A stretch of DNA of 64,000 bases, from IMG/VR virus record IMGVR_UViG_3300034683_000092, positions 1 through 64,000 of that record; one strand, 5' to 3'. The notes under the pieces were generated by a model, which was not told the DNA's origin, made no database searches, and was given only the letters and a program-made list of their open reading frames with translations. Below, piece by piece: positions 1-64,000 of the stretch; within the stretch, counting starts at the first letter, position 1, and the number at the start of each line of letters is the position of its first letter. The DNA comes from a virus. A program made the translations under genes and the position numbers.

Positions 1-1765
1 TATTCGCATACGTAGCCGTGGGCGCAATAACCGCAGACGCACTGCGCGAAGAAGCAGTGCTATTACGCGCAGCACCACCAAAAGACACACCCTTACGTGC
101 TTTTTTACCCGCAGTGGCACCTCCTAATCTATACGAATAAGCACACTCTCCAGTATGCAATGAGCCACCACCATTCTTGATTATTAATGAATTATTGTTC
201 ATTCTTAACACCCAACCTTCACCATTTGCAATTTGTTGCACTTTTTGGTAAGCATTTTCAAACGCATATTTCACGCCTAAATCTTTTTCAGCACTATCGG
301 TGTCAATAGTTACTTTGTTAACATCGCTAGTCTGATAGAAATGATAATTTGTATTGTCTGTCCAAGCATCTATTCCGCTAGTCCAGCAATACAAATGCCC
401 CCACGTTGCAACCCTACCTTTGATGATAACCTGCTCAAGCAAGTAATCAATCTGCATATTGGTAACATCAACATTATTAGTTACATCACGACCTGTAAAG
501 CTAACAGTAACTTTTTTCCTAAGTTTGGCTGTCATTTCGCCATCAACAAGGCCGTTGTGACCTGTAATGTTGGCATATTGATAAGTCGCACCGTCATAAC
601 TAAAATCAGTATTAGGCGCTATGCTGTTAGCGTAAGCATAACTTAACGCCAACTGTGCCTCAAACATCTTCAGTAATGGTCTCTGACCGTTAAGCAAAGT
701 CCAAAAGTTAACGGCAGGTTGTCCGCTTGCCGATGAAAAGCGGCTGCTTGACAGATTATAATAGTTAAATGTAGCATTTGTTTCAGTCACACGAACGCCT
801 GTCACTGTGCCCCAAGTGCTAACAGTTGGTGCACTATCGTTAGATGAGAGTGCTTTGCCAGCATAAGCACTACCGTGGTAATCTTTGGTTTTGAACTTGA
901 TGCATAGCAATGTATGCCATACGTCTCTATCAAGCCAGAAGCTGTTAGAGTAAGGCACATTCTTGCTTGTGTCAGTGTTTTTATCCCTAGCATATAACTC
1001 ATAATTGAACCTTGATACTTCTGCTTTGATGCCTCCTAAACCGTTGGCAAGGTAGGATATACCACCGACACCAGCTCCACCTGTACCTGCAACTGTGTTA
1101 TCACGGATAGACCTCTGCTTACCATCTTTAATAGTAGAATAATCAATACAAACACCATGAGCAGGTATTTCTATTGCCGCATCACCATCGTAAACAAATG
1201 GCACTTTACCAACTAGCCTGCGCTCGTAAGTCTCGTTTGTGCCTCCATTTAAGACGTAAATAGGACTTTCGTTGACTAACATAACATCACTACCATCATC
1301 GGTTACAATTGTACCGTCAATGATAATGTTGCTATCTGTTCCGTCTTCCATCTTGAATAGGTTAACTTGATTAAAGTAACCCGTAACCTTACCATCTTTG
1401 ACTTTGGCCACCTTAAACATAGCCATTACAGGATGACTAGATTGGTAAGCTGTGGTTCCAATCCATCTTGTCATAGCAGGATCAAGACCTCTGGTAAACT
1501 CAACACCATAGCACAAGCGTTGTGCTTCAAGTTCTGTCACACGATCGGTTAGTGGCTGAATAGCCAAGTAGTTCCCTTTACACAATGGTCCCCACCATGT
1601 CGTGTCTGTTAACTCATGCCCAACGTTAGGGGCTTCTGCCGTACCCTGTTTGGATATAAACGATGATTCACCATCAAAAACGACATCAAACTTAATGTAA
1701 TTTGTTAAATTGGAATAGTTGCCTTTATAAAGTGGCGCAACTCGACCAATGATTCTTGTAGCCAT
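1..1765 (-). CDS. Tail fibre / receptor-binding protein with C-terminal CLec-type (DGR-target-like) end; 3' end outside window, absent from ORF track
   Basis: Manual translation from ATG 1765 (MATRIIGRVAPLYKGNY...DVVFDGESSF) is open for 588 codons to position 2 and ends ...RKGVSFGGAARNSTASSRSASAVIAPTATYAN; lies in the fibre gene block. Confidence 0.85.
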   Translation of the reverse strand, partial: MATRIIGRVAPLYKGNYSNLTNYIKFDVVFDGESSFISKQGTAEAPNVGHELTDTTWWGPLCKGNYLAIQPLTDRVTELEAQRLCYGVEFTRGLDPAMTRWIGTTAYQSSHPVMAMFKVAKVKDGKVTGYFNQVNLFKMEDGTDSNIIIDGTIVTDDGSDVMLVNESPIYVLNGGTNETYERRLVGKVPFVYDGDAAIEIPAHGVCIDYSTIKDGKQRSIRDNTVAGTGGAGVGGISYLANGLGGIKAEVSRFNYELYARDKNTDTSKNVPYSNSFWLDRDVWHTLLCIKFKTKDYHGSAYAGKALSSNDSAPTVSTWGTVTGVRVTETNATFNYYNLSSSRFSSASGQPAVNFWTLLNGQRPLLKMFEAQLALSYAYANSIAPNTDFSYDGATYQYANITGHNGLVDGEMTAKLRKKVTVSFTGRDVTNNVDVTNMQIDYLLEQVIIKGRVATWGHLYCWTSGIDAWTDNTNYHFYQTSDVNKVTIDTDSAEKDLGVKYAFENAYQKVQQIANGEGWVLRMNNNSLIIKNGGGSLHTGECAYSYRLGGATAGKKARKGVSFGGAARNSTASSRSASAVIAPTATYAN

Positions 1766-1778
1766 ATACTTGTTTTTT

Positions 1779-2168
1779 TTAATAGATTAAAACTAAATTG
1801 CCATCCGCATTAATCTCATAATCATCCGTAGCGGTGTCAGGATAATTAAGAATGAGGTTATGCATACTGTCAATGTATAAGCTGACATCTGCATTTGGTA
1901 GCACTGCCTCCCCACCTGAGGAGGCCTTAACGAAAAAATCGCCAACCTGCGCAAATAGGTTTTCTTTTGTTCCGTAGCTTATTCCAGCAGAATCAGACAA
2001 GTCGCTTATTTTGCCTATATACAAAGGGGCGTTATTTGAGTTGTTATATATATATATTGTTTCATCTACTATTTTAGATGAGATATCATAAGATACTAAC
2101 TCTAGTCCTCTCCCGTCACTAGTCTGCAATATCCATATTCCATTTTCTTGCTTGTATAGCTTTGTCAT
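1779..2168 (-). CDS. Small virion/fibre-associated protein
   Basis: Intact ORF in the fibre block; C-terminal YPDTATDDYEINADGNLVLIY motif shared with the upstream gene. Confidence 0.6.
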   Translation of the reverse strand: MTKLYKQENGIWILQTSDGRGLELVSYDISSKIVDETIYIYNNSNNAPLYIGKISDLSDSAGISYGTKENLFAQVGDFFVKASSGGEAVLPNADVSLYIDSMHNLILNYPDTATDDYEINADGNLVLIY

Positions 2169-2210
2169 AATGTATTGTTATTTATTAGTTTTTTTTTAAA
2201 ATTTTATTTA

Positions 2211-3743
2211 TTAATAAGTTAAAATTAATTCTCCGTTTTCATTGATTGAATAATCATCGGTCAAAGTATCTGGGTATGTAATAGTAAGTTCGTTTAAAGT
2301 GTTTATTTCAAAAGAAACGGCCGACTGTCTATATGAGTTTAATTCAGAGTCAAGACCTATAACGTCTGCTTGTAAATTGTCAATTTCCGATTCGGCAGAT
2401 GAAAGTCTGACATCTATAGCCCTCCCTTGATTAGCAGACAAAGGTTTGGTTATAGAAGTAGATAAAAGGCTGTCTATTGCATTTAGCTGTATATTGTCGG
2501 CATTAACAGTTATCCCATCGTTAGCGGAAATAACGTTTAATGTTCTATCGGAGGATATTGCTCCTCCACCAGTAAGACCAGCTCCAGCTACTATTTGTTT
2601 TGACTGTATATCCGATTTAACATCATCAACACGCAAATCTAAATTACTCAAATCTGACCGAATCTCTGCTAAATCAGTTTGGTTTGGTATTCTCTCCCAT
2701 TTAGTCAAGTCAGACCAAGTCGTGCTGTCAATTCCATTATATTGATAATTTACAGCAGTTGGAGCAAATCCTTCTTTTAAAATGTTAAATGATATTAATC
2801 CTGATTCTTCAGCACTGTCAGCGGCATAAGAATAAGTTGTTATTTTTTTAGCTATATTGTTATTCCCATACGTCAGAGTAAATTTATTTGCGACCCCGCT
2901 ATCAGTCCAAGACCAAGGAGCGTAATCTACATATGTCGAGTCACTCAATTTATCAGCTATCTCTATAGCTGTCATTCCTGCTGTAACACTAATAGTTGAT
3001 TTTAAAACGCCATCTAGATATATAGAAATTGATCCATCTACTGTAGCGGCTTTGTTAACAATTAATTCAACTTGTGGATATTCTACTGACAAGTAAGAGA
3101 TTATCCTATTAGATGTTTTATAAACTAATGGGACTACATTTAATGCGTCCGATAAACTAGAATAATATTTTGTTGACGTACCATTTGAGCAATCAAATAT
3201 TGATGTCTCATTTTTCTTCGCATTATCTGCTCCGTCAGTTATGTCTATATAAACAGACCCTGACCATTTATATTGCGCTCCTGTATTTAAAACGTTATAT
3301 ATAACACCGTTTAATCCCGTAGCAGGCAATGATTCATATGTTGCGACATCAGTAACGGTAGCTGTATCTCCATATGTTTTTTCAATTGGAATCTTTCCAT
3401 TAGAATCTAATCCAGCATACCCACTTGGTTGATCTTTTTCAGAAACAGATTGCTTGGTATTTATTAACTCTTGCTTTGGCAATTTAGTCCATCCAGCTAT
3501 TGATTTTCTATTTCCCCAGTTATCTAATCTATATTTGCAATCTTCTGACACAACAAACCATTCTTGCCCTATTGCATCAGACCCGTCTTTTAATATAGAC
3601 AATATTGAATCGTTTATATCGTATAGTTCAGATATTGTATCTACGCTTCTGTGCCCAGAAATTTCTGTCGCATCGACAATCCCAAATGATTGCGGATTAT
3701 TAGATGCTAATTTAACTGGAAATGTTATTTTATTTTCACTCAT
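2211..3743 (-). CDS. Putative tail/head fibre protein
   Basis: Mosaic 510 aa ORF with GYAGLDSNGKIP and GAGLTGGG..SSDRTLNV fibre-type motifs and coiled-coil segments. Confidence 0.65.
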   Translation of the reverse strand: MSENKITFPVKLASNNPQSFGIVDATEISGHRSVDTISELYDINDSILSILKDGSDAIGQEWFVVSEDCKYRLDNWGNRKSIAGWTKLPKQELINTKQSVSEKDQPSGYAGLDSNGKIPIEKTYGDTATVTDVATYESLPATGLNGVIYNVLNTGAQYKWSGSVYIDITDGADNAKKNETSIFDCSNGTSTKYYSSLSDALNVVPLVYKTSNRIISYLSVEYPQVELIVNKAATVDGSISIYLDGVLKSTISVTAGMTAIEIADKLSDSTYVDYAPWSWTDSGVANKFTLTYGNNNIAKKITTYSYAADSAEESGLISFNILKEGFAPTAVNYQYNGIDSTTWSDLTKWERIPNQTDLAEIRSDLSNLDLRVDDVKSDIQSKQIVAGAGLTGGGAISSDRTLNVISANDGITVNADNIQLNAIDSLLSTSITKPLSANQGRAIDVRLSSAESEIDNLQADVIGLDSELNSYRQSAVSFEINTLNELTITYPDTLTDDYSINENGELILTY

Positions 3744-3746
3744 ATT

Positions 3747-4637
3747 TTATTGAAAATTTAAAGTTGCGTTAGTAAATGCCCCGTCATTTGCAGATGTATA
3801 CACATTTAATGTAATACTAAGTCCAGCAGCATTTATATATGTCACATTCGTTTTATTAAAAGCAGATAATACTGGTATAGATCCGTTTTGTATTATAGAT
3901 GTTAAATTGCCTAATGATTGAGGATACGCATATACGTAATATTGACCAGCAGTTGTTGTTACGCCTGAAACTGTTTTAGCTCTGCTGGTAACGAGTTCGC
4001 CAGTTAAGGCAGACACTTGTTCGCCTGTTGGCGTTTGGCTTGTCACGGAGCCTCTAAATAGATTGTGCTTAAACGTTACAGTCATTGATTTATAAGATTT
4101 GTCTTCTCCTGTAGCATTTACAACTTTTTCACCGTTTATTAATAATCCTTTTTTATCTGCATAAAGATTTTGGGTTATTGATCTATTAGACGTAATGCCT
4201 GTTATATTTGTCGTATTTGAATTTTGTCCATCAAATGGAAGAGTTGACCCTAAATCCCCATCTGTTCTTTCTGGGTTTTTATATCCAGTAGAACTGTTCC
4301 ATTTAAAATTACCACTCCAGCTAACTGAATATCCATTTTCTAATATTAAATTATCACTTGTAGATGTAGTTCCTCCGCTTATCGTCCAAGTTCCTGTCAT
4401 AGAGATTTGAACAACTGGTTTATCTTCTTCTACTTTTTTTATAGTTTCTGATTCTTCGATAGCAGTTAGCCTGTTATCAAATTCAGTTACATCATTGCTC
4501 AAGTTCGCAACGTCATCTTTTGCATTTGACAATTCATTTGCATTTGTAATAACCGCTTGAGCCAATTGATTCATCTCAGAAGCAGTCTGCTTATCTCCTT
4601 CTGATTTATATATCCATGTTGGTGTTTCTATTGCCAT
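3747..4637 (-). CDS. Putative fibre/decoration protein (N-terminal coiled coil plus beta-rich Thr/Ser/Gly domain)
   Basis: Composition and position in the late structural block. Confidence 0.55.
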   Translation of the reverse strand: MAIETPTWIYKSEGDKQTASEMNQLAQAVITNANELSNAKDDVANLSNDVTEFDNRLTAIEESETIKKVEEDKPVVQISMTGTWTISGGTTSTSDNLILENGYSVSWSGNFKWNSSTGYKNPERTDGDLGSTLPFDGQNSNTTNITGITSNRSITQNLYADKKGLLINGEKVVNATGEDKSYKSMTVTFKHNLFRGSVTSQTPTGEQVSALTGELVTSRAKTVSGVTTTAGQYYVYAYPQSLGNLTSIIQNGSIPVLSAFNKTNVTYINAAGLSITLNVYTSANDGAFTNATLNFQ

Positions 4638-4639
4638 AT

Positions 4640-5197
4640 TTATTTTATTAATTCAGCTTTCGCTCTTGTTAAAAACATAAGTCTATCAGACAATCCATTG
4701 TATCCACCATTTATTCTTTTAGTAATAGCCTTAAAGTCATCTTTATCGGCTAAGGTATTAAGATTCCTATTATCCCAAAACCAGCAACTTACTAATGTAG
4801 CCAAATGTGGTTGCTCCAGTAAATTAGGGTTTTTAATTATATCAGGTGCTCCATTTAGCCATTTTTGAAAAGCCTTGTAATTGCCAAGTCCTGTAAGTTG
4901 GATTAAACCACGTCCTTTATATCGTTGGCCATCACCGTCTTTTTCTGGTGTATTGCCTAAATTAATAGCTTTCTTACCAGTGTCATAAGCTTCTCCAGAT
5001 GCGATCTCTTTAGTATAGTTGAGGCTGCCACTCTCATGGGCTACTTGCGCTAAAAAATGGCATATTCTTAACGGCGTGTCAATGCTAAATAAAGGCAATA
5101 CCTTATTAAACTCAGACGTGTATATTTTAATATTCTTACTAGATGCGTAAGGAATGATCTTTTTCAGTTGTAATTCAGTTAAATTAACCATAAACAA
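4640..5197 (-). CDS. Glycoside hydrolase family 19 endolysin
   Basis: FLAQVAHESG, YKGRGLIQLTG, ITKRINGG motifs. Confidence 0.92.
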   Translation of the reverse strand: MFMVNLTELQLKKIIPYASSKNIKIYTSEFNKVLPLFSIDTPLRICHFLAQVAHESGSLNYTKEIASGEAYDTGKKAINLGNTPEKDGDGQRYKGRGLIQLTGLGNYKAFQKWLNGAPDIIKNPNLLEQPHLATLVSCWFWDNRNLNTLADKDDFKAITKRINGGYNGLSDRLMFLTRAKAELIK

Positions 5198-5480
5198 AGT
5201 TGTATATTAATTGATAAACATTATCTGGTAATCCAATATATGATATTTCTGATTTTTCAGACTTGATTAATGTGTCGTTATTTAAAACATCATATATAAG
5301 CTGATATAAACTTAAGATTTCTTTTTCATTTAACAATCCTGTATTTTGATTTTCATCAATAAGCTCGTTTATCATAAATGAAAGCAATAAATTTTCTCTT
5401 AGGTCATATTTATCAATACCATATATTTCTAAGTATTTATATACCCTATTAAGATATGATATTAAATCTTTTCGATCCAT
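5184..5480 (-). CDS. Virion protein, positional equivalent of a crAss tail hub subunit
   Basis: Synteny after the auxiliary capsid gene; stop/start overlap with the neighbour. Confidence 0.4.
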   Translation of the reverse strand: MDRKDLISYLNRVYKYLEIYGIDKYDLRENLLLSFMINELIDENQNTGLLNEKEILSLYQLIYDVLNNDTLIKSEKSEISYIGLPDNVYQLIYNFVYG

Positions 5481-6043
5481 TATATAGAAGTATTAATTAT
5501 ATCATTTTTATAAGCCTTCATGTAATCAGTCCACATTTTAGATGCAGCGACATATTCTTTTTCTAATAAAAGTAATTCAATAGATAACTTTTTTAAATAT
5601 AAATCAATTATATTCTCATTTGATCTATATGGGCTTTCATGTGAATACTTTTTGTTTATTTCAAAAAGAATATATTTGTATATATTTATTAGATTACAGA
5701 CATGCCTTACTTCTAACTGCTTAAAATCAGCTATAACAATGGTTGGCTCACCGTTTAACTTAATATATATGAAATACAGCCCAGTTGCTGACAATCCATT
5801 ATCTATAAGAGTCTGTATTTGAAATGTTTTTGAATAACTTTTATTATTTGTTAATACAAACTCGCCACTAGCAGATCCGCTTATCTCTATTTGAGGAGAT
5901 GCTGGATATTCAACAGTGTATTTAGAATTATCATTTATTGCTATTTTATCTATTGTAACATCTGCATACTCTACATCTGTTGGTACGGATGCATTAATTG
6001 TTAATTCATCTCCGTATTTTGATAAAGATATATTTATATTCAT
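5480..6043 (-). CDS. Virion protein, positional equivalent of a crAss tail hub subunit (start revised to MNINISL)
   Basis: The ORF-track start at 6088 lies inside a terminator hairpin; ATG 6043 follows an A-rich leader. Confidence 0.45.
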   Translation of the reverse strand: MNINISLSKYGDELTINASVPTDVEYADVTIDKIAINDNSKYTVEYPASPQIEISGSASGEFVLTNNKSYSKTFQIQTLIDNGLSATGLYFIYIKLNGEPTIVIADFKQLEVRHVCNLINIYKYILFEINKKYSHESPYRSNENIIDLYLKKLSIELLLLEKEYVAASKMWTDYMKAYKNDIINTSI

Positions 6044-6054
6044 ATTTTTTATAT

Positions 6055-6100
6055 AAAAAAAAAAGAGGCATAGGCGTGTGTGAAACAAACCTATGCCCCT
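6055..6100 (-). terminator. Rho-independent terminator after the auxiliary capsid gene
   Basis: GGGGCATAGG...CCTATGCCTC followed by a long U run on the minus strand. Confidence 0.85.
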
Positions 6101-6108
6101 ATTATTAT

Positions 6109-7059
6109 TTAGGCAAAAGTAACGCCTTTAGTTACAAGAGCGGCCTTTACTGCTGTAGCAACAGTACCAAGAGCGTAATCTGTCTCTGGATCAACAATTG
6201 CGTCGTCAGAAACTAAAGCAAGAGTAAGTTGCTTTTTAGATCTTTGGACATCTTCACCGTCACCAGCATAGAAATATTCAATCTCAATAAAGTCATATTT
6301 ACTAGATGTACTAGCAACATATTCTGTATCAAAATTGTTAGGATAACCAGACGACCTGTATTGATCTCCACGTTCACCAATGTAGAACCATTCCATGTCA
6401 GCAACTTTGCGTCCATTGAACATCTCACGTGCTGCAAGAGTTGTGGTCTCAGACAATGTAATATCTGAAATAGAAGCCCAAGTAACATCGTATGAATTAG
6501 TCGCATCTGTTACATCTGGGCACAATACGGTAAAGCTGATTCTTGAATCTTGAATTTTACCAAGCTTGTAAGGAGGTGTCTTTTCAGTAATATAAACACC
6601 GTTAGCGTCTGATGTAAATGTGAACAGTTGATTAGGTTCTCTAGAAAAGTTTGCAATAAGCGAATTCTTGAGTCCTGCATATAAATCAGCAGCAGTAGTA
6701 GTTACTGCTCTAAAGACACCATATTTTACATATTGTGTTTCAGGAGATTGATCATACTGTCCAGTTGTTATAATTCGTACCAGGTAATCTTTGCCAGCAA
6801 CAACTGTATATCCTGATGCTAAAGCGACTTTAACCTTTTTAAGATAAGTGGGCTTTGCGATTACAGATTTTGCATAAGTAATGTTTTTAATTGGTACAAT
6901 ATCAGTGCGAGTTACACCGCCTGGGCTTTGATATTTAATATGGAATTCGCTTCCATTAACTCCGCCAACCAACACGTCTCCAACAGCGGAAAGTGCAGAG
7001 GCTTGATTTGCTTTTACTACATAAAGGTGACGACTCTGGTCGTTAGAAAAAGTAGCCAT
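6109..7059 (-). CDS. crAss-like auxiliary capsid (decoration) protein
   Basis: MATFSNDQSRHLYVV N-terminus, ADMEWFYIGERGDQYR..GYP motif, position after the ring genes. Confidence 0.75.
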   Translation of the reverse strand: MATFSNDQSRHLYVVKANQASALSAVGDVLVGGVNGSEFHIKYQSPGGVTRTDIVPIKNITYAKSVIAKPTYLKKVKVALASGYTVVAGKDYLVRIITTGQYDQSPETQYVKYGVFRAVTTTAADLYAGLKNSLIANFSREPNQLFTFTSDANGVYITEKTPPYKLGKIQDSRISFTVLCPDVTDATNSYDVTWASISDITLSETTTLAAREMFNGRKVADMEWFYIGERGDQYRSSGYPNNFDTEYVASTSSKYDFIEIEYFYAGDGEDVQRSKKQLTLALVSDDAIVDPETDYALGTVATAVKAALVTKGVTFA

Positions 7060-7088
7060 AGTTTTTTATTTGTTAAATTAATAATTTA

Positions 7089-7790
7089 TTATTGAGCCTC
7101 AGATTGTCTATTAGACGCACCAATACGGTTTACTGCAAGCTCAACAGCTTTGTTTAAAATCTCTTCTAATATAATATCATTAAACTCTATTTCCTGAGGA
7201 GAGTTTTTTCCTCCAATCTCAACGTTTCCTAAATATTCAAGAATAATAGGATTTGGTATCTTATAATATCTAATCCAATACTCTATGTTATATTTGCTTA
7301 TTACCTCGACTGTATCTCCAGATGAATATTGAGATTCTATTCTATACGCTTCGTTGTCAAGCTTAATCCTGAATGGGTTCTTATAATCCCTATTGTATTC
7401 ATCATGCTTAATCGGAACAACTGGTATAAACCTGTTAGAAAGATAAGTACCGATACTTAATACTCTTACATTCTCTTGATTAATAAATGCGACATCTAAA
7501 GGTAATTTAAATCTTTTAGAGTTATCTAGATTTGTTTGATTGACAGGCAATTGATCACATTTAGCCACTCTAAGCAATTTAGACAATGCTTTTCTGGATG
7601 ACTCATCTGTTTCAGATCCAGATAAATATATCGCTTTAAATATAGTGTTTTGAGCTTCCGTTAAAAGCAGTGACTTCTCGTATTCGTCTAATTTAATATT
7701 GTATAGATTCTCATTTGTCTTCGTATCAGCAGAAGATGAAAAGCTGTTTAGTTTAACGTCAAATCTGTTTGACAATTCAAAAATATCCAT
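7089..7790 (-). CDS. crAss-like tail ring / adaptor protein
   Basis: E.S..FD...EYEKSLLLTEAQ...RYYKIPNPIIL...EIL.KAVELA; paralog of the next gene. Confidence 0.75.
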   Translation of the reverse strand: MDIFELSNRFDVKLNSFSSSADTKTNENLYNIKLDEYEKSLLLTEAQNTIFKAIYLSGSETDESSRKALSKLLRVAKCDQLPVNQTNLDNSKRFKLPLDVAFINQENVRVLSIGTYLSNRFIPVVPIKHDEYNRDYKNPFRIKLDNEAYRIESQYSSGDTVEVISKYNIEYWIRYYKIPNPIILEYLGNVEIGGKNSPQEIEFNDIILEEILNKAVELAVNRIGASNRQSEAQ

Positions 7791-8536
7791 TATTCACTTC
7801 TTTGATTTATTTGAGAAACAATATTTATATTACCTTCATAATATGCCTTAGCTAACTCAACAGCTCTTGATAAGATCTCTGAATGCAATATAGGATTTAA
7901 TTCGCATTCAGAAATGTCTGAAAGGCCATCTATGGTAAACCCATAAGAAGATATATCAGATAATATAATAGGCTTTGGCTTCCTTATATACCTCATGACG
8001 TATGAATCAGTTACAACTGTATGTCCAGTGTGCGGTATTATCTCGCAATAACAAGCAGTGTTGTGTTGTGAGTTATTTACTGCATATTTAAACATTCGCC
8101 ATACCTGCCTTTTTAGCGGCTCAAAATATGGTTTTAGTGACAATCTTGCGTATTCATCACTTGTTATAGGCATTATATTACATCTAGTACTTTTTCCACC
8201 ATATTTAGTTACAATAGCTTCATTCACTGGAATAAACAGATCACTTGGCGCAGCATACAAAATAGACCTTTCGTCTAATAGATCTTGCCCTGAACTTATG
8301 CTTGTATTTAATATCTTAGTTTGCATTAACTCAGAAAACTCTATTTGCCTCTTAGGATTTCCATCTATGCCAGCAGAGTACTTATTCCCTGCTGGATTAA
8401 TATGGTTTTTAAGAATCTCCTCTTGAGCTTGAGTCAGTATAAAAGACTTTTCAAATTCTTCAAGCCCAGGAGCAGTGTTATTGCTTATGTTATTATACAG
8501 AATATCAAAGCCTTGAGAAAATTCAGATACATTCAT
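7790..8536 (-). CDS. crAss-like tail ring / adaptor protein
   Basis: MNVSEFSQGFDILYNNI.NN.APGLEEFEKS..LTQAQE and RYIRKPKPIIL...CELNPILH.EIL.RAVELA. Confidence 0.8.
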   Translation of the reverse strand: MNVSEFSQGFDILYNNISNNTAPGLEEFEKSFILTQAQEEILKNHINPAGNKYSAGIDGNPKRQIEFSELMQTKILNTSISSGQDLLDERSILYAAPSDLFIPVNEAIVTKYGGKSTRCNIMPITSDEYARLSLKPYFEPLKRQVWRMFKYAVNNSQHNTACYCEIIPHTGHTVVTDSYVMRYIRKPKPIILSDISSYGFTIDGLSDISECELNPILHSEILSRAVELAKAYYEGNINIVSQINQRSE

Positions 8537-8542
8537 AAATGT

Positions 8543-9544
8543 TTACTTTTTAGTTTGCGCCATAATAGCGATTCGTAAATTCTGATTCTTAGGAAGATTC
8601 AAATACCTACTAGCAATAGCTAAAGTAGGTTCTTCGTTATCTGCACACAAAGGCATATTGCCTTCTTTCAAATAATAAAAATCTCCTCTTTTTGAAATCA
8701 CACGCTGCTCTACAGCTTCTTTAATGAGTAGTTTTGTTTTTATATATGGGTCATTTGCTACTATTATAAATAATTTGGCATTTGCCGAGATAACCTTTTG
8801 AGCTGCTGCAAGGACGATTGCTGGATCTTCTTTGGCAATTGGTCTGCCATCAACTGTTTCAACAATTAGTTTAAGAAGCTTAATGTCTGATTGCAATTCG
8901 CCTAGTTTCATATAGGCTTCCATATTTGCACTAAGCTCTTTGTTCTTAAGACTAACCTCTTCGTTCTCTTTGATTATAACAAACTTATAAGTTCTCTTTG
9001 GTGATTCCTGTAGAGTTGTTATATTAGGGCAAATAGCATCTTTATTAGACAATAGCACTTTGTACTTAATGTAATCGTCTGGAATAGACAAGTCTAAATA
9101 ATTATCCTCTTTTGTTAATCTAATGTATACGTTATCCCAATAGTTGTTAACCTTTAAATAGATAGACAAAGCATTCTTCTCAAGACCCATAGCTTGTTCT
9201 AAAAACGCTTTCTCTTTGTTAGTTAAAACATTCACGTAGTTACCGCTGCCCTCTAAACGTGGAACACAATACACTTTAACAGCATTAGCTGCCATACCTC
9301 CATAATAAACGTGTTTAGGGTTATTAATAACACCATCTTCACGAAGTACTGGTCTTATGATAACTCTTTCGTTTGTTAGGCAAGACTCTACAACGTCATG
9401 CGACTCTTCTTTTTTTGAATTAGATGTAGCGCTTTTCTTTATATCATCAATAACCTCTTTTAGATCACTAGTTACAGTTCTCTCAACAGTTTCATCGATG
9501 GATAAATCAACGTCTAATTCATCAATTTCTTTCTTCTTTACCAT
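8543..9544 (-). CDS. Conserved crAss-like protein encoded downstream of the major capsid protein
   Basis: NVLT..EK.FLE..MGLE...LS.Y....NYW and LDLS.P.DYIKYKVL motifs; synteny. Confidence 0.7.
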   Translation of the reverse strand: MVKKKEIDELDVDLSIDETVERTVTSDLKEVIDDIKKSATSNSKKEESHDVVESCLTNERVIIRPVLREDGVINNPKHVYYGGMAANAVKVYCVPRLEGSGNYVNVLTNKEKAFLEQAMGLEKNALSIYLKVNNYWDNVYIRLTKEDNYLDLSIPDDYIKYKVLLSNKDAICPNITTLQESPKRTYKFVIIKENEEVSLKNKELSANMEAYMKLGELQSDIKLLKLIVETVDGRPIAKEDPAIVLAAAQKVISANAKLFIIVANDPYIKTKLLIKEAVEQRVISKRGDFYYLKEGNMPLCADNEEPTLAIASRYLNLPKNQNLRIAIMAQTKK

Positions 9545-9578
9545 TATTTTCTCCCAATTTTAATTAATAAATATTTTG

Positions 9579-9651
9579 TGTGAATAAATAGAATTGAACT
9601 ATTGACACAAGGATTTTCAGTCCTTTGCTCTACCAACTGAGCTATATTCAC
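9579..9651 (-). tRNA. tRNA-Phe(GAA)
   Basis: Cloverleaf GTGAATA/TATTCAC, D arm GCTC..GAGC, anticodon loop CTGAAAA, T arm AATAG-TTCAATT-CTATT. Confidence 0.92.
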
Positions 9652-9660
9652 ATTTAATAG

Positions 9661-9732
9661 TTGCGAGAGGTGGAATCGAACCACCGACCATTAGGATATG
9701 AGCCTAATAAGCTACCTCTGCTCTATCTCGCA
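9661..9732 (-). tRNA. tRNA-Met(CAT), initiator-like
   Basis: TGCGAGA/TCTCGCA acceptor, A11:U24 pair, anticodon loop CTCATAT, GGTGG-TTCGATT-CCACC T arm. Confidence 0.9.
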
Positions 9733-9734
9733 AT

Positions 9735-9872
9735 TAAGAGGCTAGAATAGTCTAGCCCCATCCGTTTTAAAGTGCAGTACGCCTGGCCTTGCAGGCGAGG
9801 CACTGTAGCGTTTTTACCGCTGATCTTTATATAGACTAGCCACGCTGTAGAAAGTGGCTAGGAGAAGCCGTA
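9735..9872 (-). ncRNA. GC-rich multi-hairpin element between the MCP stop and the tRNAs, ending in a terminator-like hairpin
   Basis: CTAGCCAC/GTGGCTAG, AGCG/CGCT, GTGC-CGCCTG/CAGGCG-GCAC and GGGGCTAGA/TCTAGCCTC stems. Confidence 0.55.
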
Positions 9873-11378
9873 TTAGCCTCTTAGTAAGTTAGGTATTAAA
9901 GACATCGTTCTTGTTGCATCCAAGATGAATACTCCACCCCACCACATTCTGTGGTATACTGCTGCATCTTCGTCAAAAGACATGTTTTCGTTACCCCAGC
10001 GTCCAGTAAACGGATCTCTCAATCCCCACTGAATACCACGAACTTCCTCATGATTTTTGATCTTAGCTAACTGAATGTTAGGAGCATCAAAGTTTGTTCC
10101 GATATAAAGAATGTCATATCTATAAGATTCTGCTACGCCGCCATTTGGATGCATAATTTTATTACGTACTGGATCATCATAGAATGGATCTACCTCGACC
10201 TTTACGATAACACCATTAGGAGCTTTAAACTCTGTAAACTGGAATCCAGCAGACATTGCATTGTCGTGCAAGTTAGAACTAGTCTTGCTTATGATTGCAG
10301 GGTTCTGAGCATTCAAGAAGCTCATAGCCTTCCATCCAGAAACAGTATCTAGTACTGCCTTATGGAATTGAGTTGCTCCTCTTTCACCAGTCTTCAAGAT
10401 GAAGCGTCTTTCACCAAACCCAAGCTTAGTAGTAGAGATTTCAGTAAGTGCATCCTCAATAAGCTTCAAGCTAAAGTTATTGTAATAGATAGTATTACCA
10501 TAAGCCATCTGCGCACGAAGGCCATCACCTTGACGAATAACATTACCACTCTTACCAATGTTTAGATATTCACCATTTGAGTTTCTATTACTAACACCAA
10601 ATGAAATAACGTTTGATTTTTCCTCAGAGAATTGCTGTTCAATAGTAAGCTCAACGTGTGACATCCACATGTTAGAAACAACCTTTTTGCCATTTCCATC
10701 AACAAACGGAATACCAACAGCCACCTTTTTATTGATCATGTCGCCCTCTGCCTTGTGCTGAATACGAATTTGAGAGAACTCATTACGCATAGAGATTGGA
10801 GTAGAGAATCTAACATCACCAACTTTACGAGAACCGCCTCTTTCTACAGGAGAATATTCTACGCTAAAACGCTTACCAAGTACAAGTTGTCCAGCAGGCA
10901 TACCCTCTGTTACACCGCCAGCCATTTCGCACTTATAGACAGCATTAGAACCCTCCATCTTGGGGTCTGCCTTAATAAGTATTGGGTAAACTTCATTAAG
11001 CTCACCAACGATCATGTTGCCGTCAGCAAACCAATCTTCTGAGAATACTAAATAGAATGGTGATCCACCAACTCCGACATTTGCTACATCGCTTGCAGCG
11101 ACGATAGACCCGTCTTCTCTACGAGCCTCTAACAAAGGAATATTACGCCTTGAACTACCAATTACTTCCCAAAAATAATCATCATCATTATCAAAGTATT
11201 TAACTGGGAACTGTTTCAAGTACGCCTCAGTATTTTTTCCGTAATGCAAAGATAAAAGTTGAATCATTACATCACTTGCTTTCTGCGGACTCTTTCTGTA
11301 GATAGCACCAATATGATTATCTTTTGATGTGCCTTTCCACGATGTGAATCCGACCATTTGCCATTTTCCTAAAGCCAT
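9873..11378 (-). CDS. Major capsid protein (crAss-like)
   Basis: 501 aa; MALGKWQMVGFTSWKG..KDNHIGAI, WEVIGSSRRNIPL.EAR, AGFQFTEF.APNG.....VDPFYDDPVRNK motifs; synteny. Confidence 0.92.
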   Translation of the reverse strand: MALGKWQMVGFTSWKGTSKDNHIGAIYRKSPQKASDVMIQLLSLHYGKNTEAYLKQFPVKYFDNDDDYFWEVIGSSRRNIPLLEARREDGSIVAASDVANVGVGGSPFYLVFSEDWFADGNMIVGELNEVYPILIKADPKMEGSNAVYKCEMAGGVTEGMPAGQLVLGKRFSVEYSPVERGGSRKVGDVRFSTPISMRNEFSQIRIQHKAEGDMINKKVAVGIPFVDGNGKKVVSNMWMSHVELTIEQQFSEEKSNVISFGVSNRNSNGEYLNIGKSGNVIRQGDGLRAQMAYGNTIYYNNFSLKLIEDALTEISTTKLGFGERRFILKTGERGATQFHKAVLDTVSGWKAMSFLNAQNPAIISKTSSNLHDNAMSAGFQFTEFKAPNGVIVKVEVDPFYDDPVRNKIMHPNGGVAESYRYDILYIGTNFDAPNIQLAKIKNHEEVRGIQWGLRDPFTGRWGNENMSFDEDAAVYHRMWWGGVFILDATRTMSLIPNLLRG

Positions 11379-11404
11379 GTTTTATTATTTAAAAATTGTT
11401 ATTA

Positions 11405-12523
11405 TTACGAAAGATCTAATTCACCAGGGAGCTTAGTATTAGATTCTCTAGACGACCTGCTGCCGCCAATAGAAAAGCTTGAGCTATCGGATTTTAGCAT
11501 CTTTTCAAGATTACTTATTTTCTTTTTTGATTGTTTGTTAACCTCTTTATCTATTACTTTACCAATGTCTTTAAAGCCATCAGTCAGCGTGTATAATAGA
11601 TTGAGTTTATAATTGTATTCGACCTTGTTTTCTTTTGCATATTTTTGCAGAGCCGTCATTGGATTACCATTCTCATCCTTTGCAACAGCTTTCGTTGCGG
11701 TCTCATAAATTTGATTTTGCATCTTTTTATCAAGCGTTATTCCAGCAATAGGCTCTCTTTCATTAAATACCATATTCTTGAAATCTTCTGCCTCTTTCTT
11801 TTGCTTTTGAACGAACGCCTTATGTTCTTCTTCTTTCTCTTTTAGAATTTCATCATATTCTGATTTGAAGTAGTCCTTGCTGCTTTCTAAAGCCTCTAAT
11901 GCGTCTTCTTTGTCTGTGCCATTGTCTACTGATTTATCAGCTTCTTTCTTGGCTCTTTCAGGCTTAAAACCTCTATTGATATAGTCCTGATAAATTAATT
12001 GTCGCCTTAGATTCTCGCCATCTTCAGTCTCAGCATTTATATCGTCTTCTTTAATAGAGTTAAGAATATTAAGTGTCTTCTCAAACCCCTGGACTTCATC
12101 AACTGGGACTCCAGTTTCTAATGCAGTCTTAATGCGTTTTTGCGTTTCGTCTAAATGATTATCTATTTGCTTTTTAAACAAATCGATTAAATCATCAGCG
12201 TTTTTAACTGACTCTAGAGACTCGTTGTCTAAATCAAGAACTCCATCTTCGGCAAGAGCCTTCGCTATGGAAGCATAATTGGGAGAACTCATGTCTTCCA
12301 CATCTTCTTCTGGCTCATCCTTGTTTTGATCAACTTCTTCGGCTACTCCCTCTTGACTCTCAAATAATTCGTCATCGCCGCCGTCTCCTTCGTCAGATTT
12401 ATTGTCGTCTTTTTCTTTATTACTATCTGAACCTAGGTCTTCTAATCCACCTAGTTTATCCATGTCTTCTTCTGTGCCATTTCCCAAGGCATCAAATAGA
12501 CCGTTCTCTTCATCCCAAATCAT
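11405..12523 (-). CDS. Putative capsid scaffolding protein
   Basis: Very acidic N-terminus with helical C-terminus, directly upstream of MCP as in crAss-like phages. Confidence 0.7.
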   Translation of the reverse strand: MIWDEENGLFDALGNGTEEDMDKLGGLEDLGSDSNKEKDDNKSDEGDGGDDELFESQEGVAEEVDQNKDEPEEDVEDMSSPNYASIAKALAEDGVLDLDNESLESVKNADDLIDLFKKQIDNHLDETQKRIKTALETGVPVDEVQGFEKTLNILNSIKEDDINAETEDGENLRRQLIYQDYINRGFKPERAKKEADKSVDNGTDKEDALEALESSKDYFKSEYDEILKEKEEEHKAFVQKQKKEAEDFKNMVFNEREPIAGITLDKKMQNQIYETATKAVAKDENGNPMTALQKYAKENKVEYNYKLNLLYTLTDGFKDIGKVIDKEVNKQSKKKISNLEKMLKSDSSSFSIGGSRSSRESNTKLPGELDLS

Positions 12524-12551
12524 AATTCTCTCCCAATTTTAATTTATTTTG

Positions 12552-12583
12552 CAAATATAATACCTTTTACATTAATAACCAAA
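12552..12583 (-). promoter_or_regulatory. Bacteroidota sigma-A-type promoter for the scaffold-MCP operon
   Basis: TTTG-N20-TATATTTG on the minus strand. Confidence 0.8.
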
Positions 12584-12636
12584 GACGTTTTATCTCTGGT
12601 TATTAATATCCGTTTTTGTTTATTAATCCATTTTTA

Positions 12637-13569
12637 CTATTTAGGTATAGATGTTAATAAAAGCTTCCTGTCTTCTTTTGCTATGTTATTCGTTCTACTA
12701 CGTGACATCGCTCCGCAGTCCTTGCATCTATAGACCGTAAATTCTCCAGTGTTAGAATAGAAACGTTTCTTCTCTGCAACAAGTTCATGCGATCCGCAAC
12801 AACTACAACTAAGTGGTTTGTCTACATTATATACACCCATGTTAGGATGCGATTTCATCCAAGGCCTTAGTTTTAAGTATACTAGTTCTGTGATTTCTAC
12901 ATCGTGAACATTATATTCTAGCATCTGATTTAAAGCTGCAATATCTCCATCTAGGCATTTAGTCCATAAAGAAAACTCAGTCTTATGTTTCATCGGAATA
13001 CCAAATAACTTAGCTAGATAATCAAGCTTTTTAGATGTAAAAGAGAAAGACTGTTTAGCTATCTCTAATGTATCAACTTGTCTATAAGGAGATGGTGGTT
13101 TCATGCCAGCTAAAATAAATCTAGTGTTAATCTTCTTAATGTCAAACCTTCTAGAGTTGTGTCCTACTACAATATCTGCTTCGTCCAACAAAGTCCATAA
13201 GCCTTGTAAAATCTTTGAGTCGTCCTCCACTTTAGCGTCTAATGGATCTACTGCCATAGCATGCATATCACCACCAACCCATTTGGCCGACCAGCATATA
13301 ATAAAAAAGTCGCTTAGCAATTGCTCTGGGCTATTATAGTCATTCCATAAAGACCATATATAGGACCTTAAAGGAGACGTCTCAATATCTAGAACAAGTA
13401 TCTTTTGCTTTTCGTTATTATCAAATTTTACCGCTCCAAATCGAACGTTGCTTTTAGCCAATTTAATAACATCCTGAGTAACCTTAAATCCTTTAGCTAG
13501 CTTACCAGCACCCATGTTTAACAAATATGGCTTTTCACGCATTAAAGCCTCGATTTCTTTTAATTGCAT
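12637..13569 (-). CDS. DnaQ/RNase H-like (DEDDy) 3'-5' exonuclease with C-terminal Zn ribbon
   Basis: LDIET, GHNSRRFD and YNVHDV motifs; CSCCGS...CKDCG. Confidence 0.85.
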   Translation of the reverse strand: MQLKEIEALMREKPYLLNMGAGKLAKGFKVTQDVIKLAKSNVRFGAVKFDNNEKQKILVLDIETSPLRSYIWSLWNDYNSPEQLLSDFFIICWSAKWVGGDMHAMAVDPLDAKVEDDSKILQGLWTLLDEADIVVGHNSRRFDIKKINTRFILAGMKPPSPYRQVDTLEIAKQSFSFTSKKLDYLAKLFGIPMKHKTEFSLWTKCLDGDIAALNQMLEYNVHDVEITELVYLKLRPWMKSHPNMGVYNVDKPLSCSCCGSHELVAEKKRFYSNTGEFTVYRCKDCGAMSRSRTNNIAKEDRKLLLTSIPK

Positions 13570-13573
13570 AATA

Positions 13574-14191
13574 TTAATTTTCTAGTTTTACAACTCGGAC
13601 AGAATCTATTCTAACCGATTTATTTTGATTCTCTAGCTTGTATTTTAATGTTTCGTCTTTTTTAAAATTGAATTTAATCAATCGTTTGAAAAATGGTTTT
13701 ACCCTATAGCTTTTTTCTATATAATAAATAAATGAAATATTGTCAGAAGACTCTGGAATGAATAAAATGCCTGTGCTATCTGCTTTTATTATGGCTTTAT
13801 TAAATGAGTCTTTTACAATTACTGTGTCTATCTCCAAATAGTGATCTATAACTTGAGGTATATAAAATGAATCTCTTAATGTTATAGCTGTTGAGCTAGC
13901 ATGTGTTGCTTGTTTGTTTTTGGATTCTATTGACTTTATCTTTTTTTCTAAAGACGTAACCATTGAATCTCCGCTTTCTTTCATTTGTCTTATATCCAAT
14001 CTCAATATAGCATTTTCTTTTGTGTTCTTGCTTATTATTCCTTTGTATGCGTTTATATTGTTATTAGATAGTTCAATCTCTTTATTTAGAGATTTGTTTT
14101 TATTAAAAAGCACTGCTGAGTATCCTATTAAAGATACTACAACAATGCCTAAGAATATGATAATCTTATTATTTATCATCTTGTTTATCAT
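13574..14191 (-). CDS. Putative spanin (Rz-like)
   Basis: N-terminal TM helix plus coiled coil, overlapping the holin-like gene. Confidence 0.55.
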   Translation of the reverse strand: MINKMINNKIIIFLGIVVVSLIGYSAVLFNKNKSLNKEIELSNNNINAYKGIISKNTKENAILRLDIRQMKESGDSMVTSLEKKIKSIESKNKQATHASSTAITLRDSFYIPQVIDHYLEIDTVIVKDSFNKAIIKADSTGILFIPESSDNISFIYYIEKSYRVKPFFKRLIKFNFKKDETLKYKLENQNKSVRIDSVRVVKLEN

Positions 14192-14654
14192 TTAGATCAA
14201 CATCATAATGCCTAGATGATTTATCTACTAATATTTTTTGAGCTAATCTAGCCCATTTACTTCCATTTGCTGAACTTGCATTTTCAAGACACGATATAAG
14301 TTGTCTTATTGCATAAGCGCCAGTGACTATCCTAGTCAAAAACATATCATCTATTTGAATGATTATTTTGTCTATTGCATAAGCGGCTAATATTAAAAGC
14401 ATTGCCTCAAACAAATTACTTGTTGCCCTACGTATCTTGGAAGACGAGAGCTTGCCCTTGCTTTTTTTATTTAACTTCTTTACTCTTACTGATAATCTCC
14501 ATGCGAAATAACAATCAGCCAATGTTAGCCCTGCTGCTAAAGCAAGGAATATCATAATTGGCTGATAAAATGTTAAAACGCTTAATGCTAATGGAATAAT
14601 GTATTTGTTTAGTATATCGTTAGTGAGATAAATCCCTGTTTGGTTTGGTATCAT
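14169..14654 (-). CDS. Putative holin
   Basis: Several TM segments, L.S.K..R, S.LEN and KILVDK..RH motifs typical of Bacteroidota phage holins. Confidence 0.7.
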   Translation of the reverse strand: MIPNQTGIYLTNDILNKYIIPLALSVLTFYQPIMIFLALAAGLTLADCYFAWRLSVRVKKLNKKSKGKLSSSKIRRATSNLFEAMLLILAAYAIDKIIIQIDDMFLTRIVTGAYAIRQLISCLENASSANGSKWARLAQKILVDKSSRHYDVDLNDKQDDK

Positions 14655-14694
14655 AGTTGTTAATATGGTTTTCTACGTCTCCCAAACATAGATA

Positions 14695-17019
14695 TTATTT
14701 ACTGCTTGTATTCTTTGTCTCTATTTTCTTCATTTCTATTTTAGACTTTTCATCAAACTGCCTTTTATCTTCATTTAAAAGCTCTCTTTCTTTATCTGTT
14801 AAAGATGCTTCTCCTTCAAGCTTCATCTTTTCTATTAAAAGTTTAGTTTGATTGTCCCTCTGATTTATCAAGTCTCTCAACGCCAGCTCTTTATCGACCT
14901 GTTCTAATTGCATCTGAGCTATTCGTTCGCTTGACTCTCTATTAGCTTTTGCTTCTTCTTGCCTCATCTGATTAAGCTTTTGCTCATCGTTTTCTATTCT
15001 TCTAGAAACAGATTGCATTGACGTATCAGAGTATATCTTTATAAGCGTAGAGAATGTCACTGCTTGATTTTGCATTGCGGCCTGTGCTAATGTATTAAGT
15101 CTATCAGCGTGCAACGCAGTAGAGTCTGATTCATCGTATACTAAACCATAGTCACATTCTGCGAATTCATCTCCATCAATGTTTATCACATTCATAGAGA
15201 AGTCGTCTAGTATATTCTGGAACTTCTTTGATTCACCCATCATAGCTATTTTAGCTGTTTCTATAAAACATTCTATAGCAGCTTTTTTGGCATCAGAGTG
15301 CATACTAAATAGCCATTCCGTTATATGCGATGATTGCAATGTCGCTCTTTCTATACCACCAACAGTTTCTCTTGAGCTAGTCTGACCCTCTCTTTGTCTT
15401 GAGATTCCAGCGACTTCACCCATCTCACTCTTAATGAATTCCATTAAGTTTATATGGTTTTGTATATAAGAACCAGTTTCTGCATCTAAAACTCCATTGG
15501 TATTGTTATTCATCATGCCAGAAAGCTTGCCTTTTGCAGCTCCGTAGTTTCCCTCTTTAAAGCTATCCGTGACTGCTATCTTGCTCTTCTTTGCGTAATA
15601 AAGCCATTTCTCTACGTCCCATCCAGATGGAATCATCGCTAAGTCTAACTTTAATATTCTACCCCAGTTAGCTGCAATGGCTTCATTTAGTCTGTCATTC
15701 AGAACATTATACATATAATTATAAGGTTTCATCATTTCAACAAGTGAGTAAGCTCTATTATTTGTCTGCGTATAAATCCTACCAACAATACCAAAGTGAC
15801 ATGCACTAGGGTTGCTTAGCCTATTGTATTGTATCTTTCTAGGTCTAATAAATGGGTATATGTCATCTCCTAGTTTAACGCCTTCCCATGCTTCGTTTAT
15901 CCAAAAAGTCTTTTCAGATTCCCCTAAATCTTTATTTATTTTATATGTCTCTGGATAAAACTCAGTTATCTCTTCCCCAGTCTCTGGGTCAAACGAAGTA
16001 ACTAGTTTAACCATGCGTCTTGACTTCCAAAAGAATCTAAGCCTTCTAATATTACCGTATTCATCCGTAGAAGCGTCATAGTAATGCGATGCTCCTGACG
16101 CAAATAACTGTATACCATTTAACAATTCGCTGGATTGAACGGCTTCGCCCTCTTCTCCAACAAATACAAAAGTCTCTCTTTCATCTCTGTTATGCATCTC
16201 GTCAGATGATGCACCTAGCATATCTCCATAAAGCTTTGCGCAATCCTCTTTTGTAAGATCTCTATAATAAATATCAGTTAGCTTTCCAGGACTACAATAA
16301 TCAGTTATTATAATCATATCTGCATCCTCTATCTTATTAGAGCTACCCATTTGGATTAAATCAACAGATCTTGTATCTAAAGCTTCTATAGTAGGCTCGC
16401 CACCTACAATGTCGCATGCGTATATCTCTTCTCCAGCAGTAAGACCGTGCATGAATCCATTATTAAAAATCATTGGAAAATTCAACTCTTTCCAATAATG
16501 ATTTAATAAAAAATTAGCTCTGACTTCTCTAATGTCTTGCCATTCGTATTTAAAGTAATCCTCTAATCTAGTGAGTTCCGCACTTGCAGACTCCTCATCA
16601 GGAAATGAGGCTTCTACCCATGATTGGATAGAAGCGCCTAAAGCAGCTTTTTTGTCGTTCTCCTTTGCTGATATAGCATCTGGATTAGTAACTATGATTC
16701 TTGGTATAGATTTTCTCTTATATTCCTCTCCCAAAAGAACATTAAGCTTGCTATTTATAATAGGCATGTGCTGGACTGTATCTGGAACAAAACCTGCATC
16801 TATACCGCTAGGGTTTAGCGTTGTTGCTATATCATCCATATGGATTTTTCCAGCAACTAAATCATAATTTATAATCTTTCGCCTTAGAGAAGAACGTAGC
16901 CCAGCGTCAGAAGATAGCCTCATGCTATCAGCCCATTCTATATTGGACTTTCGCCACTCTTTTGTCTTTTTGCTAAAAGGCAGTTGCTGTGGCGGAAATG
17001 TTCTTTTTTCTATTAACAT
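14695..17019 (-). CDS. Portal protein (start revised to MLIEKR)
   Basis: FPPQQLPFSKK..EWR, PIINSKLNVLLGEE.KR and GISRQREG....RETVGGIERA..QSSHITEWLF motifs; the ORF-track start overlaps the promoter. Confidence 0.9.
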   Translation of the reverse strand: MLIEKRTFPPQQLPFSKKTKEWRKSNIEWADSMRLSSDAGLRSSLRRKIINYDLVAGKIHMDDIATTLNPSGIDAGFVPDTVQHMPIINSKLNVLLGEEYKRKSIPRIIVTNPDAISAKENDKKAALGASIQSWVEASFPDEESASAELTRLEDYFKYEWQDIREVRANFLLNHYWKELNFPMIFNNGFMHGLTAGEEIYACDIVGGEPTIEALDTRSVDLIQMGSSNKIEDADMIIITDYCSPGKLTDIYYRDLTKEDCAKLYGDMLGASSDEMHNRDERETFVFVGEEGEAVQSSELLNGIQLFASGASHYYDASTDEYGNIRRLRFFWKSRRMVKLVTSFDPETGEEITEFYPETYKINKDLGESEKTFWINEAWEGVKLGDDIYPFIRPRKIQYNRLSNPSACHFGIVGRIYTQTNNRAYSLVEMMKPYNYMYNVLNDRLNEAIAANWGRILKLDLAMIPSGWDVEKWLYYAKKSKIAVTDSFKEGNYGAAKGKLSGMMNNNTNGVLDAETGSYIQNHINLMEFIKSEMGEVAGISRQREGQTSSRETVGGIERATLQSSHITEWLFSMHSDAKKAAIECFIETAKIAMMGESKKFQNILDDFSMNVINIDGDEFAECDYGLVYDESDSTALHADRLNTLAQAAMQNQAVTFSTLIKIYSDTSMQSVSRRIENDEQKLNQMRQEEAKANRESSERIAQMQLEQVDKELALRDLINQRDNQTKLLIEKMKLEGEASLTDKERELLNEDKRQFDEKSKIEMKKIETKNTSSK

Positions 17020-17034
17020 AAAATTAAATTTTTG

Positions 17035-17066
17035 CAAAGTTAAATAAAACAATCGCCAACAGCAAC
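17035..17066 (-). promoter_or_regulatory. Bacteroidota sigma-A-type promoter for portal
   Basis: GTTG-N20-TAACTTTG. Confidence 0.7.
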
Positions 17067-17085
17067 TCTTTTTAATCTAAAAACA

Positions 17086-20000
17086 TTAATTGTGTTTATT
17101 TTTGTAATTCCTATTAAAGTAATCATCATTGCCTAAATATGTGGCATCGTCTTTTCTTACACTCTTTTTGACTCCATCATCTCCAGCTAATCTGAGCCTA
17201 TCTTCACGCAGCAGCATTAGCATAGCTAAGGCATCTACACGGTCAGTATTGAGGTCTTCAGACCACATTGAAAGCTCTTGTAACAAGGCTCTGTACTTTA
17301 TAGTATGAAGCTTCATTATATTAACTTCTTCTATTTCGATACTGCCATCAGCTTTCTCTATTTGCCTTTCCATTTCTACAGGCTTTAATAGATAATCTCT
17401 GATACAACGCCTTCCGTATGGAGCTACTTGTCCGTAGTTTCCAACTCCTTTCTTTTTATTCCCATACGTACCTGGCTTTATTATTTCTTTATCTGCCAAA
17501 AACTCTAGCGTATCAGACAGTAGGTATAATGAATTATGCTGTGAGAAGTATTTAAATAATCCTTTTTTGTTATTTTCATAATTCAACTCTGCGTTATAAA
17601 ATAAGCAGGCTCTCCTGCATATTTCATAAAAGTCATCTGCAAACATTGGTCTTCCAGTATATTCAAATACTAAGTCGTCGGTAAATAAATCAAGTATATA
17701 AAAAGATCCTAAAGATAAAGTTTCAGAGGTGTCGTCGTCATCAGTTATGTTATCGTATAAGCTTTTTATCTTATACTTCTGGGAGTCACCTCCATACCAC
17801 ACCACCTCAATGTGGATACGTCTGTTAATTCAGACCAGCTCAGCATATATCATCATCCAAAACGATTGGATGGCGGGCACTCTTGGTGGATTATATTCTG
17901 CTTAAAAACAGTTTCACCACTATGCGTTACAATGTTTAATACTTTTAAATATTAAATTATCTCGGTATTTTCTATTAAGACTTCTACCGATTTTGCCCAC
18001 TTATTCAATTAGTGTTACCACTAAAGGGTGCTAAATCAACACGTCACTACCAGCTATATATCTTCCACTTGGGACTTTACCACTGGAATCCTTTTCTGGC
18101 ATTCTAAGGATATGAACGGCTCCTTCTTTTTTATTATCTTTATGAGGAAACTCCATTATTGGTTGTAAATCTGAATCAGGTTTAAACTTAACCTCTCCAT
18201 CTTCAATGTATAGATACCCGACATACATGTCATTATAAGAAGACGGATTTGAGTCTAACTCATTAATTCTATCATTTAATTCAGCAGACGGGAATATAGA
18301 TCCACTTCTTCTCATGATTGCATCTTGTAATGTAAATGCAGTTTCAGCTTTACGTCTAGTAAGCATCATTGGGTCTGATGAATTATACTTCAGATTAACC
18401 CTATACTTTATCTCAGAAAGCATTGCACCGATTACGTCAGATACACCATCTTTATTATAATAACCAATTCTATTTATATATCCTGGGAAAAAGAATATGG
18501 TTTTTCTACTACCATTTGATCCTTTATCATAGAAGTTTGGTAGTCCATATATGTTATAACCAGATGGGCTTTGTATCAATTCTAATGCTCCTGTAAAGTC
18601 TGAATTCTCTTCACCACCTGTTCCAATAGAGTAACTTTGCCCAGCAGCAGCCTGCCCTTCTTGCACGTTTGGTAATGTTGTCTGGTAAAAATCTAAGTAA
18701 TTTGGGAAGAACCCAAACTCTTCTACAGCCTGAAAAGATGAATTATGCGTTATAACAAAGTCTCCAATAAGATATAAATGGCTATCATTATCTACTGTTA
18801 CACATTTAGCTTGCTCTCTTCCAACTAGTTCTATATTTATTATTCTTGATTTACTAGGACATTTGTTTATTCTAACAGAATGACTACCTGAATAACAGCC
18901 CCATCCTAAGCTTCTAGCTATTCTGGATATAATCTCTACTTCTTTTTTGTCTAAGTCATTGAGCCACAGGTAGTTATAGTAAATATTGTCGTCGTATTTG
19001 GCTTTAAAATACTGAAGCCTTTGATATATTGATAACTCCAATATGTTACCACCAGAATCAACAAACTCAACTACATCTACATCTTTCTCGCATAAAGCCT
19101 CTATTGGGCTACAGCTTCTTATATAGACATAATTTGATTTCATTAAGTCTATTAGCTCCTCTGTCGTTTTATCGACTTTCTTGCCAAGTATATCAACTTG
19201 CCATAAGTGATCTAAAGTAGAATGAACCGTTCTTCCATCTGATAGTTCTATTTTATAAATATCTTGTTCTCCAACCTCATGTATTTGTATAACATTTGTT
19301 GGTTTTCCATCATCTCCTATTAGTGTATCTCCAAGTTTAATGTCTCCCCACTTTTTAATACCAGAATATGTTATTACTTTTTCAGAGTATGGATGAGGCC
19401 TCTTACCACGGGCTTTACCTGGGTCATCTTTAATAGCTAGTCCCAATACCTCGTTTTGCGAACCTCTAGGCCTATTCTCTGAGTCCATAAACCCACTCTT
19501 CCACTGCATCTCAGACATCGAATCCTTGAGCCTTAATGATGGAAATTCAGTATGGTCTCCACAATGATTAATAGCATTAACAAACTTATCTAACGTACCA
19601 TCTTTATTTAGATACTCTTTTAAGTAAGAAAACATATTAGCTTTAACCTTTGACTTATTGAAGTCATCCTCTCCAAGTAAAAACAGTTTTGCTAATATAG
19701 CCGCTACGGAATAAGAGTTGTGAGTTGGTACACACTCATTTATCAAATAGCAGCCAGATTCATTATCAACTGTAACGCATTTACATTGCTTTTCACCAAT
19801 TTCTACAACGTTTGTTATTTCTGATTTATCGCCAAACTCTTCAATCGAACATGGGCTGTTTTTTATATAATAAGAATGATCTTTGTTTTGTAAACATAAA
19901 CTTAGATCATACGTGCTTAAATCTATATGGGTTATATCGTTATCTCTGTATATAATCCATTCGTGATCTATAGATGCCTCGACTGATCTACCATCTGATA

Positions 20001-20751
20001 AAGTCAATTTATAAACAATTGCAGAGTCGTCAAATGGTATATCTATTACAGTAGTAGGCTTTCCATCATCACCAAATAAAACGTCCCCAACTTCTATATC
20101 TCCCCACTTTTTAACGCCATTAGGTGTATATACAAACTCATCGTACGGATGCGCTTTTGATGCACCTCTACATGCTATTTCAGCTCCATGCTGGCCGCCT
20201 TTAAAGTCATTATATAGACCTCCATATCTAGCTTGTTCTATATAATGGTATCTCCAGTAAATACCCTCCCACATATCAGGGAAGTCATCTAATCTAGTAC
20301 CAAAGGTCTTGCTTGCGTCTAAACGAACAACAGTGATAGGCATATAGTTTAAATAGAAATATAAATGCCCAGTGACCCATTCTCCGTCAGACGGTCGCAC
20401 CATGCCGTATCTACATCTGTGAACCTCTTGCTTTAAGAATCTATAAAACTCGCTATTCTTATTAGGGTTCGGCTTTAGCTTGGTGTATACTCCATGTTCT
20501 CTAAAATGCATTAAGGCTGGCCTGAAATAGTCCATGTCTTCTAATACATGAGGTTTAACTAAATCAACAATTATTCTTCCCTGAGAATCTCTTGGTCTGT
20601 CTTTAGCTCTTTCTCTATTTGGAGATATTAAGTTCTGTATAAATGGTACATTAGATATGTATTCTATAAGAGTATCCCTTACTTCTCTATCCAGCGAATC
20701 TAATAGCTCATCAGTTAGCTGCGTCTGAAACTCATTAACTTCTATTGCCAT
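17086..20751 (-). CDS. terL: Terminase large subunit; exons 20751-18039 and 17741-17086, two inteins; predicted mature protein about 757 aa
   Basis: Walker A ACRGASK/S, Walker B FQAVEE, nuclease motif GSDVYDDD restored by splicing, YENNKKG and DRVDA. Confidence 0.93.
17742..18038 (-). mobile_element. Group I intron (297 nt, no ORF) in terL
   Basis: P1 exon GTGT/GCAC with U-G at the splice site, P3 GTGGGCA/TGCCCGC, P7 GCATA/TATGC, terminal G; removal restores frame and motif. Confidence 0.9.
18742..19398 (-). mobile_element. Class 3 intein (219 aa, Pro1) just before TerL Walker B
   Basis: PHPYSEKV..., DHLW (block B Trp), KCVTVDN (block F Cys), THN/S. Confidence 0.88.
19717..20154 (-). mobile_element. 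Class 3 mini-intein (146 aa, Ala1) in TerL Walker A
   Basis: AHPYDEFV..., DHEW, KCVTVDN, THN/S. Confidence 0.9.
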
Positions 20752-20992
20752 CTTTTATTTTATTTATTAATAGTTCTATAATATCCATATAGACTGAATC
20801 ATAAGAATCTTCTTCTTGAGTATATCTAGAATGCATTATAAAAGGCTCTTTCTTATTAGATGTATCATATATCTCTATAATAGATTCATACGTATTACTA
20901 AAAGATGATATAACTCTAGTCTTCATCTTTCTTTCAATCAATAGAGGCCCATTTAAAGAACTGCTTATTTTATTTAATATATCTATCCACAT
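20735..20992 (-). CDS. Hypothetical protein
   Basis: Tightly packed ORF overlapping the terL start. Confidence 0.6.
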   Translation of the reverse strand: MWIDILNKISSSLNGPLLIERKMKTRVISSFSNTYESIIEIYDTSNKKEPFIMHSRYTQEEDSYDSVYMDIIELLINKIKDGNRS

Positions 20993-20993
20993 A

Positions 20994-21548
20994 CTATAAT
21001 AATTCGTCGTCTAGGATTTTCCTTTTAGCATTACCTCTAGCAGCTACTTCTTCTTCTATATCTTTGCGTATAAGTCTTTCTGCATCTGCTATCTTACCAG
21101 CTAACACAATACCTTTCTCAATAGTACTCATTAAGCTATTAAGAGTATGCTTTGGCTTTCCGTTGACCTCTTCTGTAAAGTCCGCTGTTCTAAGTATATC
21201 TCTGATTTTATCGAGAGCAATCTTACTGTCTTTAAGTAGTTCCGTGGCAGATGTATTGCAATGAGCTTTGTATATCTCTACAGCCTCTTTTAATAGAGCA
21301 TCTTTCTTGACTTTAATAAGCCCCTCTGTTTCTATAATAATACGATCTCGCTCGTTGTCATCGGTTATATACATATAATCGCTTCTTGGGTCATACATGA
21401 AATACAAATAAGAAGCAGCTTGCATATACTCCTCTTTGTCTTTCGTTCTATCCTTATTATAGATCATCCTTAAAGGCTTTATGAGAAGCGCCTCGTCAGA
21501 GATGGATAGAATTCCATTTGTTATTTTTATAAGTGTTGTCATAAGCAT
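20994..21548 (-). CDS. Conserved crAss-like protein upstream of terL (candidate small terminase)
   Basis: DRTKDKE......YLYFM.DPRSDYMYI.D..ER motif; synteny. Confidence 0.55.
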   Translation of the reverse strand: MLMTTLIKITNGILSISDEALLIKPLRMIYNKDRTKDKEEYMQAASYLYFMYDPRSDYMYITDDNERDRIIIETEGLIKVKKDALLKEAVEIYKAHCNTSATELLKDSKIALDKIRDILRTADFTEEVNGKPKHTLNSLMSTIEKGIVLAGKIADAERLIRKDIEEEVAARGNAKRKILDDELL

Positions 21549-21576
21549 AAAAAGCCCAAGCTATTAACCTGGGCTA
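21549..21576 (-). terminator. Terminator after the GroES-like gene
   Basis: AGCCCAGG/CTTGGGCT followed by U run. Confidence 0.7.
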
Positions 21577-21584
21577 TTATTAGT

Positions 21585-22076
21585 TTATTTTCTTTTCTTA
21601 AGTCTCAATGGTTTTGATTCAATATCTGGCATAAAACCAATGTCTATATCTTCTTTAACATCAACTGCCTCTGGCTCTGCTACAACATGTTGCACTGGTG
21701 AGTCTTCTACAACCATCTCGTTTATAATCATAACAAGGTCTGTGTCAAATATGCTAAGCAACTCCTTACCGTCAACGATGACGGATGGAATATTGTACTG
21801 TTTAACAGCGTTGTAGTACTCATCCATGCTCTCTTTTAAAGAGTCCTTTGTCTGTACTGGAGTTGTATATTTATCAAAATTAATATATACTAAATCACCT
21901 ACAGACACAGATCTAACCTGAGCACCAATAGCTATTACTTTTTGTATCTGTTTAACCTTGCCAACAAACTCACTATCAACGATTCCATTGTAAGTACAAT
22001 CTTCTATTGTATAAACATCAGACGTTGTCAGAATCCCATTGAACATCGGTGTTACTTTCTTCAATACTATTGCCAT
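21585..22076 (-). CDS. GroES-like co-chaperonin
   Basis: VTPMFNGIL, KVIAIGAQVRSVSVGDLV and VDGKELLSIFDTDL follow the cpn10 pattern. Confidence 0.7.
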   Translation of the reverse strand: MAIVLKKVTPMFNGILTTSDVYTIEDCTYNGIVDSEFVGKVKQIQKVIAIGAQVRSVSVGDLVYINFDKYTTPVQTKDSLKESMDEYYNAVKQYNIPSVIVDGKELLSIFDTDLVMIINEMVVEDSPVQHVVAEPEAVDVKEDIDIGFMPDIESKPLRLKKRK

Positions 22077-22371
22077 ATAATTCTTTTCTTTTTTGTAATT
22101 TCTTAATCTTTTTGTAGTCGCAATAAATAGTACCTAACTTAGATACAGCAACACTATAAGGCTTGCTTAAATAATCTTCCTCTGTGTCAATATTATCCAT
22201 TTGATACCCAACCATAAAGTCCTTAATAAACCTCCAGTATAGCATGTATGCCCTACGAACTTTTCTGTAGGGCATATTCTTTTCTTCTGCTATAACTCTT
22301 AGTATATGATCTATGTCTTTATGGTTTCTCCTTGTTATTCTTACTCTACCCATTTTGTATATCAAATACAA
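22018..22371 (-). CDS. IHF/HU-like DNA-binding protein
   Basis: Basic protein; I...IAEE.NM....V...Y...W.FIK and V.V.KLG.IY pattern. Confidence 0.6.
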   Translation of the reverse strand: MYLIYKMGRVRITRRNHKDIDHILRVIAEEKNMPYRKVRRAYMLYWRFIKDFMVGYQMDNIDTEEDYLSKPYSVAVSKLGTIYCDYKKIKKLQKRKELYGNSIEESNTDVQWDSDNV

Positions 22372-22729
22372 CTATCATATTAAACGATTTAGCATCTAAA
22401 TCAAGATTTGGTATAAATCGTTTATTAATCCTGTTATCCTTAATTATCCCAGTCTTTCTTAGCTTAGAAAGCATACATTCAACACCATTGCTACTCATGC
22501 CAATCTCTTCTGCTATAGCCTTTTTGTGAATATCAGCTAGAAGATTCATGTCTAATAGAGCATCGTCTTTAATCATCTCAGACAGCTCATAGCGCTTTTT
22601 CAATAAAGCAGCAAGAGTAATCATCTCTTTATTTCTAAGGTTATGAAATGGTCTTGTAAACAACACCCAATAGTGAAAGAAATCATCTATTGTTGTTGGT
22701 AGTTTAGTAAATGAGCCGTCTTTAATCAT
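22346..22729 (-). CDS. Winged HTH DNA-binding protein
   Basis: KKAIAEEIGMSSNGVECMLSKLRKTGII. Confidence 0.65.
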   Translation of the reverse strand: MIKDGSFTKLPTTIDDFFHYWVLFTRPFHNLRNKEMITLAALLKKRYELSEMIKDDALLDMNLLADIHKKAIAEEIGMSSNGVECMLSKLRKTGIIKDNRINKRFIPNLDLDAKSFNMIVVFDIQNG

Positions 22730-23049
22730 TAATCTATTGTATTAGTGTTATGAGTTTCCTCTTCTATTGCAGCCTGTGGATATATTGTTTCATCCAACTC
22801 GTCAAGCGCCTTATATAAAAGTTTGTCTTTTGCATACTTCTGAAATACATCAGCGTGTTTTACGATCTCAATTAAATAATCAAGCCTTTTAAACATTATA
22901 AAATTCTTAGCCTCAGCCAATTGTTCTTTCAATTTAGAATTCTCATAATGCAACTGATTAAAGATATTCTGTATCTCCTCTGCCGTTAAAGGCTTTTTCT
23001 CATTACTTACTTGCTCTGCGCCATCTTGAACGCTACATTTTTTTGCCAT
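22729..23049 (-). CDS. Hypothetical coiled-coil protein
   Basis: Packed ORF; FKRLDYL motif. Confidence 0.6.
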   Translation of the reverse strand: MAKKCSVQDGAEQVSNEKKPLTAEEIQNIFNQLHYENSKLKEQLAEAKNFIMFKRLDYLIEIVKHADVFQKYAKDKLLYKALDELDETIYPQAAIEEETHNTNTID

Positions 23050-23300
23050 TCTTTTTGCTTATTACCGTTATTTAAATAGTTTTCTCCATATCTAGATTTA
23101 TACATCTCTTGCCAAGAAAAAATGTCTGTCTTATCTATATCAACAGAAGTGCATTTATCACAATAGCATTCAAACCCTAAACGCATTGGGTCATCAACTC
23201 GTTTAATCTTTAAAGATAAACACCTTTTGCAATAATGAACCTCTTCTTTATTATATGTATTACTTAATTGATCGTTCTCAATCTGAATGCTATTATCCAT
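23007..23300 (-). CDS. Small Zn-finger protein
   Basis: YCKRCLSLKI...YCDKC. Confidence 0.65.
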   Translation of the reverse strand: MDNSIQIENDQLSNTYNKEEVHYCKRCLSLKIKRVDDPMRLGFECYCDKCTSVDIDKTDIFSWQEMYKSRYGENYLNNGNKQKEWQKNVAFKMAQSK

Positions 23301-23302
23301 AA

Positions 23303-23488
23303 TTATACTAAAATTGCGCTATACCCAGCGGGGTCAGCAGTGAAATACCTAATTGCCATATCTTTTGATTCTGCCTTCACGCTGCCAACATATCGTCTAT
23401 CAAAGATAGCTGCTGGATTACCAGGCTTAAAAGATTCATTTAGCTCATTCTCATCGAATGTCATAACAAATACATCGTACATCTTCAT
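23303..23488 (-). CDS. Hypothetical protein
   Basis: Packed ORF in operon. Confidence 0.55.
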   Translation of the reverse strand: MKMYDVFVMTFDENELNESFKPGNPAAIFDRRYVGSVKAESKDMAIRYFTADPAGYSAILV

Positions 23489-23492
23489 AATA

Positions 23493-23897
23493 CTAAGTTA
23501 TTAAATTTATTAAATCATTAGAACGTTTATCCATTAAGAAAGCAAGGCATTTAGCCATAGCCACTGAATGTATATCCATTATTTTATTATCATCAATCTT
23601 TATCATGCTTGGAGTCAATGTCTCCATGTTCATGTTTTTAGGTTTATCAAAATACAAAGTAACATCTGGCTCCACTATAGACACAGTCATGTTCTCTGTA
23701 GTAATATCGTCTTTAACTACAAAATCATAAGCTACCTGACATATAAGCCTTACGACTCCTGAATCTATTTTTGTTTTTGCATTCTGAACTTCATAAGAAG
23801 TGCTTTTAAGTTTAAACCTAGAACCAGAAACAGCTAAAGCAAACATATCTTTCACTGATTCGTAAACAGCTTTTTTTATTCTAATATCATCACTCAT
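23493..23897 (-). CDS. Hypothetical protein
   Basis: First ORF after the promoter at 23921-23952. Confidence 0.6.
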   Translation of the reverse strand: MSDDIRIKKAVYESVKDMFALAVSGSRFKLKSTSYEVQNAKTKIDSGVVRLICQVAYDFVVKDDITTENMTVSIVEPDVTLYFDKPKNMNMETLTPSMIKIDDNKIMDIHSVAMAKCLAFLMDKRSNDLINLIT

Positions 23898-23920
23898 AAT
23901 CTATTGTTTTAATTACTCTG

Positions 23921-23952
23921 CAAAGGTATGTATTATTTTTTATATATGCAAG
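23921..23952 (-). promoter_or_regulatory. Bacteroidota sigma-A-type promoter
   Basis: CTTG-N20-TACCTTTG. Confidence 0.75.
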
Positions 23953-24084
23953 CCTTTTGACATATTTCTTCTATCAATTAACTTAGTTTAACTATATATA
24001 CAACAAAAGGGACTCAACAACTAGTGTTAAGCCCCTTCTTTCTTTTACTTTGGACGTTTGCGTCCGCCTTTACATGCCATAATG

Positions 24085-24302
24085 TTACTTTTTATAAATT
24101 GTTTTAATCGTGTTAACAAAAGAATCAAGCCCTATAAGCGAGGCACTTGTTACTAATAGTATATCAAATGAATTTGTAGTAGGCTCTCCACTTATTGTAG
24201 AATATAAAGCCATACCAATACAAGTAAGCCATCCAACAAATCCAGATACTCTTTTACTGCTTATTGCGCTATCAGATGATAGCATCTTTATAATAAAATC
24301 TT

Positions 24303-24304
<2 letters not shown>
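24085..24304 (-). CDS. Small two-TM membrane protein (holin-like); start approximate, probably MKDFIIK
   Basis: SSKRVSGFVGW plus two hydrophobic segments; start overlaps the groEL stop. Confidence 0.55.
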
Positions 24305-26298
<1,994 letters not shown>

Positions 26299-26300
26299 TG

Positions 26301-26332
26301 CAAAGATAATATATCTAAATTTAATATGCAAA
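26301..26332 (-). promoter_or_regulatory. Bacteroidota sigma-A-type promoter heading the late strand
   Basis: TTTG-N20-TATCTTTG. Confidence 0.8.
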
Positions 26333-26519
26333 TAGGTTTCCATAAAAAACATTAAACGTTTCAAAAAACTACAGAAATGAGTAATATAGAACAATTAATG
26401 AGTCAAATGGAATAGTCTTAAATGCAAAACAGCAGCTGTGCCTAAAGAATCAAAGCGTATATAGGCCTTTTAAACGGATTTTTTCCACAACATATTTTTT
26501 TTCAGAACTAAAAATTTTT

Positions 26520-26590
26520 GTGTTAGAGGGGGATACCCCATACTAACCCCCATACGGCATTGCTCTGCAGGGGGTTCGTCCCTACCCTGC
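26520..26590. other. GC-rich inverted-repeat cluster at the strand switch (candidate genome end or packaging site)
   Basis: GGGGATACCCC and AACCCCC...GGGGGTT inside an AT-rich divergent intergenic region. Confidence 0.4.
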
Positions 26591-26679
26591 TTTGCCTTGT
26601 ATCTATATATTTTATATATATGGTTACTTGTAATTTTAGGAACGTGTTTATTATTTATTCATTTTAAATTTTAATCAAA

Positions 26680-27093
26680 ATGAGAAATTTAACCAAGGCG
26701 CAAAAAGCTGAAAAAATCAGCCAAGCCAAGTCTATTTTAATCAACGCTACAAAGAGTTTAGGGTTTGCAATGTTGCCGCCGAATGAAACGTTTGACGTTT
26801 CAATAAAAGACGGCGTTACGATTGACTCTATAGAGTCTAGTGCAATAACCACAGAATCAGGCGTACACAAATTTGTGCCCGTTATTTGTGAATCATCAGA
26901 CGGCAAAACGTATGAGTCTTCTTTGTACTGTGGTCACAACGACAAAACGCCCGCCGATAGGATTGATTGGCACGTAGCGCTTTTCGAGGAATGTAGTGAC
27001 GTTATTAATGAGCTTTCTTTTATCGGTAAAACATCCGATATAAGAAAGAATAAGAATGGTTACGACGTTACTTATTTAAGTATTCAAGAGTAA
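26680..27093 (+). CDS. Hypothetical protein, first gene of the early strand
   Basis: Intact 137 aa ORF with its own terminator. Confidence 0.75.
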   Translation: MRNLTKAQKAEKISQAKSILINATKSLGFAMLPPNETFDVSIKDGVTIDSIESSAITTESGVHKFVPVICESSDGKTYESSLYCGHNDKTPADRIDWHVALFEECSDVINELSFIGKTSDIRKNKNGYDVTYLSIQE

Positions 27094-27100
27094 ACCTTTG

Positions 27101-27135
27101 TGTGCCCGTACCTTTGTGTGCGGGTGCTTTTTTTT
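27101..27135 (+). terminator. Rho-independent terminator
   Basis: GTGCCCGTAC/GTGCGGGTGC followed by U run. Confidence 0.85.
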
Positions 27136-27146
27136 GTATTATTAAT

Positions 27147-27335
27147 GCAAAGACGCTGAGTTTTATCTTATAGAAACAGCTTTTGGTATTTATAATACAA
27201 ACCTTTTTATTGCTTATAAAGCAAAGACGCTGAGTTAACCATTTATATCTATAGAAGAATCCTTTCTATTATAGACATAAATACACCTTATATATATAGC
27301 TCAAAAAACGTTTATTAAATCTAAGACGTTGAGTT
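27147..27335 (+). repeat. Three copies of AAGACGYTGAGTT (candidate phage RNAP promoter or operator)
   Basis: Copies at 27147-27162, 27221-27236 and 27323-27335; partial copy at 31508-31519. Confidence 0.7.
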
Positions 27336-27425
27336 ATAGCAAGCCTCTACATCAAAGAAATAAAGAATAAATTCTTTCTTTCTTTTGGTACTTTTCTTTC
27401 TTTCTTAAAACTAAAAAACAAAACA

Positions 27426-27752
27426 ATGAATAAGAATTTATTGCTAGCTAGAAGCATTGTATCTAGCGTAATTAGCTCGCTATTATACATAGGAGCTATT
27501 TCTGTGATGCTCATTGCGTCACAAATAGTAAGCGCAGTACTTATATTGGTTTCCGTTGTAACAATCATAGCTCCAATATGCATTATGAAGTTGGAGTTTA
27601 ACAGACCCATTCACGTCATGTGGAGCACCATTATTGTTGCTATGATTTCTATGTGGCCTTTAGTCCAGATTGCCGATTACCAGGGCGTTATAGTCCCCCT
27701 TCTCGCAATCTTCGCCACAATAATAAGCTACATAGCTTACGAAGAATTCTAG
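27426..27752 (+). CDS. Multi-pass small membrane protein
   Basis: Almost wholly hydrophobic, about 4 TM segments. Confidence 0.7.
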   Translation: MNKNLLLARSIVSSVISSLLYIGAISVMLIASQIVSAVLILVSVVTIIAPICIMKLEFNRPIHVMWSTIIVAMISMWPLVQIADYQGVIVPLLAIFATIISYIAYEEF

Positions 27753-27954
27753 GGCGTGTAATATTGGCCAGTTTTTATTGCTTAAATAATACAGGTTAAT
27801 TTGTTTGCATCAATATTACCACAAGTTATATGTTTATTTACCTTGTGTTAATATTGTTGTTTTGTTGTTTTTGGCCGCTATTCATCATTATTCCGCATAT
27901 TAATTGTTGTTTAATGTTGTTTAGCGGCTTTTTTAGATTAAATAAATTGTTTAT

Positions 27955-28398
27955 ATGAACAATAAAGATACTTGTTTAAGAAAGACATATTCTGGTTTCA
28001 TTCATTACCTGAATGATAGCCAGGTATTTGTCTTTGGGTCAAACACCCAAGGACGGCATGGCAAAGGCGCTGCATTAACTGCTAGACTTAGATTTGGCGC
28101 CATATATGGTAATCCAGAGGGAATTCAAGGTAAATCTTTTGCTATAATAACAAGGGATTTAACTAAGAAGACTCATCCCTCTAGGACTCCAGCGCAAATT
28201 ATAAGCCAGATTGAGAAGCTCTATAAGTATGCTACCTTGCATCCAGAGAAAGAGTTTATTATCCCTTATAAATGTAGTGATTACAACTTGAACGCTTACA
28301 GTAGCGAAGACATGGCTAAAATGTTTGCGTCAAGAGATATACCTCAGAATATTGTATTTGACAAGCAGTTTTACGATTTAGTTAAATCATATATTTAA
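27955..28398 (+). CDS. Macro-domain-like phage protein (FVFGSN..G.HG.GAA family)
   Basis: VFVFGSNTQGRHGKGAALTA..RFGAIYG..EG.QG.SFAI.T. Confidence 0.75.
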   Translation: MNNKDTCLRKTYSGFIHYLNDSQVFVFGSNTQGRHGKGAALTARLRFGAIYGNPEGIQGKSFAIITRDLTKKTHPSRTPAQIISQIEKLYKYATLHPEKEFIIPYKCSDYNLNAYSSEDMAKMFASRDIPQNIVFDKQFYDLVKSYI

Positions 28399-28405
28399 TT
28401 AAATA

Positions 28406-28592
28406 GCCTTTATCTAATAGCACACACTAATAACGTGGTTCGATTCCCGTCTGGAAGATCTTGATTGGAGTTCGTGTGTGTAAAAAAGGTAATTGCCCTT
28501 GTCTATATAGCAAGATGTCAACAGATAAGTAAGTGGGCTTATTCTGAATGCTTGTGATTGATGGTAAAAGCGGTTCGACTCCGCTATAGACT
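28406..28592 (+). ncRNA. Two tandem T-loop-containing, tRNA-like structured RNAs
   Basis: GG-TTCGATT-CC inside GCACACAC/GTGTGTGT; GTCTATA/TATAGAC acceptor-like stem with GCGG-TTCGACT-CCGC. Confidence 0.55.
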
Positions 28593-31156
28593 ACTGTTAT
28601 ATAATTAAAAAACAACAACATTATGACTCAGAAAAAACAAAGGGTTAAATTAGCCCGTAAATTGAGAAAGGCAGACAAGAGTGTGTCTTTCTCCGCAGCC
28701 CACAAGGCTGCAAGATTGTTTGTGTCTGGCAGAGCACAAGACGAGAGTCCAATGGACTTGGTTGCTCTGCTAGTGAGTTTAGGACTTCCAGCAAGAATGG
28801 TTACTGACTATAGGCCTTCGCCAGTGCTGCGTATACAATACCATTTTGTCACTGTATTTGTAGGAGACTACGAATATTGTGGCTACGATTTTAGTTACGG
28901 AGCTGATTATTAACCCTCCGTAGCTAAAAACTCTTAGTCCAGTTATAGAGTATAAATAAACACGTCACTGGATGATTCTAGATTAATTGTCGGATAAGAG
29001 CAAGAGTGATCTTGTAGTTCTAGAGTCTTTTTATTTTGTTAAATACATGTTAGTCTATCAACTTAGGCTGACTTTAACTTTTAAGATATGAAATACATTT
29101 CATTAATAGCTGCTGTCTTAATGATGGCTGTTTTATCATCTTGTGAAACAAGAGATCAAAAAAGATATAAGAAGTTCTACTTTGAAAAGATCACCGCTGA
29201 CATGGCGATGACCGAGTATTATCTGATGGATACGCTGAATACGCTTCCAAAAGATAGCCTTATAGACAGGCTGCATGAGTTAAACAGAATATATTTTAAA
29301 GAAATAAGATAGAATATTATGATTAATCTAAAAAAAGGGCAAGACAGCCCGTCTCTTTCTAATGAGTTTAAAAAGAAGTTTAACACCTCTAGTGAACTGA
29401 CATTGTCCTTTGTGAACGCTACTTTAGCGGCTTGCAACTTTCTATTAAAGCTAGCTAATTTAACGTCTGTGCATAATTTATATGCAAATACGTTAATTGC
29501 TGACACGACTGATTGTTCATCTTTTTCAGATGAGGCTTTTGAGCAGTTTATGCGTGTTTATGGAAATCCATTAAACGGAACTATTGCTTCAATAATGGTA
29601 TACTGTTGTAGGTCTAACAGTGATACTATCTGGTTATATTCTAAGTTTAAAGACTTAGAAGGCTTTGACCATGAGTTGTGTCGCTCTGCCATTCTTAAGT
29701 CTTCAGCAATGATTTTATCTAGAGAGCAGTACTACTCAGCTAAGATAATTGATTTAGCTAAAGATGCTAGGTCTAGTTTGAGCCAAATGTTTGATGACAT
29801 CTGATATGCCTACTACAAGAGAAAGTCTTTTTAATAAGTTAGCCTTTTTAAGAAGGCAGCGAGATGATATTCTAGTTCCATTTGTAAGGATGAGTATTCC
29901 AGGTGAAATACTTTCTGTTGCACCTATGTATCCTGGGTTTTTTAAAACCAGTCGTGCTGTTGAGGTTACGACTGGAGCTAGAACTCTTGTTACGTTTGTA
30001 AGTTCATCGTTCCCTACTGATGGTGATTCAATTAAGATTGCTGTCCCTGCTTTTATCTTTGATGAAATCGTCGGTATTGATAACTCTATTGATGGTGTAT
30101 TGAAAAGTATAGCTGAACTCAAGCGATTAAATCAATTGAGTTCTAGTTGTTAACATTTAAATTTTAAAATCATGGAAATAAGAATAAAAATACATAAGAC
30201 ATATATTATTGATCGTTACATTCATTCCTTAAAAACTAAAATATCTAAGGGATGTGAACTGGTTAATATGGAAATAAGCATTGCTGATGGTAAGAAAATA
30301 CATTGTTCTGCATTAATGCCGAATGATGGATGCAATGTCGTTAAAGTCTATAATATAGAAAAGAGAAAATCTATTAGACGTAGGAGCTCTGTATTTGGTC
30401 ATGGATATAGAATTGTTAAAGAGCCAACATGCATAGCTTACGTTTATTATATACCTTTGAGAGTTCTTTCATCTGCTGGTTTATCAGTAGAGCAAAAATC
30501 AAGGCATTTCGTGTTAACAAAAGCTGGTGCTCCAGTAAGAAAATAATCGTTATGGATAAAAGAATATTAAACAATTTAGTTACAAAACTCGCAAATGCTG
30601 ATTTATGTGAGTCAAGTAAAAATGATAAGCTTTCGTTTTTAATAAGAGAACTTGTAGCTAATTTAGAGACTGAAAAAGAAGTTGAGTCTGCATTAGAGAT
30701 TCTTCTTGGCCCAGATGAACCTATTGAGTTTGTTCATGGCGTAGTACCTAATAGCAATTTAAAGCATTTAGGCACTGAGATTGCTGAAGTGGTAAACGTG
30801 AATTATATAAAAAAAGAGATTACTTTTATATATAATGATAGAACGTTGAATGATGGGTCTTGTCGAAAAGGGATTAATACTGTTTCTTTTAAGGAGTGGA
30901 ATGACTGTAAGGCAGATTAATATAAAATACTATGAGTCCAAACTTAAAGAATCTAATAGAAGAGGTTTCAGGCGTGCTAAAAAAGCACAATGCATGTATT
31001 TATGTTAGTGCTCACCTTGGATTAATAATTATAACGCCAGGAAATAAAAGCGATAGCATATCTAAGCTATATATTAATAAAAGATATATTGACTCAGACT
31101 ATTTAGAAGAATTGTCTGATTCTTCTTGTGAAAACAATATCGGTTGATTTATTTTA

Positions 31157-31217
31157 TAAAAAGCGATGAGTATAAGTATATATCTATATTCTTATAAAGA
31201 GAACTCATCGCTTTTTT
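31157..31217. terminator. Bidirectional terminator-like hairpin
   Basis: AAAAAAGCGATGAGT...ACTCATCGCTTTTTT. Confidence 0.75.
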
Positions 31218-31784
31218 ATTGAATTACTAACTATAAAAAACAAACTTAAAATGTGTAAATATTGCAATGGGGAATTACCTCTTTTTACTGAAACGTCAAG
31301 TGATTCTGACGACTTAAATAGCGATAAAAAAAAGATTTATTTAAATGGGTCTAAAATGAATATTTATTTATCAAAATATCATTATGATTCAAATAAATTA
31401 GATTTTGATGGAGACTATGGAGTATTTGTCGAAGACTACGATATTCATTTAAATATAGATATTAAATATTGCCCAATGTGTGGTGCGAGATTGATTAAAT
31501 AAAATAGAAAACGTTGAGTAGCTATGGATGAAGACGAATATTCTGATTTGTGGGCACTAGGATTATTAGTCATTTATCTAATACTTCTGCTTGGATTGAA
31601 GGATTTATAATATACTATACCTGGTTTTATCCTTTATATAACAAAAAACTAATAACTTTTCAAGACCTTGAGAACACCAGTTTGTCCGACTAGCGCAAAA
31701 GTATATGTGTTAATCTTCGATAGCACAGTCACGAGACCCAAGTGACAAGAAGATGAGTAGTAGGTTTAGGTGTAAAAGGCAATT

Positions 31785-31856
31785 GCTCAAATGGTGTAAC
31801 GGTTAGCACGCATGGCTTATATCCATGAAATCTAGGTTCAATTCCTATTTTGAGTA
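31785..31856 (+). tRNA. tRNA-Ile(TAT)
   Basis: GCTCAAA/TTTGAGT acceptor, GTGT/GCAC D stem, CATGG-CTTATAT-CCATG anticodon arm, TAGG-TTCAATT-CCTA. Confidence 0.85.
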
Positions 31857-34009
31857 CTAATTAATAATATTAAATAATAGTATTATGTTGAAAGTAATAA
31901 CAAAACTTTTAGGAATATCGATCAAGCTAAGTGCCACGCTAGCGATACCAGCACTAATTATTAGTATACCAGAACTAAATATAAATGCTTTTATTGTAAA
32001 AATAATACAAATAGGTTTTTTAATACCGTTTTCTATTGTTTGTGTATTTGTGTTTATTTTATTGATGCGTTTTGTATGGCAGAAATAATTAATAAATTGT
32101 ATTATGGAAGATGAAATAGTATCATTTGAGACGGCAATGCTTCTCAAAGAAAAAGGATTTAATGAGCCGTGTTCTTATTATTATGAAGATAATGAGCTAT
32201 GTAAATTAGGCTATTATCACGGTGAAGGCACTGGTTTTGTTCGTAATAATTCTCCTATAGATGGGAGGTTTCTATGTGAAAAAATGCAATGTACAGCTCC
32301 AACTCAATCGTTAGCTCAAAAATGGTTGAGAGAGACCCGTAATGTTACATTTAACGCTAATCCACATTCCAATGATGGGAAAATAATATATGTAGTAACT
32401 ATAAAAGTTATTTCAAGTAATAAATATGTTGATTTTAATGTAATGATGGATACTTCAAACAAAGCGACTATGTTTGATACTTACGAAGACGCAATTGAGT
32501 CAGGTTTAAAGCATTGTTTAAAATCTATTTAATATGATAGCAACAAAAGGATTATTAACAGTAGATGAGCAAATAGAAATTTTAAAGTTGGCAAAGAAAA
32601 GATTGCCTAATTTAAGTTGGCCGTGCAATAGTGCTGGGATTTGTTTAGCGATAAAAAAGACTCTATTTGATAAAGGCGAAAGGCTATATAATACTGCTTG
32701 TTTTTCTGGAATAGAAAGCCTAATACCGTCTTTTACACGAGAAAACGCTATTTTGTCAAGAATAGGCGAAATTGGATCTAGTGCATATTGGTGGGAAACT
32801 GAATTGTCAAAAGGAGGATTAACTAACCGTTTAGCTTTTCTCGATTGGTTAATTAATGAATTAGAAAAGTCAAAAACAATTAAATAACTACGCATTTACT
32901 AAAAATAAATCAAATGAAAACAGATAATTACAAATTAGCTTTATTTGTCCCAGAAAAAGAGTCACAAATGCCTTGCGATAAATGCCCTATAGATGACATT
33001 TGTCACGCCTATAATTCATATTTAGTTTATAACGAAATGGAGAATGGCAATAACAATCTTTTAGATCAATGTCTAAGAGAGTGTTTTAATGATACAGATT
33101 GTTTAATACCTGTTTTACATTAATACTTTATTATGCATTTATTCGTAAAAGAAGGATACCATGATATTATATATATTGGTACTAAAATAAACGGATCTAT
33201 GGCTAGAGCTTATGCTGGTTGCTTTAGATATTGCAATAAATATCAAATACGCCATTTTGATTTTATATTTAATTATGAAAGAAAAGGCTTAAAATGTATT
33301 GATATTGGTGGATTTGGAGCTGACCTGTCTAAACGAATAGCTGATATTTGCGATAAAGAACTACAGGTGACTAAATTGATTGTTAATTTCATAGAGTCTA
33401 ATAAATCATCTAGGATTAGATTTGATAAAAATGTAATTAGAAAGAATGACCATCTATTGCTTTACACAATAAACGATTACGCTGGTGAAAAGCTTTTTAT
33501 TACATTTATAGATAACGAACGTCAATTCTATTTTAATCTAACATACAGCAAGCAAGAACGAAGACTCTATAAATGTGATTTGGAGAGTCTTAACAAACAA
33601 GATTTTGGCAACATCTTACTTTTAGATGACTCTGTTTATTCAGAAATAAAGGATTTAATAACTCCGCAATTTCTAAAAGATAGAGATTTCTTAAATGAAT
33701 TAGTTCTTAGACTTGCATGTTTTGCTAAGGATGACTACAATGGTCTAGGTAGATTTAGATTATAACTTAAAATAATAAACTATGAATGTTAAATACTATG
33801 ACATAGTACTTATAATAGTACAAGTAATTCTTATAATAGCCCATCTTAATACTAGCGGGTTTGCTGAAGCTTTGATATTAATAGCACAAGCAATCCTTTT
33901 GCTTATGCAATGTACTATGCGTCCAAATGGGTGTGAGGATAAATAATTAACCTTTTATATTTCAGGATTTTGCACTTTTTGCCATTATAATTAAAAAGTG
34001 CTTTAAAAT

Positions 34010-34113
34010 GGAGAAGTGGCGGAATTGGTATACAGCAGTAGATTGACGGAAGCACCCTAAAGTCGTCGTAAATAATTAGCTTGGGTTTGCAGGTTCGACT
34101 CCTGCCTTCTCCC
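34010..34113 (+). ncRNA. tRNA-like RNA: Leu-type acceptor, D and T arms with a non-canonical expanded centre
   Basis: GGAGAAG/CTTCTCC, TGGCGGAATTGGTATAC, GCAGG-TTCGACT-CCTGC; no 5-bp/7-nt anticodon arm. Confidence 0.7.
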
Positions 34114-34640
34114 CAAACAATAATTAAAAACATAGATTATGAAAGAACTAAAAGTTGATCTTTTTAATTCAAAGAAAGAGAAATTAGAAACTTCTATTGA
34201 GTTGTCTAAATTCAATATATTTGTTGGTAGTGATTTTTATAATATTAGAACAATTATTAGAAATGCCAGGATAGAAGACTCTGTTTATGGATATGGGGAT
34301 TTCGGATCTTCTAACTGTATATCAGAGCATAAAAGTCTTGTATATGAATTCGTCAAGCATTATTCTGATAGAAACAAAATAGCTGTAATACATACAGAAA
34401 GCCAGTTTGTGTTATACGCATTTAACAATTTAATATTTAATTATATTGTTAAAGATAAAATGCCTGCTAATTTAAGAGGTGAGATGACGTGTAAGGACAT
34501 TATGATAGACCCTAAAGATATTAGGATTTATCAAGTAGAAAACGGGGTTGTTACACGCATTCAAAATAAAGATGGTCTAATTGAACATAATTGTTTTGAT
34601 AGCGAGATGAACATCATAATGAATGACTTTTATAAAATGA

Positions 34641-35081
34641 TTGATTATTATGAGTGATACAATTGTATTAAATGGTATAGCTTGGGATAAAGAGAATCTT
34701 GAAGTTAACGGACAAACTCATTTTACTTACAAAGAGGCTAAAAGGGAAGCCGCTAAATTAAATAAAAGGCTTCCCACTATTAAAGAAGTTAAACAACTTT
34801 TAAAATTGCCTTATACCTGGGACGACAGCAAAATGGGCATTAGATTTGCAGCAGAAAAAGAGAATTTAACAACTGAAAATCATTTATTTCTGCCAGTTAA
34901 AGGCTATATAGTTGAACATAGCATTGTAAGAAATGCGAGTTTATTTGGCGTATATTGGACTTCGACATCTAATGATTCTTCACTAGCAAAATTCTTCGGT
35001 TTTTCAAAACAAAGCCGTTATACGAATGTTTATTACAGATATGGACGTTTTACTGTTAGATGTGTTACAGATATAAAATAA
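34641..35081 (+). CDS. FISUMP/DUF1566-like (C-type-lectin-like fold) protein
   Basis: RLPT..E...L, LFLP..GY, G.YWTST and VRCV motifs. Confidence 0.65.
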   Translation: MIIMSDTIVLNGIAWDKENLEVNGQTHFTYKEAKREAAKLNKRLPTIKEVKQLLKLPYTWDDSKMGIRFAAEKENLTTENHLFLPVKGYIVEHSIVRNASLFGVYWTSTSNDSSLAKFFGFSKQSRYTNVYYRYGRFTVRCVTDIK

Positions 35082-38000
35082 TAATATGGAAACAAATCAA
35101 GAAATAGAATTCAATATTCCAGAAGGATATGTGATAGATAGTAGTAAAAGCACTGAAAACAAAATAGTGTGCAAACCTATTGAACCACAGTATCCTAAAT
35201 TATGGGAAGACGTATTTTGGGCAAAGCCAATATCAGGGTTTGATATTAAACTTTACAACAGTGATATTAGAAGTGCAACGAGCCGTGAAAAAGCACTTTT
35301 TAAAACTGAAAAGCAAGCTGCATCCTCTTTAGCATATGCTCAATTAACTCAACTAATGGCATTGCCATGTTATAATGGAGATTGGACACCTTGTTGGAAT
35401 AGTGACCAGATTAAATATTGTATTGTAAGATATGATGATGAAATTGTAGTAGATGAAATGTTCCATAATTTTGAATTTCTAGCTTTTAAATCTAAAGAAG
35501 CTAGAGATGTTTTTTTAGAAAATCATTTAGATTTAATTGACAAATTCCATCAATTATGACAACTGGTAAAAAGCTAATTAGCACAATGGATAATTCTGGA
35601 TTTGCTGTATTCCGCACAAAAACATGGGGAACAAGAGATTATCAATCTGATCGTAAGAAACGAATTAGAAAGATAGTTTCTAAAAAACTTAGAGTTTATC
35701 TAAAACGTGATTTAAATAAAATTATAAATGAGTAATTGGTCGTACTTTAATGCTATAATATTAGTAAGCTCTTATAAAGAGTTGCCTGATTTTGAGAAAA
35801 TCATAGAAGACATGATTGAACAAGCCCCTCCTGTAACTGGTAGTGAGGGAAATTGCTCAATTCACGTTGTTGATTATTTCAAAAATGTATCAACAAATAT
35901 GGACTGTAGGAGATGCCCACATTTGAATTTATATTATGGACTTCCATTTGAAGATGGTAGCCTTGATAAAAAAGGGTGTCCTGGTGCTCCTCTTGCTACG
36001 GCTAAACATCGCAAAATGTGCATAGCAGGAGAATACATCGGCTCTTGCAAAGTTGTTATTACAGATAACAATGGGTTGAGAGATAAAACTAAAGAAGAAA
36101 CTGTTAAAGAGTTTAAGGATTTAATTAAACACATGAAATCTTATAGAAATAAACTCTTTGAGATAACTGTTATATGTAAAAACATAGAATAATAATAAAA
36201 TGAATTTATCAATCGGTGAATATAAACTACCAATCGGCTACACAGCTGTAGTTGAAGATGGTAAAATCGTTGTTATAGAAAAGCAAAATTATAAGCCAAC
36301 ACCAGGTGATTTGCTTTATATAGAATATAACGATTGGTGCGATGACGAACAAAAAATGCTAGCTATATTCGTTAGAGAAAGAAGCGATGGAAGCGGCATT
36401 ATTAAAGCCCAATTGCACTTAGAGAGTGGTAAGCTTGAAGCGAATCCAAATACAGAGTGCACACTATTAGATTATAAAAACAAATCTAGATTTGCCAATA
36501 ACGACGAAAGAATGCTTTATTCTAATAAGCTTAATGAAAATAAGCTTAGGCTAAAAGCTAAGAACTTATTAATACTACCTGAGTGGCAAAAAGGTTGTTT
36601 TTTAACTTCTTATGATGGCAATACAACCGTTGTAGTAAAGAGGGTTGCTGACGGAGGTGTTGTGGCTATTGTTGGGTATGATAAAAAGAACCATATTGTT
36701 CTTAATGCGTATGTAGGAGAGTTGTATTGTTTTAGGCGCTCTACTGAAGACGAAATTATGTCTTTGTTACAAAACCTGTATAATAATAAAATAGTTTATG
36801 ATAATTCTACTAAGTCAATTAGAAGATTACCACGTTTTGAGTTAGGGGAAATCGTTGTACTTGATAGAATCCATAGGATTTGCATCGTAGTAAGTCATGA
36901 TTTAAACAAAGACACCTTTACTGGATACAATCCACACGCTGGCTATATGACACAATTGAATTATGATGACTTTCATAGAGCTTCAAATGATGTATATTCG
37001 TGTGAGTTGTTTAATCTAGACATGGATTTAAAAGGTTTTCGCTGGAATCCAGATACAAAAAAGATAGAACGTATTATTTGGGCTCCAAAGTCTGGAGAAG
37101 AGTTTTATTATATAGACATGTATTTTGGTTTGATAAAAAGAACAAACTACGATACGTCAGATGTTGTTACGAGGCTAATAGAAGCAGGTAATTGCTTTAA
37201 AGATGAGAAAGAAGCAGAATCTGTTTTAGATAAAATTAAAAACGTATTTGAACAAAGGAGAGCTTTATGAAATATTTAAATATAGCAGCTATTGTGTTTG
37301 GAGTTATAACGGTTGCCCTAGCAGTCTATGGCGTCATGTTTAAACATCCATTATGCGTATCGCTAATGCCAGCCTTTGGATTGGCTACAGTGATTTTAGA
37401 ACTAATTATTTTAAAGATTAGAGATGATTAAAATTATTCTTGTAGTAATAATGATTTTAGCAATAACATTTTACTATTTAATAAAAAGCGAATTGGGGAA
37501 ACTCATATTAGCTATATTGATATTCCTTATTATATTAGGGATTTATTTTATTTAATTTAAAAACTAAAGACAATGAGAAAAAGATTTAAGCAATCCGTTA
37601 TAGCTAGTAGTGAAAACTACAATGCTAAAAAGACATCACATTTATTGATGTTGCAACAAAATAGAGAGGCAAATAAAGAGTTCTTAGACAAGATGTTGAG
37701 TACTGCTGTACATAAACCAGTTAGTGATATTCAATCGTTTGAGAATGGTTTAAAAGCCCAAATAGAACGATTTAGGCAATCAAGACAAGCGGCATGTTGA
37801 TACCTGATTTTATATCGCACGTAGCTATTATTATAATATTTTGCTGCGGTATTATTGTGTGTTATAAGTATAGTAGTTTGGATAATTCCAAGAAAAAACA
37901 GTCTTTGCCTCTTGACCTACAGTTAAAAGTGCTAAAAATGGCTAAAAGTAGAATGATGGAAGCACCACATACATATTTCCTATGCGCATGTATATCTAGT

Positions 38001-38751
38001 GCTTTATATGATTGTGATCTTTATAATTCTATCCAAAATCAAATACCAGTATTTTGTAGAAAAAATGCTATTATTTATGGGAATGCGCAAGGCAATAGTT
38101 TGTATTGGTGGCCGCTAACTTTAGCTGGTAAAGAGGATAGAATAAAGTTTTTAGACTGGTGTATTAGCCAAGTTGAATTGCAAATTAAATATGAAACCCA
38201 AAAGAATAAAAGGTTTTATCGTAAATGGTTTAAATAATGAGTTATAAAAATATTTTCATTTGTTTTTCAGTAGTTTTGTTTACTATTATATTTGGATTAA
38301 AGTTATATGATGAAAAGTATGACTTTAAATCCAAATATATAGTTTATGAGAAATACGAACCGCATCGTTTGGAAAGTATAAATATGCATTCTGATGATAG
38401 CTTTAGTATCTCATACAGAACTAAATACGGATTAAAAGAAATTGAAGTAACAAAAGAATTGGTTGATTCAATTTGCGATGGTCAGATTGTGTTTATAAAA
38501 TATAAAATAGAAGACAAATGAGAAAGAGATTTAAGGTATTAAATGGGGTAAGATTCGAGATGGTTATGCGTGTTATTGACAAACGTATAATCGTAGCTCG
38601 ATAAACATAGATGATTGGTTTGGTTGATTAGGGTGCAAGTCATTGGATTGATTTGCATCCACTGTAGAAGTGATTACTATTTTTATTATTAATTATTAGG
38701 TAAGTTAAGGAGCTTCCCGCCGTGAAAATCGGTCATGATGATTAAAAATAG

Positions 38752-38794
38752 AACTACTGTATCACTTATCCACGTTTGTGATACAGTAGTTTTT
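38752..38794 (+). terminator. 14-bp perfect hairpin terminator
   Basis: AACTACTGTATCAC/GTGATACAGTAGTT followed by U run. Confidence 0.7.
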
Positions 38795-41700
38795 CATAAA
38801 AATACACTTTACTTATGAGCAAAAAGAAGAAAAACAAATTTAAGAAAAAACAATTTAACTTAAGAGAGAAAATTAGTGAGTACGTACATATAGTGCGTGA
38901 TATAAAAACTAAAGAGTATTCTCTTTTGTATAATTACAGCCAAAACAAAAACGCCAAAATACATTCATCTAAAAGTTTAGAAGAAATAGAAATGGCTAAA
39001 GAGATTTTTATTAATTCATTAATTTATAATATAAAAATAAGATGATTAATTTAGTTGCCAGTAACAAAGTAAAAGTAGGCGATGAGTTCTATTCACCTAT
39101 CTATGGTCGTAAAATAGGCGTAGTAGCCATTAATGACAAAGGACATATCTATTTTGGTGGTATGTGGCTTAACTCATTTGGTCAAAGGCTCAATCAAAAA
39201 GATGGAGAGCTTCTAATATTTCCTTCAAAGGATAATCGTGACTGGGGAAGTGAGTTTATTCCAGGGCAGAAAGTATTGGTTAAAAACAAAGAAGATGTGT
39301 TTTGGGCTGAAAGAGAATATGTGTCTACTAATGACAATTTACATAGAGTTAAAAACTATAAGATGTCAAGTGCTGGATCTGTGATAGTGTTTGAAACTTA
39401 TGAAGATATAAAACCGCATGATAAACTCATTTGATAAATTTGCTAATGTATATGCTCCCGATAAAATAAGGGAGCATACAAAATGGATTAACACTAAAAT
39501 AGATATTTCGTGTTTAAAATCGGCTAAAAGCATCAAGATAGAAGAATTTAATCTGCTTCCTCTTGTATCAGATGTAAATGATATTAAAGACTATAGATTT
39601 GCGTGGTACGAGAAAGGTCTTTATTTGTCTGAAAAAGACAAATCAATGCTAGATGATGACGAAATATATTTTAGATATATTCCATATAATGCGTTTTTTA
39701 ACACTGACTGTATAGCTTTATTTGCTAGAAATCATGAGAATGCATTGTGTACTGTAATGCTTGGTAAGCCAATAGCTAAACGTGGCGAGCCAATAATCTG
39801 GGTTTCAGATCAACTTTTTGAGGACGAATGTGCTTATGTAACAAAATATTATAAAACATGAAATCAATAGAGAAATTCAAAGAACAAAACGGTATCAAGG
39901 ATAATGGCTTACAAGAATTCTTTGAGCTGACTCTTACTTCTTATGATTTTAAAGAAGAGGTATCATTTGATGAAATTGGAGATCAGTATTATGATCTTAT
40001 AAACGAGAATCCAGAAGCTCGAATGTTAGACGAAAAAGACATTTTAGTACTTTTAAAAGCTGACGCAAAGCAGATAGATGGTTTTTTAGAGTTTAAAGAT
40101 CCAAACACAGAAAAGGTCTTATCGATACCAGTAAATGATACTCTTAATAAAAGAATGTTCAAGTATTGGGTGTCAGACGATGACGGCTTTAAACTAGCTA
40201 GAATCGTTATAGTAGATGGCAAGCTAAGAGCTAGATTCAGCGAGATACGTGATAATGATAAAGCTATATGTGTATTTGTCATTGGAGATGATTCTGTAAT
40301 ACAGGATTTTGAAGATTTTGAAGATTTTGAAGATTTACCATCTTAAATATAATTATGGAAATAGATAAATATTCAAAAGTCTCTGATTTTATACAAGGCG
40401 ATCAAGTCACGTTAGGAAATCAGCAATATGAATTCGTTGAATCCATTATGTCTTCGTGCTTTAGATGTGCGTTTTTTAATGACAACAAAAAATGCATGGC
40501 TTCTAGTGAGATAGGTAACTGTATTAAAGGTTACTTTAAGATATTGTCATCATATGGAAGCAACTCTATTGATGATAAGAAACAAATCAAATCAATTCAA
40601 AAATTTAAAAATGAATTTAAATGAATTAAGAGAAGATGAAATAAGAATTAAGGGAGTCAATTTTGATCCATCTTGTTCTTTGTATAGGCTAGCTGATAAT
40701 TATATAGCTTTTAAAAAGAAGGCTAAAGACCGTATTGAGAATGCTATAGAGTCTGAGAAGCCTATTTTCTGTATTATTCCAATAAATTTAATAAAGTTCT
40801 TTGCTCACTTTGCAAACAAACGCTTTTTAGAGTCATTGAGAAGAGCAGCTAGCTTATCAGTTAACGAATGTGCTGTTTTATTGTTTATTCCTTCTAAAAG
40901 GGAATTAGTAGTAGTGCCGTATCACTCTTTTGTTAATCATACTGCTATAGAAAAAGACTTTATAGAATTTCCTGTCGACTTAGTTCCTTTATATGTATAT
41001 AAGTATTTTATAGGAGAAACAAATTTTCACTCTTATATATATACTGGAACTGTCGAGCCAGAGTTTATTACACAAGATATTACTCGTGACGAAATTGGTG
41101 ATTTTGGCGATATGGTTGATTATAATTTTATAGCAACACATCACTTTCTTGGCTCTAACAAAATATCAATTATAAATCATTTAAAAAGTTTAATTGATAT
41201 TACTATGGAAGATCATCTTTTAAATAATGCTTTAGTTGAATTATATACTGCCGCAAAGACAGCTATAATCAATGAGCCAAAAACATTGCAGATATTTCAA
41301 AAAAGAGATGGTTATGGATGTATGTTAGTTAAATCAAAAGAAGAATATGATAATAAGAAATTTAAAAAAACAATTTAGAAACCTATGCTATTTAGAGCTA
41401 TGGTTAAGTGGTTTTGGGATAGACCCAAATGCTAATATTGATCTTTTTTGCGGGGGTGCTGACGGTATAAGAACTTTTTACCCCAAAAGGCTTTTTCAAA
41501 ACATAAGAGATAATATTATTTATACTCTTCCTGGTATATACAATCAGACAGGATTAGCTTATTGCGTTCTTAGAATAGATAGCCCTTTTTTAAGGATGCT
41601 AGGCATAACTCTTCCAGGCAATACGATGTATGTTGTATTAATGAAATTGCGTAGTTGTGAATCATTACTTCTAATAAGATTTACAAACGATAACGACGCT

Positions 41701-42609
41701 TATTTATTTGCTAGAGAGTTCTATGAGAACACTCATATAGAGCAGTCTGGCTTTATTAATATAGTAAATAACGGAGACTTCTTTATAGAAGAAGAAAATG
41801 TCGTTAAGGTCAATAAACCAAATGTTGTTGAATGCAATTTCGTGAAGAGAAAAATAGATAGTCTATCTCAAGATATTACATTCGATGAAATTGGAGATTT
41901 CGGCTTTGACAAAGAGAATCAATTTGATATTGGTCTTATGCCGAAAAACTACACAATTAAATGTGATGATTTCAAATCTTTGATTGATAAAATAAAGTTG
42001 TTAAATAACAATTTTATTTACAGAGATCTTAATTGTAATTACGTTTATGTCGGTATTAACTCAATGAAAAGAGTTCTTCCAGAAAACGAAGGGAAGTATA
42101 AATCTCTAAATCAACGAGAGCTATTCGCTATATTAAACTTTAATTCTGAAGAAGTTTTAGAGATAGAAAGAGCTGAACGATATAAGTTTTATTTAATAGA
42201 TAATCTTATTTATGGTACTAAGTATTCTGAAGATCTAGAAAAAGATAAAATTGAAGCAGACTGGTGCAACGATTTCACATATATTCCTAGATTAGAGTGT
42301 CAGCAATCTAAAGCCCTTAGAGAAAAGTTTGTTCCTAATATTATGGACGAAGTTGGGGCCGCTGAGGCTGAAAAAGTAAAAGTGAAGCCAGATGTTATTA
42401 AAATGGGAGTCGGTTTAAATGATAGAGCATTTTTTGACGAGGCTCATATAAAGGCTATACATGATGCTCAAAAAAAAGGAAGGCTAGATGTTCTTAGAAG
42501 GGCGGTTGGGCTAGATGCCGATATAGACAAACCGAATGCTCCAGAAGATGCGTTTGAGGCAAAGCCTAAAAAAGATGCTGATTGGTGGGACGCATTTTAA
42601 TATTAAAAG

Positions 42610-43170
42610 ATGATATTCGATTTCGATTATAAACTACTATCTAAATACAGTATCACATGTCGTGACTTAGCCGTGATGGTTGCGTTACTATATTCACCAA
42701 ATGGAATAAAAATAAGTGGATTCGATAGATTAATAATAAATGGCATTATTGAATATAATGAAGATGGTGATACAGCTTTCATAACAGAATATGGATGCAA
42801 ATTACTTGATTCTTTATCTAAAAGTGTTCATGCCGCTCAGTTCAATAAAGCTGAGATGGATGAATTTATTGAAAAACTTAGATCCATATTCCCATCTGGT
42901 AAGAAAGATGGTACTAATAAATACTGGAGAGATAATTCAGAAGCTATTGCGAAAAAGCTTAGGAATTTTATGAAGAGAAATCCAAAATACTCTCCAGATG
43001 AGATTTTAAAAGCCACAGAGAGATATGTAGAGTCCTTTCATGGGAATTATAGCTTAATGAGAATATTGCCTTATTTCATAGAGAAAGAGGGCAACTCAGA
43101 GCTATTAACGTTCCTTGAAGTAGACACCTCTACTGGTGGCGAGTATATGAACATTCAACAAATGATTTAG
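42610..43170 (+). CDS. Putative replication initiator / helicase-loader-like protein
   Basis: N-terminal wHTH-like region, LR.IFP.GKK.GT..YWR motif, directly upstream of dnaB. Confidence 0.5.
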   Translation: MIFDFDYKLLSKYSITCRDLAVMVALLYSPNGIKISGFDRLIINGIIEYNEDGDTAFITEYGCKLLDSLSKSVHAAQFNKAEMDEFIEKLRSIFPSGKKDGTNKYWRDNSEAIAKKLRNFMKRNPKYSPDEILKATERYVESFHGNYSLMRILPYFIEKEGNSELLTFLEVDTSTGGEYMNIQQMI

Positions 43171-43171
43171 A

Positions 43172-44359
43172 ATGATTGAAGAAGTCATACAAAATCTATA
43201 TGAAAAGCGTGCTAGAATACTAGATGGTAAGACTAACTGTATACCATGCCCATTTATGCGATTTAGAGAAGTGTGGCCTGGCATAGAAAGGAAGAAATAC
43301 TATATAGTAACTGGTCAGCAGAAGTCTGGGAAGACTCAATTTACAGATTATACATTTTTATACGAACCGCTTAAATACGCATACAGAAATCCAGATAAAG
43401 TCAGGGTTAAAATATTCTATTTCAGCCTAGAGATGAGTGCTGAGGAGAAACTACAGCAGTTAATATCTCATTTGCTATATATAAAAAGCAAAGGAGCAAC
43501 AGTTGTGTCTCCAACAGATCTTAGATCTACTAGAGAGGATAAGCCAGTGGAAAAAGAGATTCTTGATGAGATTTCAAAACCAGAATATATGAATTTCATG
43601 AAATTCTTTGAAGAGCATGTAACAATTATCTCTGATATTAGAAATCCAACTGGCATTTACAAGTTTATGGAAAACTATGCAAAGAACTCTGGTACTATTT
43701 TTAAAAAAGAATTAGAAATAGTCAATTCGTCTACTAAAGAGAGGATTACTCAATCAGTATTTTCTCATTATGTGCCAAACGATGAAGACGAATATGTTAT
43801 TTGTATTGTAGACCATATATCTTTATTATCTCAAGAAACTGGATTGTCGCTACACGAGACAATAAGTAAATTGTCGGCAGATTACTTTGTTAAACTAAGG
43901 AATTACTACTCTTTTATACCAGTAGTCGTTCAACAGCAAGCAATTGCTGGTGAATCAGACCAAAATGTAAAAGATAATAGGTTATTTCCAACGGTTAGCA
44001 ATCTTGCGGAAAATAAATTGACAAGTCGCGACGCCAATAGCATGTTTGGACTTTATTCTCCATTTAGACATAACATAGCAAAACATGAGGGATATGACAT
44101 CTCTGTATTTAGAGATAATATACGATTTATGGAGCTTATGATAAGTAGAGATGGTGGAGCTGGTTCAGTATGCCCTTTATTTTTTAATGGAGCAGTCAAT
44201 TACTTCGCAGAGATGCCAAGAGTTGACAACAAACAAGAGTTAGACAAAATGTATAAACTTACTGATCATTATAGAAAAAAGATCAGAGTTAATTTATTTA
44301 ATTATTTTTTAAAAACAAAGAAACGAAATGGGAGTATCAGTAGCAATCGTAGGCCCTAG
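43172..44359 (+). CDS. dnaB: DnaB-like replicative helicase
   Basis: GQQKSGKT, YFSLEMS, IVDHISLL, VVQQQ and SRDG motifs. Confidence 0.85.
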   Translation: MIEEVIQNLYEKRARILDGKTNCIPCPFMRFREVWPGIERKKYYIVTGQQKSGKTQFTDYTFLYEPLKYAYRNPDKVRVKIFYFSLEMSAEEKLQQLISHLLYIKSKGATVVSPTDLRSTREDKPVEKEILDEISKPEYMNFMKFFEEHVTIISDIRNPTGIYKFMENYAKNSGTIFKKELEIVNSSTKERITQSVFSHYVPNDEDEYVICIVDHISLLSQETGLSLHETISKLSADYFVKLRNYYSFIPVVVQQQAIAGESDQNVKDNRLFPTVSNLAENKLTSRDANSMFGLYSPFRHNIAKHEGYDISVFRDNIRFMELMISRDGGAGSVCPLFFNGAVNYFAEMPRVDNKQELDKMYKLTDHYRKKIRVNLFNYFLKTKKRNGSISSNRRP

Positions 44360-45317
44360 TGGCGGTGGTAAAACGACGAGTCACATGATTAATGTAGATG
44401 GGACAGTGGATTTAAATCCAGAAAAATACACTGGAATGAATCCTAAAACTCATTTTATAATAAACACAGACTGCAAGCAATTGCCTTTGCCACCACACCT
44501 GTGGAATAGAAAGAACAAGAATTATACAGAAACCAAAGAATTGGAAGATATTAGAAAAGTCTTTCAGTATGTAGCCAAGAACCCAGATATAAAATCTATT
44601 TCATTAGATACTTTAAATGTTTATTTAGCATATAAAGAGTATAATGATAGAAAAAAGCTTACATTTGATCAGTAAACTAAAGTTTTAACATTTTTAATAA
44701 ATTTGTAAACGCTGCTGATCTAAAACTCCGTTAAACAGGGAAACTCTTGTAATATAGACAATCCTGTGCTAAACCTTTTAGAAATAAAAGAAAATGCCAA
44801 ACGACTAGGAATGATGCTTAACAAGTAATGTTGAAGCTATAAAATTTCCCACGAAAGCGGGGCACTGCTTATTTTTTTTTTAATAAGCTAAAGATATAGT
44901 CTGAGCTATATGGTGACATATAGAAGCACGAGATAAAGAGCTTGTGCGATAACAAATGGGCGTGATGTAGCCAATGATATTCTTGAAATAATCGACATGT
45001 GCAATAACGTGTTAAGAGAAGATCAAATTGGATATATATTTTGTCACACGAACATACAAACTGATGTTGATGGTGCTGATAAAAGAGTTATTGCTGTTTT
45101 AGGTAAAAAGTCGGTTTCCAGACCTCCAGAAGCATTCTTTCCAATTGTTTTAATGACAACTGTTGAAGATGACGGAGATGGAGAACCTCGCTTTTTCTTT
45201 GAAACAAAAATGAATCGTAGTACTGCAAAAACTCCACTTGGGATGTTTAATGAATTTAGAATTCCAAATTCATTAGCTTTAGTAGATAAAGCCATTAGAG
45301 ATTATCATAAGATCTAA
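44328..45317 (+). CDS. AAA-family P-loop ATPase (Sak4/AAA_24-like); exons 44328-44673 and 44959-45317, 234 aa spliced
   Basis: GPSGGGKTT, ISLDT, FDQ/WRDVA junction, CHT, AKTPLGMF...IPN.L. Confidence 0.85.
44674..44958 (+). mobile_element. Group I intron (285 nt, no ORF)
   Basis: P1 GATCAGT/GCTGATC with U-G, AACGACTA and AAGATATAGTCTGAGC (P7 and J8/7), terminal G; removal restores the TGG codon and frame. Confidence 0.93.
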
Positions 45318-45565
45318 TGAAAGACATTCTAAATAGAGTTATAAGCGGTGATTTATCAGTTGTAGACGTTTTAGTTAGAGAGGCTTTAGACGATGCAAAT
45401 GTCGTTAAAAAAGACGATTTAAATAATAGCGTATCATTGGTTCTTGCTGTGTCGATGCATAATCCAATAATGTTGGAAATGCTAATATCAAATTTAATAG
45501 GTTATTTTGAAAGAAAATATAACCTAACAAAAATAATCCACAAAAATAAAGCATTTTATGTCTAA
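45317..45565 (+). CDS. Hypothetical protein
   Basis: Coupled ORF. Confidence 0.6.
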   Translation: MKDILNRVISGDLSVVDVLVREALDDANVVKKDDLNNSVSLVLAVSMHNPIMLEMLISNLIGYFERKYNLTKIIHKNKAFYV

Positions 45566-46514
45566 AAAGAAAAATGTAGTATTGATGGCTTGGGGCGGAG
45601 CCAAAGAAACAGCTCAACAAGTGACTGAATTCAATAAGTACACTGGAATTCTTCCTGTATCAATTATTGCCTTGAATCCAAATAAGACAGAGTTGTCTAA
45701 GATCTTAGGTAGAGAGATAGAAGAAGAACCATCGTATATTATTGATGCCAAAGATGGTAAGCCAAAAACCTTGCGTATTGAATTACTAGTTAAGCCTGCT
45801 GGAGTTGAGTTTGAAGGGATTCAATTTATGAATAGGATTAACTATTTTATTCGTATGGAGATCATGCGAAATAAAGACAAGACGAAGGTTCAAGTAATAA
45901 ATAAATACGGTCAGACCGCTTGGGTTACAAACGAAGAATTTGATGCCAAAGAAGCTCCTAGCACGTCTTTCGCTATGCCGTATAGAGCGGCATTGTCTGG
46001 AGAGGCTGATTTCGTAGAAGCTATCAGAATTTACTTTGACGTTAAAAGGCCTGATGTATATAAGGATGGAGCGTGGGAGTTAAGGCCAGCTGTTGAACTT
46101 AAGGATTGTGAGGGCGAATTAGATGACTCTATGCTTAAGAAAATGGCTAGAGGAGATTTCTCTGATTTGCAAAAGTTAGTAAAAGCTTATCCTAATAACA
46201 GAATTAAATACTTTTTTGGAGTTAAAATCTACGAAGGCAAGGAGTATCAAACTGCTTGCACAAGGGTTCCTATTGCTCCAAATGCAAGAAACCTAACAAG
46301 GTATTTTGAGAGATTGAAATATCTAATGGGTACTCCATCTTATCAAAACACTTCATTTGGTCAAGAACCTTATGTGTTTGGTGTTTATAAGCCTATGGCA
46401 TCTGATTTTGAGCAAAAAGAATCAGTAGCTATTCCATCTGTAGCTGACCCATTTGCTGCTAATGATAACTCAATGGCCACAAACAGTGACGCAATTGATG
46501 ATTTACCATTTTAA
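45558..46514 (+). CDS. Putative ssDNA-binding protein
   Basis: Acidic tail ending DDLPF; lies between the ATPase and primase. Confidence 0.65.
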   Translation: MSKKKNVVLMAWGGAKETAQQVTEFNKYTGILPVSIIALNPNKTELSKILGREIEEEPSYIIDAKDGKPKTLRIELLVKPAGVEFEGIQFMNRINYFIRMEIMRNKDKTKVQVINKYGQTAWVTNEEFDAKEAPSTSFAMPYRAALSGEADFVEAIRIYFDVKRPDVYKDGAWELRPAVELKDCEGELDDSMLKKMARGDFSDLQKLVKAYPNNRIKYFFGVKIYEGKEYQTACTRVPIAPNARNLTRYFERLKYLMGTPSYQNTSFGQEPYVFGVYKPMASDFEQKESVAIPSVADPFAANDNSMATNSDAIDDLPF

Positions 46515-46520
46515 TAAAAT

Positions 46521-47492
46521 ATGATTAAAGCTAATCTATCAGAAGTTTCTTTAGAAGATATAGCTCATATTGATCAAGTAGAATTAGCACGTAGGTATCT
46601 TGGTATATCCAAGATGCCTATTGTTATTTCTTCTCCATTTAGAGAAGATAAACATCCGTCTTTTTCTATTAGATATAAAAATGGAGTAGTTCAATTTATG
46701 GATTTTGCAACAAATGATTATGGTAACATATACACATTGCTTTGCAAGATGTGGAATTGTTCTTTTAAAGAAGCTATATCTAAAATCTATTATGATTATG
46801 CATGTAATAACTACAGCAAAATAAATGGATTTAAAAAGCCTATAATAGACAAAGAATCTGTATTCCAATCGCAAATAGATGTAAAAGTAAGAGCTTTTGA
46901 GGATTATGATTTAGAGTTTTGGGGCAAATACGGTATAAGCAAAGAATGGTTAGTTTTTGGAGATGTATATGCAATATCACATATATTTATTAAAAAAAGC
47001 GATAAAGAGTACTCTTTTTTAGCTGATAAATATGCTTACGTTTATATAGAGCGCAAAGACAATATTGTGTCTAAAAAGATATATCAGCCTTATAATGATA
47101 GATATAAGTGGATTAATAAATCAGATGCATCTGTTTGGGACTTATTTGCTAAACTACCATTCTATGGCGATAAGCTTATTATTACTTCGTCACGAAAAGA
47201 CGCTTTAAATTTATGGAGTAACTTAGCAATCCCAGCAACATCCTTGCAGGGAGAAGGGTTTATTCCAAAAGAAAAAGTTATCAACGAATTGAAGCATAGG
47301 TTTAAAAGAATATATGTTTTATACGATAATGACGAAGCTGGTATTATTAACTCAAAAAAGATATGTGATAAATATGATTTAGAAAACATAATGATTCCAT
47401 TGGAAGAGTTATCTAAAGACCCTAGTGATTTATATAAAAACACTGGTGAAAGAAATTACTTATCAGTATTTAAAAAAATATTAAACATTTAA
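46521..47492 (+). CDS. dnaG: DNA primase (DnaG-like TOPRIM)
   Basis: SPFREDKHPSF, IITSSRKD, YDNDEAG and KDPSD motifs. Confidence 0.88.
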   Translation: MIKANLSEVSLEDIAHIDQVELARRYLGISKMPIVISSPFREDKHPSFSIRYKNGVVQFMDFATNDYGNIYTLLCKMWNCSFKEAISKIYYDYACNNYSKINGFKKPIIDKESVFQSQIDVKVRAFEDYDLEFWGKYGISKEWLVFGDVYAISHIFIKKSDKEYSFLADKYAYVYIERKDNIVSKKIYQPYNDRYKWINKSDASVWDLFAKLPFYGDKLIITSSRKDALNLWSNLAIPATSLQGEGFIPKEKVINELKHRFKRIYVLYDNDEAGIINSKKICDKYDLENIMIPLEELSKDPSDLYKNTGERNYLSVFKKILNI

Positions 47493-47494
47493 AT

Positions 47495-48385
47495 ATGAAT
47501 TTTGATTCTTTTTATTCAATTTATCAAAAATATGATGATATAAACGCAAAAGAATATCCAACACCGTCTAATCCTAAGTCGAGGATACAACACAGATGGT
47601 GTTTTTCTCCGCTATTTAACAAAAGCACTGAATCTTTTAAATCCATACAAGTTATTAAGATATGGATGACCAGTAAAGATGTTAGTAATGAAATCGAAGG
47701 TAAAGATATTGACCCGTATAATAGGATGATGTCAAATGAATCTCATAAAGTTTTAATAACAGAAGAAGAACTTCGTAACTACATCAATAATGTATCTCTT
47801 CTTTTTAATGTTGAAATGACATTAGATACTATCGATGATTCAGAATGGGTGGTATCTATCTTTACGAAAGGATCTACTGACGTTGGAAGGATAAAAACTG
47901 TTATGACTTTTGTTCGATACGCTTATGAGTTCTCTTTTAATTACATATTGGCATTATTATATGGATCTATTGACTTAGGTATATTTAGTAAGGATGAAGA
48001 CTTCTTTGCTTTATTGTTCTTCTTTAGTGTTACAGAGCATAGCAATGACAATCATGCTTTTGCTGGAAATAGTGACATATTGTATACTAATCCTGCAATA
48101 TTAAATGAACATATTGGAGAAACACGAATAGAAGGCGTATATTACTTTATGGAAAGAGCATCTATAAATGTTGATCGTTTATTATATGAAGATGGTGAGA
48201 AAGTTTGTGAAACAGTAAGAACCGAGTCTTATTTTAGAAATCTATTAAGCGAAGGAAGTGCTGAGTATTGTAGTGATCCAAATAAAAATGGAGTTTATGA
48301 TTATTTAAAAAACAACAAAGATCAAATAATTAAATTATATGAAAGTTATAAAAAACAGATTAAAGATCAGGTCCAAAAACCATAG
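47495..48385 (+). CDS. Hypothetical protein of the ligase cluster, paralog of 49138-49959
   Basis: CFS, K..MTFVRYAYE..FN.IL and H.F motifs shared. Confidence 0.7.
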   Translation: MNFDSFYSIYQKYDDINAKEYPTPSNPKSRIQHRWCFSPLFNKSTESFKSIQVIKIWMTSKDVSNEIEGKDIDPYNRMMSNESHKVLITEEELRNYINNVSLLFNVEMTLDTIDDSEWVVSIFTKGSTDVGRIKTVMTFVRYAYEFSFNYILALLYGSIDLGIFSKDEDFFALLFFFSVTEHSNDNHAFAGNSDILYTNPAILNEHIGETRIEGVYYFMERASINVDRLLYEDGEKVCETVRTESYFRNLLSEGSAEYCSDPNKNGVYDYLKNNKDQIIKLYESYKKQIKDQVQKP

Positions 48386-49145
48386 TGCAAAACTATTGGA
48401 TCGTTTAGAGTGTGACAAATTATCAGTGTTAAGACTTGGAAGCAAAACGCCAAATGACGTAGTCTTCGCAAATAGCAAACGCTACAAAAAAGGAGAAATC
48501 CCTTTTGAGATAAACACTGTTGAAGCATGCGTTAACTCTTCTAACAAGAGATTAATGAAGCAATGCTTTAACGAATTAGACGTAGCAACAGCGTTATGGT
48601 GCGATTTAAGCGAGTTTATCGAAGGAGATGCTGAATTCTCTTATCCAATAGTAGTAAAGGGCATATACGGCTATAAAAACAAAGATAACTATTTTATCAA
48701 AGGCAAAGAAGAACTTGATGAATGGTTGAAAGTTGATAGAAAAATTGAAAACTATATAGTAGAGAAGTTCTACACCTACTCAAAAGAGTATAGAGTTCAT
48801 GTAGCTAAGGTTGGAGATGAATATAATGCTTTTTATAGTTTGCGTAAAATGCTTGTAAATGACATTCCTGATGAAGATAGGTGGTTTAGAAATGACGCAA
48901 ATTGCGTGTGGATTTTAGAGGACAACGAGCAATTTGATGCTCCTATAAATTGGGATAGCATCAAAGAGCAAGCTTGTAAGGCCATCGAGTCTGTTGGATT
49001 GTCAATGGGTTGTGTAGATGTAAAAACGCAATCACGCAAAGGTGAATGCGGATGCATTATATTAGAAACAAACTCTGCGCCAAGCCTTTCTGAGATAACT
49101 GCTGAAAAATATAACGAACAATTAAAATTGATGTTAAATGTATAG
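48339..49145 (+). CDS. ATP-grasp (RimK-like) ligase
   Basis: SSNKRLMK, YPIVVK, EYRVHV, GCVDV and ILETNSAP motifs. Confidence 0.88.
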   Translation: MKVIKNRLKIRSKNHSAKLLDRLECDKLSVLRLGSKTPNDVVFANSKRYKKGEIPFEINTVEACVNSSNKRLMKQCFNELDVATALWCDLSEFIEGDAEFSYPIVVKGIYGYKNKDNYFIKGKEELDEWLKVDRKIENYIVEKFYTYSKEYRVHVAKVGDEYNAFYSLRKMLVNDIPDEDRWFRNDANCVWILEDNEQFDAPINWDSIKEQACKAIESVGLSMGCVDVKTQSRKGECGCIILETNSAPSLSEITAEKYNEQLKLMLNV

Positions 49146-49959
49146 AGGGTATCAGTGTATATATAGTATAATAGAGACTACTGAAAAGGATTTTGATGTA
49201 GCTAATAGTGATAGCTATAAAAAGTTTATAGCATCAACAGTCCCATCTGGAACTATCCATGTGTGTTTTTCAAATATATTTGGAAGAAAATGCTTTGATT
49301 ACTTATTAATTAAAGCTTTCGCAAACCCTCAATACGCAATTCAGTCTGGAGGGTCAAATGTATGCGTATTAACAAAAGACGAAATTATGTTTTTTGTTGA
49401 CCAGATAAAAGAGCTTTACAAAGTGAACATTGAAATATTTTTTCACGAAAAGCATCAAACAAGAAATAAATTGTCTAAATATCCATTCTTTGTTATATCA
49501 TATAAATCATCTGACAATTTATTCATAGATAAAGTAGTACTAACGCTGCTGAGATATATGTTTGAAGAGCCATATAATCTTATTTTGAAAACTGTATTTT
49601 TAATGGCTGATGATGATTCTTTTAAAGATAACGATTTTTGGTTTAACTTCGAGACGGCTATAGGATGTTGTTATGGTGGAAGTGGGCACGGTTTTGTTTC
49701 TACATATGCAATACAACCTTTAAAATTGGATTTTAAAGAGAACAAAGAGTGTAGAGTAAATTCTATGGTTAAATATTGCGGAGAATCTGTAAGCAATAAC
49801 AAATCGATCGATTTCGCATCTATACCAGACGAGATATTGTATGAAGATAAAGATTATTCTTGCGGTTTGAAGTTCTTGAATTTATATGAAGAGAAAGTTA
49901 GGCCTTTATTATTAATTGTAAACGATATTAAAAAACAAAACTTAAATGAAAAAGTGTAA
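49138..49959 (+). CDS. Hypothetical protein of the ligase cluster, paralog of 47495-48385
   Basis: CFS, K..LTLLRYMFE..YN.IL and GHGF motifs. Confidence 0.7.
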   Translation: MYRGYQCIYSIIETTEKDFDVANSDSYKKFIASTVPSGTIHVCFSNIFGRKCFDYLLIKAFANPQYAIQSGGSNVCVLTKDEIMFFVDQIKELYKVNIEIFFHEKHQTRNKLSKYPFFVISYKSSDNLFIDKVVLTLLRYMFEEPYNLILKTVFLMADDDSFKDNDFWFNFETAIGCCYGGSGHGFVSTYAIQPLKLDFKENKECRVNSMVKYCGESVSNNKSIDFASIPDEILYEDKDYSCGLKFLNLYEEKVRPLLLIVNDIKKQNLNEKV

Positions 49960-50581
49960 TATTTTTGTTGTTGGAGGTAGCACTGGCTATGTTTCATGGA
50001 TTGAGAATGTTAATTTAGTAGACTCTCCTTTAAAGGCCGACATAGTATTCTTTACTGGAGGCGAGGACGTTAGTCCGTCACTATATGGAGAAGAATCTCA
50101 TAGAACAACATTCGCAAATAAGAAAAGAGATATTGTTGAAATGGAAGTTTTTAACCTTGTAAAAGACAATCCTGATATTCTTAAGCTTGGAGTTTGCAGG
50201 GGATCTCAATTCTTAACAGTAATGAATGGAGCAAAACTAGTTCAGAATGTCAATAACCATGCTATTTGGGGTGGTCACGACATAGATGTAGAGCATCCTG
50301 AATTCGTTGGTACTATAAAGATAACGTCTACGCATCACCAAATGCTAAGACCCTTTGTGTTGCCAGATGAAGAGTACGATTTAATAGCTGTGTCTTCCAC
50401 TAAAAGAAGTGATGTCTATCAAGGCGGAAATGGCGATATAGAAATGCCTTGTGAACCAGAAATTGTGTATTATAAAAAGACAAACAGTCTTTGTATTCAA
50501 GGGCATCCTGAAATGCTTCCTTTTGAATGCGAGACAAACGTTGTTTTGAGAAAGATTTTAAATTATTATATCAACAAGTAA
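49946..50581 (+). CDS. Class I glutamine amidotransferase / peptidase C26-like
   Basis: FTGGEDV.P..YG, GVCRGSQ, STHHQ and QGHPE (Cys-His-Glu triad). Confidence 0.9.
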   Translation: MKKCNIFVVGGSTGYVSWIENVNLVDSPLKADIVFFTGGEDVSPSLYGEESHRTTFANKKRDIVEMEVFNLVKDNPDILKLGVCRGSQFLTVMNGAKLVQNVNNHAIWGGHDIDVEHPEFVGTIKITSTHHQMLRPFVLPDEEYDLIAVSSTKRSDVYQGGNGDIEMPCEPEIVYYKKTNSLCIQGHPEMLPFECETNVVLRKILNYYINK

Positions 50582-50594
50582 TCAATTATCAATT

Positions 50595-51416
50595 ATGGAC
50601 AAGTTTATTAAAGTTCAAATGTTGGGTTCTGACCCAGAGTTTTTAATCAAAAATCAAAAAAGTAACAAATATATATCTTCTATCGGGATTATCCCTGGTA
50701 CAAAAGAGGAACCTCATAAAATTGAGGAGCTGGGCAAGGGTTACGCTATCGAGATAGATAACGTACTGGGGGAATTTAATATCCCACCTGCAAGTACAAA
50801 GGAGGAATTTGTTGCAAACATGAATAAGATGAAGTTATTTATTGATAAGTGGCTTAAATCTAAAGATGAAAATCTAATTGCAGTTCATTTAGCTTCTGCC
50901 AGATATGATGAAGATCAATTGCAATCAGAAGAAGCTAAGCTATTTGGTTGTGACCCAGATTTCTGTGCTTGGACGAGAAGTCAAAATGAAAAGCCAAAAG
51001 CGAAAGACACAAGACTTCGTTCAACAGGATGTCATATCCATGTATCTTTTGAAGATAAAGACATTGACAAGTGCGAAGTACTTGTTAAAGCAATGGATTT
51101 GTTTTTAGGAGTTCCATCCATACTAATGGATAAAGACAAAGATAGAAGACAACTCTATGGAAAAGCTGGATGTTTTAGAATTCAACAATATGGTGTTGAA
51201 TATAGGACTTTATCTGGGTTCTTCCTTGGCAGCGATGAGCTTATTGGATGGATGTTTGACAACACAATGGCAGCTATCGATTGGATAAATAGTGATTTGT
51301 CTGCTGCTAGAATTGCATTAGAAGAAAACAGAGAGGAAATAATCTCTGCAATCAACAATGGAGATGAAGAAAAAGCATCTTCATTAGTTCAGAAGTTCGG
51401 AATTAAATTAGTGTAA
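50595..51416 (+). CDS. phiEco32-like COOH-NH2 ligase (glutamine synthetase-like fold)
   Basis: GSDPEF, DNV.GEFNIPP, FGCDPD, RSTGCHIH, RRQLYGKAGCFR and GVEYRTLS motifs. Confidence 0.9.
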   Translation: MDKFIKVQMLGSDPEFLIKNQKSNKYISSIGIIPGTKEEPHKIEELGKGYAIEIDNVLGEFNIPPASTKEEFVANMNKMKLFIDKWLKSKDENLIAVHLASARYDEDQLQSEEAKLFGCDPDFCAWTRSQNEKPKAKDTRLRSTGCHIHVSFEDKDIDKCEVLVKAMDLFLGVPSILMDKDKDRRQLYGKAGCFRIQQYGVEYRTLSGFFLGSDELIGWMFDNTMAAIDWINSDLSAARIALEENREEIISAINNGDEEKASSLVQKFGIKLV

Positions 51417-51461
51417 AACATTACGGCCTGTTGAAATATACAGGCCGCAAAACTTAAAAAT

Positions 51462-53027
51462 ATGATTATAACAAACTTTATTATTTTAGCCGTATTGATT
51501 CATTCTATTATGGCATTCACACTTAAAGACAAAGTAAAATCAAACGCTTATTGTGGGCTGTTTGGATTCGTAGGAGGCGGTGGATTCGATCTGTTCAGAA
51601 TGTGTATTCTTGGCATTTATAATGACACAAGAGGCGGAGACTCAACAGGCGTATCCTTGGATGGCGTTCATTATGGATCTAAAGGTAATAAAAACAAGCT
51701 ATTTAGAGCTTTTATCGCTGAAGAGAATCCATTTGACGAGTTAGCAATGAGACCCAAGGTAGCATTAGGACATTGTAGAAAAGCTTCTGTTGGTGGAATT
51801 GGGGAAGCGCAAGCACAGCCAGTGTATATAAAAGAAGGTGACAAAGTGAAATTTGTTATGATTCATAATGGTACTTTAGTTAATTATAAAGAATTAGCTA
51901 AAAAGTACGAAGTAGAATATGAAGCCTCAGAAACGGATTCTCAGATATTTTGTAAAATAGTTTATAAAGCTGGATATAAAGTTCTTGGTGAATATATAGG
52001 CGCTGGAGCATTTGTGTTCCATGATCTTAGAATTAACAAGGTGTTTGCATTTAAAGGTAATAGTAAGATGTATAACAACTCTGCTAATACAGAGGATGAA
52101 AGGCCTTTTTATATTTTAAAATCTGGTGGTGGATATTATTTCTCATCAATAAAAGAGTCTTTAAGTGCTATTAGAAAAAACAATGATGGAGATGTAATGA
52201 CTATTAAAGTTAATACACTTACTGATTTGACTGGTGGTATTTTAGGTTATGCAAACACATACGATAGGGCTAATTTGCATCAGCTAGAATCCAAATATGG
52301 AATGTTTGACGACTACGGATGCAATACAGCTTTAATAAACAGGGGTGGAGGATACAATCCAAACAAAGAGGTTATTCTTACTTCAAAGTTAGAGCTAGAG
52401 GGAAATCATAAAAACACAGATTCATATATTACTCATGACGAAGATGGGTTTTATAATATTGGTGGAAAGCCTTTCACTGGAGCTATTTTGACAAGTACTG
52501 CTGGTTGGATTTATGACAGGAATGAAGGGTTTGGCAAATTGAATGGGCCTAAGTATAATGGAACTGTATTTGAGTCGTATTTCATGCGTGGAATAAAAAT
52601 GAATTCAAAAGTTGATTTTTACGCATGCAATTACTTTATTCGGAATTTTGTTGATAAATACGATTCGGATTTAAAGGATTTATCAGAGGAAGAAAAGCAA
52701 GATCTTTTTGGGACTATCTTAGCGTTCTCAAATACGTCAGTAAAAATAGGCGGATTGTTTAAAACAGTTAAAAAAGGTGATTTAATAAATGCTTCTACTG
52801 TCTATCTAGTTCCACTATTCCAGTCTGGGCTGGAAAAGCATTATTATATTCTTTCTGGTAAAGTATACTCTTATAAAAAGGCTTCGATTTCTCAAAAAGA
52901 TCTAATGAATACACCAAAGCATTCAATAGATGGAACGGCTGAATTAAATAAGATGTTAGAAAACAATAGTTCAGATAAAGAGCTTGAAGAATTTTATGTT
53001 AATTATATAAAACAAAATATAATATAA
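51462..53027 (+). CDS. Class II (Ntn) glutamine amidotransferase with N-terminal leader and C-terminal extension
   Basis: CGLFG, RGGDSTG, GHCRKAS, HNGT, TDSQ and ERP motifs. Confidence 0.88.
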   Translation: MIITNFIILAVLIHSIMAFTLKDKVKSNAYCGLFGFVGGGGFDLFRMCILGIYNDTRGGDSTGVSLDGVHYGSKGNKNKLFRAFIAEENPFDELAMRPKVALGHCRKASVGGIGEAQAQPVYIKEGDKVKFVMIHNGTLVNYKELAKKYEVEYEASETDSQIFCKIVYKAGYKVLGEYIGAGAFVFHDLRINKVFAFKGNSKMYNNSANTEDERPFYILKSGGGYYFSSIKESLSAIRKNNDGDVMTIKVNTLTDLTGGILGYANTYDRANLHQLESKYGMFDDYGCNTALINRGGGYNPNKEVILTSKLELEGNHKNTDSYITHDEDGFYNIGGKPFTGAILTSTAGWIYDRNEGFGKLNGPKYNGTVFESYFMRGIKMNSKVDFYACNYFIRNFVDKYDSDLKDLSEEEKQDLFGTILAFSNTSVKIGGLFKTVKKGDLINASTVYLVPLFQSGLEKHYYILSGKVYSYKKASISQKDLMNTPKHSIDGTAELNKMLENNSSDKELEEFYVNYIKQNII

Positions 53028-54439
53028 TGTTAGTAAAAACAATATCTAATAATGTAGTCGATAGAGCTGACTGCATCCAAATCAAAGATAAATTTTATCA
53101 AAAAGAAGTAGACTGTGTTAGACTCGAAGGAAAATGGTATTGGGTTAAAAGTCGAATGATTTATTTCAATGAAAGACTTGATAAATACAAGAAGGTGACT
53201 AACGATACTACTGACTTTTTTACTAAAAAAGATGGCGTTATTAAGATTGTAAGAGATGAATTGGAGCCTGGGGAGTCTGTTGAAGTTTCAATTAAAGGTT
53301 TTGGTGATGGAGTTGTATCTTCCAGGGACGAAGCCTTAAGGATGGATCTTGTTTATGATAATAGATGCGGTCGGTATGTAGACCCAACCTATTTTCGTGA
53401 AAGAGGACTAACTGTAAACTCCAAAGATGCTATAAAAACTGGTAAGAAGCTTTATGCAACTCTTCCAGAGAAATATAATTCATCTGACCTAATGGATAAG
53501 TTCAATGTGCCACAACGAGTAGCAAAATATAATCCAACGTCTTTTAATGTTCAAGAAAAACTTGGACTTGAATATTCATTTGGATTTGAGTTTGAAACCA
53601 GTGGTGGAAACATCCCATTAGAAGAGCTTTATAGAACTGGGTTAATGCCTTTAAGAGATGGGTCTATTTCTGGACACGAGTACACTACTATTCCATTAAT
53701 GGGGGATTTTGGTTTGTCTGTTTTAGAAAATCAGATAAATTTGCTAAATAAGTATACCATTATAGATAAAGAATGCTCAATGCATATCCATCTAGGTGGT
53801 TATCCAATTAGTGAAAAAGCCATTATGTCTGCTTATCTTATGGCGGTAAATCTAGAACATGAGATCGGAACGCTATTCCCTAGATATATATTTGAAACCC
53901 ATAACTACAAGGCAAAAGGCAAAGACTATTGCAAGCAGCTTTATGGTGCATCAAGTATAAATGACATCTATAAGATACTATCTGCTGGATATTATAAAAC
54001 ATTTGGTGGAGATTTCACTCTTAATCATCCAAGCGATTCAGGCGATCAGCAGAAATGGAATATAGAGTATCGTTATTACTGGTTTAATCTTATTAATATG
54101 ATGTTTAAAAATCATGGAAAGACGATTGAATTTAGAATCCATACTCCAACTCATAATGCAGATAAGATTTATGCATGGCTGCTAATAACATCTGCTATAT
54201 TGAAATATGCAGAGGAGAATATCCCAGAAGTGTTAGACAGAGATAAGGCTTATGACTTATCTTATATTATAAAGAAGTCTGGGTATCCTTTGGAATTGCA
54301 GACTATTTTATTGGAATATATAAATTGGAGAGAAAGCTTTTGCAAAGAGATGGATCGTGTTGGTGATTACGCTGGAATAAGTGAGATCATTAACGATTCT
54401 CAAGAGTTTGGGCTTCTTAAATATTTGAAATCATTATAA
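53027..54439 (+). CDS. Putative amidoligase (Amidoligase_2-like)
   Basis: FGFEFET, DGSI.G.EY.T, CSMHIH, RY...N and TIEFR motifs. Confidence 0.88.
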   Translation: MLVKTISNNVVDRADCIQIKDKFYQKEVDCVRLEGKWYWVKSRMIYFNERLDKYKKVTNDTTDFFTKKDGVIKIVRDELEPGESVEVSIKGFGDGVVSSRDEALRMDLVYDNRCGRYVDPTYFRERGLTVNSKDAIKTGKKLYATLPEKYNSSDLMDKFNVPQRVAKYNPTSFNVQEKLGLEYSFGFEFETSGGNIPLEELYRTGLMPLRDGSISGHEYTTIPLMGDFGLSVLENQINLLNKYTIIDKECSMHIHLGGYPISEKAIMSAYLMAVNLEHEIGTLFPRYIFETHNYKAKGKDYCKQLYGASSINDIYKILSAGYYKTFGGDFTLNHPSDSGDQQKWNIEYRYYWFNLINMMFKNHGKTIEFRIHTPTHNADKIYAWLLITSAILKYAEENIPEVLDRDKAYDLSYIIKKSGYPLELQTILLEYINWRESFCKEMDRVGDYAGISEIINDSQEFGLLKYLKSL

Positions 54440-54440
54440 A

Positions 54441-55142
54441 ATGGCTGCACCAGTAAATGCGCAGAAGCATGTTTACGACGGTGTTAAATTCGATAGCGGT
54501 CTAGAGGTTTTTTGCTATAAACAGCTTAAAGCCTCTGGCATCGCTTTTGAATATAATACTATGTCATTCGTGCTAGCGGACTCTTTTAGACCAGATAACG
54601 TTTTGATATATAAATACAATAAAGAGCATGGGTTTATATGTAGAAATCAAGCGGAACGAGGTCAGATCTATACTCCAGACTTTGTGATAAAGGATGGAAA
54701 TAGAATTTTTATAATAGAATGTAAAGGCAGAGCTAATGAAAGATACCCTTTAATGAGAAAAGCGTTCTTTAGAATGATGGACTTAGATAACAATAACAGG
54801 TATTTCTTTTTTGAGCCAGCCAATAACAAACAAGTAATAAGCACAATCGAGACGATTATGAGTAAATTAAATCTAATTAAAAACGGTCTTCTTTTAGTAA
54901 AAGACAATTTGTCTAAAAAGGATTTTCTTCTTTTAAATAATCTTTTAGATGATCGAAAGTTTGTTGACTTTATAGAGTTAACAAGAGCGATGCTCAGAAA
55001 AGAAAAAGGCAAACCAAGAGAAGAAAGAGATAAGATGTTTATTTTTAACCTTGAAAACACTATTTTTGAGACTACAGAGTATTATAAACAAACACTTCCT
55101 CAAGACGAAGAAGATATATTAGAAAGCTATGATGAACTTTAA
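54441..55142 (+). CDS. PD-(D/E)XK endonuclease (Holliday-junction-resolvase-like) with C-terminal extension
   Basis: DGVKFDS.LE, YTPDF and IIECKG motifs. Confidence 0.8.
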   Translation: MAAPVNAQKHVYDGVKFDSGLEVFCYKQLKASGIAFEYNTMSFVLADSFRPDNVLIYKYNKEHGFICRNQAERGQIYTPDFVIKDGNRIFIIECKGRANERYPLMRKAFFRMMDLDNNNRYFFFEPANNKQVISTIETIMSKLNLIKNGLLLVKDNLSKKDFLLLNNLLDDRKFVDFIELTRAMLRKEKGKPREERDKMFIFNLENTIFETTEYYKQTLPQDEEDILESYDEL

Positions 55143-56154
55143 GGATATTTCGTGGCAAGTTACAGAGCCAGAGTATAGAGCCTCTAAAAACTTGTCTTAC
55201 TCAACGCTAGCGACCTTTTTAAGAGAAGGATTACCTGGGCTAAAAAGAACGCTAGATGGAGAGAAGAAAAGCTCTTCGTCATTGCTTTTTGGCAGCTTGT
55301 TTGATACAATGCTAACAGGCGCAGAAGATTTTGACAAGTTGTTCTTAGTTGGTGATTTTAAACAGCCAACACAGGCAGTGTTAAATATAATAAATGAATT
55401 GTTTAGTAAATACAAACAAGCTGATGACTTTGAGAAAATAAGACTATCTAGTCTCTCTGGATTTACAAAAGAGGAAGTTATAGCTGCATGCAACAAGTAT
55501 GATTATTACTCTAGAGCTAAAGACGATACCCGCATAGGGTATATAAGCGGAGCAAAAGACTATTATTCAATGCTTGTTTTGTCAGAAGATAAATCTGTTG
55601 TTTCAAAAGAGGATTTTCAATCGGCTGTAGACTGCATCAAAGCTGTTAAGTCATCGAATTTCACGAAATGGATATTTGATGGAACTTATGAATTGCATTA
55701 TCAATTGAAATTTAAGTTAGATGGAGTTTTTAATATAAGATGTATGTTTGACATAATACTAGTAGATTATGAAAACAAGCAAATATTCCCAATTGATTTA
55801 AAAACATCTTCTCATCAAGAGATTGAGTTTTATAAATCCTTTTATGAGTGGAGTTATTATATACAAAGTTCTATGTATTCTTTTATTTTAAGAGAATCAA
55901 TAAAGAATACTCCATTTGCAGATTTCAAGGTAATGCCGTTTATGTTTTTACCTATAAACAGATATACTAGATCTCCTTTATTGTGGATTGATTCAAAATC
56001 AATACTAGAAGACCCAAGCTATTTCTATTTAAATGGGAACAAAATACCGTCTTGGAAAGAACTGTATGAAAACGCTTTGTATGCTATTAAAAACAATGAG
56101 TTTCATTATACGAGAGAGATTATTGAAAATAAAGGTTTCATGGAATTAAAATAA
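55129..56154 (+). CDS. PD-(D/E)XK exonuclease (ExoVIII/DUF3799-like)
   Basis: LSYSTL, FGS..D, RCMFD, IDLKT and Y.IQ..MY motifs. Confidence 0.8.
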   Translation: MMNFKDISWQVTEPEYRASKNLSYSTLATFLREGLPGLKRTLDGEKKSSSSLLFGSLFDTMLTGAEDFDKLFLVGDFKQPTQAVLNIINELFSKYKQADDFEKIRLSSLSGFTKEEVIAACNKYDYYSRAKDDTRIGYISGAKDYYSMLVLSEDKSVVSKEDFQSAVDCIKAVKSSNFTKWIFDGTYELHYQLKFKLDGVFNIRCMFDIILVDYENKQIFPIDLKTSSHQEIEFYKSFYEWSYYIQSSMYSFILRESIKNTPFADFKVMPFMFLPINRYTRSPLLWIDSKSILEDPSYFYLNGNKIPSWKELYENALYAIKNNEFHYTREIIENKGFMELK

Positions 56155-56162
56155 ATAAAAAT

Positions 56163-56654
56163 ATGATAATACTACTAATAATTACAATTTGCTTATGGGT
56201 TTGGTTATGCTTTTCAGTTTTGCCAATTAAGAAAAAACAAATCAATTTAATATCTTCAAACAAAAAAGAAGACGATCTGTTATTACCGATCATAGATATT
56301 GAGATAGCTGGAATAAAAACAAAAGCTATAATTGACACAGGTTCTTCTTTGAATATAATCAATAAGCATTTTGCGATGAAGAATAATTTATTTGTTGATT
56401 ATGCAAAAGAAAAAGAAGTAGACAGCTTTTTAACAGCGCAAGGAGAGACATCTACAGATGGTGTTTTGGCTTGTCAAACTGTTATAAACAATGATTTTAT
56501 GAGAGATCTTGAATTCGTTGTTTATGACATGCAAAGAGCTATGGACGCTATCAGCGAGTCAATAAACAGCGAGGTGTCTATAATACTTGGTGTTGAAGCT
56601 ATTAAGAAATTTAATATAACTATTAAAATGAATGAAGGAGTTATTATTTTATAA
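56163..56654 (+). CDS. Retropepsin-like aspartic protease with N-terminal membrane anchor
   Basis: AIIDTGSS and IILG motifs; hydrophobic N-terminus. Confidence 0.82.
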   Translation: MIILLIITICLWVWLCFSVLPIKKKQINLISSNKKEDDLLLPIIDIEIAGIKTKAIIDTGSSLNIINKHFAMKNNLFVDYAKEKEVDSFLTAQGETSTDGVLACQTVINNDFMRDLEFVVYDMQRAMDAISESINSEVSIILGVEAIKKFNITIKMNEGVIIL

Positions 56655-58032
56655 CGCTAGAATTGATAATCAAGGATTAGCGATTTGTGTTTCAAATAAA
56701 GATAAAGTTGTTAAATTCACGATCAATGAGAATCAAAATGATATAAATGGTATTGTGAGTTTGTTCTCAAGCGACAGATATATATTTGTGGGATTCGGAA
56801 ATCAAAGACTTGAAAATCCATGGATAAATTCATTGATAGCTAACTATTCAATGATTGTAAAAGAGAATCTATCATTTCCTCAAATAATTGAGGAGATGGA
56901 TAGGCTCTCTAGAGAAATAGAACATGGAGAAGTCCCTGAAGAAAAGTATATGAGGTTTTTTGAATACATAGATTTATCTTGCACTGAGAAGTTTAAAGAC
57001 TTTAATAAGGGAGTTTTAGATCAAGCTGAAGAGTTGAAAGTTATACAAAGGATGTATATTGAATCTAAAAACTATATTAGTTTTGCTAATTATATAAAAA
57101 ACAAATATAGACTGGCAGATATAAATATGCATCCGCACAAACTTATTCAAGCTGCTTTAATAAATTTCATTGCCGTAGAAACGTTTAGCACTGTATCTGA
57201 AACATACAGGCGTATTAAGAAGATCAAGCCATTGCCTCGAATGATAGAATGCTTGGTCAACCCGCCAATGAGAGAGTCATTAAGAAAAATGCTAGAGGTT
57301 AGGGCTGCCAATATACGCATTGGTAGTTATGAAATTTATACGAGCAATTCAGTAATAAGATATTGCAAAGGATCTTTTAAGCTAGACGAGGAGTCGGATG
57401 ACATTGTCGTTCAATTAGATGTGAATAGATTCTATCCATCTATTGTTGTCAATAATGAAATCTACCCGTGGTCGTGCGGAGATTATTTCATAAAGGCTTT
57501 TAAAGAGCTCTACGACGAGATCTCTTCGCCAGCGTGTTATGGCAACAAAGATGGATATAAGCTTCTTAAAACAGGCTTAAATTCAATCTGCGGGAGCATT
57601 GGCAATGGACAGAGTATCTTATTTGACGAAGTAGCTAGAAAAGCGATCATTGATTTCTCAAAGAAATACATATTATCATTAGTTGATATGATACTATTCA
57701 ATGATTTTGATGTTATAGCTATTAATACTGATGCAGTATTTATACGTGTTAATAAAAACAAATTAGAGCTATTAAAGAAGTGCATTAAAATTTGGGAGTC
57801 AAAATCAAAATTATCATTAAAGATAAAAGAGTATTCTTTTTTCGTTATGAGGAATGAATGCGAATACATTGGTCTTTCAGATGATGATTTTGAATATGAG
57901 ATTAAAGGAAATTTGTTTAATGATAAAGATGTATTTGATTACTTCGTTAACAAATGCAAACCCAATCAAAAGAATAAAGCTCTAATGAAGTTTTTAAATA
58001 GTTTAAACCCTAAACAATTAAGTTTATTTTGA
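56632..58032 (+). CDS. Family B DNA polymerase-like protein, shortened and degenerate
   Basis: LDVNRFYPS, K..LNSICG and INTDAV match PolB motifs A, B and C with substitutions. Confidence 0.75.
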   Translation: MKELLFYNARIDNQGLAICVSNKDKVVKFTINENQNDINGIVSLFSSDRYIFVGFGNQRLENPWINSLIANYSMIVKENLSFPQIIEEMDRLSREIEHGEVPEEKYMRFFEYIDLSCTEKFKDFNKGVLDQAEELKVIQRMYIESKNYISFANYIKNKYRLADINMHPHKLIQAALINFIAVETFSTVSETYRRIKKIKPLPRMIECLVNPPMRESLRKMLEVRAANIRIGSYEIYTSNSVIRYCKGSFKLDEESDDIVVQLDVNRFYPSIVVNNEIYPWSCGDYFIKAFKELYDEISSPACYGNKDGYKLLKTGLNSICGSIGNGQSILFDEVARKAIIDFSKKYILSLVDMILFNDFDVIAINTDAVFIRVNKNKLELLKKCIKIWESKSKLSLKIKEYSFFVMRNECEYIGLSDDDFEYEIKGNLFNDKDVFDYFVNKCKPNQKNKALMKFLNSLNPKQLSLF

Positions 58033-58200
58033 TGAAAATACAAAAGAATGAATCAGTGATAATGTCTTTTGAGGGTAGAAAAGAGATTTTGTTGTTAAAT
58101 AGAATATTAACTGCTTTACTTGAAGACAAGGTTGGATTTAAAAACAATTTATTAAATGAGAAAGAGAAGGATTTTGTTAAAAACATAAAAAAAGATATAG

Positions 58201-58806
58201 ATGGAAAATAATATATTTATATTTAGTGACCCGCATTTTGGTCATAAAAATATAGTAAGATCAGTATCTTCTTGGGATGATAAGTCTGGATGTAGAGATT
58301 TTAATTCCATTGAAGAAATGAATGAAACAATTGTAAAAAACATAAATAGCACTGTTTCTGAAAACGACTTTCTGTTTTGTTTAGGTGATTGGTCTTTTGG
58401 AGGTCAAGCTAATATTTCTAAATACAGAAATATGATAAACGTAAAAGAAATAAGTTTAATACCAGGAAATCACGACGACAAATTGGTAAGTCTAATAAGG
58501 ACAGATCCATTAGTTAGATCGTCATTTGTCTTATGTAGAGATATAACTATATTTAAATGTCATGGATGCATATTTGTTTTGTCTCACATGCCAGTAAGAG
58601 ATGACATTGTTGATAAGCTATTAAATGGTAGAAATATCGACAATACGCCTATTATATTAATTAATGGGCATCTTCATGGGAGTAAATATCCTGATAACGG
58701 ATTTAAACGATATTTCAGGCTAGACGCATCAATTGAAACTAATAATTATCTTCCTTACAATATTCTTGATATAATTAAACTATACAATGAGTCAGAGTAT
58801 ATTTAA
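58201..58806 (+). CDS. Calcineurin-like metallophosphoesterase
   Basis: SDPHFGH, LGD, GNHD, SHMP and GHLH motifs. Confidence 0.9.
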   Translation: MENNIFIFSDPHFGHKNIVRSVSSWDDKSGCRDFNSIEEMNETIVKNINSTVSENDFLFCLGDWSFGGQANISKYRNMINVKEISLIPGNHDDKLVSLIRTDPLVRSSFVLCRDITIFKCHGCIFVLSHMPVRDDIVDKLLNGRNIDNTPIILINGHLHGSKYPDNGFKRYFRLDASIETNNYLPYNILDIIKLYNESEYI

Positions 58807-59230
58807 AAAAGGGATGTATTTTAGACGCAAAGACGGAGCTTTGTTTATTAAACGAGGCTCCGTTTACTTGTCTAGAAGATACCCTCTTAGAAGTACTGAG
58901 AATAGGTTATTAGAAATACATTCTATAGAGAACTCAGAAGATTATACTATAATTAAAAAAATACAGTATAATCAGATGATGAACAATTTATTTAATAATA
59001 ATAAGCTATTAAATAAAGATGATAAATACAAACCTGGAGGCGTATTAGAGGATGATATTTCTGAGAAAGATCTACCAGAACACGTATTCCATCAAGGTAA
59101 ACTATGGGATGTAGAGAAAAACTGGTTTAGATATGGAAGACTAATGCTTCGTATTGGTAATAATATGAAGATTACAAAACTAAAAAACTGTAGGTATGCA
59201 TGCTTGAAGAAAAAAGAAATAACGGACTAA
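58787..59230 (+). CDS. Hypothetical protein
   Basis: Packed ORF. Confidence 0.55.
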   Translation: MSQSIFKKGMYFRRKDGALFIKRGSVYLSRRYPLRSTENRLLEIHSIENSEDYTIIKKIQYNQMMNNLFNNNKLLNKDDKYKPGGVLEDDISEKDLPEHVFHQGKLWDVEKNWFRYGRLMLRIGNNMKITKLKNCRYACLKKKEITD

Positions 59231-59520
59231 AAAATGATTTAGCAGAAGATAAACTCAGATGGGATCTTCTGCCCATCGAAGAAATAGAAGAACTAGTAGA
59301 TGTTCTAACTAAAGGCGCTAAAAAGTATGCTGACAATAGCTGGCAAGAACTACCAAATGGAGTCGAGAGATATAAAGCTGCTTTAATGAGGCATCTAGTC
59401 GAATGGTGGAAAGGTAATGAGATAGATAATGGTGTTGGAGGAATTGGAGTTAGACATATAGCTCAAGTAGCAGTAAACGCTATATTTTTAATGTATTTAA
59501 CTAAACATAATCCAAAATAA
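59200..59520 (+). CDS. dATP/dGTP diphosphohydrolase-domain (DUF5664-like) protein
   Basis: K.D..KLRWDLLP, GAKKY..N.W, A.MRHL and H.A..A.N..FL motifs. Confidence 0.85.
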   Translation: MLEEKRNNGLKNDLAEDKLRWDLLPIEEIEELVDVLTKGAKKYADNSWQELPNGVERYKAALMRHLVEWWKGNEIDNGVGGIGVRHIAQVAVNAIFLMYLTKHNPK

Positions 59521-59530
59521 TATTAATATT

Positions 59531-60052
59531 ATGGAAATAAAAACTGTAAAAATAGAAAGAAATTACTATATAGCAGATGACGGAAAACGTTTTGAACACG
59601 AAGACGATTGCACTGCTTATGAAAGAAGGGTATTATTAGGCATAAAAGAAATAGAGGATGCTACTTTTTTAAATCTTTATTTAGATATAGATCCAAATAG
59701 TTATGACAACGAAGTAATACCATATATATTTACGGCAAACTCAAATTACTCAATGCTTGACTATTATTTCGCTTGCCAAATGGATAAAAAGTCTTATGAT
59801 TTTTACAAACTTGGAATAAAGACCTTTGATCTCCTGTGTAATAAACACGAAGCTCCAGAACATCTAAAAAAGGATATTATTGATGACGTTCAATTGATCC
59901 CTGGTAAAAAGTATATATTAGTTTATCATAAATATGGCGGAGAGCATATTGAATCATACGGATATGACGATTGCGTCATTCTGGATGAACTTGACCGTGT
60001 AATAGACCACACGAACATTTGGATTAACAATGCGTTTTATTTAAATAAATAA
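59531..60052 (+). CDS. Hypothetical protein
   Basis: YIADDGKRF...DC..YE N-terminus common in phages. Confidence 0.65.
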   Translation: MEIKTVKIERNYYIADDGKRFEHEDDCTAYERRVLLGIKEIEDATFLNLYLDIDPNSYDNEVIPYIFTANSNYSMLDYYFACQMDKKSYDFYKLGIKTFDLLCNKHEAPEHLKKDIIDDVQLIPGKKYILVYHKYGGEHIESYGYDDCVILDELDRVIDHTNIWINNAFYLNK

Positions 60053-60057
60053 TTATT

Positions 60058-60924
60058 ATGAAACTAGAAAAAGCTAGTTATGAAATATGGGATGAGAAAA
60101 TCCCATTATATGACCACATAGAAAGATGCGGTAGAATTTGCTACGCTAGTGAGCCTATTGGCGGAGAAAAAGCAATTGAGTTTTGCAATAGATTAATTAA
60201 GTCTGGTCATTTAAGCGTTTTAGAGCATGGTACAATTTATTTATCAATGAATTCTGAAACAGAAGAGAGTTTAAAATATGATGAAAATCCATATTCTGAA
60301 TACTACGACAACGATGAGTTTGAGCTTGGGCAAGCGTGTATAGTGACTAATTTAAGAGTTCTTATTGAGAATAGATGGATGGATGATTTGCAATATGCAT
60401 GCGAGCCAACACCATATCATGATAAAAGGATAACAGTCAAATGGAATGTAAACAGAGCCATAGCAAATGAAATAGTAAGGCACAGAAAATTTAGCTTTAG
60501 CCAGCAAAGTACTCGCTATTGCAATTTTTCCAAAGATAAATTTGGCAATGAGCTAACGTTTATTATCCCAAGTTGGATTGATGAGAATATAATAATCAAA
60601 GAGTTTGGTTCATTAAACGGGTTGTCATATCATAAAGACATCGATAGATTTCAGAAGTCAGAATGCGCAAATGAATCTAACTTTTTGCAAGGCATAGCAT
60701 TTTCTGAAGCTAACTATTTGACTCTTCTTAAAAACGGATTAAAGCCAGAGCAAGCAAGAGATGTATTGCCTTTGGCTTTAAAAACAGAGCTTGTGATGAC
60801 TGGGTTTGCTCATGATTGGGCTGCATTCTTTAAATTAAGATGCGATAATCATGCGCATCCAGACGTTAGACAATTAGCGATTAAATTAAGAGATGACTTT
60901 TATAAAAAGGGGTATATAGTATGA
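60058..60924 (+). CDS. thyX: Flavin-dependent thymidylate synthase
   Basis: GH.SVLEH, EIVRHRKFSFSQQSTRY, EQAR.VLP and LR....AHP motifs. Confidence 0.95.
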   Translation: MKLEKASYEIWDEKIPLYDHIERCGRICYASEPIGGEKAIEFCNRLIKSGHLSVLEHGTIYLSMNSETEESLKYDENPYSEYYDNDEFELGQACIVTNLRVLIENRWMDDLQYACEPTPYHDKRITVKWNVNRAIANEIVRHRKFSFSQQSTRYCNFSKDKFGNELTFIIPSWIDENIIIKEFGSLNGLSYHKDIDRFQKSECANESNFLQGIAFSEANYLTLLKNGLKPEQARDVLPLALKTELVMTGFAHDWAAFFKLRCDNHAHPDVRQLAIKLRDDFYKKGYIV

Positions 60925-61199
60925 CACCGAAAGAATTAATAAAAAAAAATTGTTTATCTAATATAGTTGTAGGTAAAAATCAAAAAGTTGTATACGCAGA
61001 GATCGCTCTTACAGCAATAGAAATGGCATTGAATGGCAACTCTAATTCAAATGTAAAATATATTCCATATCAAAAATGTCCTATATGCCAAGGGAAAGGA
61101 ACCGTTCAAGAGTTTAATGGTAGTGCTATAAATTTAATTCCATGTAGAAAATGCAATGGATTAATGGTTATACCTATGTTTGAAATAAAACAAAAATAG
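60921..61199 (+). CDS. Small protein with DnaJ-type Zn-finger repeats
   Basis: CPICQGKG...CRKCNG. Confidence 0.65.
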   Translation: MTPKELIKKNCLSNIVVGKNQKVVYAEIALTAIEMALNGNSNSNVKYIPYQKCPICQGKGTVQEFNGSAINLIPCRKCNGLMVIPMFEIKQK

Positions 61200-61213
61200 T
61201 TTAAAATATAATT

Positions 61214-61606
61214 ATGACACCAAAAGAATTAATGAACGAGAAAAGGCTTAGTGTCTTAGAAGAAGCAGCTAAAATGAATACTCATATTCATTATATAGAT
61301 GAAGTTTATCCATCTGAAATAAAAGATATAGTATCTGATATGGAGCAATCTTTTATTGATGGAGCGCAATGGCAAAGAGAGATGTCTTGGAAGGATATTG
61401 AAAAATCAGGTTATCCTCCATTTGATAAAAACTGCGAGATTTATAAACGAGAAAAGTATTTAGTAAGAGTTTCGGCTGGATCAATAGACCGTAAAGTTTA
61501 CTATACAGTCAGTTTTCTAATTAACAAATGCAGATTTTCAGTAGAAGGTGACTGGGTACAAGTAACTCATTGGATGCCAATACCTGAGTTTAATATAAAA
61601 ACATAA
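61214..61606 (+). CDS. DUF551-like hypothetical protein
   Basis: FIDGAQWQ and VTHWMPIP motifs. Confidence 0.6.
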   Translation: MTPKELMNEKRLSVLEEAAKMNTHIHYIDEVYPSEIKDIVSDMEQSFIDGAQWQREMSWKDIEKSGYPPFDKNCEIYKREKYLVRVSAGSIDRKVYYTVSFLINKCRFSVEGDWVQVTHWMPIPEFNIKT

Positions 61607-61608
61607 TA

Positions 61609-62184
61609 ATGATTGACAATTTTGAATTAATCAGTGAATTAATTAAAATAAATAAAGAAAAAGACTGCTTTTTTCATTTGCAGATAATCAGGCGTGGCAA
61701 AGACCACCCTGATTTGCCCGCTGCAAATAGAACTATAATGCAGTATTTTATAGAAGATGAGATACATTTATCTAAACGAAAAGATGAAATTATCTCTTTA
61801 TGTGAATCGTTCAAAGCTAGAGCTTATATAAATCTAGCTCCTAAAAGCTCTATTAGATTAGCTCAATTAGCCAATTGCGAGCTTTCTAAGCGTATATTCG
61901 ATAACGACTATAAGAAAGTACACAAGATATTCAATACTGCCGCAGGGAAGCTTAAAAGCAAGAATCCAATGTGGGTTATTGATGTTGATGATCCTAATTT
62001 GCTAAATGTAATATTAGGGTACTTTGCCAATAATAATATAGATATAAAAGCTATCGTTCCAACTAAAAGCGCTGGTCATATAATATCAAAACCATTTAGG
62101 CTAGATCATTTTATGAAGGAGTTCTCTTATATATCTGTGCACAAGAATAACCCAACTATTTTATTTATACCAAACAGTATATAA
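61609..62184 (+). CDS. Conserved phage protein of unknown function
   Basis: MIDNF, LQIIRRGKD, ARAYIN, WVIDVD and PTK..GHIIS.PF motifs. Confidence 0.6.
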   Translation: MIDNFELISELIKINKEKDCFFHLQIIRRGKDHPDLPAANRTIMQYFIEDEIHLSKRKDEIISLCESFKARAYINLAPKSSIRLAQLANCELSKRIFDNDYKKVHKIFNTAAGKLKSKNPMWVIDVDDPNLLNVILGYFANNNIDIKAIVPTKSAGHIISKPFRLDHFMKEFSYISVHKNNPTILFIPNSI

Positions 62185-62186
62185 TT

Positions 62187-62891
62187 ATGGAAGAGATTAT
62201 TAAAATTTGTGCGTTTAGCGATTTCCATGGAGATTTACCTAATATAGAACCATGCGATTTAGTTATTATAGCTGGTGATATTATACCGTTTAATATACAG
62301 CATAAGAACAATGATTCAAATGAATGGATTAGAACAGTGTTTACGGATTGGTGTAATAGCATCGACTGTAAATATATAGTTGCTATACCTGGCAATCACG
62401 ATAGATGGGCTGAGGGTATTACTAAGACTAAAATGAATAAGTTATTAAGTGGAATAAGCAATATATATATGCTTAGAAATGAATTCTTAGAGTTAGACGT
62501 TTTAGATTCAGGTCATGATTTGAAGATTTTTGGGACTCCATATTGCGCTAGGTACGGCAATTGGCCTTTTATGAGAGAAGATAAAGTGCTTAAAAAGAAG
62601 TTCGCAGAAATACCAGATGGATTAGATATTTTGATAACGCATGACCCTCCAAATGGATTAAGCGATTGTGATTATTCAAAATACGACGGTCAACATTTGG
62701 GGTCTGTAGCTTTAACTGATAGAATAGAAGACCTAGACAAGTTTGGTAAAAAGCCACGGCTTATTATTTGCGGACATATACACGAAGGGTCTAGAAAATT
62801 TGAGAATGGCATAATTAATGTAGCTATGTTGAATAGACATTGCAATGCTATAATAAATAATCCGAAATATATGTATTTTGTGTATGGATAA
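62187..62891 (+). CDS. Metallophosphoesterase
   Basis: SDFHG, AGD, GNHD, THDPP and GHIH motifs. Confidence 0.9.
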   Translation: MEEIIKICAFSDFHGDLPNIEPCDLVIIAGDIIPFNIQHKNNDSNEWIRTVFTDWCNSIDCKYIVAIPGNHDRWAEGITKTKMNKLLSGISNIYMLRNEFLELDVLDSGHDLKIFGTPYCARYGNWPFMREDKVLKKKFAEIPDGLDILITHDPPNGLSDCDYSKYDGQHLGSVALTDRIEDLDKFGKKPRLIICGHIHEGSRKFENGIINVAMLNRHCNAIINNPKYMYFVYG

Positions 62892-63171
62892 AGGTGTATT
62901 TTTAAATGTGTATAAACCAGCAATATCGCCAATAGAAGGTAGTGTTGCTGGGATTGACGTAGTATTAGATAAATATATACTGTCAGAAAAAGACCAGCAA
63001 GCTTATTCTGTTTATTTTAATGACAATAGAATATGGACTGTATATTATGACGCTGTAGGTGAGTTGTATATTATGGCTGGTAAAATGAACGGTGTTGGAG
63101 TTGTTGGCTATATAGTGACTGAAAATCTGTATTCTCGTATAGAAAGAAATAAGTTAATATTTAAAATTTAA
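62878..63171 (+). CDS. Hypothetical protein
   Basis: Packed ORF. Confidence 0.55.
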   Translation: MCMDKGVFLNVYKPAISPIEGSVAGIDVVLDKYILSEKDQQAYSVYFNDNRIWTVYYDAVGELYIMAGKMNGVGVVGYIVTENLYSRIERNKLIFKI

Positions 63172-63174
63172 AAA

Positions 63175-63702
63175 ATGAAATTAGGAACAAAGAGTTTATT
63201 GTTTGGTGCTCACTGCTTTTTTGTGCATCCTGTCTGCGTGTTAATTGCATGGATTAAAATCTATGGCTTCCCTTTTGATCCAAGAATATGGATTGCTATA
63301 TTAGTTCATGATTGGGGCTATTGGGGAAAGCCAGATATGGATGGCTTGTTAGGTAAGATGCATCCATATTTGGGTGCTAAAATAATGAGATTCTTATTTG
63401 GAGAGAAGTGGTATTGGTTTACATTACTACATTCTAGGTTTATGGCTAGAGAATATGATTTAGAAGTTTCTAAATTGTGCTATGCAGACAAGCTTTCTAT
63501 AAAATATGAATTAAAATGGTTTTACTCGTTAAGAGTTAAGTTATCAGGTGAGTATTTAGAGTATTTTGAACTGATGAGAAGCTATAGACGTCAGTCAGAT
63601 AAATGGCTTGCATCATTTAAAAAGAGGCAAAACGCTCTATCAGAATGGTTTGACTGGGCTAAAGGCCACATGATCTCATTTGTTGAAGACAAACATAAAT
63701 AA
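63175..63702 (+). CDS. HD-domain-like protein
   Basis: H...HP, VHDWGY, HP..GA, HSR and ADK motifs. Confidence 0.65.
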   Translation: MKLGTKSLLFGAHCFFVHPVCVLIAWIKIYGFPFDPRIWIAILVHDWGYWGKPDMDGLLGKMHPYLGAKIMRFLFGEKWYWFTLLHSRFMAREYDLEVSKLCYADKLSIKYELKWFYSLRVKLSGEYLEYFELMRSYRRQSDKWLASFKKRQNALSEWFDWAKGHMISFVEDKHK

Positions 63703-63703
63703 C

Positions 63704-63740
63704 AAAAAAAAGAGGGACTACGTATTGTAATCCCTCTTTT
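63704..63740. terminator. Bidirectional terminator between convergent transcription units
   Basis: A-run, GAGGGA.TAC/GTA.TCCCTC stem, T-run. Confidence 0.85.
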
Positions 63741-63756
63741 ATCCTGTTTTTTGCCT

Positions 63757-64000
63757 CTATCGGAATAATCCAGTTAAATCAGACAATTGAGTATCGTCAT
63801 CAATAAATCCAGACTTTTCTAATTTAGATGCAAAGTCATAATAGCTTGACATATATGGTATTGATTTTCTAAACTCAACCCATCCTCTTAAATCACCTCT
63901 TTGAGTGTATGCATCCTGCCCATTGTTGATCGCTATATCAACACCAGCAACAAACATTTTTGATGCAGCCTCTAACGATTTATAGGCTCTCGTAACAGCT
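63757..64000 (-). CDS. C-terminal end of a gene starting beyond the window (probably a large late/virion protein)
   Basis: Frame is open from 63999 (AVTRAYKSLEAASKMFVAG...) to the stop at 63757. Confidence 0.7.
   Translation of the reverse strand, partial: AVTRAYKSLEAASKMFVAGVDIAINNGQDAYTQRGDLRGWVEFRKSIPYMSSYYDFASKLEKSGFIDDDTQLSDLTGLFR

Follow-up and report, generated by a model that had tools for sequence, protein, structure and literature searches.

Diversity-generating retroelements (DGRs) that lack avd and have the order TG-VR-TR-RT, often as incomplete cassettes, have been published for alpha crAss-like phages (PMC7290462), and DGRs have been published for the epsilon and zeta crAss-like groups too (PMC11054128, PMC12386605); a 2023 review of the Crassvirales cites the alpha case only (PMC10136315). 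We found no paper on a DGR in Steigviridae-like phages. Here we describe a locus at the start of a 64,000-nucleotide stretch of viral DNA (the window), which corresponds to bases 1-64000 of a 96,583-bp IMG/VR contig. The DGR at this locus is a further example of a system known in crAss-like phages since 2020, and it leaves the understanding of the DGR mechanism unchanged.

The DGR of crAssphage LMMB and of other Intestiviridae of genus I (Morozova et al. 2020, PMC7290462) resembles ours in that its cassette lies at the end of the structural block and consists of TG-VR-TR-RT without avd, with many related genomes carrying incomplete cassettes, and in that its target is of the tail-fibre type, with a variable repeat (VR) of ~35 codons rich in AAY-derived codons. 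It differs in lineage, since the MCP of our contig is 63% identical to that of Steigviridae, not Intestiviridae, and in its target, which is a 486-aa tail-collar fibre protein, whereas the target here has ~600 aa and is TaqVP-like.

TaqVP itself, a DGR variable protein of Thermus aquaticus (5vf4), has a C-type-lectin/formylglycine-generating-enzyme-like fold with a C-terminal VR and is the best match to the predicted fold of our target. However, sequence identity is about 10%, TaqVP is bacterial and chromosomal rather than a phage fibre, and the protein here has swappable N-terminal adaptor and coiled-coil modules. In the Bordetella BPP-1 system (Mtd, bRT, Avd), mutagenic retrohoming likewise acts on a receptor-binding tip displayed on a C-type lectin (CLec) fold; its reverse transcriptase (RT) is the closest solved relative of ours (8ub7), Mtd matches our target model (Z 8.6), and Mtd_N (PF18454) is found in two relatives of the target. 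In contrast to BPP-1, the relatives of our locus have no avd between VR and RT, RT identity is low, and the RT here has an extra C-terminal domain of ~100 aa. The Bacteroides Hankyphage (p00) DGR, also from Bacteroidales hosts, provides the nearest GenBank phage RTs, including the C-terminal extension, but Hankyphage is a temperate siphovirus of ~42 kb with an unrelated target gene.

The window starts inside a probable fibre gene of a crAss-like phage

The contig from which the window was taken is estimated to be 95% complete and is classed as linear, without terminal repeat. Its MCP is 60-63% identical to those of cr108_1, cr111_1, cr85_1, and IAS virus, of which cr108_1 is classified in Steigviridae, Pipoluvirus. 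Portal and TerL match PHROG families, and GC skew changes sign near 27 kb of the contig. With homologous MCP, portal, and terminase, and a genome of ~97 kb in two opposed gene blocks, the source phage is crAss-like (Crassvirales), with Steigviridae as the nearest family. Elsewhere in the window, the terminase large subunit ORF (18031-20751, minus strand) has 906 aa and contains inserted segments that match DnaC-like and primase PHROGs, which are likely to be inteins; a phage-encoded GroEL-type chaperonin is found at 24303-25916, minus strand (phrog_5725, 1.2e-142).

Both contig ends cut genes. The frame cut at base 1 and its neighbours in the window are as follows.

1-91, minus strand: very probable variable repeat, first 91 of about 110 nt, codons 559-588 (GVSFGGAARNSTASSRSASAVIAPTATYAN)
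2-1765, minus strand: putative DGR target gene, 588 codons from the ATG at 1765, open at the contig start
1779-2168, minus strand: upstream 129-aa ORF, sharing ~95 N-terminal residues with the N-terminus of relatives' targets
2211-3743, minus strand: 510-aa tail protein gene, with PHROG matches to tail protein and tail needle families

The initial annotation had proposed an unlisted ORF running from 1765 to 1 and had quoted its terminal codons. The ORF is real, with 588 codons on the minus strand and open at the start of both window and contig, and the quoted codons are exact. It was absent from the default ORF list for the sole reason that its frame runs off the sequence end. The contig start cuts it about 10 codons short of the stop, leaving ...GECAYSYRLGGATAGKKARKGVSFGGAARNSTASSRSASAVIAPTATYAN as its last residues. 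Of 120 homologues of the encoded protein, the closest end in IAGGFRV(A/E)L.., and P0001-P0018 are 90-97% identical to it. Scans of Pfam, PHROG, and NCBIfam gave no family for the target protein, GenBank phages gave no DNA match, and a tblastn search of 50,697 GenBank phage records returned a sole match, 22% identical, in an epsilon crAss-like phage.

The N-termini of the target homologues are modular and exchanged among relatives, two of which carry the Pfam domain Mtd_N (PF18454). Several close relatives (P0002, P0005, and P0010) start with the MTKLYKQENGIWILQTSDGRG... of the 129-aa ORF, followed by a coiled coil that joins the conserved target body. Since its first ~95 residues thus form the target N-terminus in these relatives, the 129-aa ORF probably encodes the adaptor that attaches the fibre to the virion. 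A separate gene here, this ORF ends in a ~35-aa module that is also terminal in the 510-aa tail protein; fibre parts seem to have undergone fission and fusion as modules. The target gene stands at the end of the tail/fibre block, next to the gene for the 510-aa protein. Because of this neighbourhood, its modular N-termini, and the fold described below, we infer that the target is a tail-fibre or receptor-binding protein.

The target gene very probably ends in a DGR variable repeat

The tip of this gene had been suggested to be a DGR variable repeat, within the interval 1-150. Its VR character is borne out by what follows, but the VR proper is shorter, running from 91 to 1 in the window; the contig start cuts off its last ~20 nt, with the IMH-like GC-rich end. 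Homology between VR and TR (template repeat) begins, in relatives, at the equivalent GGTGT codon pair.

The composition of the VR sets it apart from the genome. GC content is locally 56%, compared with 34% for the genome. Ten of the last 30 codons are GCG, ACG, CGC, TCG, or CCC, which together account for 1.5% of the 25,501 codons counted in long ORFs of this genome (binomial P 1.6e-11), and the third positions of these 30 codons are T in 18 cases, G in nine, C in three, and never A. The codon pattern that had been described, with a scaffold of rare GCG/ACG/CGC alternating with diverse T- or C-ending codons, is therefore real.

We then compared the VR with its counterpart in L003, a metagenome contig encoding a protein 91% identical to the target. 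There are 17 nucleotide differences in the 30 codons, all 17 at codon positions 1-2, whereas in the other 484 codons 133 of 181 differences (73%) are at position 3 (Fisher P 1.2e-9). For 20 close homologues whose bodies are 88-97% identical, VR columns have a mean entropy of 1.32 bits and body columns one of 0.23 bits; at least five residue types occur in 12 of 30 VR columns versus 6 of 484 body columns, and variable VR columns alternate with invariant ones. Hypervariability at codon positions 1-2 among homologues, which had been predicted, is thus found, and at fixed sites. Mutagenesis of AAY to NNY codons cannot yield K, E, Q, M, or W. These five residues fill 2.9% of the cells in hypervariable columns, compared with 18% in the protein bodies, among 111 homologues. 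The variable codons also coincide with AAY, TAT, or ACG codons in the TRs of three related loci (L010, L011, and L016). Window positions 1-91 are thus very probably a true DGR variable repeat, encoding the tip of a receptor-binding protein with a CLec fold.

Related loci carry complete cassettes or have lost template and reverse transcriptase

In L010, L011, and L016 the order is target-VR, TR, RT, and a small ORF of 100-115 aa.

L011 (Bacteroides MAG): target 7923-9617; TR 9701-9811; RT 9916-11238; small ORF 11244-11591
L010 (Dysgonamonadaceae MAG): target 94-1926; TR 2053-2165; RT 2269-3636; small ORF 3646-3981
L016 (IMG/VR): target stop 2454; TR 2536-2645; RT end 4047; then the small ORF

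No ORF, and hence no avd, lies between VR and RT in these three loci. This absence appears compatible with DGR membership, since avd is an accessory gene that not all DGRs have, and the published crAss-like lineage-3 DGRs likewise have no avd (PMC7290462). DGRs typically have an IMH element at the 3' end of the VR and a differing IMH* in the TR; in relatives the VR ends in GCTGGCGGCTTCCG.GT and the TR has GCTGGCAGCTAACGTGT, whereas the 3' end of the window VR is past the contig start.

The adenine-specific template repeat expected of a DGR is present in relatives. Mismatches between VR and TR fall at TR adenines in 21 of 21 cases (L009/L011), 15 of 17 (L010), 19 of 19 (L012), and 17 of 18 (L016), and in 1083 of 1210 over 60 IMG/VR loci. 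Searches of IMG/VR for close relatives with a single protein found none, the exact VR/TR scaffold pattern gave no match there, and a query with the RT fragment described below returned only a 33% relative. An alignment-based scan of IMG/VR found 80 target-family loci, many on contigs of 90-98 kb. A scan of JGI metagenomes gave five short loci, of which only L003 spans the VR.

Among the 78 IMG/VR loci that could be evaluated, 60 have a TR about 150 nt past the stop, followed by a full-length RT in 58 of them. The other 18 are without TR and RT but keep a diversified VR, with 183-804 nt to the small ORF, and are deletion variants. Their residual spacers fall into classes of 183, 218, 286, 413, 772, and 803 nt, and these discrete classes suggest a few recurrent deletion events. 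L003, where 8 bp separate the end of the target from the small ORF, is also a deletion variant without TR and RT.

Loci without TR and RT: L022, L026, L037, L056-L057, L063-L067, L069, L073, L076, L078, L084, L087, L090, and L092 (IMG/VR); L003 (metagenome)

As about a quarter of the related loci have lost TR and RT while keeping a diversified VR, a VR signature alone is no proof of current activity.

One Bacteroides MAG contig of 3.69 Mb, CAXXSS010000001.1, contains the crAss-like fibre/DGR segment twice (L009, 1-12495; L011, 3295741-3313324). In L011, what comes after the segment is a tandem-repeat region (11766-12363) and a bacterial cstA-like gene. The explanation could be a crAss-like phage, either integrated or episomal, or else a misassembly of long reads.

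A DGR-type reverse transcriptase is encoded at the opposite contig end

An RT had been proposed to lie beyond position 1 or to act in trans. It is absent from the window, and a search of the full contig found a truncated DGR-type RT at the other end, which on a circular map is beyond position 1.

Contig 96581-95658 (L002:9075-9998), minus strand, outside the window: DGR-type RT fragment, 5'-truncated open frame, 307 aa
Contig 95643-95338, minus strand: small ORF after the RT, 101 aa

The fragment contains LDIKKFYESVD, LLIGSPDSQ (with the DGR hallmark IGxxxSQ), and RYADDM (YADD), so that both (I/L/V)GxxxSQ and YxDD are present. It matches Pfam RVT_1 at 4.8e-11, over model positions 58-177 only, and a PHROG RT family at 8.7e-49; NCBIfam has no DGR-specific RT model, and all matches of the fragment there are far below cut-off. 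The nearest GenBank phage RTs are the DGR RTs of Bacteroides Hankyphage, with about 30% identity over residues 21-307. For a full-length homologue 68% identical to the fragment, the Bordetella DGR RT (8ub7) is the closest relative of known structure, at 1.2e-18, with group II and retron RTs at about 1e-4. In the L011 RT the fragment corresponds to residues 131-438, with 68% identity, and it is 75.6% identical to the L016 RT; the first ~130 RT residues are absent from the assembly. The 101-aa ORF is 88%, 48%, and 32% identical to the post-cassette ORF of L003, L011, and L010, respectively.

After the thumb, the RT has a conserved C-terminal domain of ~100 aa (…IKIERPFDGRKVKIDK…ILQDRGYYFEGTI), common to the L010, L011, and L016 RTs and covered by the Hankyphage RT matches. 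One may speculate that this domain stands in for the absent Avd.

Because the gene order in relatives is target-VR, TR, RT, and small ORF, the two contig ends adjoin in the genome. The assembly broke inside the DGR cassette, with the VR at contig base 1 and the RT entering from contig base 96581. By comparison with L011, L010, and L016, the missing stretch is ~0.7 kb (700-760 nt) and comprises ~30 nt of the target gene (including the VR end), the spacer, the TR, and ~390 nt (~130 codons) of the RT. We infer that the VR/TR repeat, together with population heterogeneity, caused the break inside the VR.

A template outside the window had also been predicted. Word-7 blastn of bases 1-200 detected no TR beyond chance in the full 96.6-kb contig, and the best candidate in an adenine-tolerant sliding scan of both strands had at least 19 non-A mismatches in 91 nt; blastn and the sliding scan likewise found no second VR-like copy or second target in the contig. 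No copy of the template was therefore found in the window or in the rest of the contig. Relatives carry theirs just downstream of the target, 82-150 nt past its stop, which is where our contig is broken. No copy is expected in the contig if the TR of this phage sits in the ~0.7-kb assembly gap, as it appears to do from the order in relatives. The template sequence that had been predicted agrees codon for codon with the L010 and L016 TRs at nearly all AAT sites, and these TRs have AAT or AAC where the window and L003 differ. Two codons need correction. L003 has ACG where the window has the GCG that precedes the last AAT, so the template codon there is probably ACG. The variable TCT that follows GTG probably goes back to a TAT, since TAT is the codon of the L016 TR and homologues show Y, F, S, or C at this site.

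The target body is predicted to adopt a TaqVP-like fold

We modelled P0001, a homologue of 598 aa that is 92% identical to the target and has a complete C-terminus, with AlphaFold from a 57-sequence alignment. The model has a pLDDT of 85.9, with residues 1-82 disordered. In an exhaustive VIA-align structural search, TaqVP (5vf4) came first, with Z 20.5 and 269 residues aligned at an rmsd of 3.4 (model residues 115-597). Next came formylglycine-generating-enzyme-like proteins, TvpA, a DGR protein of Treponema (Z 11.6), and Mtd (Z 8.6). Further matches include the Nanoarchaeota DGR protein AvpA (Z 6.7) and many C-type lectins (Z 5-6). Foldseek against the PDB gave a weak match to TaqVP, with an E value of 5.6e-3. 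The CLec fold that had been predicted from the C-terminal residue pattern is supported by this model of a close homologue, in which the target body from residue ~115 would adopt a TaqVP-like C-type-lectin fold, with the VR displayed on the CLec.

Proposed mechanism and alternatives

The cassette would consist of 1) target-VR, 2) a spacer of ~80-150 nt, 3) a TR of ~110-120 nt, 4) an RT of ~440 aa, without avd, and 5) a small ORF of ~100 aa. As established for DGRs, the RT would copy TR RNA into cDNA, misincorporating opposite template adenines, and the mutated cDNA would replace the VR. About 13 AAY template codons (plus TAT/ACG) would turn into NNY codons, and the A-free codons GCG, CGC, TCG, and CCC would hold the scaffold fixed; the last ~35 residues of the ~600-aa receptor-binding protein would form its ligand-binding surface. 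The VR signature, the RT in the same genome, the TRs of relatives, and the fold all support the original reading of the gene's end as the mutagenised tip of a receptor-binding protein.

Whether the DGR still operates is the point on which the main alternative turns, namely that the VR is a relic of past diversification, frozen since the cassette became defective by truncation of the RT or loss of the TR. We regard this as unlikely, although the RT is known only from residue ~131 on, the contig contains no TR, loss variants are common (the 8-bp spacing in L003 and 18 of 78 IMG/VR loci without TR and RT), and incomplete cassettes are known in alpha crAss-like phages (PMC7290462). However, the RT frame is open to the last contig base and the target frame to the first, so that both are ended by assembly cuts, not by stops. 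The part of the RT that is present, 307 residues long, is intact and retains YADD and IGxxxSQ, and its identity to full-length RTs of complete cassettes is 68-76%. The ~0.7 kb that is missing is exactly what would fill a complete cassette; a VR/TR repeat in a heterogeneous population would also account for a break inside the VR. The cassette of this phage is likely to be currently active. We put forward more tentatively, as a possibility, that a crAss-like lineage related to Steigviridae uses an active DGR without avd to diversify a large, unnamed family of ~600-aa TaqVP-like receptor-binding proteins, with the RT C-terminal domain perhaps replacing Avd.

Phage fibre tips are often hypervariable and modular, and N-terminal modules are swapped in this target family, as would be expected if ordinary diversifying selection or recombination had shaped the receptor-binding tip without any retroelement. 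This explanation is nonetheless highly improbable, since variation is limited to positions 1-2 of fixed codons, with T or C kept at position 3, residues unreachable from AAY are depleted six-fold, the scaffold is built of A-free codons that are otherwise rare, a DGR-type RT is found in the same genome, and the cognate TRs of relatives show mismatches almost only at adenines. Equally remote is an assembly chimera, in which the contig ends would come from different genomes and the VR-like end would be mis-joined: the contig is linear without terminal repeat and genes are cut at both ends, but the target gene runs unbroken into the contig's own block of tail genes, and independent contigs from several collections show the same gene order.

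Implications

A DGR cassette at the break explains why the contig ends where it does and predicts that the genome would be closed into a circle by about 0.7 kb. It also assigns a probable function, receptor binding, to a fibre gene that had no name, and the receptor-binding protein of an uncultured crAss-like phage is the obvious handle for host prediction and host-range work. The target family, with more than 110 loci in IMG/VR, is a widespread and unannotated protein family whose members emerge as DGR targets with a predicted TaqVP-like fold. One of its 90%-identity clusters (P0101) has 6131 distinct member sequences, a number consistent with massive VR diversification in public metagenomes.

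Follow-up and report, generated by a model that had tools for sequence, protein, structure and literature searches.

The 96.6-kb genome of a crAss-like phage (95% complete) carries a seven-gene block at positions 47495 to 54439 that is very probably (probability about 0.9) the crAss-like version of the amidoligase cassette of phiEco32/LUZ24-type phages. This identification was based on Pfam and PHROG matches for five of the genes, primase-side synteny with phages cr108_1, PaP3, and SU10, co-occurrence of the enzymes across loci, and the literature; that the PF14395 and PF12224 matches and the synteny are spurious is excluded by these data. The cassette and its five enzymes were already known; the existence of a protein family represented twice in the block (the A family) and the linkage of its genes to the C26 hydrolase gene are what the present analysis adds. 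The explanation that we favour overall, in which the cassette would make and cut glutamate-type amides on a soluble acceptor, has in our estimate somewhat less than an even chance of being right.

Locus and spread of the cassette

The seven ORFs were all co-directional on the plus strand and overlapped or nearly abutted, with the primase on one side and nucleases on the other. Positions are those of the window, the whole stretch of 64,000 nucleotides that was analysed.

47495..48385, plus strand: A, the first A-family copy (296 aa; ORF call)
48339..49145, plus strand: RimK-like ATP-grasp carboxylate-amine ligase (268 aa; PF02222, PF08443, phrog_2599)
49138..49959, plus strand: A', the second A-family copy (273 aa; A-family profile)
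49946..50581, plus strand: class I GATase-fold Cys hydrolase of the peptidase C26/PuuD branch (211 aa; PF07722, phrog_7218)
50595..51416, plus strand: phiEco32-type COOH-NH2 ligase, a GCS2-like carboxylate-amine ligase (273 aa; PF14395, phrog_3815)
51421..51450, no strand assigned: G+C-rich hairpin with an 11-bp stem (terminator scan)
51462..51551, plus strand: leader of the class II GATase, 30 codons, hydrophobic and then Lys-rich (translation)
51462..53027, plus strand: class II (Ntn) GATase-type hydrolase (521 aa; PF13522, PF13537, PF13230)
53027..54439, plus strand: Amidoligase_2, a glutamine-synthetase-like ligase (470 aa; PF12224, phrog_2443)

The primase gene (PF01807/Toprim, phrog_12622) ended at 47492, 2 nt before A, and from 54441 onward a DUF1064/Holliday-junction-resolvase-like gene was followed by one for a PD-(D/E)XK exonuclease. 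Junctions consisted of overlaps of 47, 8, 14 (A' and C26 genes), and 1 nt and gaps of 2, 13, 45, and 1 nt. The sole sizeable intergenic gap, between the COOH-NH2 ligase and class II GATase genes, contained the hairpin, which the terminator scan entered for the minus strand; no T run was found downstream of it on the plus strand. The ORF, Pfam, and PHROG results agreed with the gene content given in the original prediction (seven ORFs, their positions, and the enzyme classes), but its wording of an inserted island was misleading. Since the site next to a primase or primase/helicase gene is conserved in cr108_1, PaP3, and SU10, the block is better regarded as a resident part of the replication-phase genes.

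In a tblastn search, the COOH-NH2 ligase matched 319 GenBank phage records, and the cassette was present in 171 confirmed IMG/VR stretches. The neighbourhood survey bore out co-occurrence as a unit: among 86 COOH-NH2 ligase loci, the four other enzymes were found in 76 (C26 GATase), 78 (ATP-grasp), 81 (amidoligase), and 83 (class II GATase). A GGCT gene lay at most two genes from the ATP-grasp gene in 18 of the 26 loci having both; being frequent yet not universal, it is a variable rather than a core feature of the cassette, and in the 95%-complete genome no AIG2/GGCT gene (PF06094) was found at an E value of ≤1. The cassette was predicted from genomes in 2009, a prediction attributed to Iyer et al. 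2009 in two later papers (PMC11945000, PMC10580990). Literature up to 2025 either calls its function unknown or repeats the cell-wall prediction of 2009 (PMC11945000, PMC10580990). Together with the domain matches, this upholds the earlier view of the block as a phiEco32-type ligase/GATase neighbourhood for which no product had been determined.

The five enzymes and the A family

Family-invariant residues were all found in the five enzymes, in line with the catalytic motifs having been described as intact. The ATP-grasp protein matched PF02222 (2.6e-5), PF08443, and phrog_2599 (2.8e-21) and had K70, E150, R152, K170, D227, E243, and N245, which were invariant in the family alignment. The top PDB matches of its profile (49 sequences) were RimK or alpha-L-glutamate ligases (7qys, 3.3e-19; 4iwx, 1.5e-15), followed by cyanophycin synthetase, Ddl, GshAB, and LysX. 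The COOH-NH2 ligase matched PF14395 (9.1e-11; 41.9 bits, with a cut-off of 25) and phrog_3815 (5e-74) and retained the residues conserved in the family alignment (E15, E60, H147, H149, E202, and R204). Residues 241 to 391 of the amidoligase matched PF12224 (2.7e-6; 27.9 bits, with a cut-off of 22), and the protein also matched phrog_2443 (1.4e-16); its invariants E188, E190, D211, H253, H255, E368, and R370 (ExE, HxH, and ExR) were present. The predicted model of its N-terminal extension of about 180 aa was confident for residues 1 to 50 only, and a search with this model gave no clear fold match. Solved relatives of Amidoligase_2 and the COOH-NH2 ligase were not detectable by sequence.

The C26 protein matched PF07722 (2.7e-13) and phrog_7218 (2.4e-36), and the PDB entries nearest to its family profile were Lin1909 (3fij, 5e-29) and then PuuD (6vtv, 1e-15). 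Its triad (C84, H187, and E189, ≥90% conserved in the family) and the conserved HHQ motif (H130-H131-Q132) were present. The block had been said to encode two glutaminases: class I and class II folds were confirmed, but because the class I enzyme falls in the PuuD/C26 branch of gamma-glutamyl-amide hydrolases, it need not be a glutaminase that donates ammonia. The class II enzyme matched PF13522 (6e-13), PF13537, and, weakly, the YafJ/EgtC-like family PF13230 (1.7e-4), and its best PDB sequence match was PurF (4e-6, N-terminal domain only). It keeps the glutamine- or gamma-glutamyl-binding residues; R57, N136-G137, and D159, invariant among 43 homologues, were present, as was C31. This nucleophile, Cys31, follows the hydrophobic leader, has no adjacent start codon, and aligns with mature Cys1 of Bacillus subtilis PurF, which is synthesised with a propeptide that is later removed; the leader of the phage enzyme would be processed off, freeing Cys31. 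A Met-Cys start was found in 58 of 85 homologues, and leaders comparable to that seen here occurred in loci L010, L013, L027, and L075. The C-terminal region (about 280 aa) was variable, with no Pfam match and no column conserved family-wide, and thus no fixed synthase domain was apparent.

Neither A nor A' matched any Pfam or PHROG family. Pairwise similarity between them was weak (BLASTP E value of 9e-5, 25% identity over 108 aa), but an iterative HMM seeded with A' recovered A at 9e-81, and A matched the A-family profile at 5.6e-25; judged by profile, they are firmly placed as paralogues of one unnamed family. A word-based search found only relatives of A that were at least 79% identical, whereas the family profile retrieved 284 cluster representatives at an E value of ≤1e-3, all metagenomic, and a Pfam family was assigned to none of 145 members. 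The near-invariant residues were C43, F44, R139, E143, and H184 (A' numbering), and the motifs that A and A' had been noted to share (CFS, RY.[YF]E..[FY]N, and H.F) correspond to C43-F44, R139..E143, and H184. The AF2 model of A' (pLDDT of 82.5, pTM of 0.85) had no PDB match at an E value of ≤1e-3 in the Foldseek comparison proposed with the original prediction. Its best VIA Z score was 4.6, the noise level of the tool being a Z score under 5, and VIA-align comparisons with PafA (Z of 3.8, 156 residues, rmsd of 4.2) and Dop (Z of 3.6, 162 residues aligned) were beneath that level. Profile-profile comparison (hhalign) of the A family with the two ligase families detected nothing (probability of ≤0.3%).

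In 24 of 26 loci, the immediate neighbour of the C26 gene was an A-family gene; this held for all 14 in which the A family was the bait. A cassette subtype can therefore be defined with the order (ATP-grasp)-A-C26-ligase-GATase II-amidoligase. In PaP3 and SU10, the A family was undetectable. A and A' had been put forward as candidate novel enzymes or substrates; the size of the family (284 representatives) and the near invariance of its Cys, Arg, Glu, and His residues support their candidacy as new enzymes, and a role as substrates is unlikely. We tentatively suggest, with rather low confidence, that the A family constitutes a novel group of enzymes whose active site comprises Cys, His, Glu, and Arg and whose fold has no clear solved relative, that it partners the C26 hydrolase, and that it marks a distinct cassette subtype (in crAss-like phages and contigs of up to 175 kb) whose product differs from that of the phiEco32/LUZ24 type and possibly acts on a host-specific macromolecule.

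Proposed chemistry and alternatives

In the favoured explanation, the cassette would be transcribed with the replication genes, and its products would all be cytoplasmic. Three ATP-dependent carboxylate-amine ligases (RimK-like ATP-grasp, GCS2-like, and GS-like) would form amide bonds via an acyl-phosphate, most likely with a glutamate or gamma-glutamyl group, and two Cys-nucleophile hydrolases (PuuD/C26 and Ntn) would either cleave gamma-glutamyl amides afterwards or liberate glutamine-derived ammonia for carboxylate amidation. A glutamyl group would thus be put on, the molecule processed, and the group taken off or amidated, a logic resembling that of PuuA/PuuD, EgtA/EgtC, and BtrJ/BtrG. The A-family protein encoded next to C26 would be a sixth component, probably catalytic or giving specificity, with A as an extra copy. 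As a guess, the acceptor may be soluble, either a small amine or a short peptide (glutathione-like, gamma-glutamyl-amine-like, or possibly a cell-wall stem-peptide precursor) and not DNA. We infer all of these chemical steps, and the acceptor, from sequence relationships. As placed by these relationships, the nearest characterised relatives all form or cleave glutamate-type amide bonds, the ATP-grasp protein being nearest to RimK-type enzymes and the class I protein to the gamma-glutamyl-amide hydrolases Lin1909 and PuuD. The closeness of GGCT and ATP-grasp genes in other loci counts in favour of this chemistry, as do the intact catalytic residues and the glutamine- or gamma-glutamyl-binding residues kept by the class II enzyme; against it, the GGCT gene is absent here and common elsewhere, and therefore the removal step is not uniform between cassettes. 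Nothing found here shows that the pathway makes a peptide, excludes superinfecting phages, tags proteins, or serves in signalling; these earlier ideas remain guesses.

Several considerations weigh against the favoured explanation, whose chemistry rests on distant family resemblance. Fast evolution of the noncatalytic parts (the A family, the class II GATase C-terminal region, and the amidoligase N-terminal extension) fits a host-specific macromolecule better than a universal metabolite, and by analogy with their kin RimK and LysX, which act on protein C-termini, the ATP-grasp enzymes may have protein substrates. Such observations point to modification of a host or phage protein, to which the RimK/LysX-like ATP-grasp enzyme and the other ligases would add glutamate or a short peptide (C-terminally or as an isopeptide, as with RimK-S6, LysX-LysW, and PafA/Dop-Pup), with the hydrolases maturing or removing the tag and the target being recognised by the A family and by accessory domains, which evolve fast. 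GGACT-type cyclotransferases (PF06094), which act on gamma-glutamyl-amine or isopeptide products, are frequent in the cassette, and the longest structural alignments of the A' model, though weak, were those with PafA and Dop. However, these matches fell below the noise level, the profile-profile comparison was negative, and no conserved gene for a small carrier or tag ending in an acidic C terminus was seen in the block; we consider protein modification unlikely. About equally improbable in our estimate is a modification of peptidoglycan precursors in the cytoplasm, in which the ligases would append or amidate stem-peptide residues (e.g., gamma-D-Glu or meso-DAP carboxylates, as with MurT/GatD), the altered wall serving superinfection exclusion or preparation for lysis. 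The gamma-glutamyl bonds and free carboxylates of stem peptides suit the enzyme classes of the cassette, and the membrane-anchor-like leader on several class II GATase homologues, including the one studied here, would place the proenzyme near lipid-linked precursors. Yet no signal or membrane segment was present in any of the other six proteins, the leader is absent from 58 of 85 homologues, and the cassette always accompanies replication genes and not lysis or early host-takeover genes. This reading is the published prediction of 2009, credited to Iyer et al. 2009 in PMC11945000 and PMC10580990, and it has stayed a prediction in every phage.

Constant adjacency to replication genes would be equally expected of a pathway directed at DNA or nucleotides, in which an amino-acid-derived group would be attached to a base or nucleotide precursor and the genome shielded from restriction. 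The cassette always lies amid replication and nucleotide-metabolism genes, and in viral contigs amidoligase and amidotransferase domains are co-associated with thymidine-hypermodification genes (Lee et al., PMC8989533), an association that counts in favour of DNA as the target. The only thymidylate synthase, on the other hand, was ThyX (60058-60924; PF02511, 3e-36), and in the 95%-complete genome neither a ThyA-type dUMP hydroxymethylase (PF00303) nor a TGT/DpdA transglycosylase (PF01702) was found. No kinase or glycosylase-like gene was present in the block, and neither 5-HMUDK kinase nor aGPT-Pplase was named by Pfam or PHROGs among 30 window ORFs (the 7 of the cassette and 23 neighbours). 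Because the entry enzymes of the thymidine (ThyA-type) and 7-deazaguanine (TGT/DpdA) routes are absent, DNA is disfavoured as the target, and we regard its modification as the least probable of these readings, with only a slim chance.

The locus by itself is one further instance of a known cassette, which ranks with the most widespread of those multi-enzyme sets in lytic phages that still lack an assigned product. Through the crAss-like copy, its range now takes in gut viruses that are abundant and have hosts of the Bacteroidota type. The set comprising the A family, C26, COOH-NH2 ligase, class II GATase, and amidoligase offers a compact five- or six-gene version for reconstitution. The product, once solved, would decide between cell wall, proteins, metabolites, and DNA, a question since 2009, and would give functions to PF14395, PF12224, and the A family.

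Comparison with known systems

Both EgtA/EgtC (ergothioneine) and MurT/GatD (peptidoglycan amidation) combine a carboxylate-amine ligase with an enzyme of glutamine-amidotransferase fold; EgtC (Ntn type) strips a gamma-glutamyl group, and GatD (class I) provides ammonia. They resemble the block by analogy; at the sequence level, the class II GATase matched PF13230 weakly. RimK (S6 glutamate ligase), LysX, glutathione synthetase/GshAB, cyanophycin synthetase, and Ddl share the ATP-grasp fold and Mg-ATP site residues with the protein described here, which differs in its low identity to them (E value of 3e-19 at best) and its length of just 268 aa. The PuuA/PuuD gamma-glutamyl-amine pathway of Escherichia coli and the Pau enzymes of Pseudomonas likewise pair a GS-fold ligase with a C26 Cys hydrolase, but the ligase here is an Amidoligase_2 and not a PF00120 glutamine synthetase homologue, and genes for an oxidase or dehydrogenase are missing from its surroundings.

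The phiEco32, LUZ24 (PaP3, tf), and PA11-type cassettes have the five enzyme families in common with the block, as well as adjacency to a primase or primase/helicase gene. The order here, (A)-ATP-grasp-A'-C26-ligase-GATase II-amidoligase, differs from that in PaP3 and SU10, in which two unrelated hypothetical genes are followed by the ligase, a gene for a protein of about 200 aa, the amidoligase, and the class II GATase and, farther on, by ATP-grasp-GGCT. The block lacks the 200-aa "c9/c10" gene and instead has the 180-aa N-terminal extension on its amidoligase; it has no GGCT gene, whereas PaP3 and SU10 have no detectable A family. The phage is distant from other crAss-like phages, since its polymerase was only about 22% identical to those of cr130_1 and Dulem virus 42, the crAss-like records that matched best. 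Phage cr108_1 (MT774385, Steigviridae), likewise crAss-like, differs in having its A-family genes in tandem after the ATP-grasp gene instead of flanking it and in having a leaderless class II GATase with a Met-Cys start. It nevertheless carries the seven-gene set (gp_22632-gp_22626) between primase and nucleases as found here, with two A-family paralogues and a COOH-NH2 ligase that is 51% identical.

Gene content and genomic setting

Open reading frame (ORF) calling recovered exactly the seven plus-strand genes that the original prediction had placed at 47495-54439, with the Pfam and PHROG matches (E values) listed here.

47495-48385, plus strand: A, no Pfam or PHROG match
48339-49145, plus strand: ATP-grasp ligase (PF02222/PF08443; phrog_2599, 2.8e-21)
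49138-49959, plus strand: A', paralogue of A, no Pfam or PHROG match
49946-50581, plus strand: C26, peptidase C26/class I GATase (PF07722, 2.7e-13; phrog_7218, 2.4e-36)
50595-51416, plus strand: phiEco32-type COOH-NH2 ligase (PF14395, 9e-11; phrog_3815, 5e-74)
51462-53027, plus strand: class II Ntn GATase, GATase II (PF13522, 6e-13)
53027-54439, plus strand: amidoligase, Amidoligase_2 (PF12224, 2.7e-6; phrog_2443, 1.4e-16)

Junctions of the block were overlaps of 47, 8, 14, and 1 nt or gaps of 2 to 45 nt. A primase gene lies directly upstream, and genes for a resolvase-like nuclease and a PD-(D/E)XK exonuclease lie directly downstream (Pfam, PHROGs). The block has one sizeable gap, of 45 nt, which separates the ligase gene from that of GATase II; within it lies a G+C-rich hairpin (51421-51450; 11-bp stem), after which the coding strand has no T run. 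Scanning for sigma-70 promoters was uninformative (74 sites versus 74.7 expected).

The catalytic motifs of the recognisable enzymes had been described as intact, and this was borne out when the invariant or nearly invariant columns of family alignments of viral-contig homologues were compared with the window proteins, in which all such residues were present. The ATP-grasp ligase keeps the Mg-ATP site (K70, E150, R152, K170, D227, E243, and N245), the amidoligase E188, E190, D211, H253, H255, E368, and R370, C26 the residues C84, H187, and E189 with the HHQ motif, GATase II C31, R57, N136-G137, and D159, and the COOH-NH2 ligase E15, E60, H147, H149, E202, and R204.

In comparisons of profiles with PDB sequences, the ATP-grasp family was nearest to RimK and alpha-L-glutamate ligases (7qys, 3e-19; 4iwx, 1.5e-15), with cyanophycin synthetase, D-Ala-D-Ala ligase, GshAB, and LysX as the next relatives. 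The class I enzyme was nearest to Lin1909 (3fij, 5e-29) and PuuD (6vtv, 1e-15), so that C26 is assigned, by sequence, to the branch of stand-alone gamma-glutamyl-amide hydrolases rather than to the ammonia-channelling subunits. GATase II matched PurF over the glutaminase domain only; its C-terminal 280 residues had no Pfam match at E ≤ 1 and no conserved column across 38 homologues. No solved relative of the amidoligase or the COOH-NH2 ligase was detectable by sequence. The N-terminal region of the amidoligase had no Pfam match at E ≤ 1, and its model was confident for residues 1 to 50 only and gave uninformative zinc-ribbon-like matches (Z ≤ 3).

The GATase II ORF starts 30 codons ahead of the nucleophile Cys (leader, 51462-51551), with no start codon adjoining this Cys, and the leader, which resembles a membrane anchor, opens with about 21 hydrophobic residues and continues with a Lys-rich segment. 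Cys31 aligned to Cys1 of mature PurF of Bacillus subtilis, an enzyme produced with a propeptide that is later removed. A Met-Cys start was found in 58 of 85 GATase II homologues, and leaders of similar character and different sequence were present in four others (L010, L013, L027, and L075; L-numbers denote IMG/VR loci fetched for comparison). We infer that GATase II may be a processed proenzyme (zymogen), possibly tethered to the membrane.

The window covers the first 64 kb of its source contig (96,583 bases; CheckV completeness estimate, 95%), for which no near-identical DNA was found among GenBank phages. The closest GenBank relative of the cassette was Crassvirales phage cr108_1, which identifies the genome, on sequence grounds, as that of a distant crAss-like phage; identity between its family B polymerase and crAss-like polymerases was only ~22%. 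The G+C content is ~30 to 36%, strand polarity of the genes changes near 26 kb, and the remainder of the contig contains giant ORFs of 3,816 and 2,154 aa. Other features of the window were as follows.

9579-9651, minus strand: tRNA match
9661-9732, minus strand: tRNA match
31785-31856, plus strand: tRNA match
34010-34113, plus strand: tRNA match of 104 nt (32.3 bits, barely above the gathering score of 29)
44685-44923, plus strand: complete group I intron (Rfam RF00028; 66.2 bits, gathering score 50, E 1.4e-14)
56632-58032: family B DNA polymerase ORF
58201-58806: calcineurin-like metallophosphoesterase gene
60058-60924: ThyX-type thymidylate synthase gene (PF02511)
62187-62891: calcineurin-like metallophosphoesterase gene

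The 104-nt tRNA match may be unusual or interrupted. The intron lies between two short ORFs (44328-44675 and 44997-45317); at this position cr108_1 carries just one ATPase gene, of 238 aa, and the ATPase gene of the window is therefore probably split by the intron. At 466 aa the polymerase ORF is short; the matches that covered it best, those of the crAss-like viruses cr130_1 and Dulem virus 42, were only ~22% identical over 76% of its length, and no second polymerase was found among the 30 window ORFs scanned. Downstream of it, the two metallophosphoesterase genes flank the ThyX gene.

Co-occurrence and layouts of the cassette genes

The gene neighbourhood was surveyed in 80 IMG/VR loci fetched with a ligase alignment and in cr108_1, PaP3, and SU10, in which ORFs were called and then clustered. 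Among 86 loci with the ligase, GATase II was present in 83, the amidoligase in 81, the ATP-grasp ligase in 78, and the C26 GATase in 76; the genes thus travel as a unit, so that the lack of co-occurrence named as refuting the original prediction did not arise. Replication genes (DnaB-like helicase, family A polymerase, or primase/helicase clusters) flanked the cassette in most loci. The common layout was C26, a variable ORF, ligase, a ~200-aa protein, amidoligase, GATase II, and ATP-grasp, whereas in the window and its crAss-like relatives the order was ATP-grasp, A family, C26, ligase, GATase II, and amidoligase, with an amidoligase that is longer by an N-terminal extension of 180 to 290 aa. 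A GGCT gene (PF06094) was frequent, lying at most two genes from the ATP-grasp gene in 18 of the 26 loci having both, and was not found in this genome.

The ~200-aa protein constitutes a second unnamed family (clusters 9 and 10, mutually homologous with an hhalign probability of 99%), which, in 47 loci with the common layout, separates the ligase gene from the amidoligase gene (e.g., L035:9750-10358 and L061:1328-1939), has no Pfam match, and is absent from this phage. That this gene corresponds to the N-terminal extension of the amidoligase studied here was unsupported by hhalign. On one IMG/VR contig of 165,893 bases (L055), a single ligase and a single amidoligase are surrounded by class II GATase-like genes, three in number and separate from one another; C26 and ATP-grasp genes were not detected at this locus.

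The A family and its linkage to C26

A and A' share 25% identity over 108 residues (E 9e-5). Word-based protein searches with both returned only relatives of at least 79% identity, so that an exhaustive profile search was needed to reveal the family. An iterative HMM seeded with A' converged at ten proteins, including A, both hypothetical proteins at the same position in cr108_1, and their counterparts in L009-L011 and L039. When 1.84 billion cluster representatives were searched with the A-family profile, 284 matched at E ≤ 1e-3, of which 67 reached E ≤ 1e-10; most were 230 to 270 aa long. The ten clusters sampled held metagenomic, unnamed sequences only, and a credible Pfam match was obtained for 0 of 145 members.

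Baiting IMG/VR with a 12-sequence subfamily alignment, independently of the ligase, yielded 14 confirmed loci, in all of which the A-family gene lay directly upstream of C26. The order A family, C26, ligase, GATase II, amidoligase was found in 12 of these (in the remaining 2 the contig ends inside the cassette). The ATP-grasp gene was directly upstream in three, the same as here, and no recognisable one was nearby in ten, nine of them on contigs of 128 to 176 kb. With both locus sets taken together, C26 had an A-family gene as its immediate neighbour in 24 of 26 loci. In the phage studied here, the end of A' and the start of C26 share 14 nt, and A is a further copy, located across the ATP-grasp gene from A'; cr108_1 and a second crAss-like virus in BFVD likewise have two copies. 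Loci L088-L097, which lie mostly on contigs of 128 to 176 kb, have the five-gene operon and lack a recognisable ATP-grasp gene in the vicinity; two of them, L088 and L093, apparently have certain cassette genes split in two ORFs.

In the 145-sequence alignment, R139 (A' numbering) was the single invariant residue, and C43, F44, E143, and H184 were kept at ≥90%; in the largest subfamily the R139 motif approximates HK[YF]xLTWxRYxYE[FY]P[YF]N. A and A' had been proposed as novel enzymes or substrates; the pattern of conserved polar residues points to an enzyme, or to a subunit that binds a ligand tightly, and away from a passive substrate. The AlphaFold2 model of A' was a confident alpha/beta structure (pLDDT, 82.5; pTM, 0.85), for which Foldseek gave no PDB match at E ≤ 1e-3. 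The best wide VIA-align score was within noise (Z 4.6, tandem KH domains), and the longest alignments, to the GS-fold proteins PafA (Z 3.8) and Dop (Z 3.6), were noise by the tool's own notes. BFVD returned only uncharacterised paralogues of cr108_1 and ctelJ1 (E about 1e-7), with weak rows at E about 0.2 for proteins of Pseudomonas phage tf and Proteus phage 3H10_20. ESM Atlas searches, run with A and with a representative member of the family, were uninformative. The idea that A and A' derive by degeneration from the COOH-NH2 ligase or from the amidoligase was rejected at the sequence level, profile-profile comparison by hhalign being negative. In view of these results, we call the modelled fold unassigned rather than new. 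Similarity to the A family was not detectable for the two hypothetical proteins that precede the ligase in PaP3 and SU10; in the same comparison only L026, L024, L071/72, and L020 joined, at 44 to 97% probability.

Proposed chemistry and relation to known systems

The nearest characterised relatives of the ATP-grasp ligase and the two hydrolases act on glutamate or glutamine amide bonds, which they form or cleave; for both GS/GCS-type ligases no characterised relative was detectable. The ligase-hydrolase pairing of the cassette resembles the gamma-glutamyl add-and-remove schemes of PuuA/PuuD (GS-fold ligase and C26 hydrolase), EgtA/EgtC (GCS-type ligase and Ntn amidohydrolase), and BtrJ/BtrG (ATP-grasp and GGCT). 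On these two grounds we favour a cytoplasmic pathway in which a glutamate-type amide compound would be built, amidated, and trimmed in the replication phase. The acceptor could be a small amine or short peptide, to which we give a probability of about 0.4; the main argument against a universal small metabolite is that the A family evolves fast, as do the accessory regions of both GATase II and the amidoligase.

Modification of cell-wall precursors, which we consider unlikely, is the published alternative: one paper terms the cassette a 'putative peptidoglycan modification module' (PMC11945000), and another states that cell-wall modification and prevention of superinfection had been suggested for it (PMC10580990), both crediting Iyer et al. 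2009 and describing the function as still to be explored. Tagging of proteins seems to us about as unlikely as the cell-wall reading. Action on DNA is improbable to a greater degree, given that the thymidylate synthase is ThyX, that neither a ThyA-type hydroxymethylase nor TGT/DpdA was found in the genome, and that a kinase or glycosylase-like gene is absent from the block, all of which is negative evidence only.

A tblastn search with the COOH-NH2 ligase retrieved 319 GenBank phage records, many labelled 'COOH.NH2 ligase', from Pseudomonas (121), Escherichia (94), Vibrio, Aeromonas, Proteus, Cronobacter, and others. The locus is a variant form of a known cassette; the original prediction of an amide tailoring system was right in kind, its details being unproven. 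What the analysis usefully adds is that the A family is now defined and is strictly linked to C26; together these mark out a compact subtype of the cassette in crAss-like phages and in larger ones. In PaP3 and Kuravirus SU10, the ligase is accompanied by an amidoligase, a GATase II, an ATP-grasp ligase, and a GGCT/YtfP-like protein, directly upstream of the primase/helicase, and the same gene set is given in the papers on the LUZ24-like phage UFV-P2 (PMC3890496) and on TC6/PA11 (PMC6209634).
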